DNA of 64,000 bases from Eledone cirrhosa (taxonomy: Eukaryota). Positions 1 through 64,000 of the stretch are shown here, piece after piece. Below the pieces are notes generated by a model. The model had not been told where the DNA came from. It saw only the letters and a program-made list of their open reading frames with translations, and did not search any database. Position 1 is the first letter of the stretch; each line of letters begins with the position of its first letter. The DNA is taken from NCBI GenBank assembly GCA_964016885.1, contig OZ024741.1, positions 61,256,001-61,320,000 of the forward strand. The letters run 5' to 3'. Made by a program: the position numbers and the translations under genes.

Positions 1-29
1 CTAAACTTTGATTTATACCCATTATTATT

Positions 30-325
30 GGTGAATTGGCAGTATCGGTAGAGGGTGGGACGCCATGCTTTGACGCATAGAGTTACGGCCCTTGCCATTC
101 TGAGTTCAAATCCCGCCGAGGTTAACTTTGCCTTTCATCCTTACGGGGTCGATAAAATAAAGTACCAGTAATACACTGGGTAATTGCTGGCCTTGTGCCA
201 AAAGTAGAAACAATTATTATTATTAACTTTGCCTTTCATCCTTACGGGGTCGATAAAATAAAGTACCAGTAATGCACTAGGTAATTGCTGGCCTTGTGCC
301 AAAGTAGAAACAATTATTATTATTA
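30..325 (+). mobile_element. tRNA-derived SINE (family A, ATT-tailed), full copy plus tandem duplicate of its 3' half
   Basis: A-box-like TGGCAGTATCGG, B-box GAGTTCAAATCC, conserved body AACTTTGCCTTTCATCCTTACGGGGTCGATAAAATAAAGTACCAG and (ATT)n tail. 225-325 repeats the 3' half. Many other copies in the window. Confidence 0.85.
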
Positions 326-421
326 TATACATATATATATATATATAAAACAGTGTGTGTGTGTGTATGTGTGTGCATCATCATCAATTAACCTCGGTTT
401 TTGCTGTTGTACACACACATA

Positions 422-452
<31 letters not shown>

Positions 453-473
453 TTAGATACATATATATATATG

Positions 474-511
<38 letters not shown>

Positions 512-1355
512 ACAGACACACATACTCACATGCATACACACATACACATTGATACAAACACACACATGATAATTGTTGTTCAATTTACATGAACTTAGTA
601 TGAGTCCTAGTTCTGTTGGCAATTCAAAGAGAACTAATCACTAACGACTTTTGTTTGTTTATTTTAATGAAGATATTTTCCTTTTTTGGTTTTATTAAAA
701 TAATCATTTTTATTTATTTCCATTAGTTTATTTGTTTTCCAGTTTCTTTGTAAAATAGAGAGAATGAGTGACATAGAGAGTGAGTGACGGTGAGAGAGGG
801 AGAGAGCAAGAGACAGGGAGAGAAAGAGGGTAAAAGAGACAGGGAGAAAGAGAGAGTGAATGCGAGACAGAGTGAGGGAGAGAGAGAGTGACAGAGAGAG
901 AAAGAGAGATATTTCCTGAGGCAGGGATTGAAACTATTAACTATTTAAATTGTAACTACTACTATTACTGCTACTACTACTACTGCTACCACCACTACTA
1001 CTACCACCAACAAACTCTATTGGTAGCAATTTTAACTACTCAGTTGTGGTCCTGCAAGGGATAAATAAACAAATAACAACAACAACAACAAAGAAAGAAA
1101 GAAAACTTAACAGTTTTTTTGGCAAAGAACAAAAAAAAAATCATTTTAAAATGATTAGATAATTTTCTTCTTTTTTTTCATACATTTAAAAAATTATTAT
1201 TATGACTATTATTATTATTATTACTATTATTATTATCAAAATGTAGTTGTCTCAATGTAAATGACTATAACAAAAATCGATCATTATAAATAATAGTTGA
1301 TAAAATCATCCCTGGTTTCATAGAAGTGTGGTAAATAAATATATACATATATATT

Positions 1356-1700
1356 AGGTCTGAACATAATGAAATCAAATTCCCATTGTCACTGCCTCAG
1401 TCTTTCTCACACTCCCCATCTCTCACTATTATAAGCAAATGGAGGCCTACACGCTGGCCGCCCAGTGGCCTCAGCAGACAAAATAGAGAAGGTGTTTCCC
1501 CAGAGGATGGTGAGGGAGATGCGAAGCTGTGTGAAATACACCTGGAGATAGAAAAAAGTGGACAGAGATGTCTGTAAGGAATTGATCTTAAAACCTTTAA
1601 ATGTTGTGGAAGTTCAATGACTATTACACTAAGGGATCCTTGAGCAATGTTGCTGTGCTTTAGAAGATTTTAAGCCTGTAGCTAGAAGTGTCAACATTTA
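1356..1700 (+). repeat. Unclassified interspersed repeat, copy 1
   Basis: 1356-1520 matches the reverse complement of about 39415-39583. Both copies start AGGTCYGAACA next to a TA tract. The right boundary is uncertain. Confidence 0.6.
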
Positions 1701-2132
1701 CTTGACTGAAGAAATGTTGAGAAAATTTGAAATGTAATTATCGCAGTGTAAATGACTCTAAGGATATTCAAACACTATGAAAATATTTAAGAAAATTGGA
1801 TAGAGTACTCTTGGGGTGAGTACACTGTACCCACAATAGCTGACAATGGAAAAACTGTGGGAAACTAAATAAGAACAACTTTCCATCCCCTATACATCAT
1901 CATAAACTGAAATCGAGATACAAATTATTGTTCTTAAATGCTTGTAGTTTATGCAACAAGATACATCTTTTTGATTCTTATTACAGCTTTATTACAGAAA
2001 ATCATTTAATATTTTAGTGGAAGAGCAGTAAATTGACAGAGAAAATGCATTCTGTTATTTGTTACAGCTCTTTATGTTCTAGATTTGAATAGTATTTTAC
2101 CTTTCATCCTTCAGTGTTTGATAAAATACAAT

Positions 2133-2268
2133 AATTGTTTCTATGTTAGGCACAAGGCCAGCAATTACTCAGTGTACTTACTGATACTTTATTTTATCGA
2201 CCCCGTAAGGATGAAAGGCAAAGTTAACCTCGGCGGGATTTGAACTCAGAATAGCAAGGGCCTCGTAC
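2133..2268 (-). mobile_element. SINE family A, 5'-truncated
   Basis: Reverse complement of the family A B-box, body and tail. Confidence 0.8.
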
Positions 2269-2317
2269 AATAATGATCTCAGTTTAACTGGCCTTGTGTC
2301 AATGTTAGAAAATATTA

Positions 2318-3162
2318 GTGGCAGGTAAAATGATGACATTCTTGGAGAGACTCTAGTGGTCAACAAAAATCAACGAACCACTCTTTTCCAGAGAACTTTC
2401 AGTTCAGGGCTCATGGATAACTTCCAGAAATGCCTGGCCTGTCTGTGTGTGTGACTGAGGAGCTTTGCCAGTTCAAGATAAACTCTACAAGCATGGAAAT
2501 GCAATCAGCCAGGTCTGTTCAAGATGTGTGTAGGGCGATGAATGTCTAATAATTAGTATTGCTGACTTGTGGGTTTATGTCAAACACCTGCTGTCATGTG
2601 TGGGACAGATCTGGCTATCAACTGAGTCCTTTATGAAGGTCGCCCCACCAACTTCCTTTAGAGGGGAAGCACAGGCAGTTTTTATCTGCCTGGTGGCCAT
2701 GACAAAAGTGGTCGAGTGGTGGACACACCTGAAAAGTTTGAAAACAAGCACTTTCCTCTTCGATGAAGCTCTGATTAACTTTTTCAGGGTAGAGAAGGAA
2801 ATGCTACCTTCCAACCAGTTTATTGAAAGGTAGGTGTGAGAGGTGAGCATAGTCTAAGTGAATGGGTTTGCTCTGAGTATGCACCTGTAAATTGGAGAAC
2901 ATCTGAGAGATGGCACTTGCCCTAGTGGTCAAGGTTACCATAGCTTTTGTGGGCCTTCTCCATGAGTGACGCTCAGTGGTGTCCCCCCTTTTGAGGAATT
3001 TGTTATGTTTTTATTTTAAATATTTATTTTTTAGCCTTCTTTATGAACCTTTCTCCTTACACACAAAAAGTGACCCATACAATACTGTCCTGTACCATCC
3101 TTATTGTCTTCTTAATGTAAGCCCTGTGTGACTAATAAAGAAAGCATTATTATTATTATTGT
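2318..3162 (+). mobile_element. Tx1/L1-like LINE 3' remnant (ORF2 C-terminus, 3' UTR, ATT tail)
   Basis: ORF 2567-2833 (LWVYVKHLLS...AVFICLVAM...LINFF...FIER) is homologous to 10825-11226. Ends TAATAAAGAAAGC(ATT)n. Confidence 0.7.
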
Positions 3163-3167
3163 TATAA

Positions 3168-3725
3168 TGAGTTCAAATCCTGCCGAGGTTAACTTTGCTT
3201 TTCATCCTTACGGGGTCGATAAAATAAAGTACCAGTAATGCACTGGGTAATTGCTGGCCTTGTGCCAAACGTAGAAACAATTATTATTGTTATAATGAGT
3301 GGTGGATTGGCAGTTTGGTAGAGCGTTGGACAACATGCTGTACAGTATAGAGTTATGGTCCTTTGTGTTCTCAGTTCAAATCCTGCCAAGGTTAGCTTTG
3401 CTTTTCATCCTTATGAGGTAGATAAAATAAAGTACCAGTCACGCACTGGAGTCGATTTAATCGACTTTCCCCTCCCCCCAAATTACTGGCCTTGTGCCTA
3501 TATAAGAAACCATTATTGTTATTACAGACGGTGGATTGGCAGTATTGGTAGAGAGACAGATGCCATGCTTTCCAGCATGGAGTTATGGCCCATTACAGTC
3601 TGAGTTCAAATCCTGCCGAGATTAACTTTGCCTTTCATTCTTACGGGGTCAATAAAATAAAGCACCCGTAATGTATTGGGATAATTGTTGGCCTTGTGCC
3701 AAAAGTAGAAACAATCATTTTTATT
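3168..3725 (+). mobile_element. Three tandem SINE family A copies
   Basis: B-box/body/tail units at about 3168-3290, 3297-3520 and 3528-3725, separated by ATT tails. Confidence 0.85.
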
Positions 3726-4129
3726 ACAGTTCCAAGTGAGTTTCTAGCTACATCATCTGGTGCACCACCATGTTCCTGATGTGTGTGTCATGTGATGTGT
3801 AATATCAGTTGTTTTATTTTATTAGCTGCTTATTGTACAGGGTGTTTGTTGAGTGTGAAAAGTTATTATTTTTATTAGTAAGATTGAATTGTTAAAACTC
3901 TGTTGTTGCAGTTTGACAAATTGATATCTGAGATTCTTCTCTTTTACTTTCACCCCCCACCCTCTCTTTCTCTCTCTCTTGTTCTTGTTTCATAAAAATT
4001 AATAACTAAAGCACCAAATTTCTCTCATTGCTTCCTCACATGCTTCTAGCTACAGAATTATTGTTATTATCTATATACACACTGAGATACACATATGTAT
4101 GCATAATATATATATGTATAATATATATA

Positions 4130-4942
4130 TATCTATCTATCTAAGGCGGGTAAAATTCCCGAGATCCATGGACGAGTTCTCTCCAGCGGTCTCTGTCCCT
4201 CATTATCGCTGCCATATCCTGCATCTCCAACAGACCAGTGTCTGTCCTTAGGGCATCAACATATGTTAACCTTGGTCTTCCTCTTCTAGTGTGTCCATGT
4301 AGGGGCTCCCAAAGGAGCACTGAGTGCAATGTCAACTCTGGATGTCGGTGAGCATGTCCAGCCAACCTCAGTCTCCTCTGTTTCACTTTTGAGCTGATTT
4401 TGGGGATGCTCCCTTACAGCTCTGAGTTTTTCATCCTCAGTGTATACTGATTAATGTTCAGAGCCATCCTCAGCATTCTCGTGTAGCACCCATCCACCAT
4501 CTGAGTGAGTCTCTTGGTCAGTGTCCAAGTCTCAGACCCATACAGCAGCACAGACTCCACTACAGCAATGAAGAGGCGGATTTTCAGGTCTCTACGAAGG
4601 TCCGACTTCCACACCGACCTCAAGCTGTGACATGCCGCCCAGGCCTTGCTCTTCCTCTCAACCACATCATCTTCCGTATTCCCAATCTTTGCTCCCAAAT
4701 ACAGGAAGTCCTCAACCAATTCCAGCGGCTTCCCGCCTACATTAGTGATCCCCTCTGGCTTCTCAACATTCTCTACCAGATATTTTGTTTTAGTCTCACT
4801 CATCGACACAGTCTCAACCTCCCGCATCAAATCCTCTGCCTCCTTCACTGTATTTGTCACCAAAACTATGTCGTCAGCAAATTCAGCATCCGATACCTTT
4901 TTCGCCCCAACTCTCCTGCTCTGAGCCGGTGCTACAGTAAAC
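4130..4942 (-). mobile_element. RTE-clade LINE (FADD-type family), 3' part: RT motifs 5-7 and C-terminus
   Basis: DAEFADDIVLV, DFLYLG, VESVLLYGSETWTLT, RRLRLAGH, RRGRPRLTY, DRDRWRELV. Ends in (TAGA)n/(TA)n. Confidence 0.85.
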
Positions 4943-5497
4943 TACATCCAGTGGCAAGGCTCCAGTTCGGGAGTTCAGGAGATGTGGGGAATGTGGAGTT
5001 ACCCCTTAGTTGTCATGACTCCCAGGTCTGCCCTGGCCCGGGGTGGTAGTACCTGTTAGGGCTCCATTTATGGGTTAAATAACTACCTTATTCGAGTGGC
5101 ACCGGTAAGGTATTGTCAGCCATTGAAAAGAAATATGGAGAGTCGATCTAACAGCACTAGGGTTAGAGCCCCTAATTACACTGTCAAGGAGCAGCCTGGT
5201 CGTTATGACTCTGCTGGCTTAGAGCCACAGAGAGGGCCAGTGAATGATGGATCAGCTGTCTCTGAGACAAATATAAAGAATGCAGTTTTGTCCTGCAGAA
5301 GAGCCATCAAAATGGGCACTTTGAATGTGAGGACTATTCGAACGCTGGAGAAGAGAGAGGAGTTGGGACATCTGTTCGAGGAGAGTGGTATACAGATACT
5401 TGCGATCCAAGAACACAGGATTCTACACGATGAGCCCGTGAGGAGTGTGATGATCGGGAGGAAGAGCCAGCTCATCACTACATCGGCAGTGAAGAAC

Positions 5498-5505
<8 letters not shown>
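4938..5505 (+). mobile_element. RTE-clade LINE 5' UTR and start of AP endonuclease, inverted relative to 4130-4942
   Basis: MGTLNVRTI...IQILAIQEHR are endonuclease motifs I-II. The reading frame runs abruptly into (TA)n at about 5505. Confidence 0.8.
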
Positions 5506-5555
<50 letters not shown>

Positions 5556-6960
5556 AGGGGTATTGTAGTATTGTAAAATTGTTTGCTATAACAAAAGAAA
5601 AATATAAAATAAGGGGTAAAAAAAAGAAAGAACAAACAAATAAGATAAAAAACAAAATCAAGAGACCAAACCAAATACAATTGTTTCTATTTCAATAGTT
5701 GTATAATTTCTTTTTCAAATATTAAGTACTAAATACTAAAGTATTTTATTAATACTAAAATGTAAATTATATATTTTAATGACTGCTGGATAACCAGATG
5801 TGTTTCTTTCCAAATATTTCATTGATTTTTAGCAGTATATTTCTATAACTTATAGTGAATGTAACAATTCATACAGCTAAACTACCCTAGAACAATATGT
5901 GGAGGTGGGGACTAAAAAGACCTGCTAACTACTGTAAAGCAAAGAAATATATGATGATATAGTAACATAGAAAGGTCTGCTGGATTGACCAAGATCATCC
6001 TCAAAGACAGTTAGAAGGAAAAGAAAGCAAGGGTGTCTGAGGAAGAAATAAGCAGACAACATTGTATAATAAACCAGTTAAAGATTTTGTGACAATCCAG
6101 CTGTAACCCCAAAAATCTGGTGGTGAAGACTTTATGGCAATCCAAATCTTGGCTTGAGGCTGAGATGGAGGGAGGGAACTAGAACATTGCTCTACAATGC
6201 AATGCCTACACTACTCTGGAGAGTCAGAGGAAAACGTGAAGTGAACTGAAGTCTACCCTTACATATATGTAGCATATTTGTAGATACATAGATTTTTTTT
6301 TTTTAATGAAATAACAAGCCCAATTTTGTAGAGAAGAGAATGCTTATGTGTCGTAAAAAAAGAACATCTAAGGTGTCACTTGCAATCAACCCCCAAAGTT
6401 GAGCTCAGCATGATATGAACTCAGAGCACAGAATTCCAGAACAAATATTGCAAGCTTTGCATCAACATGTATCATGTTTTGCTCAGGAAGAAGGCCAAAA
6501 TGTGATTATAACAACCCAGATGAAGACACATGTTTTAATAAATCAGTATTATAATATATATATATATATATATTCATTTAAGCAGTGAACCTTTGAGCCT
6601 TGTTGCTCTGGAGCTTCACTTACATACTCGCAAGATCATTAGGTGAAACTTTAATGCTCAGCCTTAATAATAAATGAATATTTTAAACTCTACTTTGGTA
6701 TTGAGTACTTTTCCTCACATCTATCAATCACACACACACATATATATATGTATAAACCTATGCAGGTTTAGCTGGCCTCCTTTAAGGCTGGAGATTTCTC
6801 ATGTAGTTTAATTATAGAGATCCTAGTTATATCATGAAAAGCAACATAAAATTGAGTGCTATTTTCAAGAACACAGTCACAATGCATTGTCCAGTCCAGG
6901 AATTGAAACAATAACCTTAAGATCGTGAATCCACTATGCTAACCATTAGGCCTTCACATA

Positions 6961-7903
6961 TCATCATCATAATCACCGTTTTACATCCATTCTTCCACGC
7001 TAGCATGGGTTAGACGGGTTGTCCTGTTGTGGGCAGTGTCCAGTCGGCTAACCTTGTCTTGCTCATACAGGAACTGATTCTGGCTTGATTTCTACAGCTG
7101 GATGCCCTTCCTAACACCAACCTCATTTACAGTGAGTGCTGAGTGCTTTTTTTCCATGGCACCTACACCCACTTTACAGTGTGGGCTGGGTGGTTTTTAG
7201 CCATGGCACCTCCACGACCACTTTGCAGTGGGAGGGGGTGGAGGCATATTGTCTATATGCTTCAGCTTTGGCTTGTTCCTGTGAGAAGTCGAGTCTTCTG
7301 TATTACTGCATGATGCCAGAGGTCACGGTCAAGTGTCATCGCCCTTGAGATGTGCAATTGGGTAAGGTCGGCTTTTATCACCTCATCCCAGGTCTTCTTG
7401 GATCTCCCCACTCCACAGCTTCCATTGACTTTTAATGCTCTGCACCTTTTTATGCAGCTGTCATCCTTCATACGCATCACATGTCCATACCAACGTAACC
7501 TCCTCTCCTGCGCACAGCATTTGATTCCTCTTATGCTCAGTCTCTCTCTCAGTTCGTTTATGCTTTGCTGTTCGTGTATATTACTATTAAACATCCATCG
7601 GAGCATGCAAGCTTCTTTTCTTTCTAATCTACGCAAGTCTTCTACAGACAGCGCCCAGGTCTCACTACCATGTAACATTGCTGTTCGTATGCATGCATCA
7701 TACAGTCTGCCTTTCATTTTGAGGGAAAAGCCTTTTGCAGCTAGCAGTGGCAGTAGCTCCCTGAACTTCTTCCATCCCGTTCTTACCCTAGTTATTGTAC
7801 TTTCCGAACACCTGCCTCCACTGCTAATTCGGTCACCTAGGTAGCAGAAGCTGTCTACTGTTTCTACAGAGCCCTCCCATAGTTTGGTGGTGCTTGTTTC
7901 CTG
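6961..7903 (-). mobile_element. RTE-clade LINE subfamily A, 5'-truncated
   Basis: ORF 7262-7717 (AMLHGSETW, RRLRWYGHVMR, KKTW), 3' UTR with GGAAGGGCATCCAGCTGTAGAAA, (GAT)n tail. The 5' end abuts (TA)n. Confidence 0.9.
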
Positions 7904-7996
7904 ATATATTTATATATATATATAAAATTATGAGGACCCTTGTCTAACTAAATCCATGTGTGTGTGTATATATATATGTATATATGTATATATATG

Positions 7997-8063
<67 letters not shown>

Positions 8064-8314
8064 CACAAAAGTAAGAGTACTGATGTTTTATTTAAATATA
8101 TATTAGACGTACATGAAATTACAAGTTATCAGCTTCGAAATACTGTACTGGAAGTAATGTTATGTGAGTGTCCGTAGCTCATCAGTTAAAATTTTTTGTG
8201 TTTTCCATATTTCAAAATGGTGACTCTGCAACTTCGATTCCAACTTAGGAAAGAGCTAGAAGTCACATAGAACTAGATCTGGGCTGTGTGAGCAGGCCCA
8301 ATATTACAGTACAG

Positions 8315-8425
<111 letters not shown>

Positions 8426-9504
8426 GAGAGAGAGAGAGAGAGAGAGAGGGGGAGAGAGAGAGAGAAAGTGTGTGTGTTGCTGAACACTTGAAGGCACTTG
8501 AAGGAAGCTCTATCAACCAAGATAAAGCTGCTAATCTGAATAAAACAGTTTATAATAATGATTCCTCATTGCAAAAATTCAGACAAAATCTATCAGATAT
8601 GTACATTTACATCTAATACAGCGAAACATTTCATATTTGTCTTACCAGAAATACTGAGAAGTTTTAATATAGAAGTCATAAAAAAAGAAATGATATATCA
8701 CTTTCAACGATCATAAAGAAAATGATTTATTTATATATATGTATATATTTTTTAGTCAATATCAGACATAATATTTTAACCAGCTTCAGATGTAACATTC
8801 TAGATAAATAGATATCACATATTTTCAAGATTAAATAGTAAAAAATATATTATTTTCATTCACAGTAGTATTCAAAATGTAATTAATACTTATTTTCAAT
8901 TATCATGCGAACTAACAGAAGGAAATTTTTTTCTCACTAATACTATATTTTTAGACATGTCCAGTTGAAAAAAATATTCTAAATTTATACCAATGGCATT
9001 CTGTTTATACACGGGCAACCAATTATTTAACAGATTACTAATACTTCATCTTGAAACCATCTAACTTGAAGTCATCTATAGGAAAGTTTTAATGTTACGC
9101 AATATATTTTGAGAGTTTACATAAAAATTATTCCTTTTTCATTTACATTTCAATATCCATTGTCTAGTATCATCATCATCACTGTTTTATATCTATTTTC
9201 CATGTTGGCATTGGTTGGATTGCTTGTCATGATCTAAAGCTAGACTGGTCATATGACCATATCTGGCTCCTGTATTCCATTTTGGCATCGTTTCTACAGC
9301 TGGATGTTCTACCTAATACCAAGCACTTTACAGTGTTTACAGGGTGTGTTGATCTGTTTAGGCACCAGCACTACCACATTATAGGCTGGATTGGGTGCAT
9401 TTAATGACAGCTAACATCTCATTGTAGGGTGTGGGGGATGTTCATAAAATTGAAGACTGAGATGCCCATTTTATGTGTGGCATCATCATTTAGAGTGTGT
9501 GCCA

Positions 9505-10150
9505 TACTATTATTATTACTATTATTTTCATTGCATGCTGTCCCTACATTATTTAGCACAAGTCTGTGTACCTTGGGTATGTGTAGTGTTATGTTTTTGG
9601 TGGTGTTCTTTCTATTGTATTAAGAATACACTTTGTAATATGTGTCTAGTGCCTAGTAGTACTATGATCGCTATGATGTGAGTATTTGTAAGTCCTAGAA
9701 TATAGGTTATGCATCTGTCCGTTTTTTCTTATCTTCAGAGCATATTTATTATGGGGGATTGTTTCTGCTTTCATCATCCTACATATTTATATTTGGATAA
9801 TTTCTCTAATTCTTTAAGAGATATATTGCCATATGTGAGGATTAATATGTCAATTAGAAAGCATTTCTTTCTTGGTGGTTTTTACAACAATATCTAGTGA
9901 GTTTGCTTTGATAACTCCATCTGTGTGTACTGGCATATTTCAGAGTATGATTGCTTTGTTATAACCCTGACACCTTTTCTGGTGCATGTTTGTACCACCT
10001 TTCTTCTGCTAATATTCCATAATGCTGGCATAACTTCCAGTGTATGTAAATCCCAACGCTTTCATGTCCATGGATATATTCTTTTTTGGCTTAGACTAGG
10101 CAGCCAGAGACTATGTTTCTTCCCTATCTCTCCATATCCTGCAGTTACTT
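9505..10150 (-). mobile_element. R4/Dong-like non-LTR retrotransposon 3' remnant (restriction-like endonuclease domain)
   Basis: Manual minus-strand translation gives SGC...KKEYIHGHESVGIYIHWKLCQHYG, WYKHAPEKV, PVHTDGVIKANSLDIVVK and ELEKLSKY. The 3' end runs into (TAA)n. Confidence 0.75.
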
Positions 10151-10184
10151 AATGTGTTTTGCTTCATTATGTACTTATTATAAT

Positions 10185-10535
10185 GGGCGTTGGATTGGCA
10201 GTATCGGTAGAGGGTTGGACGCTATGCTTTGCAGCACAGAGTTACGCCCCTTTATGAGTTCAAATCCCGCCAAGGTTAACTTTGCCTTTCATCCTTACGG
10301 GGTCGATAAAATAAAGTACCAGTAATACACTGGGATAATTGCTGGCCTTGTGCCAAAAAGTAGAAACAATTATTATTATCATGAAATAAAGAAATTATTA
10401 TCATGAAAGGCAAAGCTCCTGCCAAGGTTAGCTTTGCCTTTCATCCCTATAGGGTCAGTGACACACTGAGGTCGATTCAATCTACTTGCCCTTTTTCTCC
10501 TGAGAATTGTTGGCCTTATGCCTAAATCAGAAACC
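10185..10535 (+). mobile_element. SINE family A, full copy plus truncated copy
   Basis: Full unit at 10185-10380. Body and tail fragment at about 10415-10535. Confidence 0.8.
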
Positions 10536-11505
10536 GGGTCAAGCGAAGACCAAGAGGGAGCGCTTGGAGACTGGAATGTCTTCAGGTGCTCACAGCCCTC
10601 GACCAGTCGGGCAATATGATCAGTGGAAACTCCACCTTGGCGTTCTATAGAGGATTAGTGGAGGGGAAGAGTGACGACATACTTGGGGAAACTCTAGGCA
10701 TCGACGAAAATCAACTAGCCAATCTCTTCGGAAGAACTTTCGGGCCGGGGCCTATGGACAACTTCCAGAAATCGCAGGCCTGGTAGTGTTACCGAGGAGC
10801 TTTGCCAGTTCGGGATAAACAGACATGGATGGAAGTGCCATCCTGCATGCACTCGTCCAGTGTCTGAGCATTGCTGACTTGTGGGTTTATGTCAAACACC
10901 TGCTGTCGCGTGTAGAACGGATCTGGCTATCAGTTGAGTCCATCGTGAGGATTGCCCCGCCCTCTTCCTTTAGCCGGGAAGGGCAGGCAGTTTTTATCTG
11001 TCTGGTGGCCATGGCGAAAGAGATAGTATGGTGGATGCATCTGATAGGGCTGAAGACGAGCACTTACCTCTTCGGTGATGCCCTGATTAACTTTTTCAAA
11101 TTTCATTTGAAAAGGAAAATCAGGGTAGAGAGGGAAGTGCTCTCTTCCCAGCATTTTGTTGAAAGATGGGTGAGAGAGGCAAGAATGACCCGAGTGAATG
11201 GGCCTACTCTGAGTATGTGCCTGTAAATTGAAGGTGGAAAACTGGGAGAGGGCACTTGCCCTGGTGGTCAGGGTCACTGTGGCTTTTTTAATGGGCTTTC
11301 TCCACAATGGCCTTCGGAAGTCTCCCCCTATTGGGGAATTTTTCATTGTTCTTTTTTGTTACATCCTCTGTTTTTGTTTTTTTTACATGCAGAAATGCCC
11401 ATTTGTACCGTCCTGTATTGTCCTGTACTGTCCTTAATGTCTCACTTTGTGTAAAGCCTTGTGGTTAATAAAGAAAGCATTATTATTATTATTATTATTA
11501 TTATT
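10536..11505 (+). mobile_element. Tx1/L1-like LINE 3' remnant
   Basis: FYRGLVEG...AW*CYRGALPVRDK...HALVQC...LW resembles the zf-RVT region of Tx1/L1 ORF2. T-rich 3' UTR, then TAATAAAGAAAGC(ATT)n. Confidence 0.75.
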
Positions 11506-11621
11506 AAATTAGTCTTGCCATTGTGCACTTTTACTCGACCTTATTGTAAACCCCCACTGTCCCTGTCTTTGTATTGTCCCCTACATGTCAGCCCTTGTGG
11601 CTAATAAATGAAATCATTATT

Positions 11622-11830
11622 AGGTGGATTGGCAGTATCGGTAGAGGGTCGGACGCCAAGCTTTACTGCATAGTTACGTCCCTTTACGATCTGAGTTCAA
11701 ATCCCGCCAAGGTTAACTTTACCTTTCATCCTTACGGGGTCGATAAAATAAAGTACCAGTAATACACTGGGATAATTGCTGGCCTTGTGCCAAAAGTAGA
11801 AACAATTATTATTATTATTATTATTATTGT
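11622..11830 (+). mobile_element. SINE family A, full length
   Basis: A box, B box, body and (ATT)n. Follows a second Tx1-type 3' end at about 11540-11620. Confidence 0.85.
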
Positions 11831-13313
11831 TGTTGTTGTTGCACAGTATTTATGTGTTTTATTGAGTTTACATATGCTTCCTAACAAACCACATAATCTA
11901 GGATGAGAAGCATTCTTGTCCTATAATATAGAGGTGTGGATGCAGCATAGATGAATGATTAAGTGATTTGTTTTGCAATAATTAAGTCCCAGATTAAATT
12001 CTACTTCTGTGGCATCTTGAGCATCATTTTACATGACCTCAGTTTGACCTATGACTTGTGAGTGAGATGGGTAGATAGAAATTGTTTGGAAGTCTGTTGG
12101 ATAGGCTGTACTTGTAATTCAAAGGGTCAGCATTGCCACACATACACTGGGTCATGCTTAATCTCCCTGAGAAATATGTGTGTTTTAAACAGTTATAAAT
12201 AATCTGACTGACTGATCCCAACTCCTAATAGTGGCATCCATCTTTCTCTGGGTTTAACTATATCCAACTCCTTTCACACACAAAAAGAGAAAGTGAGAGA
12301 GAGAGGAGACAGAGCAAGCAAGAGAGAGAGACAGATCAGAGAGAGAGGGGGGGACAGAGCAAGCGAGAGAGAGACAAATCAGACAGAGAGAGAGGAGACA
12401 GAGCAAGCAAGAGAGAGACAGATCAGAGACAGAAAGAAGAATCGATCCCAAAAGATGAAATGCAAGGTTGGCCACAGAGGTATTTGAACTCAGAATACAG
12501 AGAGCCAGAGTGTATATTGCCAACTTTTCTATCCAATGTCCTAACAACTCTACCAATTCCCCACCTATTATTACTCTATCATGATACAACTGTTTAATAA
12601 TACAATTTAGGTTTATAGCCTTTTATTTTATTTAGCAATCAATTCTTTGACCTTAATCTTTATCCATCTTTGAAAGTTAAAAACCTATATCTAAGAAAAC
12701 TTTGGACACACAATGATGACAGGCCTATGATTATTGCATGAAACATCAACAATCCCTGCAAGTATTTAAGATTCTTCTTCAGGATGCACTGAACAATTAT
12801 TATGACATAGATTTTGGATTTCACTAGCTATAATTTCCATCATGTCAACTGGGATAATGGTGGAAATATTCTCTAATCAGCAGAAAACTGAATCACATTA
12901 GCATATTTAGAACTGACAGGAACCAGTTCCATACAGTTACTCTCACATTTTGGTCTTGTTCAGTTCTGGAAAGTGAACTTTATGGGAGGAATTTTTACTG
13001 CAATCGTGTACTAACTCATATTTTTCCTCCCTGTTATTCCCTTTCTTCTTTTCTGACTATAAATTTCTCTTTTTCTCACTCTTTCTATCTGTCTCTTTCT
13101 TTCTTTCTCTCTCACTCTCTCTTTCCCTCTCTATCTTTCCTTCTCCCTCTCTCTCTCTCTTCAAGCCATGCCTGCACTTATGACACTGAAGCAAAAATAG
13201 GAAGTAATAAATAGGAAAATAATATTGCAATTTTTACTCCTTTCAATACCAAACTGACCAAAATTGGCTCTGCTTCTATGATACAATACCACACATTTTA
13301 AGAGGTAGCTATT

Positions 13314-13540
13314 TAACCTTTTTAATACTAATCTAACCAAAACCAGATATGGTTCTATGAAACAAATCCACCCATTTTAAAGAGTTTCTATTTAAATTAA
13401 TATCTTCTGACATAATATCATATAAAAATCATATATTAAGTTACTGTCTTAGTAATTGAATAATTAATATGTTTAATAAATCCATCAAAATTGTTCATTA
13501 AGTAACTGAAATGGACTAATATGGTCATGAAAAGATTAAT
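13314..13540. mobile_element. piggyBac-like MITE (degenerate)
   Basis: Ends TTAACCTTTT...AAAAGATTAA. Similar to the reverse complement of 31189-31551 and 45492-45725. Confidence 0.5.
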
Positions 13541-13965
13541 CGGTAAAGGAGGTTAACACTAACTGGATTTACACTAGGCTTTTTTTTCATCCAGAAAACA
13601 AATGATTTATACTCTTTTCATAATTAATAGAATCAAAAACATTCCATATTCGGACAATCACGCCACATCCAACAACTGTTAATAGAAGAAAAAGTAAATT
13701 AGAAGAACATGAAAAAATAATTTAAAGCTGATGAATTCATTTAGAGATTTTTAAACAAAATCTTTTTGAAAGCATTCAAACAATATTAAAAAGTAATTTG
13801 AATGAAAATAGGCTGTGTGTGTGTGTGTGGTGGGAGTCTTTGATCTCCATCAGCTGGAGGAATTATACATTATTTTATGTTTATGTCAATACACAATAAA
13901 AATCTAATACATGTAAATTTCCTCATTTTTTCTAATATATAAACATATATATAAACATATATATA

Positions 13966-14005
<40 letters not shown>

Positions 14006-14142
14006 AAGGAACGATCCACTGTCGTCAAATCGGGCCGAGGAAACAGTGTTTCCATTGGTCTTTCCAATAGCTAATACAATCTATCGGTCGCAACATGAAA
14101 TAAAGTGGCTTGTTCAAGGACATAACACATCGCCCGGTCTGG

Positions 14143-14185
<43 letters not shown>

Positions 14186-14204
14186 TATCTCCTCATAATA
14201 GTGC

Positions 14205-14400
14205 CATCCAGTTCCACATTGTGAAGAATGTGATTGGTGTTAGAAAGGGCATCCAGCTGTAAAACTGCTAGCCAAATCTACAGTTCTGTCAGAGCAAGTT
14301 ACGGCATGGCCAATTGTGGCCAAACATATCTCTCCATGTGGTCGACCCGTCTAACCCATGCAAGCATGGAAAATGGGCGTTAAATGGTGATGATGATGAT
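14205..14400 (+). mobile_element. RTE/SINE 3' tail module
   Basis: GGGCATCCAGCTGTAAAA ... CTAACCCATGCAAGCATGGAAAATGGGCGTTAAATG(GAT)n. Confidence 0.75.
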
Positions 14401-14412
14401 ATATATATATAT

Positions 14413-15835
14413 ATCATCATCATCATCATCGTTTAATGTCTATCTTCCACGCTAGCATGGGTTTAGATGGGAATTTTCCCACTTGAGGCAAGATTAGTCA
14501 TCTCGCTCGTATAGGACTGTCTGGCAGGTTTTCTATGGCTGGATGCCCTTCCTAACACCAACCACGTTTACAGTGTGGACTGGGAGTTTTTACCGTGTTA
14601 CCTACAAGGCCACATTACAGCGTGGACTGTGTATTTTTTTTTGTTGTGACACCTACACGTCCTCATTTATTTTGGACTGGATGTTGTGGTACCAACATAA
14701 CTTTACAGAGAAAGGGGTGGTGTTGGTGGGGGTGGAGTAGGGGTTGTGGGATGGGGGTGTAATTTGGTTAAGAGGTGCCTACTGACTGTAGGTTTTGCTT
14801 TGTACATAGGCAAGGTGGGTCATCTGTATTACTACGTAGCGCCAAAGATCTCGGTCAAGTGACATTGTCTTAGAGAGGTTTAAGTGTGTAAGGTCAGAAT
14901 TTATCAAATCATCCCAGGTTTTTCTGGGTCTGCCTACTCTGTAACTGCCATCAATTTTGATCGCCCTGCACTTTTTTATACAGCTGTCGTCTTTCATGCG
15001 CATCACGTGAGCATACCAACGTAGTCTTCTCTCGAGTAAACAGCATCTGATCCCTCTTATTCCTAATTTCTCACTTAGCAGAGGAAGCAGCTCCATAAAC
15101 TTCTTCCAACCCGTCCTTATTCTAGATACTATGGCCACAGAACACCCCCCTCCCAAGCTAATCTGATCACCTAGGTACTGGAAGCTATCAACCATTTCTA
15201 TAGAACCTACCTGCATTTGAAAAATGTGTCTATCACTGCAACTTCTACTGTCAAATTTCCCTGTACATCTACTGCATACATAGTTTTCCCTGCCTGTTAG
15301 TTTGCCTGCTATCCCACTACATCTCGTGTGTACCCAAGATCTGCATTGTGTACATTTTATAGAATTTATGCCAGTTCCTTTTCTACATATTGAACATGGC
15401 CATTTCCCTGACAGAATCAGAGTTTTGTCCTCTACTTATCAACACTTTTGTCTTAGCTAGGTTCACTCTCAGTCCTCTTGCTTCCAACTGCTGAATTTAT
15501 TCTCTAGCTCCTCTACTGATTCTGCTATAAGAACCAGATTGTCAGCATAGAGAGTTCCCATGGGCAGCCAGTCTTAAACTCCTCCGTTATGGCTTGGAGG
15601 ACTATAATGAACAAGAGCAGGCTGAGGACCGAACCCTGATGTACTCCTACTTGTATCTGGAATTCCTCACTAAACTCCATTCCTACCCTCAATTTACTGA
15701 CAGCACCTTTGTACAAAGCTTGCACTGTCCTCACAAGCCATTCCTCAACACCTAGTTTCCTTAGGGACCACCAGATGACAGATCAGGGTACCCTATCAAA
15801 GGTCTTTTCTAGGTCAACAAAAGCTAAGTATAGTG
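14413..15835 (-). mobile_element. RTE-clade LINE remnant with PHD-containing RT, internally deleted
   Basis: GVHQGSVLS, GCPWEL, FQYLGD, RRLRWYAHVMR, 3' UTR and (GAT)n tail. Confidence 0.9.
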
Positions 15836-16036
15836 GCATGCCAATTTTGCCTCTCCATGCCACTGGCAATATGACCATCACAAAATATAACTATATGTGT
15901 GTGTATATATATATATAATTTTATATGAATGAAACAGTTCTAGTCCTGTAGAAGTAATTTCTATATATATAATAAAAATGCCTATACTCTACCAATGTAT
16001 TGAGTACCATTTTAAACTGTGGTTGCCCCCAACACA

Positions 16037-16841
16037 ACTCAGGAGCTACTACCACTGATAGCTGCAAAAGGCTTTTCCCTCAAAATGAAAGGCAGACTGT
16101 ATGATGCATGCATATGAACAGCAATGTTACATAGTAGTGAGACCTGGGCGCTGTCTGTAGAAGACCTACATAGGTTAGAAAGAAACGAAGCTTGCATGCT
16201 CTCATGGATGTGTAATATTAATATACACGAACAGCAAAGCATAAACGAATTGAGAGAGAGACTGAGCATAAGAGGAATTGCTGTGTGCAAGAGAGGAGGT
16301 TGTGTTGGTATGGAGATGTGATGCATATGAAGGATGACAGCTGCATAAAAAGGTGCAGAGCACTAAAAGTCGATGGAAGCCTTGGAGTGAGGAGACCTAA
16401 GAAGACCTGGGATGAGGTGATAAAAGCTGACCTAGCCCAATTGCACCTCTCAAATGTGATGACACACGACCGTGACCTCTGGTGTTATGCAGTAATACAG
16501 AAGACCCGACTTCCCACAGGTACAAGCCAAAGCTGAAGCATATAGACAATACGCCTCCACTCTTTCCCACTGCAAAGTGGTCATGTAAGTTTCACAACAA
16601 AAAAAAGCACCCAGTCCACACTGTGAAGTGGTCATGTAGGCGTCATGGTAAAAAAGCACCCAGTACTCACCGTAAATAAGGTTGGTGTTAGGAAGGGCCT
16701 CCAGCTGAAAAAATCAAGCCAAAATCAGTTCCCATTTGAGCAAGACATGGTCATCCGATCTGAAATTGCCCACAACAGGACAACCCGTCTAACCCATGCT
16801 AGCGTGGAAGAATGGATGTAAAATGGTGATGATGATGATGG
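16037..16841 (+). mobile_element. RTE-clade LINE subfamily A, 5'-truncated
   Basis: ORFs 16124-16321 and 16285-16536 are homologous to 7262-7717. (GAT)n tail. Confidence 0.9.
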
Positions 16842-16847
16842 TATATA

Positions 16848-17348
16848 TCATCATCATCATCACTGTTTAACATCCATTTTTTCCACACTAGCATGGGTTA
16901 GATGAGTTGTCCTATTGTGAGATAGGCCAAATCAGATGACCATGTCTTGCTCATACAAAAGTGATTCTGGCTTGGTTTCTATGGCTGCATGCCCTTCCTT
17001 AAGCCAACCACATTTACAGTGTGTACTGGATGCTTTTTGTCATGACACCTATATGACCACTTTACAGTGTGGGCTGGGTGTTTTTTGCTGTGACACCTAC
17101 ATGACCACTTTACAGTGTGGGCTGGGTGCTTTTTGCTGTGACACCTACATGACCACCCCAGAGTGTGGGCTGGGTGTTTTTTGATGTGACACCTACATGA
17201 CCACTTTACAGTGTGAGGTGGGTGCTTTTTGTTGACACCTACATGACCACTTTACAGTATGGGCTAGCTGCTTTTTGCTGTGACACATGCACAACCATTT
17301 TGTAGTGTGGACTGGGTGCTTTTCGCATTGACACCTACACGACCATTT

Positions 17349-17350
<2 letters not shown>
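16848..17350 (-). repeat. RTE/SINE 3' tail with expanded ~41-bp tandem array (about 8 units)
   Basis: Unit GACACCTACATGACCACTTTACAGTGTGGGCTGGGTGCTTTTTGCTGT repeated at about 17010-17350. Confidence 0.85.
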
Positions 17351-17395
<45 letters not shown>

Positions 17396-18324
17396 GGGCA
17401 GTGATATGATAACAACAACAATAAAATACTAAAAATATATTGTTAATGAACTGTATAGAATATATTTCCTTTATATCTTTTAATGTCTTGTTTTGCTTGT
17501 TGTTTTTTATTGTTTTATTTTCTTATATTTACATTCTTCTAATTTGATTTCAAGTTATTTGAAAATCCCAATTATTCAAGTGACTGATAGACTTTTCATT
17601 CTTTTGTTTGGTTTTTGTTTTTCATTCTTTTATATTCTATTCTTCTTTGTCCTTTTTCTTCTTTTACCTCCTCCTTGAATTAGAATGGTGACAGTGTGAA
17701 AAAGATGTATTTTCTTCTTTTTCTTCTTTCTTTTCACTTCAATAAACTGAAACACTCCTTATCCCTCCTCTCCAGACATGACCACCACCACCACCACTGG
17801 TACTGATAACAATTTATAGCAAACTAAAATGCTATGAAGAAAAAATCAGTAAAATTCTATAAAAAAAAAATCGGTAAAATTTCTTCCGTAATTCTTCATC
17901 AGTAAATTTATAGGATTTTAATAGTTGAGAGATGAGAAAAAGCTATGATTTCACTGCTTTAGTGGAATGGTAATTCCTCATTGGTTTAGAAAGAAACATC
18001 TTAGAATTTCAATGGAGATTCATAAGAGTTCTTTAAAAAAAAAAACAATCAAAGGAAATTTTTTAAATAAACAATTATGAAAAAAAAATATTGGCAAAAA
18101 ATCTTTTGTAAAAAAGAAAACATTTCTGTAAAAAAAAATTTCAAAAACATAAAATTTGGCTAAAAAAGGATTTTGAAAAAGTAATTTTGAAGAAATTTTC
18201 AAAAGAAAATAATTGAAAGACAATATCTTGAAAAAATATTTCTCAGGTAAAATAATATATTTCGAAAGATAAATTAATTAATAAAAAAAGTTGAGGCAAA
18301 AAATAATATGTAAGTAGCTAAGCA

Positions 18325-18575
18325 TGCCACAGACACAAGTACCCTAATGTAATTCTCAGGGAGATTCAGTTTGCATGTATGACAAGGCTCTCCCTTTGCA
18401 TTACAGGTACAGCCCATCGGATAGGCTTCCAAAACCTTTCCATCTACCTAATTTCATTCACAATGCATGGATTGATCCAAGGCTATGGAAAATGACACCT
18501 GCTGAAGATGGTGAGATTGAACACAAGAATTAATAATTACGTAGTAGACTTCATAACCATTCAGCCATGCTGGAT
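18325..18575 (-). mobile_element. Old tRNA-derived SINE (family C)
   Basis: Similar to 42720-43095 (CAGGGAGATTCAG...GACAAGGCT...), with a degenerate B box. Confidence 0.55.
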
Positions 18576-19091
18576 CGATATTTAAGAAGAAAAAATTTGA
18601 TTTCTTACCAAGTCTGTGATGAAAACATCTACACTGTGGCTAGCAAGAGGCAGCTGACAAACATCCCACTTTAAAACATCAATAGCAAGTTGACACCTAG
18701 AAAAGAAATTTAGGAAATAGATGTTAAAATTTTCATAGTCATATTTCTAATGAAAAATACTGTGTATGACATTCAAATAATCAAGAATATGGAAGGATTT
18801 AGAAATACAACTTTCTCATTATTAATATTGTATTTGGAATATAACTTTATAAAGATTCTTACATAAAAGGATGATGGAAAATTTTAGATAAATATAATCA
18901 CTTTAAAATATGTATATGAAGGTGTATGGTTTCATCGGCAGTGTGGATAGGAGAGACTGGTATGCACGAGCGACTGCTGATCTTCCACAAACAACCTTAC
19001 TCAGACTTGTGCCTTGGAAGGGAAACTTTCTAGGTGTAAATTCCATGGTCATCATGACCAATGGGGATCTTTACACTTATTATATATATAT

Positions 19092-19385
19092 ATCATCATC
19101 GTTTTTACATCTGTTTTTCCACACTCACATGGGTTGGATGGGTTCTTCTCAATATAGCTCTCTCCACTTGCCACGTTTCTTTATCATCTCCTTTGTGAAT
19201 CTCAGCAATTTGAGGTCAGCTCTCACCACCTCTGCCCAGTTTGCTCTTGTTCTACTTCTACTGTGGATTCCTTCCACTGACAGTTCCTGGCACATCTTCA
19301 CTCATCGACCATCATCCATGCACATCACATATCCATACCATAGTAGTCATCTCTCCTGTATACAACCTTGGATTCCTCTTAGAAT
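19092..19385 (-). mobile_element. RTE-clade LINE, short-3'-UTR subfamily, 3' remnant
   Basis: ORF-end motifs lie directly next to the terminal stem-loop and (GAT)n. Homologous to 27434-27622. Confidence 0.65.
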
Positions 19386-19967
19386 GGTTTAAACACATGA
19401 TTCCATATCAAGAATCGTGCAAACCAAATACATAAACACATATATATTGAGAATCAATCGACAAGACCTCATTTGCTTAATGAGTGGGGTGGAGGTCATC
19501 AAATCGGACCAATGAAACAATGTTTCCATTGATCTTGCCAATTGCTAATACTATCTGTTAGTTGAAAATCCAGGTAGAAGGAGCAATGTGAAATAAAGTG
19601 TCTTGCTCAAGGACTGCACTGTCCAGGAATTGAAATCACAAGCTGAAGATTGGGAATCCAATTTTCTAACCACTCAGCCACATGCCTTCACTATATAAAT
19701 AAATATATATATATATATATACACTGTAAAGTGGTTGTGTGTGTGTCATGACAAAAAGCACTCAGCCTACACTGTAATATGGTAGGCATTAGGAAGGACG
19801 TCCAGTCATAGAAACCTAGCCAGAAACTTGCCTCTAATGGGACAACACATCTAACCCATGCTAGCATGGAAAATGGATGTTAAACAATGATGATGATGGC
19901 GATATTATATATATAGGTAAACATGTTCATAAATATATATATACACACACACACACATATATATATA

Positions 19968-22070
19968 TCATCATTATCATCATCATCGTTTAACGTCCAT
20001 TTTCCACACTAGCATGGGTCTGGTCGGGAATTGTCCCACTTGAGGCAAGATTGGTTGTCTTGCTCAGGACTGTCTGGCAGGTTTTCTATGGCTGGATGCC
20101 CTTCCCAACACCAACCACGTTTACAGTGTGGACTGGGAGGTTTTTACCGTGTTACCTACACAGCCACATTACAGCGTGAACTATGTGTTTTTTTTTGTCG
20201 TGACACCTACACGACCTCATTTGTTTCGGACTGGTTGTTGTGGTACCAACATAACTTCACATTTAAGGGGGTGGTGTGGATGGGGCGGGGGTAGTGGGAC
20301 GGGGCGTATCTGACTGTAGGTTACGCTTTGTACTTAGGCAAGGTGGGTCATCTGTATAACTGTGTAGCGCGAAAGATCTCGGTCCAGTGACATTGTCTTG
20401 GAGAGGTGTAAGTGTGTGAGGTCGGAATTTATCAAGTCGTCCCAGGTTTTTCTGGGTCTGCCTACTCCGTGGCTACCGTCAATTTTTATCGCCCTGCATT
20501 TTTTTATACAGCTGTTGTCTTTCATGCGCATCACGTAGTCTTCTCTTGAGTAAACAACATCTGATCCCTCTTATTCCTAATTTCTCCCTTAGTTCGTTTA
20601 TGCTTTGCCGTTCACGTATATTACTATTACACATCCAGCGGAGCATGCAAGCTTCGTTTCTCTCCAGTCTGCGTATATCCTCTGCACACAATGTCCTGTC
20701 TCACTGCCATGTAACATTGCTGTTTGTATGCAGGCATCATACAGCCTACCTTTCATTTTTAGAGAGAACCCTTTAGCGGCCAATAGTGGTATAAGCTCTC
20801 TGAACTTTTTCCATCCCGTTCTGACTCTAGCTACTGTATTTTCAAGCACCCTCCCCCAATGCTGATTTTGTCACCCAGGTAATGGAAGCTGTCCACTATT
20901 TCTATAGAACCATCTGTGCAATGGAATGAGCTAGTATTCTGTGAGCACTTGCTGCTACTTATTGCACCAGAGCACCGGCCACATATAAAATCTATATTCT
21001 TAGTTAGCTTACCTGTGATCCCACTACATCTTTTATGCACCCATACTTTGCATTTGGGACATAAAATGGAGTTTCTGCCTACTCCTTTCCTACACACTGA
21101 GCATGGCCATTTCCCAGATGGGACCGGTGCCCTATTTTCCTTCCTAAAAAAAAGAACTTTAGTCTTAGACAAGTTAACTTTAAGGCCTTTTGATTCTAGG
21201 CCATGCTTCCATGTTTGGAATTTCTTCTCTAGTTCAGCCATTCATTCAGCTATGAGCGTTAGATCATCTGCATATAGGAGTTCCCATGGGCAGCCGGTCT
21301 TGAACTCCTCTGTTATAGCCTGAAGGGCAATAATAAATAGTAGGGGGCTAAGGACGGAGCCCTGATGAACACCAACTTTTACACTAAACTCTTCACTATA
21401 TTCGTTGTTAATTCTACCTTGTATAGCTCTCACAAGCCATTCATCAACACCTAGTTTTCTAAGGGCCCACCAGATAATCGAGCGGGGTACTCTGTCAAAG
21501 GCTTTCTCCAAGTCAACAAAGCTAAGTATAGGGGTTTACTTTTAGCTAGGTACTTCTCCTGTAGTTGTACAATGAAAAGAGTGTCTGTTGTACTTTTACC
21601 TGACACAAACCCGAACTGCATTTCGTCTAAATCAATTCGCTCTCTGATTAGTTGCGCTATTACTTTTTCTGTGACCTTCATGACCTGGTCAATTAATTTA
21701 ATGCCTCTATAGTTCCCCCTATCTAGGGCATCACCTTTACCTTTGTAGCAGTTAATGATGATGCTGCTGCGCCAGTCCTTCGGAACGACCCCATTCTGTA
21801 TGACTTGGTTTACTATCCGGGTGACCATAGTGTATCCAACCGTTCCAGATGCTTTCAGCATTTCAGCAACAATTTCCGAAGGCCCGGCCGCCTTACCCGT
21901 CTTCATGTCTTTGATCGCCTTACTTATTATACTACCTTCGACTTGCACTGCTGGTCCCTCTATTGGGTCGATGTGGGGTAGACTGTCTTTTTCCCAATTA
22001 TTCTCCTCATTTAGTAGCCTTTTGTAGTGACACTTCCAAGCTACCTTCTTATCAGCGTCACTGCTTTCCT
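19968..22070 (-). mobile_element. RTE-clade LINE subfamily B, 5'-truncated and frameshifted
   Basis: ORFs 21451-21948, 21242-21511 (LLYADD), 20831-21241 (PHD) and 20334-20849. 3' UTR and (GAT)n. The 5' end abuts (TA)n. Confidence 0.95.
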
Positions 22071-22124
22071 ATATATATATATATATAAATACATATATAT
22101 ATAAAAATACATACATACATATAT

Positions 22125-22445
22125 ATGGCTTAGTAATTGCAATCGAAAGGTTGTGATTCTCAGACCAGGTGATGTGTGGTTTCCTTGAGCAAGACACTTT
22201 ATTTCACATTGCTCCAGTTTACTCAGCTGTAAAAATGAGATGATAGAGACTGGGGTCCGTATCATTCCACTGCAAAGTGGTCGTGGAGGTGCCACGGCAA
22301 AAAAGCACCCAGCACTCACTGTAAATGAGGTTGGTGTTAGGAGGGGCATCCAGCTGTAGAAATCAAGCCAGCATCAGTTCCCGTCCCACCCTTGCAAGCA
22401 GGTAAAAGCGGACGTAAAATGATGATGATGATGATGATGATGATA
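22125..22445 (+). mobile_element. tRNA-derived CORE-like SINE (family B) with RTE-type tail
   Basis: TGGCTTAGT head, CCTTGAGCAAGACACTTTATTTCAC body, GGCATCCAGCTGTAGAAA, GCGGACGTAAAA(TGA)n. Confidence 0.8.
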
Positions 22446-22527
22446 TATATGTAAATAAATAAATACATACATATAAATACATACATACATATATATATAT
22501 AAATACATACATATATATATAAATACA

Positions 22528-22727
22528 TGATGGCTGCCCCCTCGTTATCGAGTATGGCCATTGCATGTTTAATAATTATTAATTAATTCCATCGTGCAAT
22601 GCCTGTGCATGAAGATATTTTTTAAAGTGAGGAAAGACTATGCACTAGGCCAATCCCACTCTCTGAGCGACTAGCTATAAGCCGAAAAGAAGAAAAGATC
22701 AACATCATCGGTAACTACTGAGCCGCA
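22528..22727 (-). mobile_element. Short element with BovB-type RTE 3' terminus
   Basis: The minus-strand end GGCCATACTCGATAACGAGGGGGCAGCCATCATG matches the end at 59154-59188. Flanked by (TACA)/(TA) repeats. Confidence 0.55.
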
Positions 22728-22787
22728 TACATACATACATACATAAATACATACATACATATATAAATATATATATATATATATATA

Positions 22788-25465
22788 TCATCATCATCAT
22801 CACCGTTTTACGTCCGTTCTTCCACACTAGTATGGGTTAGACAGGTTGTCCTGTTATGGGCAGTGTCTGGTTGGCTGACCATGCCTTGCTCATACAGGAA
22901 CTGATTTTGGCTTGATTTCTACAGCTGGATGCCCTTCCTAACACCTACTTCATTTACAGTGAGTGGTGGGTGCTTTTTCCGTGGCGCCTACACGTCCACT
23001 TTACAGTGTGGGCTGGGTGCTTTTTTGCCGTGGCACCTCCACGACCACCTTGCAGTGGGAGGGTGTGGGGGAATATTGTCTATATGCTTCAGCTTGTACC
23101 CATGGGAGGTCGGGTACTCTGTATTACTGCGTGACGACAGAGGTCACGGTCGTGTGTCATCGCCTTTGAGAGGTGTAATTGGGTAAGGTCGGCTTTTATC
23201 ACCTCATCCCAGGTCTTCTTGGGTCTCCCCACTCCACGGTTTCCATTGACTTCTAGTGCTCTGCACCTTTTTATGCAGCTGTCATCTTTCATACGCATCA
23301 CATGTCCATACCAACGCAACCGCCTCTCCTGCACACAGCATTTGATCCCTCTTATGTGTAGTCTTTCTCTCAATTCATTTATGTTTTGTCGTTCGCGTAT
23401 ATTACTATTACACATCCATCAGAGCATGCAGGCTTCGTTTCTTTCTAATCTACGTAAGTCTTCCACCTTCTGCGCCCAGGTCTCACTACCATGTAACATT
23501 GCTGTTCGGATACACGCATCATACAGTCTGCCTTTCGTTTTGAGGGAGAAGCCTTTTGCAGCTAGCAGTGGCAGTAGTTCCCTGAACTTCTTCCATCCCG
23601 TTCTTACACTAGTTATTGTATTTTCTGAACACCCACCCCCGCTGCTAATTCAGTCACCTAGGTAGCAGAAGCTGTCTACTGTTTCTACAGAGCCCTCCTA
23701 GAGATTGGTGGTACTTGTTTCCTGTGGCTGTTTGCTGCTTGCTGTCCCAGCACAGCTGCTGCATGTGAAGCCTACATTCTTAATTAAGCTTCCTGAGATC
23801 CCGCTACATCTCTTGTGTACCCATTGTTTGCATTTGGGGCAGAGAATGGAGTTCCTACCTACACCTTTCCTACATACTGAGCAAGGCCATTTCCCTGAGG
23901 GGATCTGGGTTCTGTTTTCTCATCTACTTACAAGGACCTTAGTCTTTGTCATGTTGACTTTGAGACCCTTTCTTTCTAGTCCCTGCTTCCAAGTTTGGAA
24001 TTTATTCTCTAGTTCTACCATAGATTCAGCTATAAGTGCAAGGTTATCAGCATACAGGAGTTCCCATGGGCATCCAGTCTTAAACTCCTCCGTTATTGCC
24101 TGCAGGACTATGATGAACAGGAGATAGCTAAGAACAGAGCCCTGGTGGACACCACCCTGTACGCTAAATTCCTCGCTAAACTCATTGCTAATCCTAACTT
24201 TGCTGACTGCTCCCCTATACATGGCTTGTACAGCTTTCACAAGCCATTCATCTACTCCTAGTTTTCTAAGAGCCCACCAGATTACAGCACGTGGAACTCT
24301 GTCAAAGGCTTTCTCGAGATCAACGAATGCCAGGTAGAGTGGCTTACTTTTAGCTAGGTACTTTTCCTGTAACTGCCTCACAATGAAGAGGGCATCAGTG
24401 GTGCCTCTTCCTGGTACAAACCCAAATTGCATCTCATCTAGTTTCACCCGATCCCTAATCAACTGTGCTATAACTCTATAGTTTCCTCTATCTAGTGCAT
24501 CACCTTTACCTTTGTAGCAGTTGACAATGGTGCTGCTGCACCAATCTTTTGGTATGACACCTTCTAGTATTACCTGGTTAACAATACGTGTGGTTATAGT
24601 GTGACCTACAGACCCAGATGCCTTCAGCATCTCGGCAGCTATACCCGATGAACCGGTTGCCTTCCCAATCTTCATATCTTTGATTGCCTTACTTACTACA
24701 CTGCTGCTGACTTGTACTGCTGGCCCTTCTATAGGGTCTACTTGGGGTGGGGTCTCTTCTTCCCATGCATTCTCCTCATTTAGTAATCTATCATAATGGC
24801 TCTTCCATGCATCTTTCTTCTCAGCACTTGTGAGGGCAAGCTCACCTTTATCATTCCGGATACACTTCTCTCCAATGACATCACAATTCTCTCTGACACA
24901 CTGCCTCACAATCTTGAACACCTCCTGATTCTGGTCCTCACGTTGCTAAACATGCTTGAATTTTCTATCCTCTGCTTCCCTCCTAGCTAAGTATACTTGT
25001 CGCCTAGCCTCCCTCTTGGTCCCTATGTAATGTACCCTGCTCGCCCCGTTCTTCCATTCTTTCCATGCCTGTCTCTTGGCCTTAACTGCCTCATCTACCT
25101 TATTGTTCCACCACCAAGTCACTCTCCTCCTGCTTGTGGTCTTACTCCAGCCACAGATCTCATCTGTCGCCTCTAGTAAGTTATTTTTTAGGAACTCCCA
25201 GTGCTCTTGTACATTGAATGTCTCTACCTGTTCTTCTTTACTGTCGTAGGCGTTGAGTAAAATATCTTTAAATCTGTTACTGGCTGAGGGGTCTTTCAGC
25301 TTCCAGATCTTTCTTCTCCAGGTTGGCCTCTGTTTCCAGGTTCGTCTAGTTCTGACTGTGAGGTCGCTGACAACTAAGCTATGTTGGGAGGTACATTCCT
25401 CACTAGGGTAGGCTTTTGTGTTTATGACCGTCCATCTGTCACGTCCTCTGATGAGGATAAAAACT
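22788..25465 (-). mobile_element. RTE-clade LINE subfamily A, 2.7-kb 5'-truncated copy
   Basis: ORFs 24946-25491 (end of APE, SQHSLVV, TWWWN), 23920-24921 (RT: QFGFVPGRGT, DLEKAFD, QGSVLS, YADN), PHD, 23089-23415. (TA)n on both sides. Confidence 0.95.
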
Positions 25466-25973
25466 ATATATATATATAAAAACACATGCAATCATACACA
25501 TACAAACATATACACTCAAATTTACACTAAAAGAGGCAGCAAAATATTGATAAAAAGTATGAAAAAAAAATAAGACCAAGAAATAATGCTTCCTCCTTGT
25601 TCAATTAAGAAGTTGATATCTTCTTGGACTGTTCTTTGAAATTGGTTTATGGGTTTAAGCTAAAAAGAATTTGAAATAAACCAGCAAACATCTCACTACA
25701 CATTGACAGTTTCATATTATTAACTAGCTTTTCTAGCAACTTCGGCAGCAAACACCGTTTTTTATGATAATCTAACTAGAAAAATAAGCAAGGGATATTT
25801 AAATCTTTTTATACCAAAACACCTCAAAGCACCCCAGGTTCTATGTTGCAAAAGTGCTTGTAGCTCTCTAAAACCCTTATATTATAGGTTTATGTAAGAA
25901 GTTATGTTAAATTCCAAAAAGAAATTTAATTATATTTGAACTCAGAGAATGGGAACAGCACCACAAGTCATAT

Positions 25974-26446
25974 TGAAGCGAAATGTTAGTGGTGTTATGA
26001 AAGAGGATATATGAACGACAACTACAATAATTTTGATTCACTTCTTTATTTCACTTCTTTATAAAGGAAAAAGAATATATATTTATTATGCTATGTTTAA
26101 TAACAAAGTGACAAGTTGTTTCAGGATGTACATACCAGCATAGGTAGCAGTAAGCTCGCAGTGCAAAGGAGTTGTATGATTCTCTGTGTGTAGTTGAAAT
26201 GCTGATGTAACAATTGCTGTTAGGCCTTTGTCGACAGGGCTGAAGTTTTTTTTGCTAAGTGCTACATCTTGCTAGTGATGCTTCTCTTCTGAGTTACCAG
26301 AGTTGACTGAGACAAAAGAAGAATTTTTGTCACTTCACCTTCAGGTTACCAGTCAGTCCAGACAAAATGTTGCCAATTGAGATAAAGAGAAATAGCAACC
26401 AGATGTCATTCGGGAGTCAGTGTGTGTGCGAAGTGATTTTGCTACA
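25974..26446 (-). mobile_element. Solo LTR (probably Gypsy-like) inserted into a SINE head
   Basis: Termini TGAAGCGAAAT...ATTTTGCTACA form a 9/11 inverted repeat with TG..CA ends. 4-bp ATAT duplication. AATAAA near the minus-strand 3' end. The flanks rejoin into a degenerate family A SINE head. Confidence 0.65.
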
Positions 26447-27244
26447 ATATCAGCCAATATTCTACCAATTCCAACAATCCACCAACCTGGATTGGTACTT
26501 GAAGGCATTCTTTCTTCTACTCAAATAACTTTGCTAAATTTTCTGCATGTGGCACCACCTAATTATAGCTTGGTACATTTTGAGTATATCACAGACACCC
26601 ATGCTGAGAACAGAGTATATACGAAGCATTTACCAAAATTTAGCTCCATTACTAAATCCCTCCAAAATCTTGATTATTTAAAAAAAAATACTTTTCTTTC
26701 TTTCTAATAAACAATCTTTGAAAATATATAAATATATGCAGCAAATTATTAATAAGAAATTATATGAAAACATTGAATAAAAAGTATATACTTAGAAAAA
26801 TAAATTATAATTCAATTTGAAAACTCTAATCCTTTCATAGGAACAAAAAAAAAAAAAAAAGAAATTGACTGCATGCTGAATGTTGTAAATATTTCATATA
26901 AATGATATTATCAAACATGCTCGAGGAGGAAAACAGGCAAAGCTAATAATGTTTGAACACATTAAATATATGTCTTTATGAAGGTAATAAGATAACGATG
27001 GGAAAATAATGAGAGAAAAATACTTGGGAATAGACTTTCAATTCTAAAATTGGGAAAAAAAAAGCAAAACAAAAAAGAAACAGCTAATTCTATGATTCGG
27101 TTGATAATACCTCATAAATCATAGCCTGAGAGACATTGAGATAAAAAATACATATAAATTGAGAACAAAAAATGAACTTATTACTGTTTAGTATTTAGTT
27201 TATATTTTAAAATCTCCAAAATATATATTATACAAATCACCAGC

Positions 27245-27288
<44 letters not shown>

Positions 27289-27433
27289 TAAAATAACAGA
27301 TTAAAGTTTAAGCAAAGAATCGCTGCTTTGACCCTTTGGATTTTAGTCTTCAAATTTATTATTATTACTATATATATATCATCATCATCATCATCATGAT
27401 ATATATATGTTTTGATATATATATATATATCAA

Positions 27434-27622
27434 CATCATCATCATCATCATTTTACGTCCGCTTTTCCCTGCTTGCAAGGGTGGGATGGGTCTTATTCAG
27501 CACAGAATCTCTCCACTCGTCACGGTCCCTCGTCATCTCCACCGTGAGCTACAATGATCTGAGGTCTGTTCTCACCACCTCCGCCCATGTTTTTCGTGGT
27601 CTACCTCTACCACGTCTTCCTT
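27434..27622 (-). mobile_element. RTE-clade LINE, short-3'-UTR subfamily, 3' end
   Basis: Minus strand encodes [24 protein letters not shown]...DRDEWR, then the terminal CCCACCCTTGCAAGCAGGGAAAAGCGGACGTAAAA(TGA)n. Confidence 0.8.
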
Positions 27623-27761
27623 CATATATATATATATATACACATATATATATATATACACACATATATATATACATATATATACACACACTCACGCACA
27701 TTCATATATACATACAGATGTACACACTTATGTTTTTGTGTTTATATATATATATATATAT

Positions 27762-27841
27762 ATATGGGGTGTTCAAAATATATAAATATTTTTATTAGAA
27801 TGCTGTTGAAGTGTGCATACATTATTTTGGGACACCCTGTA
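27762..27841. mobile_element. Tiny Tc1/mariner-type MITE
   Basis: Left end TATGGGGTGTTCAAAATA versus right-end reverse complement TACAGGGTGTCCCAAAATA. TA flanks. Confidence 0.55.
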
Positions 27842-27868
27842 TGTGTTTACACACATATATATATATAT

Positions 27869-28251
27869 AGAATTAATAACAGAACACACTCACTGTTTGG
27901 TTGGTTTCGCTTCTGTGTCTTTTATATTGGTAATCTAATTTATTCGGTCCTCAATGTTGCCATTGACAGACCAACGGTCAAAAATAATACAGATACAATA
28001 TAGACACAAACACATATATATAGTTTATCAAAGTTCTTTTGTTGCACATCTGCAACATCGTCAGTGGTGCTATTGTTTCCTCCTGTTGCATTGTATTCTC
28101 TACGCCATCTTTATTTATTTAGTCTGTTTATATATTTATTTATTTGTTTATTTTATTGTGACCCTCCCCAAGTATAACAATATTTGTTTCGACACACGAT
28201 TTCATATCAAAAACCTCGCAAAACTAATTCATCGCCGTTATGGCATTAGCT
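27869..28251 (-). mobile_element. TA-flanked insert with degenerate hammerhead-like motif (Penelope pLTR/retrozyme-like)
   Basis: Minus strand CTGACGA T GTTGCA GATG TGCAAC AAAA at about 28037-28064. The insert is bounded by (TA)n. Confidence 0.3.
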
Positions 28252-29558
28252 TATATATATATATAGTCAAAAAATGTTTTAATAGCAAAAGATTGTAAAA
28301 GACTCTAGGAATCTCTCTCTCTCTCTCTCCATTTAAATAGAAGACAGTTCAATGTAAGTTTGTCACTTTAACTGTTTCTGCTGCATTTCTTCCTGAAATT
28401 ATCTTATCCTATATTGTGAATAAAATTGTCTACTTTGTTGTGCAAAACAGAGGCTTTGAACTTCTAGAGGCAAATTTTCAAAAAAGTGTTTTTGAAAATC
28501 CTGATAATTTCCATCATGGCATCAGCTTTACTGCCCAATAATGATCAGCATGGAGGTGTGTGTGTGTGTGTGGGGGGGGGGGGGGGCAGTTGTCATTAGT
28601 ACCACTTTCATTCAATAGCACTAAAATAATGGCTGCTATCTTCACTACCCCTCCCCCAACCACAACAACAACAATTATAAAAGCTAACATTAGCAACATT
28701 CATGAAATTATATACTAAAAAAAATTTAATTTTCTTGCTGATGTGTACATCCATATCCTAGTGACTCTGTGTCTTGGCCTCTGCTCCTCCCGTCTGAGTA
28801 ATGGTCAATAAGTTTGAAGTACACTTATTACAATGAAGTACACTTGCTACAATGTAGATAGGGTTCTTAATAAAGAATTCTGTTGTTATTAATACACAGT
28901 AGAGCATCTGAAAACATGCTTTGCGGCATAGAGTAATGGCCCTTTACGTTCTATGATCAAATCCCACTGAGGTCAGCTTTGCCTCTCATCCTTATGGGGT
29001 CGATAAATAAAGCACCAGTAACACACTGGGGTTGATATAATGCCCCCCACCACCTTCAAATTGCTGGCCTTTTGTCTATAGTAGAACAAATTATTACTTT
29101 GTTACCTCCTTCTGTTTTGTGTTTGTTTTTTCTCCATTTATGTAAATCCCACTATCCTTGTTAATTCTATTGCCCTTAATTTTTTGGCTCCAGTGTCCAA
29201 TAAAGGAATCCTCATCATCATCAACATTATCATCGTTATTGAAATTATTATTATTATTATTATTATCATTATTAATAAAGAAAATAAAGATGATATATCA
29301 AATATTCACTTACAATGAAAAGAGCAACAACCCCATACCATAACCCCATACCATAAACTTTTCCAACCAATTTCCTGCATCCCCCTATCACCCCAAACAA
29401 AAAAGAAATGGCAAAAACAAATCTGAAAACAAGTTTTTTTAATGTAGTGTAATTATTGAAAAAATTTATCTGTTAGACTTTATGATTCTGTTTATTACTG
29501 AAATATTTAAAGATGTATCTTAAGGCTAAATAAGATTTTCCCCAATAAATGATTCTGT

Positions 29559-30330
29559 TAACCCTTTCATTACCATAGCTCTTATGAATGATACTGTCTA
29601 TTGTTTTCAAATAGGTTTGAAAATAATCAAGAATTTGGAGAGATTTAGTAATATAAATAACACTCTTATAATTAAGTTGGCCGCAGATTGGCAGCAGATT
29701 GGCAGCATCAGTGCAGTATAGAACTACAGCCCTTTATATTCTGAGTTCAAATCCCCTGAGGTTAGCTTTGCCTTTCTCATTGTTATGGGGGTTGATAAAA
29801 TAAAGCACCAGTAATGCACTGGGGTCAATTTAATCGACTTTCTTCTCCTCCAAAATTGTTGGCCTTGTACCTAAATCAGAAACCATTATCAAGTTGATGT
29901 TTGGAACATCATCATCATCATCATTTTACGTCCGCTTTTCCCTGCTTGCAAGGATGGGACGGGAACTGATTCTTGCTTGATTTCTACAGCTGGATGCCCT
30001 TCGTAACACCAACCTCATTTACAGTGAGTGCTGAGTGCTTTTTTTCCGTGGCGCCTACACGTCCACTTTACAGTGTGGGCTGGGTGATTTTTTGTCATAG
30101 CACCTCCACGACCACTTTGCAGTGGAATGATAGGGACCCCAGTCCTATCATCTCATTTCTACAGCTGAGTAAACTGGAGCAATGTGAAATAAAGTGTCTT
30201 GCTCAAGGAAACAACACATCACCCAGCCTGAGAATTGAACTCACAACCTTTCGATTGCAAGGCCAACGCTCTAACCACTAAGCCATGTGCCTCTAACATA
30301 ACAAATATTAAGACTGGTTTAAAGGTTATA
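29559..30330. mobile_element. piggyBac-like MITE interrupted by two SINEs
   Basis: Start TTAACCCTTTC is homologous to 45492-45725. Interrupted by SINE A (about 29680-29888) and SINE B (29907-30293), then resumes at AACATAACAAA. Confidence 0.6.
29907..30293 (-). mobile_element. SINE family B, full length
   Basis: tRNA-like head with A/B boxes, CORE-like body, RTE tail and (GAT)n. AACAT direct repeat at both junctions. Confidence 0.85.
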
Positions 30331-30448
30331 TTAGTATGTGTGATTCTTTTGTGTATGTGAGAGGGAGGAAAAAGATAGAGAAAGAGGATAGAGATAAAAA
30401 GAGAAAGAGAGAGACAGTATGTGTATGAGGGAATTAATACCCTATTAA

Positions 30449-30671
30449 CCCTTTATCATTTACATTACTCTATATTTACTATTATATTTTCATGGTAAAG
30501 GCATTACCTCACATAATATTGTCTCACATAATATTGAATCTATGAGATTTTGATATTATTTATTTTGAGAACAATACCTTAACATCAGAATGAGTGGTCA
30601 ATTACAGCTGGTTTGAACAGAAAGAGGTGAGAGAATTCTGGATGAATATGGCTGATTTAAATGTTAAAGGG
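30449..30671. mobile_element. piggyBac-like MITE, intact
   Basis: TTAA|CCCTTTATCATTTA ... TAAATGTTAAAGGG|TTAA: terminal inverted repeats and TTAA target duplication. Confidence 0.85.
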
Positions 30672-31188
30672 TTAAATTATTATTTATTAAAATTGGAATG
30701 GCTGCGGACTGTGTAAACTATAGAGAACAACCTGTCTGGTAAAGCAGTAACTCCAAATAAATAATTTTATGGAGGAGATATGTTCTCCAGAAACCATTGT
30801 AAATACAACCTGTCTATGAGAGCATTAACTTCCAATAAAAAACAGTTACAGTGTAGAGTGGAAACTTTAGTCCTGGTATACAGCCACTCTAATGTTGGTT
30901 TAAGTCTAAAGTCTGTCTAAAGCCATTTAAGGCTAGTTAGGTTGGTGCTTAACTGGGTTCCATAGCGTGAAGTGACAAAGAGTACAGTCTACAATGTAAA
31001 GTGGTTGGTGTTAAGAATAGTGTCCAGACAGAAATACCATACCAAAAACTATGGCAAAACACAAATTGCAATATATTAAATACTTGTGATCCCATTCACC
31101 CATGGAAAAACAGACAAAAATGATAATGAATGATGATGATAATAGGAAGAAAAAGTAAAAATTTTAATCCATTAAGAAAACAGAAAAT

Positions 31189-31551
31189 TTAGCCCTTTCA
31201 TGAAAGTATTTCTATTGAAATACACTGTATTTTAATTAATTAATGAAGAGTTTGTAGCGATTTATTAAATTATTAATTATTTCATTACACAGACAGTAAC
31301 TTAACATATGGTTCTTATATATAATTATATTAGAAGGTTTTAATTTAAATAGAAATACTCTATTGCAATTAATTAATGAAAAATTTTGACGGAATTACTT
31401 AATTAATTATTTCATTACTAAGACAGTAACTTAACATATGGTTCTTATATCAAATTACATCAGAAGGTGTTAATTTAAATAGGAAACCTTTAAAATGGGG
31501 AGTTTTGTTTCATTGAAACAGTTTGTTTTGACCAGGTAGCAAAAGGGTTAA
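31189..31551. mobile_element. piggyBac-like MITE with internal tandem duplication
   Basis: TTAGCCCTTTC...AAAAGGGTTAA. An internal block of about 130 bp (AATGAAGA...AGACAGTAACTTAACA...TTTAATTTAA) is repeated and recurs at 31550-31715. Confidence 0.6.
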
Positions 31552-33720
31552 TGAAGAATTTTGAGGGATTTCTTCAAATTATTGTTTCATTACTAAGACA
31601 GTAACTTAACAAAAGCTTTTTATATAAAATTATGTTGGATGCTTTTAATTTAAGTACAAACTCTTTAAACTGAGGAGTTTTGTTTCCTAGAACAAGAGCC
31701 AGTTTTTGCCAGGTTAAAAACAACTAGACATCAATTTAGAATAATATTTTGAAATTAAATTATTTTTTTAAAAAATGCTTTGCCTTTTATCATACTTCTA
31801 TAAAATATCTTTTTAATTAAATGACAGTAACAATTACATGATGCCTTTTATATATAACTATTAAAGAAGCAGAGCAGATGATGCTCCGGGGATATTTTAG
31901 TTGTATTTATTGAATACTCAAACAGCTACTAGATTACACCTTAAGCATAATGAATATATCATTTATTAATAATGAAAAATCTACATAATTGAGAATATTT
32001 TTTTTATAAAAATCTACATAATTGAAAATAATTCTTTTTTTTTTTATTTACATAATTGAAAATTGTCAAGGCATATAGCCTAGTGGTAAGTGTGTTGGAC
32101 TAATGATCATAATGTCACAAGTTTGTGACTGGACTGGATTGTGTGTTGTGTTCTTGAGCAAAACACTTCATTTCACATTGCTCCAGTATAATCAACTAAA
32201 AATGAGTACCAGTAGCAGCTGGAGATTTAACTCTGCGATGGATTGGCATCCTTTCCAGGGGGAGTCATGTAACATCATGGAAACCGAGATGAGCCTCCGT
32301 GTTCAAGACAGACTTTAAATAATTGAAAATAGCTTTATCTTTTATCTACATAGGTGCAGGCATGGTAGTGATTAAGGAATTCACATTGGAACCACATGGT
32401 TCTGGGTTCAGTCCAACTGTGTGGCATATTGGGAAAACATCTTCTCAGGTTCACAATAAAAATGTCTTGTGAGAGAAATGGATATATGTAAATGCAGAAA
32501 TGTGTTGTTTTAAATATATATGTCTGTGTCCATATTAATGTCCTGTAATTTTGACAAAAAAAGAGTCAATAGAATAAGTACCAGTCATGAAAATAAAAAG
32601 CACTTAGATATTATCAACTAAGTCCCTTTAAGCTGGTGCCCAAGCATAGCCACAATCTAATGATTGAAACCAACAAAAGAAGAAAAAATAAAGAATTATT
32701 TTTAAAAGAATCTACATAATTGAAAATGATTTAAAAAAAAAAAATCTACATAATCATATTTGAAAAGCTCAGACTATGCTACGACTGATTTCACATTATC
32801 AATTTTCAATAGAATCCCTCCAAGGCAATGGAAATTAATTCGAAAACATCTAATTGATATTATATATATATAGTGATTATATAATGATTATATCTTTACA
32901 CTTTTATTACTGTATATCTAATGACACAGCCTATATAGCTTCCAATTCATTTGGAAAATAATCAAAACTTTGAAGAGATTTAGTAATATAATTAACTTTT
33001 TCATTTTGTATCTGGTGGTCTTACATGAAATTATGATGGAAAATTTTTAACTGTGAACATTTTAAAGTATACAGTATTATATTGTATATATATATATCAT
33101 CATCATCGTTTAATGTCCATTTTCCATGCTAACATGGGTTAGACGAGTTGTCTCATGAGATGCAAGTTGGGTTGGGTGACCATCTCTTGTTCATATAAAA
33201 CTGTTTCTTGCTAGGTTTCTACAGCTGGATGCCCTTCATAATGCCAATCACATTTATAGTGTGTGTGTGTATGTATATATATATATATATATAAATATAT
33301 ATAAGTACACACACACACATATATATATAAACTCCTCACTATCGTCATTATTAATTTTAACCTTGCTGACAGCACCTCTGTATATAGCTTGTACTGCCCT
33401 CACAAGCCACTCATGTACACTTTGTTTCCTACACACCCACCTGATTACAGAATGGAGGACCCTGTCAAAAGCTTTCTCCAAGTCAACAAATGATAAGTAG
33501 AGGGGTTTACTTTTAGCTAGGTTCTTCTACTGTAGTTGTCACACAAAGACAAGTATCTGCAGTACTTTTACCTGGAACAAATCTGAACTGCATCTCATCT
33601 AGATTAATTTGATCTCTAATTATTTGTACAATGACTCTTTCTGTAACTTTCATGGCCTGGTCCATCAATTTGATGCCTCGATAGTTTCCTCTCACTAGTG
33701 CATTTCCTCTGTTCTTGTAT

Positions 33721-35841
33721 CATCATCATCATCATCATCAACGTTTAACGTCCGTGTTCCACGCTTGCATGGGTTTGGACGGGGGTTTTCCCACTTGAGG
33801 CAAGAGTGATTGTCTTGCTCGCATAGGACTGTCTGGCAGGTTTTCTACAGTTGGATGCCCTTCCTAACACCAACCACATTTACAGTGTGGGTCTGGGAGG
33901 TTTTTACCGTGTTGCCTACACGGCCACATTACAGCGTGGACTGTGTGTTTTTTTGTCGTGACACCTACACGATCTCATTTGTTTCGGCCTGGACGGTGTG
34001 GCACCAACATAACTTTACATAGAAGGGGGCGGTGTGGATGGGGGGGGGGTGTATTTTGTTAGAGATGCCTACTGACTGTAGTAGGTTTTACTTTGTATTT
34101 AGGTAAGGCGGGTCTTCTCTATTACTGAGTACCGCCAAAGGTCTCGGTCCAGTGACATTGTCTTGGTGAGGTGTAAGTGTGTGAGGTCGGAGTTTATCAG
34201 CTCGTCCCAGGTTTTTCTGGGTCTGCCTATTCCGTGGCTACCGTCTATCTTTATTGCCCTGCACTTTGTTATACAGCTATCGTCCTTCATGCGCATCACG
34301 GGACCATACCAACGTAGCTTTCTCTCTAGTAAACAACATCTGATCCCTCTTATTTCTAATTTTTCCTTAGTTCGTTTATGCTTTGTCGTTCACGTATATT
34401 ACTATTACACATCCAGCGGAGCATGCAAGCTTCGTTTCTCTCTAGTCTGCGTATATACTCTGCACACAATGCCCAGGTCTCACTGCCATGCAACATTGCT
34501 GTTCGTATGCAGGCATCGTACAACCTGCCTTTCATTTTTAGGGAGAACCCTTTAGCGGCTAATAGTGGTATAAGCTCTCTGAACTTTTTCCACCCAGTTC
34601 TGACTCTAGCTACTGTACTTTCAGAGCACCCTCCCCCACTGCTGATTTTGTCACCCAGGTAACGGAAGCTGTCCACTATTTCTATAGATCCCTCTGCGCA
34701 GTTGAAAGAGCTAGTATTTTGTGGGCACTTGCTGCTACTTATTGCCCCAGAACACCGGCCACATGTAAAATCTATGTTCTTAGTTAGCTTACCTGTGATC
34801 CCACTACATCTTTTATGCACCCAAACTTTGCATTTGGGACACAAAATGGAATTTCTACCCACGCCTTTTCTACACTCTGCACATGGCCACTTCCCGGAGC
34901 GGACCGCCGCCTTATTTTCTTTCTTACAAACTAGAACTTTAGTCATAGCCAGGTTAATTTTAAGGCCTTTTGATTCTAGGCCGTGCTTCCATGTTTGGAA
35001 TTTCTTCTCTAGCTCGGCCATCGATTCAGCTATGAGCGTTAGATCATCTGCGTATAGGAGTTCCCATGGGCAGCCGGTCTTGAACTCCACTGTTATAGCC
35101 TGGAGGGCAATAATAAATAGTAGGGGGCTAAGAACAGAGCCCTGATGAACACCAACTTTTACACTAAACTCTTCACTATATTCGTTGTTAATTCTAACCT
35201 TGCTGACTGTTTCTTTATACATGGCTTGTATAGCTCTCACAAGCCATTCATCAACACCTAGTTTTCTAAGAGCCCACCAGATAATGGAACGGGGGACTCT
35301 GTCAAAGGCCTTCTCCAAGTCGACGAAAGCTAAGTATAGGGGTTTACTTTTAGCTAGGTACTTCTCCTGTAGTTGTCGTACAATGAAAAGAGCGTCTGTG
35401 GTACTTTTTCCTGACACAAACCCGAACTGCATTTCATCTAGATCAATTCGCTCTCTGATTAGTTGCGCTATTACTTTTTCCGTGACCTTCATGACCTGGT
35501 TGATTAATTTAATGCCTCTATAGTTACTCCTATCTAGGGCATCTCCTTTACCCTTATAACAGTTAACAATAATGCTGCTACGCCAGTCCTTCGGAACAAC
35601 CCCATTCTGTATGACTTGGTTGACTATCCGGGTGACCATGGTGTGTCCCACCGTACCAGATGCCTTCAGCATCTCGGCAACTATTTCCGAAGGCCCAGCC
35701 ACCTTGCCTGTCTTCATATCTTTGATTGCCTTACTTATTATACTACCCTTGACTAACACTGCTGGTCCCTCTATTGGATCGATGTGGGGGAGACTGTCTT
35801 TCTCCCATTTATTCTCCTCATTTAGTAGCCTTTCATAGTGG
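33721..35841 (-). mobile_element. Young RTE-clade LINE subfamily B, 5'-truncated
   Basis: Long RT ORF, 3' UTR and (GAT)n tail. Highly similar to 19968-22070. Confidence 0.95.
34356..35759 (-). pseudogene. RTE ORF fragment: reverse transcriptase with embedded PHD finger (467 aa open, no start, frameshift at 3' end)
   Basis: NYRGIKL, QFGF, FVDLEKAFDRV, GVHQGSVLSPLLF, LLYADD, GLKINLAMTKV, C4HC3 finger, FRYLG. Confidence 0.9.
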
Positions 35842-37699
35842 ACAATACTGCTGCTACTCCAGTCATTGGGTATAGCACCATTTTATATTACTTGGTTTAC
35901 AATATGGGTGATTATGATATGACCTACCATCCCTGATGTTTTCAACATCTCAGCAACTATTCCTGATGGCCCAGAAGCTTTACCTGTCTTCCTACACTTA
36001 ATTACCTTACTTACTATGCTGCTGCTGACATGTACAGCTGGTCCTTTTGTTGGATTCACTTGGGGCAGGCTATCTCCTCCTATGAATTCTCCTCATTTAT
36101 GAGTCTCTCATGACACTTCCATGCTGCCTTTTTTTCAGCTTCAGTGAGGGCAAATGCACCATTGTCAGCTTAAACACACTTCTCCCCAACAACATCACAA
36201 CTTTTCCTTACACAATTCTTTGTGATTCTGAACATCTCACATCTTTGGTTCTCACATCTCAAAACATGCATAAACTTTTTATTTTCTGCTTGCAAAATAT
36301 ACTTGTTGCCTTACCTCTTTCCTGGGCTCTTAGTAAAGTTCTCTGCTTCCCCCATTTTGCCATTCATTCCATGCCTGTCTCTCGGCCTTAATTGTTTCAT
36401 CCACCCTACTATTCCACTACCACACCCCTCTCCTCCCTGGACCTCTTCTCCAGCCCCATATCTGGTTTGTGGCCTTCAGTAGATTATCTCTCAACAAGCT
36501 ACTGCTCCTCCATAATGTATGACACTATTTCTTCTTCCTTATTGTCAAAAGCATCAAGTAAGATATTCCTAAATTTGTAACAGACAGAGGGCTCCTTCAA
36601 CTTCCATATCCTTCTCCTCCAGATTGCCCTCTGTCTCCAAGTTTGTCTAGCCCTAATTAATGAATCACTAATGACTATTTATTTATGTTGGGAGGGATTT
36701 TGTGTTTACAATCATCACTCTATCTTACCTTATGGTGAGGGTGAAATCTATTTGGTTGGTGTGCTCACCTGATCTGTAGGTGATCAAATAGTTGTCTGTT
36801 TTTTGGGTTTTTTTTAAATTAGTGTTTCAGATCATTTGTGTTGCAGAATTCCAGGAGCTTGGACCCTTCCTCATTTCTAGCACCAAAACCATAACCCTCG
36901 TGGATCCCATTGAAGCCATCACTGTGTTTCCCAACATGCCTATTAAAGTTTTTTACTATGAATAAGAGTTCCTTGTCACCTACTAGAGTAGTTGTCTGCA
37001 TTAGGGATTCATAGAAGTCATCTTTTAGTTCATCTGATAATCCCAATCCTGGTGTGTATGTTAATATAAAAGTTACAGTTGTTCTACCTCGGACTATCCC
37101 ATGTTTAAGGATTCTGACATGTAATGTTTGCTGTGACTACATTATCTACCCATTTTTCTGTTAACAGAATATCTACTCGATGTAGCCCGTAATCATTACC
37201 CACCCAGAAAAATGTGTAGTGTTGTTCTTTACCAACAAGGAGTCTAGTTGATCTACCTCTCCCCTTAGGCTCTTGTACACAACACAACTCCACTCTCTTT
37301 TGCTCTAACATTTCTACAATCTCACTTGGCCTACCTTTCATTGAAGTTTTTGAATCTACTGGGAGAGAGGGACATTGATACTTGAGAAGGGGGGTGGAAT
37401 CTGTAATTTAGTTGGGGTTAGCTTTCCATGCCTGAAATAAATAAAGATTTGTTTGGTATTCCAATGGATTTATGCCAGGAAGAAATTTTCCAACCTTGTA
37501 GACAAGCTGCCACACAATGCTCATACCTTATAGTAGTTATAGTAAAATGATGCAAGGGTTAAAATTTAAGATATTTTAGTGCTGCTACCATTTGATTGGA
37601 CTAGAAGTACAGTGGGAAATGAAGAGAAGGTGCAACTACTTTCTCTGTTTCTGGATTAGCTAACGAGAAATATAGGTTTAATTAACCTTTTCTCTGAGG

Positions 37700-37770
<71 letters not shown>

Positions 37771-37943
37771 GGTTCGTATCCCATGTCTGTCAATGCTCAT
37801 TCATTTTTCCATTTCTGTGAGTTTTTATAACTCTAAATTATTAGGCTAATTTACTTAGTCCAAAATACAATGGTGGCACTATTTTCACTATCTAATTTCA
37901 AATTCTCCGCTCTTTGTAAACAAAAGCTGAAAAAGCTTTGTAT

Positions 37944-38014
<71 letters not shown>

Positions 38015-38475
38015 TGGTTGATGTTTGGAAGGGCATCCAATCATAGAAACCAAGCCAAAATACAGATCCATATGAGCAAGATGAACTTGATTTGTCTAAT
38101 ACTGTGACAATCCATCTAACCTATGCAAGTGTGGAAAATGGACGTTACATGATGATGATGATGATATAATGTACAATGAAACATTATCTATCATAGAACT
38201 ATTTCTAGATAGTCCACCACACTCAAAATAACAATTTGATATATCTGTTCTTACATAATCATAAACACAAATATATAAACAAAAATGTTAATGGACTCCA
38301 CCCTTTTTTTCTAAATCAGGCACCATTCATGATTACTAGCTGTTTCTGCAATTTTCTATTGTTTGTAGTGTGTATGATGATGATGATGCAACCTATATAG
38401 ATATATATCATTATTTAACGTCAAGTTCACCTCCCTCAATAGCAAGGGTTGGACAGCATATATATATACACACAG

Positions 38476-38526
<51 letters not shown>

Positions 38527-39199
38527 GACACACACACACATATATATATATTTATATATATATATACATGCATATATACATATACATATACACACATGCA
38601 CACACACACACACACACACACACATGCACATATATATGCACTGTGCCCATGTGTCTCTGTGTGTGCATGTATGTGTATGTACATATGTGTGAGTGTGTGT
38701 GTACATCTAAACTAGCATGGGAAAATGGATGATAAATGATATGGTTATGCACTTGTGTTTGTATGTTTATATGCATGCATGTTTGTGTGTAGATGTTAAC
38801 AAAAACCCAATTATAACTCATGGAAAGGTACAAGACATGATTTATATATTTTATTCCAGTATGTTCTAACCTCTGGCTGTTTTTAAAAGTGATGTAACTG
38901 TTGTATTTGTTTATGGCAGTCACAGAAATAGAATAATTTAATTCAAATGTAAATATATGTTAAACACAAAATATTAAAAATGAGAAACCTGCTCAAGCTA
39001 GTTAATGTAGAAAGTCTCAGAGTTAGAAGAATATACAATTCAAATATTATTATGATGGATTCTCTGTCAATTTTAACGAATAGCATTCAATTGTTCAATG
39101 AGCTAAATGTTGTGCTTGTTAGATTAACATATAAGTGGTTCAATATTCCACAAACATGTGTAATCTTAACTGATTTATCAGAGATGTTATCAAAGTGAC

Positions 39200-39583
39200 A
39201 CAGTGGACTTTAGGCTGGATCTCAGAATTACAGGTAGAATCCATTCAAAGAGCTTCAACACAGTTTCTACAATTTTACTCCCCAACCTTGTTTCAACCTG
39301 CGGTTATGGTAAAAGATATACAATATGGGGCATCCATGCGATTGTATTTATATTAGGTGTCAATAAACCCAGACAAAGCCAAGTATAATTGCAAGCTGGA
39401 ATGGCTCTTCCAGTATGTCTCCCTCATTATCCTCTGGGGAAATGCCTTCTCAATGCTGTCCACTGGGGCCACACGGTGGCCAGCATGTGGGCTCACATTT
39501 GCTCATAATAGTTAGAGATGGAGAGAGTGGGAGAGATGGAGGCAGTGACAGTGGGAGTTTGGTTCTTTTGTGTTCGGACCTGG
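39200..39583 (-). repeat. Unclassified interspersed repeat, copy 2
   Basis: Reverse complement of 39415-39583 matches 1356-1520. The left boundary is uncertain. Confidence 0.55.
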
Positions 39584-40044
39584 TATATATGTATATACAC
39601 ATATGGTGTATATGTATATGGACACACACTCATGCATCTAGACAATTTTAGCTACTGACAATAACAATAACATCAACAATAACGACAGCATCAACTACAA
39701 AGCAGCAATAACAACAGCAATATCAGCAGTAGCATTGCTAGTTACTCTGTGAGACAGTGAAAGAACACAAAATGAAAGGAACCAATGTTCTGATCAAACA
39801 AAGGATACAATGCTTCTATTGGTCTTTAGATTGTTTGTACTACCTGCAGGTCATAATTCCTAGTAGAAAAAGGTGAGATTTGAACACAGGATGCACAGAG
39901 CCAGATTAGATACTGCAAAGCCTACTTTGGACTGGTACAATTATTCATTGATGCCGAAAGTAAAAAAGGCAGTTCAATTCAGATTTGAACATAGAGCCCA
40001 GACAACTGGAACAAATACTGAGGTATCTAATCCAATGCTCAAAC

Positions 40045-40385
40045 AACTCTGACAATTCACAGCCCATGATGCTGGCAACTCACTGTCTGTGACTCTGACA
40101 ACTTGTTGCCTATAACTCTGACAATTCACTGCCTATAACCCAGACAATTCCTTGCCTATGACTCAGACGAATTACTGCCAATTCATTGTCTATGACTGAC
40201 AATTCAGTGCTTATGATTCAGACAATTCAGTGCCTATGACTGACAATTAATTGCCTATGATTTAGACAATTCAGTGCCTATAACTCTGATAATTCACTGC
40301 CTATGACTCAGACAATTCATTGCTTATGACTCTCAATTTGTTGTCTGTGGTTCTTCCAATTTGTTGCCCATAACTCTGATAATTT
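40045..40385. repeat. ~22-bp tandem repeat derived from a SINE 5' end
   Basis: ACTCTGACAATTCACTGCCTAT-type units, roughly 15 copies, continuing from a minus-strand SINE head at about 39960-40065. Confidence 0.75.
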
Positions 40386-41221
40386 GCCACTTATTACTGT
40401 TTATAACCAATGTCTGGAGCTAATGAATTCATTATTTAAAAGAAGAGTTTATGAAACCATTTCTAAGAAAGAAATTTACTTCAGAACCTTCTATACACTT
40501 GAAACATTTAGTGTCTGATGAAGTTTGGAATTAAGCTATGGGTTAAGTAATATCTTTGATTGGGACCTGTAAATTTTGGAAATGCCTTTCATTGGGACCT
40601 GTAGAGTAACTGATTACTGGATGTCAGGGAATACCTATCGATGGTTTCTAATTAATAATTACAAAGCATAGACTGGTAATTAATGAACATGAGAAATCAA
40701 AGACTTGTAATTAATAAGTACTAAATCATGGATTGCAACTAATGAGAGTGAAATTAGGCAATAGATAACAACAAAAACTTCCAAGGGAAATTGATTAAGG
40801 CACATTTAAGAGTAAATTAGGATTAGAATTTGAGGGGAAATGGAAGATTTAACAAAATGGAGAGGAATGTTTTGTTTGGCAAACTTCTTGAGAAGCAATC
40901 ATAATTCCTGGAAAAGAAACACTCATGATGATTCTTTGTCTAGACAGTAATTCTTTCTCTTCACTGAATACAGGGAATCATATAATCCCAGATAACTTGT
41001 GTAAATATAAAACTGTGTTTTGTATGGCTGAGAAGTTTCTAGTAATCATTTGTGTTAAAATATGGCTGACTGAGTGGTTAAGGAGTTCATTTTATAATCA
41101 CATAGTTCTAGGTTCAGTTTCTACTGTGTGACAAATTGGGCAAGTGTCTTCTACTATAGCCTTCTACTATTCCAATGCCTTGTGAGTGGAATTTGGTAGA
41201 CAGAAACTTCAGAAACTTGTT

Positions 41222-42263
41222 CTATGTGTATGTATGTATTGTGTATGTGTGTGTGTATCCTTGTCTATGTTTGCATTTGTGGTTATGTGTGTATGTGTGT
41301 ATGTGTGTCCTTGTCTATGTTTGCATTTATGGTTGTGTGTGTATGTTTCCATTTGTGGTTGTATGTGTATGTGTCCATGTGTATGTTTCCATTTGTGGTT
41401 GTGTATTTGTGTATGTATGTGTCTATGTTTACATTTGTGGTTATGTGTGTATGTGTGTGTCCATGCGTATGTTTACATTTGTGGTTGTGTGTGTGTGTGC
41501 ATGTGTATGTTTACATTTGTGGTTGTATGTGTATGTGTCCATGTGTATGTTTACATTTGTGGTTGTGTATGTGAGTGTGTCCTTGTCTATGTTTACATTT
41601 GTGGTTGTGTGTGTATGTGTCCATGTGTCCATGTGTATGTTTACATTTGTGGTTGTGTGTTTATGTGTGTATCCTTGTCTATGTTTACATTTGTGGTTGT
41701 GTGTGTGTGTGTGTGTCCATGTGTATGTTTACATTTGTGGTTGTGGTTGTGTGTGTGTCCTTGTCTATGTTTACATTTGTGGTTGTGTGTGTGTGTCCTT
41801 GTCTATGTTTACATTTGTGGTTGTGTGTGTATGTGTATGTGTCCATGTGTATGTTTACATTTGTGGTTGTGTGTGTATGTGTGTATCCTTGTCTATGTTT
41901 ACATTTGTGGTTGTGTGTGTGTGTATGTGTGTGTGTGTCCATGTGTATGTTTACATTAGTGGTTGTGGTTGTGTGTGTGTCCTTGTCTATGTTTACATTT
42001 GTGGTTGTGTGTGTATGTGTCCATGTGTATGTTTACATTTGTGGTTGTGTGTGTGTGTATGTGTGTGTGTGTCCATGTGTATGTTTACATTTGTGGTTGT
42101 GTGTGTGTGTATGTGTGTGTGTGTCCATGTGTATGTTTACATTTGTGGTTGTGGTTGTGTGTGTGTCCTTGTCTATGTTTACATTTGTGGTTGTGTGTGT
42201 GAGTCCTTGTCTATGTTTACATTTGTGGTTGTATGTCCATGTGTATGTTTACATTTGTGGTTG
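41222..42263. repeat. Minisatellite ATGTTTACATTTGTGGTT(GT)n expanded inside a SINE (about 41062-42410)
   Basis: More than 20 near-invariant cores separated by variable GT tracts and either CCTTGTCT or CCATGTGT. SINE head (TTGGGCAAGTGTCTTCTACTATAGCC) upstream and SINE 3' part downstream. Confidence 0.85.
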
Positions 42264-42441
42264 CGTTAGTTCCATAACTTAACAGTTCAACAAAAAAGAG
42301 TTTGATAAGATAAATACTAGAAATGAAAAATTAGTATTGAAGTTGATATGATTGGCTAAATGAAGGGCGTGCCATAACATGGATACAGACCAGTGATGAG
42401 AGAAAGAAAGAATTGTCTAGCTGGTAAGTAGAGTCCTTAGA

Positions 42442-42489
<48 letters not shown>

Positions 42490-42492
<3 letters not shown>

Positions 42493-42685
42493 AGGATGAA
42501 AGGCAAAGTTAACCTCGGCGGGATTTCAACTCAGATCGTAAAGGGACGTAACTATGCTGGAAAGCATGGCGTCCGACCCTCTACCGATACTGCCAATCCA
42601 CTGCCATATATATATATATATAATTGTTTCTACGTTAGGCACAAAGCCAGCAATTACCCAGTGCATTACTGGTACTTTATTTTAT
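42490..42685 (-). mobile_element. SINE family A in permuted order, pieces separated by (TA)n
   Basis: 5' half at 42490-42605 and 3' half at 42623-42685, in swapped order relative to the collinear copy at 43826-43957. Confidence 0.8.
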
Positions 42686-43825
42686 ATATATATATATATA
42701 ATGTCAGAGAGTTTGTAGTCAAGTTTAGTGAATTGAACTGATATGGATAAATTGAATGAATCTCCAGCAGTTTCGACGATGATTGCTCCAGTTATTCAAT
42801 CAACTGAAGGAACAACCTCCTTTAGAAATAAACATGTAGGTGGCAGAACATTCTACAGTAATGTAAATTCTTAGGGAGATTCAGCATGATAAAGTGTGTG
42901 ACAAGGCTGGCCCTTTTGAATTAGAGGAACAGTCTATCAATTGGAATTCCAAGCAGTTTCTGTCTAATTAGTTTTTCTAAACAAGGCATAGTTCCACTTT
43001 AGGCGATAGAAAATAACACTTGCCCAAGATGTTATGCAGTGGGATCAAACCCAGGACCTAATGATTGTGAAGTAAACTTTAACAATTCAGCTATGATGTA
43101 TCTACCATGTATAAACATAAATATTTTTGAATGAGATTTTTGTATCACAGATTCAAAAGCAGTCTCTGGTAGGTTGGCATTAAAAGGTTATAGAAAACTC
43201 CTTGCTTGTAGAATTTCCTCTATAAAGAGACTAATATGACTAAGAAAACAGATTTTTATCAGAAATTTAGTAACCCTTTTGATTCCAACCCTCCTGAAAC
43301 AGCCCCTAATTTTATTATAGAAAGCTGTGTATTATAAACTGCTTATATTTTTGTAAAAACTTTCCATCATAATTTCAGGTAAGAACCTTTGGTAAGTTAT
43401 GCTTCAAACACCAGCTTAATAAGGTGAAAGCTAGTTATATAATTGTATCCCTTCAAATCCTCCCTTATTTTCAAAATTATTTTAACACCATAGGTAGTGT
43501 CTGTCATTAGAAATGAAGTAAAAAAAGATTTAAACAAGGCACTTGCCTTGCAGGTAGTTTGGCATTAAAAAGGTTATAAAAAAAAAACCTTGCTTACAGT
43601 GGTTGCTGCACAAGGTAAGTGAATTTTGTGTAGAGATTTGGCAATGTTAAACAATAAGATATATTTTTTCTTTTTTTAACAATATAAAAAAAATTATTTT
43701 CCCAGTAACTGTAATTATTCAATGAAGATAACACTTCTAAAAAAACATCAGAATTGTTGTAGTAAAAGAATTAGAATTTATGGATGGTAGACAACAGTGA
43801 AAGGATTCCATGCAAGAAAAAGAAA

Positions 43826-43957
43826 ATAATAATAATTGTTTCTACTTTTGGCACAAGGCCAGCAATTACCCAGTGCATTACTGGTACTTTATTTTATCGA
43901 CCCCGTAAGGATGAAAGGCAAAGTCAACCTCGGCGGGATTTGAACTCAGATCGTAAA
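43826..43957 (-). mobile_element. SINE family A, 5'-truncated, in (AAT)n
   Basis: Body and B box. The flanking AAAGAAAATAATAATAAT is duplicated on both sides. Confidence 0.85.
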
Positions 43958-44119
43958 GAAAATAATAATAATATGAAAGTATAAGCAAAACAATATATTA
44001 GGTTGTTCACGTGTATGAACACAAATACATGCCCTGTGAGATAGGGCCTGTATTTGTGAGTGTGATAGATATACTGAAGGACAGACAGGTGAGTAGGCTG
44101 GCAGACCAGCACGCAGGCA

Positions 44120-44672
44120 GGTAGATAGACAGAGAGACAGACAGGTAGACAGAGAGACAGACAGAGAGGTAGATAGACAGCGAGACAGACAGAGAGGTAG
44201 AGAGGTAGAGAGACAGAGAGGTAGAGAGACAGAGAGGTAGATAGACAGAGAGACAGGCAGAGAGGTAGAGAGGTAGATAGACATAGAGACAGACAGAGAG
44301 ACAGAGAGGTAGAGAGACAGAGAGGTAGATAGACAGAGAGACAGAGAGGTAGATAGACAGAGAGACAGACAGCGAGACAGAGAGGTAGAGAGACAGAGAG
44401 ATAGATAGACAGAGAGGTAGAGAGACAGAGAGGTAGATAGACAGAGAGACAGAGAGGTAGAGAGACAGACAGCGAGACAGAGAGGTAGAGAGACAGAGAG
44501 GTAGAGAGACAGAGAGGTAGAGAGACAGAGAGGTAGATAGACAGAGAGACAGAGAGGTAGAGAGACAGAGAGACAGACAGAGACAGAGAGGTAGATAGAC
44601 AGAGAGGTAGAGAGACAGACAGAGAGGTAGAGAGGTAGAGAGACAGAGAGGTAGAGAGACAGACAGGTAGAT
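44120..44672. repeat. Compound GA-rich minisatellite (GACAGAGAGGTAGA-type units)
   Basis: Direct inspection. Explains the low-complexity ORFs at 43924-44958. Confidence 0.9.
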
Positions 44673-44961
44673 AGATGAGTAGATCGATTGAAACATAGAC
44701 AGAAAAATGAAAAGATAGAGAGATTGCAAGATAGATAAAAATAGATTCATTGAAGGAAATATAGATAGATAAATAGTCAAATAAATGAAGAGATAGATAG
44801 ATAGATAAAATATCTGAGAAATTTAGGGAGAGAGATAGATAGAAGCAACGAGGAAGGGTAAAAAAATAAATATTCAAATTTGGTATTTTCTTTTTCCTTT
44901 GTACAAAAAACATTTGAAATCTAAAAATTATGCATAAAAAAATTGAAAAAAGCAACAATGC

Positions 44962-45058
<97 letters not shown>

Positions 45059-45491
45059 TACACAGATATATATAAGAATTTTTTTTTAAAATTAAAGCAC
45101 CCATCTCTTCCATAGACTGAAACTTTGCCAAATTCAATACATATCTCCCAGGGAAGCAGGGAAGAAAAACGAAAATGACAATAAAAACTAAATGTACCAA
45201 AATACATCTACAAACAAATGTACAATTCACAAAAACAGAAATACTAGAACAGAAAAAACAATTTTCTGTTATACACTTTTTTTTTGTATTGAACTATTTT
45301 CTTCATGTGTTTGCTTAAGAGTTCATCTGAATACAAGAGAATATTTTATTGAATTTAAAAAAACAGAATGGTTATAGAGTAGCTCATTTGCATATAATGC
45401 AAAAAACAATCACAAAAGGATTCCCCCACCCACCAAAAAAGACTATGTATATATAATATAACAAATTGATAAAAGAAACATTCTTATTTAA

Positions 45492-45725
45492 CCCTTTCCA
45501 TACTGTATTATATTTCTAATGAAATACACTGCCTATAATTTCAAATAATTTGTAAAATCATCTTGAATTTGAAAGAATTTAATAATATAACTAACCTACT
45601 TCTTATTAAGTTGGAGTTTGGAATGTAACATAACAAAGCTGCTTACATAAAATTATAATGGAAGCTTTATTAAACACTTTGAAATAAAGTTTTGTATCAC
45701 ATAACCAGGGTTGGTATTAAAAGGG
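45492..45725. mobile_element. piggyBac-like MITE, intact
   Basis: TTAA|CCCTTT ... AAAGGG|TTAA. Confidence 0.8.
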
Positions 45726-46312
45726 TTAATATCTTAAAGAAACACAACAGTTGTTAAACACAGAGGACCCTGATTGGAAAATAATTTATCAAGTTGTTCC
45801 TAGAGAACTATTACTACACCCATATGAATATATACCTATATGAATATTTATCTAAATATACATATAGAAATGTGTCAAAGTACATATCTATATACATGTG
45901 TATATATGTATGAAATATAAATATATATGTATGAGATATAAATCTATATATGTATATTTCAAATATCAGAATCCCAATGCAGCAAATTACTGTAAGATTT
46001 GATCACTATAAATAATAATTGAGAAAATTGGGTGAAATACTCCTGGAGAGGGAAAAAGTAGTCAGAGGTATTTCTGTCCAATGTTTGGACTCCAAGGAAT
46101 TTTTAAAATGATCAGTTCAATTATTAGTATAGTTATTTGTGTAGGGAGGAGTATGTTTCAAATTCCCCTAATGCTTCTTAAGTCAAGCAGTTATACATCA
46201 TCATCATCGTTTAACATCATTTTTCCCTGCTGGCATGAGATAGACGAGTTATCCTGTTGTGAGCAATGCCAGGTCAGGTGACCATGTCTTGCTCATATAT
46301 TATATATATAGT

Positions 46313-46715
46313 AGGCACCTCTTAACCAAATATACACCCCAATCCACTACCCCTACCCTATCCTCCCACTCCCACGAACAGCACGACAAAATGAGATCGA
46401 GATCGTGTAGGTGTCACGATAAAAAACACACACAGTCCACGCTGTAATGTGGCCATGTAGGTAACACGGTAAAAAGTTCCCAGTTCCACACTGTAAATGT
46501 GGTTGGTGTTAGGAAGGGCATCCAGCCGTAGAAAACCTGTGAGACAGTCCTATACGAGCAAGACAACCAATCTTGCCTCAAGTGGGAAAATTCCCGTCCA
46601 AACCCATGCAAGCGTGGAAGATGGACGTTAAACGATGATGATAATGATATATATATCTAAACCCATGCTAGCATGGAAGATAGATGTTAAACGACGACGA
46701 TGATGATGATGATAT
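46313..46715 (+). mobile_element. RTE subfamily B 3' UTR followed by a second minimal tail
   Basis: Reverse complement of the 14413-14780 UTR. Extra AACCCATGCTAGCATGGAAG...(GAT)n at 46658-46715. Confidence 0.85.
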
Positions 46716-47485
46716 ATATATATATATACAAATTCGGCTGCTTATTTGTAAAATGTATGAAAGATGAGATGAAAAAGAAAAAAACAGAAAAAGGCATCTA
46801 TGATGAGTTTTCTCCCTTCCCTAATGTGTACTGAAAACCTCCCCTTATTTTTTCTTATTTTATACACTCTAGACTACATGATCAGTTTACAGCATCTCCC
46901 ACTCCCTCTCTCTCCTTTCTTTCTCTTTTTCTTTCTCCCCTTTTTTATTCCTTCTACTTTTCCTTATTATTAACATAATAATTAATTTCTGTAGCTATTT
47001 AAATTATGTATTCATTTCTGTTAATTTAGCAACCAAATAATTTAACAGTTCTTACAGCTTGAGATTTCTATTCAGTTATTAATATGACAATATAATATCA
47101 ATACATCTACATAGATATTCTTCTCCTTAAATGCATTTTGATGTTTCTGATGATTCAAAGGTTTCGCAGATTAATATATGTAATGATATTTTCATTCTAT
47201 TATATATTTTATGACATCAAACCAAGAAAATAGCATAAATTCTCCCTAAACCATTGGTCATATTACACATGCACGTGTGCAGACACACACACATACATAA
47301 ATACACACACACATATATAAATACATACATATAGTAATAATGATTATGAAGAACAAATTCTGAAGAGGCTCAATAAGGATTATCCATATAAATATATGAG
47401 GCCTCAAAATATAAATATATATATACATACATATATATATAAGAAAATGAGTTGTTGTTTTTTAATTAAAAATAACCCGATGTCT

Positions 47486-47830
47486 TCATCATCATCATCA
47501 TTACATTTTTACATCCGCTTTTTCCCTGCTTGCAAGGGTGGGACGGGAACTGATTCTGGCTTGATTTCTACAGCTGGATGCCCTTCCTAACACCAACCTC
47601 ATTTTACAGTGAGTGCTGGGTGCTTTTTTGCCGTGGCACCTCCACGACCACTTCACAGTGGAATGATAGGGACCCCAGTCCCTATCATCTCATTTCTACA
47701 GCTGAATAAACTGGAGCAATGTGAAATAAAGTGTCTTGCTCAAGGAAACAACACATCACCCGGTCTGAGAATTGAACTCACAACCTTTCGATTGCAAGGC
47801 CAATGCTCTAACCACTAAGCCATGTGCCTC
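47486..47830 (-). mobile_element. SINE family B, full length
   Basis: Matches 29907-30293 but with one fewer ~41-bp unit. Confidence 0.85.
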
Positions 47831-47919
47831 CATATATATATATAAAAGTGCGTATGTGTCATCATCATCGTTTAACGTCCATGTTCCACGATTGCATGGG
47901 TTTGGACGGGTAAAAGTAT

Positions 47920-48151
47920 AAGGAAAAGAAATTGAATGCAACTGGAGTCTTTTTAAGAATATTCATTTATTTCCTTTACCTGTTTCACAGTTCTTATGCT
48001 TTTCAAAGGTAGAATTAAGATGGAGGGTATGTGGTTTGTCTCGTAAAACACAAACCTCCCATTTCAATTCTACTTTTGAAAAACATACAAACTATGTAAA
48101 GGAAATAAATAACTATTCTTAACAAACTCGTTGCATTTTCGATTTCTTTTC

Positions 48152-48154
<3 letters not shown>
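47920..48154. repeat. 235-bp imperfect foldback (rod-like) insert
   Basis: AAGGAAAAGAAAT..TGCAAC..GAGT..TTAAGAATA..TTTATTTCCTTTAC..TTTTCAAAGGTAGAATT is mirrored by the right arm. Confidence 0.75.
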
Positions 48155-48190
<36 letters not shown>

Positions 48191-49087
48191 GAGGCCTCAA
48201 AATATATCATCATCATCACCATTTTACGTCCATTCTTCCACGTTGTCCTGTTGTGGGCAGTGTCCGGTTGGCTGACCTTGTCTTGCTCATACGGGAACTT
48301 ATTCTGGCTTGATTTCTACAGCTGGATGCCCTTCCTAACACCAACCTCATTTACAATATGTGTGTATATATATATATATGAGGCCTCAAAATATATATAT
48401 ATATATATATAAATTTAATATATGTTACAATATATTAAATATATATAACAATAAACTGTGGAGAACACACCTGACTGAAAGTAAGCTCTTTTGCTTCATA
48501 CTATCTTTCTTAGCAAAGAACTAACATCATTATGTTAATTTTTCATAAAAGTTGAATATCAAAGCTCGTGTGCAAAATTGCAGAACATCTTGCTACTTGA
48601 ATTATTACATGAACACAATCCAAAGTCAACAATATGTTTGCACTAAACTCAAACAAATCTATATAGAATATGAAGCCCACACATCAAAACCGATTCTGGT
48701 CCTGATGTCAATAAGGAAATATATTGGAATTTTCTCCATATCCTATTACAAAATCTACTAGTATTTCTCAATGCCTATGCCCTTATGCTAATGTCTTTTA
48801 CTCAATATTCTTGCTTTGTAAAATGGAAATGATGTTGACTAAATTCCATCTTAAGAACTATTATTTGAAGAATAAATAAATGTAACAATGAACATGCTTC
48901 TATGGAGATATGTTTGTTGTAGCCTGCTTGCCTGTTTGTCTGTCTGATTCTTTGTTATTTTCTTTGAATTCAATGCCAGCATTTACCAATCTTATGCATG
49001 CATGAATCTTTTTATCTCTCTGTGTACACATTCTAATACTTCTTTTACATACAAACGTGTGTGTACACACATACACACACATATTTC

Positions 49088-49144
<57 letters not shown>

Positions 49145-49213
49145 TCATCATCAACATTTAACGTCCATTTTTCCACACTAGAATATATATATGCATATAT
49201 ATATGCATATATA

Positions 49214-49960
49214 TCTTCTTCGCCCACTTATTCTTGAGAGGGTCGCGGGGAAAGAGTCCTCAAACGCTCCTTGCAATGGGTCTTGTCAGAAGCAACCATC
49301 TCCAACACCTGGCTGGATCCCCAAGTGAGACCAGCCAAACTCATGGTTGTTTGCCAACCATCTGGATCAGGATCTACCCCTGGGTCTCCTGCCAGTTGGT
49401 TTCGCCCATAAAATCTGTCCAGTGATTCTTTCCTGAGACATTCTAACCACATCTCCATAGTATCGGAGCTGTGATCTCTCGATTTGAAGAAGTAGCAGCT
49501 CTAACTGGAGTGACTCTTTGATCTCCGAGCTATTCACTCTACCAAGTAATGTTACTCCAAGGACCCTTCAGGGGAACCCCATTTCAGCCGCTTGTATTTA
49601 TTATCATATACCTGTAGTCATTACCCAAGATTCACGACTATAGGTAAGAATTGGCATGAATACCAAATTGAAGATAGCGAGTTTAGCTATACGCCTACCT
49701 CCCTTCTTCTGATTCCTGAATGCTGAAGTTGGCACATTACTGCACCAGCTCCTGCAATTCTTGCACTTAATCAAGCCTCCTACATTCCATTACTTGTGAA
49801 CATGGCCTCGAGATACTTGAACTTCTCTACCTGTTTCAGTGGAACTCTATTTACATGTAGAGTGCACTGCACAGGCTTCTTTGAGAGGTGTCTCTTTGGC
49901 AAGTGTCTCAGTTTTCACAGCATTGATTTTTATTCCAGCCATGTAGTACTTGGCATTAAA
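49214..49960 (-). mobile_element. Expander/Rex3-like RTE remnant
   Basis: Minus strand: VEKFKYL, AKLAIFNLVFMPILTYSRESWVMT, IQAAEMGF, IERSQLRYYGDVVRM, GRRPRGRP. Confidence 0.75.
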
Positions 49961-51458
49961 CATATCGATATATACATATCTGTAGTTTATATTCAAAAGT
50001 CTTCTACAGGACTAGAATTCTTACATTCTAGCCTTACAGACAATGGCGATGTGGTTACATCATGCATCGTTGTTACATCATTCCCGCAGTCTACTGAGTC
50101 TACTAGATGCATTTTGTGATAGCTCTAGCACTAGGGTGTGCATTCTGTTTTGGACAAAAGTGAAGAGTCCATGCAACCATATGTTTGGTATGGTTTCTTT
50201 AACAAGATGTTCATCCCATCACCAATCACTTTACAGAATCTACTGTAGATATTACATGGCACCAGAATGATATGTTGTCCTGTTCTGTATAAACAAGACA
50301 TGTTCATCTGACAGCGCATTGCCCACAACAGCACAACTCGTCTAACCAATGCTAATGTGGAAAATGGATGTAAAACGGTGATGGTTATGATGATGTTCTG
50401 ACTGAAGGATCTGTTCAAGCCTTTTTGGCATGGTTTCTCCAGGTTGACGTACTTCCTGATGCCAACCACTTTACAGAATATGCTGGGTGTGTTTTTTATT
50501 GGCACCAGCACTGGGGAGGTCATTGGTCATTGACTCTGCTTTATGAGAAGAATAGGATGGGAGTTAAGAAGAATGATAAGTATGACATGGATGAATGACT
50601 AGTAAGTTGGTGTAGGTCTGTGTTGGGACAAAGAATGATGCAGGTGGGGTGGAGAAGTCGTTAGACACTATATCATCAGTGTAGTAATTACAAATATTTG
50701 CTGATAATTGTTTACTTTATATCCTTTTTTCAATAAATACTTCAGATACATGGTCTGTATTTTACACAAAAGAATGCAAATAGTTCAGGACCATCCTTCC
50801 ATGCTAAAGTAGAAGCTAGCCTTGGATACACCATGAAAAGATTTTCCACATCATCTGTATCCCTCTCACTAAATTTTATTTCTTCCTCTACAAATTTTAG
50901 ACATGCCTTTCTTGGTATTTGCTTTTCTCTACTCCCTTCCACATTAATTTTCATCACTCTTCTAACTCAATTATTTCCATCCTTCCTCAACATGTGACTC
51001 AAACATATAGGGTTATAAGGGCAACAATAAGCTGACCATCAATCCCATACTCCTGCAGAAACTTCCACAGTAGGACCCATGGAAAATGGTTACCTGTGGA
51101 TTATGGCTTTTAAAACTATTCAAATTTATATTTTCAACAATGCTTCAAGCAAACTACAACAGGGAAAAGCGAACGTAAAATGATGATGATGATGATATCA
51201 TTTCATTTTACGTCCGCTTTTTCCCTGCTTGCAAGGGTGGGACTATATATATATATATATAAATATATATATATAAAAGAAGGTATGTAATTTGAAGGCT
51301 GCAACAATACAAAAGGTGTGATAAGATTTAAGATAAAAGAAGGTAACAGAACTGATCCGTTTTACCTATTCTTTATTCAAATATGACCCTTTGAATTACA
51401 TACCTTCTTATACTTAATGCACAATACTTCAAGCAAACTACAACACTCTCCTATATAT

Positions 51459-51864
51459 CATCATCATCATCATCATCATCAACGTTTAACGTCCGTGTTC
51501 CACGCTTGCATGGGTTTGGACGGGGGTAGTCCCACTTGAGGCAAGAGTGATTGTCTTGCTCGCATAGGACTGTCTGGCAGGTTTTCTACAGTTGGATGCC
51601 CTTCCTAACACCAACCACATTTACAGTGTGGGTCTGGGAGGTTTTTACCGTGTTGCCTACACGGCCACATTACAGCGTGGACTGTGTGTTTTTTTGTCGT
51701 GACACCTACACGATCTCATTTGTTTCGGCCTGGATGGCGCGGCACCAACATAACTTTACATAGAACGGGGTGGTGTGGATGGGGTGGGGGTGGTGGCGGG
51801 ACAGGGTGTAGTTTGTTAGAGATGCCTACTGGCAAGGCGGGTCTTCTCTGTTACTGAGTACCGC

Positions 51865-51871
<7 letters not shown>
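51459..51871 (-). mobile_element. RTE subfamily B 3' end
   Basis: Nearly identical to 33721-34140. (TA)n on both sides. Confidence 0.9.
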
Positions 51872-51912
<41 letters not shown>

Positions 51913-52172
51913 TACATATGGGTATGTATGTATATATATGTGTATGTATATCCTTCTGAACATATAAACTTTTACTTGTCATTTACACGATTGATCTTCA
52001 AGCAGCAGCAATTTTACTGATTAGCCCTCAACTATTTAGGATTGTCTCAGATGAAAAATAACAGTTCAAAAACAAAAGAATTCTGTTTTAGAATTCAGAA
52101 AAAATATCTAACTCACTCACAAACACACAAACACATGTACACAAACACATGTACACATACACACACACACAT

Positions 52173-52250
<78 letters not shown>

Positions 52251-52619
52251 GTGTCTGTGTGTGAAACAATTAAAATTTAAAAAATAAAGCTGAAGAAAGC
52301 AGAGCATTAGCTTCTTTTTACATTATAGTTTAAAATTTTACAATTCCTGATTCAGGAACTGAACTGATAAAAGACTAATATATGGTAAAAAATAAAATAG
52401 TAATAAATAAGAGTTTATGAATATAAAATAAATACATAAGACATTTAGATAATATTTTAAAATTTCTTAATGTCAAAAGAAAACACTGATAGTAATAATC
52501 ACTTTTTTTTGTGTGTGTGTTTTTATCATCCCTCTCTCTTTGTTTCTGTCTCACTCACAGTTTCGCACTCTCTCTCTCTCTATCTCTCTCTCTCTCTTTC
52601 ATATATATGTGTATAATCA

Positions 52620-52632
52620 TCATATATATGTA

Positions 52633-52674
<42 letters not shown>

Positions 52675-53091
52675 TATATATACACATTATATATATGTAT
52701 ATATATATTATATATACATATACACATTATATATATGTATACATATATACATTATATATATGTATATATATTATATATATATACACATTATATATATGTA
52801 TATATATATACACATTATATATATGTATATATATGATATATATATATACATATATATATATATCATATATATACATTATATATATGTATATGATATATAT
52901 ATATATACCCATTATATATATGTATATATATGATATATATATATATATATATACACATTATATATATGTATATATATGATATATATATATATATATACAC
53001 ATTATATATATATATATATATATATACACATTATATATATGTATATATATATATATATATACACATTATATATATGTATATATATATACAC

Positions 53092-53151
<60 letters not shown>

Positions 53152-53164
53152 TATACACATTATA

Positions 53165-53202
<38 letters not shown>

Positions 53203-53229
53203 TATACACATTATATATATGTATATATA

Positions 53230-53263
<34 letters not shown>

Positions 53264-53310
53264 TATACATATGTATATATATGATATATATATATATATA
53301 TTTATATATA
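52620..53310. repeat. TA-rich minisatellite (ACACATTATATATATGTATATAT units)
   Basis: Direct inspection. Confidence 0.9.
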
Positions 53311-53579
53311 TATGCAGGTGTACATATATATGTTAATGTGTATCTGCTTATCTATGATGTGTTAGCTCATACATGTATAAGTGTATATATGTATGCATGT
53401 GTCTCTTCGTACATGTGCAGGTGCATGAATGTCAATGTCTGTCCTTTTATGCTTGTGTATTAAAGTATGTTTGTATATGTGTGTGTATGTGTGTTTCTGC
53501 ATGTGTATGTATATGCATGCACCACCACCACCACCACCACACACATATACACATGAATTTTACAGCTGCTATCATTTTA

Positions 53580-54110
53580 TAAAACAACAAATACATCAAC
53601 ATCATCGACAACAAAGACACAATAAGTACAATAACAACAACAACAACAACAAGAAAAACCACTGCATCAGAAACAATAATTACATCATCAGCAACAACTG
53701 CAACAACATAAACATGAAACAAATATATCATCATCAACCATAACAATAAGAGCATTAACAACAATCACAACCACATCCAGATAAAACAACCACAACAACA
53801 ACAACAGCAACAACAACAGCAATAGCAACAACAACAGCAACAACAACAACCACCGCAACAACCACAACAAAAACAACACTCACAACCACACCAACCACAA
53901 CAAACAATAACAGCAACCACAACTACAACAAAAACAACCACAAAATCAACTACAACAACAACTGCAACAACAACACCCACAACAACCACAAACAACAACC
54001 ACAAACAACAACAACACCCACAACAACAAACACAACAACAACAACTACAACACCCACAACAACAACTACAACCACAACAACCACAACTACAACAACCACA
54101 ACAACATCAA
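53580..54110. repeat. Degenerate (CAA)n/(CAC)n microsatellite
   Basis: Direct inspection. Confidence 0.9.
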
Positions 54111-54555
54111 AATGAAATAAAACAATGGAAACCATTTCAAAAGAAAGAAGTATTAGAAAGAGAGTAAAAAAGCCCAAAGAATTGCTCTGGCTCTGTAGCC
54201 ATTCCTTGTTCATTAAGAAATTGTAAAATGTTCTTTTGTATTGGAAAAAAGAAAGTCAGTTTTACTGGAAGAAAAGAACAGATGAGAAAGAGAGAGAGGA
54301 AGAAGGAGAGAGGAGTGGAGGGTGGGAGGAGGGGAAGGAGTGAAAGTGAAAGTGTTTGCTATTTTTCTCCTCTTTTCTCTCACCCTCCTCCTCTCACTCT
54401 CATTCCTCTCTCCTTCCCCTCCTCTCTCCTTCTTCCTCTCTCTCTTTCTCATCCCACATCTTATGTTAACTATTTTCCCATTTTGACGCTATAGTCACTT
54501 ATATATTATGGAATACTGTTGGCTTATTGCTACAATAATTTCTATACTTTTCATT

Positions 54556-54597
<42 letters not shown>

Positions 54598-54816
54598 AGT
54601 GTCTCTCTCTCTCTCTTTATATATATATATATATATGTATGTATACAGACACACATACATACATAAGTATACATATATACAAAAAAATACACACACACAT
54701 GCATGTAATATATACACACATAAATATATTGGGTGAGTGAGAAAGGTATACAAAGAGTAATATATATATATATATGAATCTCTATGTATAGTATATAACT
54801 ATAAAGTAAGAGATAG

Positions 54817-54866
<50 letters not shown>

Positions 54867-55116
54867 AGAGAGAGAGAGAAATGTGCATACAAAGAATTTT
54901 TATTGTCATATTCATGAAGTGAATACATTTTTTTTAAATCATTAAAATATGTAAAACAAACAATAGATACTGAAAGAAATTTATTCTAAAGTCTTTTAAA
55001 ACTGTAAAATTGTTGTCAAATGTGGAGATGGCTGGGTAACCAGGGTAGCTTTTTTAGCTTTTAGCATTCTGTAATGATTTAGAAGAAAATGCTAAAAATA
55101 AGTTTGTTAATTCAAA

Positions 55117-55620
55117 TCATCATTGATTAACATCCATTTTCCTATGCTAGCATGGGTTAGATGAGTTGTCCTGTTGTAAGCAATGTTAAGTCAGGTGACC
55201 ATGTCTTGTTCATATAGAACTGCTTTTGGCTTTGTTTCTACAACTGGATGCCCTTCTTAACACCAACCCCATTTAGTTAGTACTGGGTGCCTTTTGTTGC
55301 CATCATGACCACTTTACAGTGTAGACTGGATGTTTTTTGTGGTGACACCTACATGACCATTTTACAGTGTAGACTGGATGTTTTTGTGGTGACACCTACA
55401 TAACCATTTCACAGTGAAGACTGGATGTTTTTTTGTGGTGACACCTACATGACTACTTTACAGTGCGGACTGGATGTTTTTTGTGGCGACACCTACATGG
55501 CCACTTTACAGTGTGGACTGGATGTTTTTTTGTGGTGACACCTACACAACCACTTTACAGTGGGGACTGGGTGCTTTTTGTCACCATTACGACCACTTTA
55601 CAGTGTGGACTGGGTGCTTG
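55117..55620 (-). repeat. RTE/SINE 3' tail with ~42-bp tandem array (about 8 units)
   Basis: CCACTTTACAGTGTGGACTGGATGTTTTTTGTGGTGACACCTACATGA repeated at about 55305-55620. Confidence 0.85.
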
Positions 55621-55869
55621 TTTATAGCAACTCTTTGATAGGAAGATTGTTGAGAAAATTTGCAGTATTAACGTAAATACTTTAACATTTAATGTGATGC
55701 AATCATAGTGCTGTTTTGTACTTTTCAAGAATATCTTGCTAATGTGGTTTCATGTGCCTTCTTAATTCGAATGCTACACTGTCTTTACTAGTGGAGAGTT
55801 TCCCCTATAGTCTTCCTAGGGGGACAGGATAAGAGGCTCAACAGGACAAATATAACATCAATGACCAAG

Positions 55870-57340
55870 AATGAAGTATGGACTCAGGACCATATCAGCC
55901 AAACAACGTTTACTGAGAGAAGAAATTTAAGCTTTCAATAAGCAGTACAAAGTAGTACATAAGCAGTGAAAGAGCAGGCACCAAGGATCTAATGGGTCAA
56001 CTCTAGGAAAATCTCTACAGACTCTGAAGAGCAGGAAGAATACAGAAGCAGAGGAGAGAGAAGGACAGGAATAGGTATAAGTTTATTAAAGACCCTTTTC
56101 GATTCACCAGACAACTATGAGAGGAAGCAAAATCTGGGAGGTTGAACAACCTCAGAGAAGACGTAGAGGAGTTCTTGAGATAGTCACACAATGACCTACT
56201 CAGAAACCAAGCTATGGGCACCAACCCATTGGCGGAGCTGAAACACCCCCCAAAAAGCTCAACACCAGTGCACCATCCTAGAGGGAAATCAAAGAGGTGG
56301 TAAAAACAGCTAGAATGGGATCTGCCCCTGGCCCAAGCACTATATATTACAAGGTGTATAAGAAATGCTCATTGATCCTTCGGAAATTGTGGAGGTTCTT
56401 CCGGTTGATCCAGCGAAGAAGAACAATTCCATCATGTTGGAAAAAGGCAGAGGGCTCTTTTGTGCCAAAGGAAGACAACTCTTCAGTCATCAGCCAATTT
56501 AGAATGATCTCACTCCTAAGTGTGAACGGCAAGATCATCTTCTAAGTACTGGCCAAAAGAATGACTTGGAATTGGCAATTGTAACTGGCTGAACAACCAC
56601 AATCTCCCCCATTCTCTTCATAATAGGAATGAACCTCCTTTTAATGGTTGTTGACAAAGAATCCCAAGGACCAAGTGTGTTATTGGAGTCCAACAACACC
56701 GAATAACAGGTTTCATGGATGATCTCACTGTGACAACCACAATTCAGGAGGTGGTGAGTTGGGTGTGGTGACATGGGTAAGGATGAGGTTCAAGCCAAGG
56801 AAACCTAGATGTTTGGTGATCAGGAAAGCTAGAGTGATAGAGAAGTGCAGATTGCAAGTGAAGTAGGAGATTATCCCACCAATCCAGAGAAACCCAACAA
56901 AATGCTTGGGGAAGTGGTTTAATGACTCACTTTCTGACAGGTATAATATTAACAATACAGAAAGATAGACTGAGGAATGTCTGGTGAGAATTGAGAAATC
57001 AGGGTTCTACCAGCACAGTCTACTGTTGAGACTGATATGGCTGCTAACCATGTATGAGGTTGCTATGTCAAGAGTGGAGAGCATGGAAAGGTAGATCGAC
57101 AAATACCTCCAACAGTGGTTGGGAATCCCTCCAAGCTTCACTAAAGTTGGCCTCTAGATAAGATTAGGACAGCTTCAGATTCCCCTGACATCTGTGGTGG
57201 AGGAATCCAAGGCAACAAAGTGCAGAATGAGGATGATGTTTAAAGACTCACAGAACACACTAGTCGAAGATACAGGTGTCACAACAAGATCAGGACTCTA
57301 CTGTCACATGCCATAGCTAAGGGACATCATCAGAATAACA
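55870..57340 (+). mobile_element. Hero-like (R2/NeSL group) non-LTR retrotransposon remnant, RT region
   Basis: ARMGSAPGPSTIYYKVYKKC, WKKAEGSFVPKEDNS, QFRMISLLSVNGKIIF, TISPILFIIGMNLL, FMDDLTVTT, MRFKPRK, KCLGKWF, WLGIPPSFT. Many stops and deletions. Confidence 0.8.
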
Positions 57341-58145
57341 TGTATGATAAATGAAGGCTGGACACTGTCTGATGACATAAACACCTCCTGACAGGTGAAT
57401 GGGAGGCATCTTCTTGAAGATGTAATTATGTCTGTAAATTTGCTGTATTACAGTAGATAATTTAATATTTAATGTGATGCAGTCATAGTGCTGTTATACT
57501 TTTCAGGACTGTCTTCCTATGCTTTGTCAATTCAAATATTTATACTGCTAGACAGATTGCAAATATTCGCAAGTAAACTAAAGAATTTAATTTTTAATGT
57601 GATGCAGTCATAGTACTGTTTTGTACTTGCTAATGTAGTTTCACATAGTACAGGACACTAAAAGTTAATGTTGATTTTGTTGTTAAAACATTTGATTTTA
57701 CAGTATTGTGTCATGTTATTTTGTGTTTTTGTTCTTGTTGCTTTTTGTTAAAAAAATGTTTTGTTTGTTTCTAGTAGACACATCAGGAGTAAGAGATTTG
57801 TTTTGTAATCATTAGGTCCCATGATCAATCCCACTCCTGGACAATTGTTAACTACTATAGCCTCAGGATGACACATGCATTGTGTAGACAAGGTAGTATG
57901 GAGTCATTTTACAGAATATATTTTAAATATTACTATTGAATAACTGATAGTGCCTCTACTTCTACCCCCATCACTCATGCACACACCACAGATTAGAAGA
58001 GAATATCAGTGTGTACTGTGGGATAGCACAACTGACTAGAATAAACATTAGAAGCTTCTATATACAAACTCTGAAAGCTTCTATTGTTAAATGGATTCCA
58101 GAATACTGAAATTCAAACCCTATGTCCACTCCTAATCACACACTA

Positions 58146-58199
<54 letters not shown>

Positions 58200-58201
<2 letters not shown>

Positions 58202-58572
58202 CACATATTGTGTATTGAATAATATAGGGGATGTTTATGAAAGACATTTGACAGCCTTTTACTAAGAATTTTTAAGGTTGTGACAAATGTCATGCACCTA
58301 ACCTCAGCAAAATCAGGGGAATTTCATCAGCTCATAAACATAAGCAGAAATCTCTCAGATTCTAGTTTATTCTAACCTCAGAGGAATTGAGGAAATATGT
58401 AGTTTTGATAAATGCAAAACAGCAAGAAAAAATGCATTGTCAATTACTTCCCCCCTGCTTTCACTGAGCTTATGTGTGTGACATTTGTCACAATCTTAAA
58501 AATTCATAGCGAAAGGCCTTCAAATATTTTTTAAAAAACGTCCTGCATATTATTCAATGTACAATATGCACA
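58200..58572. mobile_element. Foldback MITE with ~120-bp terminal inverted repeats
   Basis: CATATTGT..ATTGAATAATAT...GAATTTTTAAG.TTGTGACAAATGTCA...CTCAG...CAGGGG (58200-58320) is mirrored at 58448-58572. Confidence 0.8.
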
Positions 58573-58734
58573 TATATATGTATACCACTATGTTGGAGCC
58601 CCAATACAAATTATATATATATATTCTGTATAGAAGTCTCAAAACATTAAATCATATATATATAGATATATATGTGTGTATGTAGATATTTATATCTGTA
58701 TGTATGTATGTATGTATGTATGTATGTATGTATG

Positions 58735-59185
58735 TCAAAGGACGAAGGAGCTCTTAAGAGTCAATGGCCATCCAAAATCACCGGGAGAGATGACCCCTTA
58801 GCCTTTGTCAAGGCAGAATTCTAGAAGGAAAACTCTGATATAACACCTGCAACCCTGATGGTATCCAATGATGTTGACTTGTTCTTTTTGGTAAATATCA
58901 TCTTGGTTAAGAGAGTGGGACTGGCTTTGTGCAGTGCCTTGGCTCACTATAAAAGCTTCACGGTACAGGCATTGCTTTATATCTGGAGATCTCTCTGCAC
59001 TTGTCGTCACATGGTACCATGGGCCCAGCACTATGTGTCAATAATTGTCACAAGTGTAGTGTTTGTACCAGAGTTTTCAAGTCGCTGGCTGGACTAAAAC
59101 GTCACACTCGTTCAGCGCATCGGTAGGGGTTCTCCTACATGGATATAAAGTAGTGGCCGTACTCGAAAACGAGTTGGCAGCCACC

Positions 59186-59188
<3 letters not shown>
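58735..59188 (+). mobile_element. BovB-type RTE 3' end with C-terminal C2H2 zinc finger
   Basis: 59049-59126 translates HKCSVCTRVFKSLAGLKRHTRSAHR*. Short UTR ends GGCCGTACTCGAAAACGAGTTGGCAGCCACCATG, then (TA)n. The 5' extent is uncertain. Confidence 0.65.
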
Positions 59189-59231
<43 letters not shown>

Positions 59232-59275
59232 ATGTATATATATGTATGTATGTATGTATATATATATATATATAT

Positions 59276-59664
59276 GAAAATTAGAATTGATGCTCTGTGA
59301 TAGCGATATATATATATGAATGTATATATAGTGTATTTTGCAATAGACTGTATGCTTAATTAGAAGCATTTTGAAGACCTTATGCTATTGTTTTAAAGTA
59401 GTGACTATGTCACTTACTTCTTTTTTCAACAAACAAAGGGAGATAAGCTGACAGATCTCTGTTTCATACTGTTGGTATTCCTCAGAGCTGAGCACTCCCC
59501 TTGTTTCTTGAAAATTATGAATGTTGGATTCTTATAGAATTCCAGTAATAATCAGGAACTGATTATACAGAGCGGTTCCCGGTCCAGCAAAAATTGAAAA
59601 TTAGAATTGGTGCTATGAAATAGCGATATATATATATATGAATGTATATATAGTGTATTTTGCA
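59276..59664 (-). mobile_element. Candidate retrozyme or Penelope-type pseudo-LTR: 320-bp unit with ~67-bp terminal redundancy
   Basis: Direct repeats at 59276-59342 and 59596-59664. Contains a hammerhead and several hairpins. No ORF. Left end in (TA)n. Confidence 0.7.
59423..59514 (-). ncRNA. Type I hammerhead ribozyme with extended stem I
   Basis: Minus strand: UUUUCAAGAAACAAGGGGAG UGCUC AGCU CUGAGGA AUAC caaca GUAU GAAA CAG agau CUG UC^ AGCU UAU CUCCCUUUGUUUGUUGAAAA. Core intact, GUC triplet, predicted cut between 59450 and 59449. Confidence 0.85.
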
Positions 59665-59719
59665 CCCTCCCATACATCTTCCATGTGGATAGTCTGAAGC
59701 ATATATCTAGTGAAGTCTC

Positions 59720-60236
59720 CAGCCCACACTGTAAAGTGGTTGTGATGGCAACACAACAAAAAGTGCCCACCCTACACTGTAAAGTGATCATGATGGCAAC
59801 ATGGCAAAAAGCATTTAGCCCACACTGTAAAGTGGTTGTGTAGGTGTCTCGACAAAAATCACCCAGCCTGCACTGTAAAGTGGTTGTGTAGGTGTCACAA
59901 CAAAAAACAGCTTGTCCACGCTGTAGTGTGGTCATGTAGGAGTCATGACAAAAAGCACCCAGTACTCACTGAAAAGTGGTTGTGTAGGTGTCACAACAAA
60001 AAGCACTCAGCCCACATCATAAAGTGGTTTTGTCAGTGTCATGACAAAAAGCACCCAGTACTCACTGTAAATGGGGTTGGCATTAGGAAGTGCATCCAGC
60101 TGTAGAAACAAAGCCCAAATCAGTTCTGTATGAGCAAGGCAAGGTCACCTGACCTAGCATTGCTCACAACAGAACAACTCGTCTAACCCATGCTAGCATG
60201 GAAAAATGGACGTTAAATGGTGATGCTGATGATGAT
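59720..60236 (+). repeat. RTE/SINE 3' tail with ~42-bp tandem array (8-9 units)
   Basis: CACACTGTAAAGTGGTTGTGTAGGTGTCACAACAAAAAGCACCCAGCC units, then GCATCCAGCTGTAGAAA and (GAT)n. Confidence 0.85.
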
Positions 60237-60620
60237 ATCATCATCATCATCACCGTTTTACGTCTATTCTTCCACGCTAGCATGGGTTAGACGGGTTGTC
60301 CTGTTGTGGGCAGTGTCCGGTCGGCTGACCTTGTCTTGCTCATACGGGAACTGATTCTGGCTTGATTTCTACAGCTGGATGCCCTTCCTAACACCAACCT
60401 CAGTTACAGTGAGTGCTGGGTGCTTTTTTCTGTGGCGCCTACACGTCCACTTTACAGTGTGGGCTGGGTGCTTTTTTGCCGTGGCACCTCCACGACCACT
60501 TTGCAGTGAGAGGGTGTGGGGGGCATATTGTCTATATGCTTCAGCTTTGGCTTGTACCCATGGGGGGTCGGGTATTCTGTATTACTGCGTGACACCAGAG
60601 GTCATGGTCATGTGTCATCA
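60237..60620 (-). mobile_element. RTE subfamily A 3' end
   Basis: Matches 22788-23160. Tail-to-tail with the previous element at GATGATATCATC. Confidence 0.9.
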
Positions 60621-60964
60621 CTTGTGCATAACACTGAAACCACCCCATTATGCAACATTATTATACCAACTATATTACTTGTAAAATAATCTTTCCTCTA
60701 GAATAAAGCATATATAATAATAGGTATATTGATACCACCATCACATAGAGTACTCAGCAATAGACGAAATAACCAACTAAAGGCTTACACAACATGCCAA
60801 CACCCAACTAAATTGTTCAATTATTAATCATACAGAGAACCACTTCATTACAAAAGACCCACACAACACCCACAGTATTCTTAGACCAATACAATCCTAT
60901 ATTTTATTTCTCTCCAAAGAAAAATAACAGTACTAACATCTATTCCCCAATATGAGAAAATACT

Positions 60965-61185
60965 TGTCTGGGAACTAGTATTGCAGTGATGATGGTGTCA
61001 TATCTGCTGATGATGGCTGTTTTACCAACAGGATGAAAGCTTCACCATTGGGATCCAAGTACTGCAATACTGATAGTCAAAGTTTATGAACTGCAAAGGG
61101 GAATATGTCTAAAAATAAACCTCATTTGGTCACATTCCACGAGAGTATCTTGGTCAGCCAATGAACTTTTCAGCTGACCCTCATA
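60965..61185 (+). mobile_element. mariner transposon 3' remnant with right TIR
   Basis: QQDESF..GIQVLQY...NCKGEYV resembles the mariner transposase C-terminus (GI.AL..RW.KC...G.YVE). Ends GGTCAGCCAATGAACTTTTCAGCTGACCCTCA|TA. Confidence 0.7.
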
Positions 61186-61334
61186 TATCTTAATAGAACA
61201 ACCTGAAAATAGAGGCTCAAATGCTGGATAGTGGAGATGAATCTTCATTAACAATCACAAGAGCCATAGAAAATGACTAATTATCCAGCTAAGAAAACAT
61301 GAAAATGAACACCAGTCAACAACTGACTCTATAA

Positions 61335-62712
61335 CAATTTAACATTTAAACTGGCCGTATCAGGCCAGAACTCTCTCACCTATTTATGTTCAAACTAGCA
61401 GTAACTGGCCACACATACTGACGTTAAGGTATTGTTCTCAAAATAAATAACGTCAAATTTTCGTAGATTCAATATCATGTGAGATAATTATCTATACATA
61501 TATATAAAACTATAGTTGTCTGTGTGTGTCTTCATTTTTGCAAAGTCTATACAAATCCACATTTCTACTCCGATTGACTTCAAACTTGTATTTATATATT
61601 CCTTGCAGTCTAAAGATATTAACTGGAGCTTTTATTTTTCAATTTTCTGTTGTTAAAGAGGTGTTAGGCGCTGGTTATCGATCTCCGTCGCACCCTTATA
61701 ATATCTGTCTGTATGTCTGTATGTCTGCATTACAACATTATGACAAACATTGATGACGTATTATGTTTGCTATTTTTCGTTCATTGCCAGGGAATGTCTT
61801 CACGAACCAAAGTATCGTCTTCCTGTTTTCCTTCGGTTGCAACGTTTTTCGAAATATTTACTTCTGCGTTCACAGGTTGATTTTTTTAGTTTCAGAAGAT
61901 CCCGTTAAGGGTGAAAGCAGCGATTCTTTGCTTAAACTTTAATATGTTATTTTAATATATAATATAAGGGAGGCAAGCCAGCCCAGTTGCCACTTCTTGC
62001 CAATAAACATTAACCCTTTGTGCACCATTCATCTAACTGTAGACCAACAAATACCAACTAAACGGAGCATTGACAAGAATGATGGCGAATGAATCTTCGA
62101 GGTAAGCAGTTTCCTCCCGAGCTGTTTACGCGGGATTCTCTGCTACACCTTTTCATAATAATACCGAACAACGTACTGCTGGTCACTTCTTCCTCCAAAA
62201 GCCGTACAAAGCGGACATGTACATCAGGCAGATGGATCAGGTGCAAATCTACACCAGGCCTATGCGAGAAATTTGCAAGGGACTGCACCGACAGAGATAG
62301 AGAGAAAGAGTAACTTAGTGGAAAGAGTGCAAATGAACTTTTGAGGTACACCTTACTGCTATTGCACTGGAACCTTCTGCCAACTTAACCTGTGACTTTC
62401 TCTTTCACATTTACTCCAATAGGCCAAAACAGGGGAGTATGAAAAGAAGGGGCGCAACAATATTTCTATGAACAATGCACGTAGACAGCTAAACTGTACT
62501 TTCAACTTCTTAATTTTCTCCAAATAAAACAAGTTTCCTGTTGGTATATTTTTGTGAGCTTTTAACAGGCACTCACAAATAAACGTTTCTCATTGGAGGT
62601 GCTATTACTAATGTTCTTACCCGTGCAATGCCGGGATACACTGCTAGTGTAAGATAAAACCTTTACTATGAAAATACAATAGTATATATAGAGCAATGTA
62701 AATACTAAAGGG
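61335..62712. mobile_element. piggyBac-like MITE split by a Helitron
   Basis: 61335-61490 joined to 62648-62712 aligns with the reverse complement of the intact MITE 30449-30671. ATAA on both flanks. Confidence 0.8.
61491..62647 (+). mobile_element. Non-autonomous Helitron
   Basis: A|TCTATACATATATATAAAA 5' end, subterminal hairpin CCCGTGCAATGCCGGG, CTAG|T 3' end, no TSD. The empty site can be reconstructed from the MITE at 30449. Confidence 0.85.
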
Positions 62713-64000
62713 ATAAACTTTAATGTTATCTATAACAAATATAGAGATGGTCAAACCACACTATCTAATTACCCCCTGACTGCCACAATTCCACTTCATC
62801 CGTATTTGATTATAACATTTTGATCAGTTTCTTTTTGTTTTTGTTTTAAATTTGTTCTTGCATGGTTTAATCACAGATTTCCCATTTGCTTCCCAAAATG
62901 GGCCCATCCCACCACCACCGCCACTTGTCTATCAAATTATAATCATGCCCCCAAAGAGATAGAATTGAATCAGATCAAATCAAATAGATTAATTTTTCAT
63001 TTGCTATGAAAACAGTATAAACTTAACTGCAGGGTAAAGAATCCATATAACAATTATATATATATATACATATATATAGAACAAATTTTAGGAAACCTAC
63101 TCCATATTTTGATAGAAAACCAATGTTCCATAGAAAAGAACAAAACGCCTAAATATGGAGATAATGAAACTCAATTGCTCATAAGATCTCAAATATTCAG
63201 CTGTTTACATCTAAAATATTTCATATTTACCAAATATTTTCTTTTTCAGAAAACATATCCAATATTTATAAACAGCAATATTAATTTAACGAGAAAAATA
63301 GAGCATATTTTACTGTAGATAAAAATTGAAATATATTTTCAGCAAAATTTTTTGTTTGCCTCACATTGTTTAGTGTTGTTGTTATTGTTTTCTGTTATTT
63401 TGCTTTTGTTAACTTGAATAAACTTGGAAATTTCTACTTCTGCATTGTCATGGAAATAATTTGAAATAATTACATTTTGATATGGAATTCTTTCAAATTC
63501 TTTTGTATATGCCCAACTTTCTAAGTGAGTTCTAACCAGTCATTTATTTATAAAATTCTGTGATTGTTTAGAACAATTCATGCCGCTATTCTATTTCAAT
63601 GTTGTTGATTCAACTGTGTGCATTTGTATGCAAAAAATAAACAGAAATTACAAAGGAAATGATACAATACAATGAATAAATATGTTACTTTTATGCTTGA
63701 TATAGCAGGAAAACAATCATAACGTTTTGGATGATAGTACTTCATCAAAAAATAGAATGAGAAATTAAAGAAGAAACAGAAAGATAGAAGAGAGTAATCA
63801 AAGGCAGAAACGAAAAATATTTCTTGGAGAAAAAGCAGGACTGTTCAGGTTGTCATCTCTTGGAACACTGTTGAATTCGGCATTTTGGCAAGAAAAGAAC
63901 AGTTTTTCTTTCAAACTTTATTCTGAAAACATGACTGTACTCCAGTTTAATCACTTTTATTAAGGATACTTGTCTATTTCCATATTATTTCATTATGCTT

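What the first reader, a model, noticed from the sequence alone, without database searches (positions are those of the whole stretch)
59276..59664. Intact extended hammerhead ribozyme in a 320-nt terminally redundant structured unit: candidate retrozyme or circular RNA
Seen: the minus strand has a perfect hammerhead core (CUGAGGA, GAAA, GUC). Stem II is AUAC/GUAU and stem III is ACAG/CUGU. Stem I is AGCU/AGCU, continued past an internal loop (UGCUC/UAU) by a 20-bp helix with one mismatch and a G-U wobble that pairs only on the minus strand. The rest of the unit holds further hairpins (ATGCTT..AAGCAT, AGTGAC..GTCACT, TAATCAG..CTGATTA, TGGATTCT..AGAATTCCA) and a long-range CTGTAT/ATACAG pair. 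It has no ORF, and its first ~67 bp recur 320 bp later. Established: type I hammerheads with a stem I internal loop contacting loop II are the fast natural form. They occur in Penelope-like element pLTRs and in non-LTR retrozymes, which make small circular RNAs. Inference: a ~1.2-mer insertion is what reverse transcription around a circular template would leave, so this may mark a ribozyme-based mobile circRNA family in this genome.
Basis: partly seen in the sequence, partly recalled or inferred. Interest (0 to 1): 0.9.

Follow-up and report, generated by a model that had tools for sequence, protein, structure and literature searches.

The report
Hammerhead retrozyme with Penelope-type insertions
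This is one slightly decayed copy of a genome-wide, protein-free 320-base repeat built around a predicted self-cutting RNA motif, and the shape of its many insertions suggests that Penelope-type jumping-gene enzymes copy it into TA repeats from an RNA that is likely circular, a step so far proposed but not shown.

Summary
Observation confirmed: a type I hammerhead lies on the minus strand (predicted cut 59450/59449) in a 320-nt unit repeated 1.2 times. It belongs to a dispersed family: at least 600 copies of one subfamily and about six subfamilies, down to ~63% identity, with compensatory changes in all three stems and the core 3:8 pair. No sampled copy flanks a Penelope ORF as its pLTR, so it reads as an animal non-LTR retrozyme. 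Insertions carry Penelope marks: two fixed starts ~35 nt apart at (TA)n, and head-to-head arms in 79 of 133 loci, 50 of 61 pairing one start with the other. Copies read through the cut (96 of 97) and wrap seamlessly (132 of 132), and both turns share diagnostic alleles. The template is therefore continuous: a circle (favoured) or an uncut multimer. This copy has one ribozyme and two helix I mutations, so it is likely a passive daughter. Cleavage, expression and the partner enzyme are untested. The scan noted similar families before, here and in other genomes; this sequence was not among them.

The parts
59186..59275 (.). (TA/TG)n microsatellite at the insertion's start (RNA 3' side); inferred target and primer for reverse transcription
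   Evidence: 155 of 193 family segments that start at one of the two fixed sites have a TA tract within 14 nt
59276..59595 (-). One full 320-nt unit (u1-u320), non-coding, subfamily A; predicted circular-RNA monomer
59276..59282 (-). Early start site of insertions (u~1-7); also a preferred stop site for 5' ends
   Evidence: 82 of 225 segments start at u<=12 or in the last 8 nt of the unit; 16 ends observed vs 4.8 expected at u1-8
59306..59315 (-). Late start site (u~31-40, internal TA run); u5-u38 is the optional ~35-nt Penelope-type 'tail'
   Evidence: 111 of 225 segments start at u24-46; junction sequences
59423..59514 (-). Extended type I hammerhead: helix I with long extension, core, stems II and III
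59479..59485 (-). Core CUGAGGA (C3-G8 form; subfamilies C, D, E carry U3-A8)
59449..59450 (-). Predicted self-cleavage site after GUC
   Evidence: sequence and hammerhead rules; cleavage not tested
59490..59507 (-). Two private substitutions of this copy (59490, 59507) that break helix I pairs kept in the family
   Evidence: (the other letter in over 95% of contig depth in run X1)
59596..59664 (-). Partial second turn (u1-u67), 5'-truncated end of the insertion
58189..58611 (.). Older two-armed (head-to-head) insertion of the same lineage, subfamily E, with a decayed U3-A8 hammerhead on the + strand near 58400-58445
   Evidence: 63% identity to subfamily B, E=2e-13; inverted repeat I9; 815 candidates, best 75-83%

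Best explanation
This is a 5'-truncated 1.2-unit copy of a non-coding, hammerhead-bearing repeat family (an animal non-LTR retrozyme) whose insertions carry Penelope-type marks, and it was likely written into a TA microsatellite by a Penelope-like reverse transcriptase/GIY-YIG enzyme copying a predicted circular RNA. Inferred cycle: (1) loci with two or more ribozymes are transcribed; (2) the hammerheads cut out a 314-330-nt monomer, which a host ligase closes into a circle (shown for coral, mussel and axolotl retrozymes, not here); (3) a C-terminal-GIY-YIG Penelope protein breaks (TA)n and primes both DNA ends on the RNA at two fixed sites ~35 nt apart; (4) each cDNA runs through the ribozyme and round the unit for a variable length; (5) the two cDNAs are joined head-to-head, or one arm alone is kept, as in this window. 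Shown: family, covariation, insertion anatomy, read-through. Inferred: cleavage, circle, enzyme.
For: Family: 1,896 first-look candidates, best 40 at 96-100%; 600 exact hits of one 20-mer, 0 for the reversed control. Ribozyme kept by selection: among 198 parsed motifs the 3:8 pair is C-G 152, U-A 42, other 4, and stem II pairs switch between C-G/U-A and A-U/G-C; 14 of 29 pairs change on both sides in 9 representatives, vs 6.7 in shuffles and at most 3 in slid controls; subfamily E changes helix I to AGUC/GAUU. Penelope marks: two start sites beside TA; head-to-head arms in 79 of 133 loci, and 50 of 61 classifiable pairs join one early and one late start (expected 49%, p~1e-7). An RT-GIY-YIG family of this genome ends at (TA)n with the same two-site layout, early+late in 4 of 4 two-armed loci. 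Continuous template: 96 of 97 unselected hits on contig C1 read through the cut; 132 of 132 wraps keep u5-37 and indels are not enriched at the cut. One variant per insertion: a minor allele in turn 1 recurs in turn 2 in 120 of 130 (A) and 99 of 112 (B) cases vs 0.37 and 0.48 shuffled, also in 1.x-mers (31 of 33; 52 of 61). Possible sources exist: 10 tandem pairs of intact ribozymes in 9 of 157 loci.
Against: Cleavage, expression and circularity are untested. A homogeneous uncut multimer explains read-through and allele concordance equally well, and in the anole Penelope element unprocessed RNA was the main template and ribozyme mutants did not block insertion (PMC11167929). No partner is identified by sequence: the tail of the candidate family does not resemble the retrozyme tail beyond the TA run (1,203 of 2,000 shuffles score as high). 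Allele sharing between inverted arms is weaker in subfamily B (26 of 46; shuffled mean 0.30, maximum 0.53). Most loci were picked as best or longest matches, so length distributions are biased. Covariation counts reflect a few subfamily events, not independent changes. This copy's predicted best fold is inactive.
Confidence: 0.65

Rival explanations
1. Same non-autonomous, Penelope-mobilised family, but the template is an uncut linear tandem transcript from a few homogeneous arrays; circles, if made, are by-products.
For: Read-through and seamless wraps fit equally. In vitro the anole element used unprocessed RNA (PMC11167929). Dimers, trimers, a 4-core locus and a 7-mer exist. The same genome is said to hold long arrays of other hammerhead units (earlier findings, unchecked).
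Against: The 7-mer is old (11-17% between units), has no TA start and has damaged cores. Among the 100 listed of 175 exact subfamily-A cores only one same-strand pair lies one period apart. No systematic turn-1 vs turn-2 differences appear outside the TA start. Linear copying only shortens arrays, so new alleles must pass a monomer bottleneck to reach both turns. It does not explain why the ribozyme is kept by compensatory change over ~37% divergence.
Confidence: 0.22
2. These are pLTR stumps of an autonomous Penelope element that was not sampled.
For: Tail, inverted arms, TA targeting and type I hammerheads are all Penelope features (PMC8557442, PMC4209133). The genome has 10,597 GIY-YIG candidates, of which only 40 loci were examined.
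Against: Copies wrap back into the unit instead of running into an ORF (132 of 132). Only 6 of 157 loci have Penelope ORF fragments within 1.5 kb, and those inspected are separated by TA tracts or unrelated DNA. The ribozyme is canonical with a 3-4-bp stem III, whereas the Penelope families seen here carry minimal ones.
Confidence: 0.07
3. The unit is a viroid-like circle that replicates RNA-to-RNA, and genomic copies are only incidental captures by Penelope enzymes.
For: Highly self-paired 314-320-nt circle fold with a hammerhead. Several co-existing variants change mainly in the ribozyme stems. Sequence heterogeneity of mussel circles led the authors to consider RNA-RNA replication (PMC7229834).
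Against: No ribozyme is seen on the opposite strand. The fold is branched, not rod-like. Conserved Penelope-type start sites persist in subfamilies A, B, D and E, which points to selection for retrotransposition. No strand-biased variant spectrum.
Confidence: 0.06

Closest known systems
Metazoan non-LTR retrozymes (coral, mussel, axolotl; Cervera and de la Pena 2020, PMC7229834, parts 2-4 of 6 read, supplement unreadable; vertebrate survey 10.64898/2026.07.22.740005, parts 1-3 of 5 read, supplements closed)
   Same: Canonical type I hammerhead in a 314-330-nt, AT-rich, ORF-less unit with no LTR; head-to-tail repeats; many dispersed near-monomers; coexists with Penelope-like elements.
   Different: The parts read describe neither two fixed start sites, TA targeting nor inverted arms, and no cephalopod. 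PMC7761336 (8 passages read) states that the repeats show no motif pointing to the mobilising element. Here long arrays are rare and circles are not shown.
Insertions of endonuclease-bearing Penelope-like elements (Craig et al. 2021, PMC8557442, 12 passages read; Frangieh et al. 2024, PMC11167929, parts 1-2 of 4 read)
   Same: 5' truncation, partial tandems, an inverted 5'-truncated copy, a 30-40-bp tail at one end only, two internal RT start sites, AT-rich/microsatellite targets, both DNA strands extended.
   Different: No ORF. Tandem junctions are seamless continuations of a closed 320-nt period, not restarts at the late site. The ribozyme is canonical rather than minimal.
Minimal pLTR hammerheads of Penelope elements (Cervera and de la Pena 2014, PMC4209133, part 1 of 4 read)
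   Same: Type I topology; the U3-A8 core variant described there recurs in subfamilies C, D, E and in one Penelope family of this genome.
   Different: Stem III has 3-4 bp and helix I has a bulge and a long extension, so monomer cleavage is predicted.

Membership tests
Metazoan non-LTR retrozyme | Canonical type I hammerhead (core, helices I-III) | tested here: met
   Rfam gave no hit
Metazoan non-LTR retrozyme | Unit of 150-450 bp, GC under 50%, no ORF, no LTR | tested here: met
   periods 314-333 nt. PBS/PPT not searched
Metazoan non-LTR retrozyme | Head-to-tail repeats with at least two intact ribozymes at some loci | tested here: met
   10 pairs in 9 of 157 loci; not met by the window copy itself (one ribozyme)
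Metazoan non-LTR retrozyme | Multi-copy, dispersed, mobile | tested here: met
Metazoan non-LTR retrozyme | RNA self-cleavage | not testable with these tools
   needs in vitro transcription; in the 2026 preprint only 1 of 9 predicted Xenopus dimers cleaved
Metazoan non-LTR retrozyme | Expression as monomeric circular RNA | not testable with these tools
   no usable RNA run; genomic junctions are seamless, so short reads alone would not prove a circle
Autonomous Penelope-like element (pLTR) | Repeat contiguous with an RT plus GIY-YIG ORF | tested here: not met
   sample only (157 family loci, 40 GIY-YIG loci)
Penelope-mobilised insertion | Two RT start sites / 30-40-bp tail at one end | tested here: met
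Penelope-mobilised insertion | Inverted 5'-truncated partner copy | tested here: met
   79 of 133 loci; absent at the window copy
Penelope-mobilised insertion | AT-rich / microsatellite target | tested here: met
   155 of 193 starts beside TA
Penelope-mobilised insertion | Sequence shared with the pLTR or tail of a specific autonomous partner | tested here: inconclusive
   layout shared with one family, sequence similarity not significant; clade of the partner not assigned
Viroid-like RNA replicon | RNA-to-RNA replication, ribozymes in both polarities | tested here: inconclusive
   no opposite-strand motif in the window copy; replication not testable

The most novel reading that the evidence does not exclude
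One Penelope protein dimer primes both ends of a broken TA tract on the same ribozyme-made RNA circle, at two fixed sites ~35 nt apart, and copies it round and round. The late-start cDNA tends to stall where it meets the early-start site (16 ends vs 4.8 expected at u1-8). The insertions would then be a genomic record of rolling-circle target-primed reverse transcription in an animal, and a 320-nt minimal substrate that explains the Penelope 'tail' and inverted pLTR.
Probability: 0.4. Interest if true: 0.8.

Novelty: new member of a known kind. Interest (0 to 1): 0.55.

Why it matters
Animal retrozymes are known to make abundant circles, but which enzyme inserts them, and whether the circle is the template, are only proposed in the papers read. 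This family supplies insertion-level evidence for Penelope mobilisation: two starts, TA targets and early/late paired arms. It also excludes the cut linear monomer as template. It gives a short defined RNA, defined start sites and a defined target for an in vitro test of circle versus multimer, and a hypothesis for the unexplained tail and inverted structure of Penelope insertions. The class itself is not new, and the scan has seen the same pattern in other families.

Tried and rejected
Rfam at two thresholds: no hammerhead match, a library miss and not evidence against. Sequencing-run search: no RNA holder listed; nothing follows for expression. Laying three contig runs of unrecorded kind cannot show ends or circles; it showed more subfamilies, and the family in a second organism (27 of 29 bins covered, one 160-nt contig across the ribozyme). 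Cut linear monomer as template: rejected (6 ends vs 4.4 expected; 1 of 97 ends at the cut). The drop from 600 to 415 exact hits across the cut is due to subfamily variants and decay, not truncation. Restart at the late site as the source of tandems: rejected (0 of 132). Rare-variant sharing between turns was not used, because a few loci, perhaps local duplications, drive it and one locus was counted twice. A conserved self-blocking fold: inconsistent (energy gap 0 to 7.2 kcal/mol in 8 of 11 representatives parsed, none of them B). Partner by tail sequence: not significant. The locus where a D insertion abuts a truncated Penelope ORF reads as a later insertion into the TA junction, not a chimera. 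The first representative alignment had mis-set coordinates and was replaced. No Penelope ORF lies in the window. No target-site duplication could be read, because the left flank is a microsatellite.

Full report
Observation. The minus strand at 59514-59423 holds a complete type I hammerhead, with the predicted cut between 59450 and 59449. A full descriptor finds it once in the window and never in 100 shuffles. The unit folds better on this strand (z -6.1 vs -4.0). Rfam misses it. The 320-nt unit (u1 = 59276) is followed by a 67-nt second turn at 91% identity and preceded by a TA tract. The window lies in a 3.0-Gb genome of 1,796 contigs. That it is an octopus is my inference from recalled repeat types and from unchecked earlier notes; it was not tested.

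Family. A search with the unit gave 1,896 first-look candidates, the best 40 at 96-100% identity. Exact counts are 175 for a 30-nt core of subfamily A and 600 for a 20-mer beside the cut, with 0 for reversed controls. Further subfamilies turned up: B (~80% to A, 314 nt; 2,646 candidates), D (1,923), A2 and C, and an old subfamily E with a copy 700 bp upstream in this window (63% to B). Candidate sets overlap and cannot be added. A second organism's contigs also hold the family.

The ribozyme is under selection. Among 198 motifs parsed from 157 loci (the parse requires a core, so intactness is conditioned), the 3:8 pair is C-G in 152, U-A in 42 and other in 4. Stem II pairs switch between C-G and U-A (91/83; 133/33) and between A-U and G-C (117/63). 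In 9 chosen representatives, 14 of 29 pairs change on both sides, against 6.7 in shuffles and at most 3 in slid controls; relatedness inflates this, and the true number of events is a handful of subfamily changes. Subfamily E also changes helix I. The U3-A8 variant is described in PMC4209133. The window copy has two private mutations in helix I, and its active fold is 5.9 kcal/mol above its best fold, against 0.7 in two intact A copies.

Insertion anatomy. I fetched 150 loci of subfamilies A-C and kept 133 after dropping 17 as duplicates; one of these, L023, was dropped for shared sequence although it lies at a different place. Most were best or longest matches, so lengths are biased. Of 225 segments, 82 start near u5 and 111 near u31-40, 32 elsewhere; 155 of the 193 have a TA tract beside them. 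The other end varies. 79 of 133 loci hold two arms head-to-head. Of 61 classifiable pairs, 50 join one early and one late start, 10 are late-late and 1 early-early (expected mixed share 0.49, p~1e-7); 18 pairs could not be classed. This matches the Penelope inverted copy, the 30-40-bp tail at one end and the microsatellite bias (PMC8557442, passages), and the two internal start sites and two-strand extension shown in vitro (PMC11167929, parts 1-2).

Not a pLTR, as far as sampled. The genome is rich in GIY-YIG elements (10,597 candidates, 150 listed). Three of four ORFs tested carry both RT and C-terminal GIY-YIG; the fourth is a fragment with GIY-YIG only. None of 40 such loci is flanked by the unit as its pLTR. 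6 of 157 family loci have Penelope ORF fragments within 1.5 kb; they are separated by TA tracts or other DNA (two judged from BLAST coordinates only). One Penelope family ends at (TA)n with the same two-site layout, early plus late in 4 of 4 two-armed loci among 25, and has a minimal U3-A8 hammerhead. Its tail is not significantly similar in sequence, so it is a candidate partner only.

What was copied. Of 97 exact hits on contig C1 for the 20-mer just 3' of the cut, 48 have the exact spanning 20-mer. The other 49 were fetched: 48 continue past the cut (one with a short deletion abutting it) and 1 ends there (hits, some being two arms of one insertion). In the hazard analysis of 169 ends, 6 fall at the cut against 4.4 expected, while 16 fall at u1-8 against 4.8. 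All 132 wraps keep u5-37, and indels are not enriched at the cut (3 vs 5.1; 1 vs 3.5). So neither a cut monomer nor restarting at the late site explains the tandems. At diagnostic sites outside the TA start, a minor allele in one turn recurs in the next in 120 of 130 (A) and 99 of 112 (B) cases, against 0.37 and 0.48 in shuffles; between inverted arms in 60 of 73 (A) but only 26 of 46 (B). Each insertion therefore copies one variant from a continuous template.

Circle or multimer. Both fit. The circle is favoured because long arrays are rare (dimers, a few trimers, one 4-core locus, one old 7-mer with damaged cores), because linear copying only shortens arrays while new alleles reach both turns, and because the ribozyme is kept by compensatory change in an element with no other cargo. 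Against it, unprocessed RNA was the main template for the anole element (PMC11167929), hidden arrays cannot be excluded, and no RNA evidence is at hand. Ten tandem pairs of intact ribozymes in 9 of 157 loci could release monomers; the window copy cannot. No sign of RNA editing written into copies was found.

Comparison. It meets the testable features of metazoan non-LTR retrozymes (PMC7229834), for which Penelope mobilisation from circles is proposed there and supported by co-occurrence and pLTR similarity in a 2026 preprint (10.64898/2026.07.22.740005). Searches listed no paper on cephalopod retrozymes or on retrozyme insertion ends; the library lacks most subscription papers, and unread supplements of both key papers may bear on this. 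The scan found the same pattern earlier in other hammerhead families of this and other genomes, but nothing like this sequence. Verdict: a new member of a known kind, with insertion evidence that makes an open mechanism testable; interest 0.55.

Noticed in passing
window 58189-58611: Old two-armed insertion of the same lineage (subfamily E) with a decayed U3-A8 hammerhead; shows the lineage has been active in several waves.
   Followed up: yes
window 59719-60510, also 55116-55619, 17007-17350, 7126-7230, 22953-23057, 30018-30124: Abundant repeat with 48-49-bp tandem units; at 59998-60476 it forms a head-to-head fold-back centred on an (ATC)n tract, a layout reminiscent of two-armed insertion at another microsatellite.
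   Followed up: no
L061-L100, L221-L245: Several RT plus C-terminal GIY-YIG Penelope families with minimal hammerheads near their 3' ends, ending at (TA)n; two loci (L086, L096) hold whole ORF arms head-to-head. Clade not assigned.
   Followed up: partly
flanks of L004, L005, L007, L022, L024, L104: Ends of other repeat families recur across the same TA tracts, often as fold-backs; TA microsatellites act as shared landing sites for several elements.
   Followed up: no
L272 (G000:C4:169.09 Mb): 7-unit array, 11-17% divergence between neighbouring units, no TA start, shared private variants; probably locally amplified and old.
   Followed up: partly
subfamilies A2, C, D, E: Stem III with its loop is fully palindromic in several subfamilies, which would also allow a double-hammerhead dimer fold.
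   Followed up: no
window 55800-57300: Decayed sequence that looks by eye like a non-LTR retrotransposon reverse transcriptase region; not tested.
   Followed up: no
window 55656-55723, 57436-57503, 57561-57628: Three copies of a 68-nt AT-rich repeat (79-82% alike) flanking that decayed region.
   Followed up: no
L216-L218 (G000:C12:11.68 Mb): One subfamily-D insertion is triplicated within a ~3.3-3.5-kb segmental tandem repeat.
   Followed up: no
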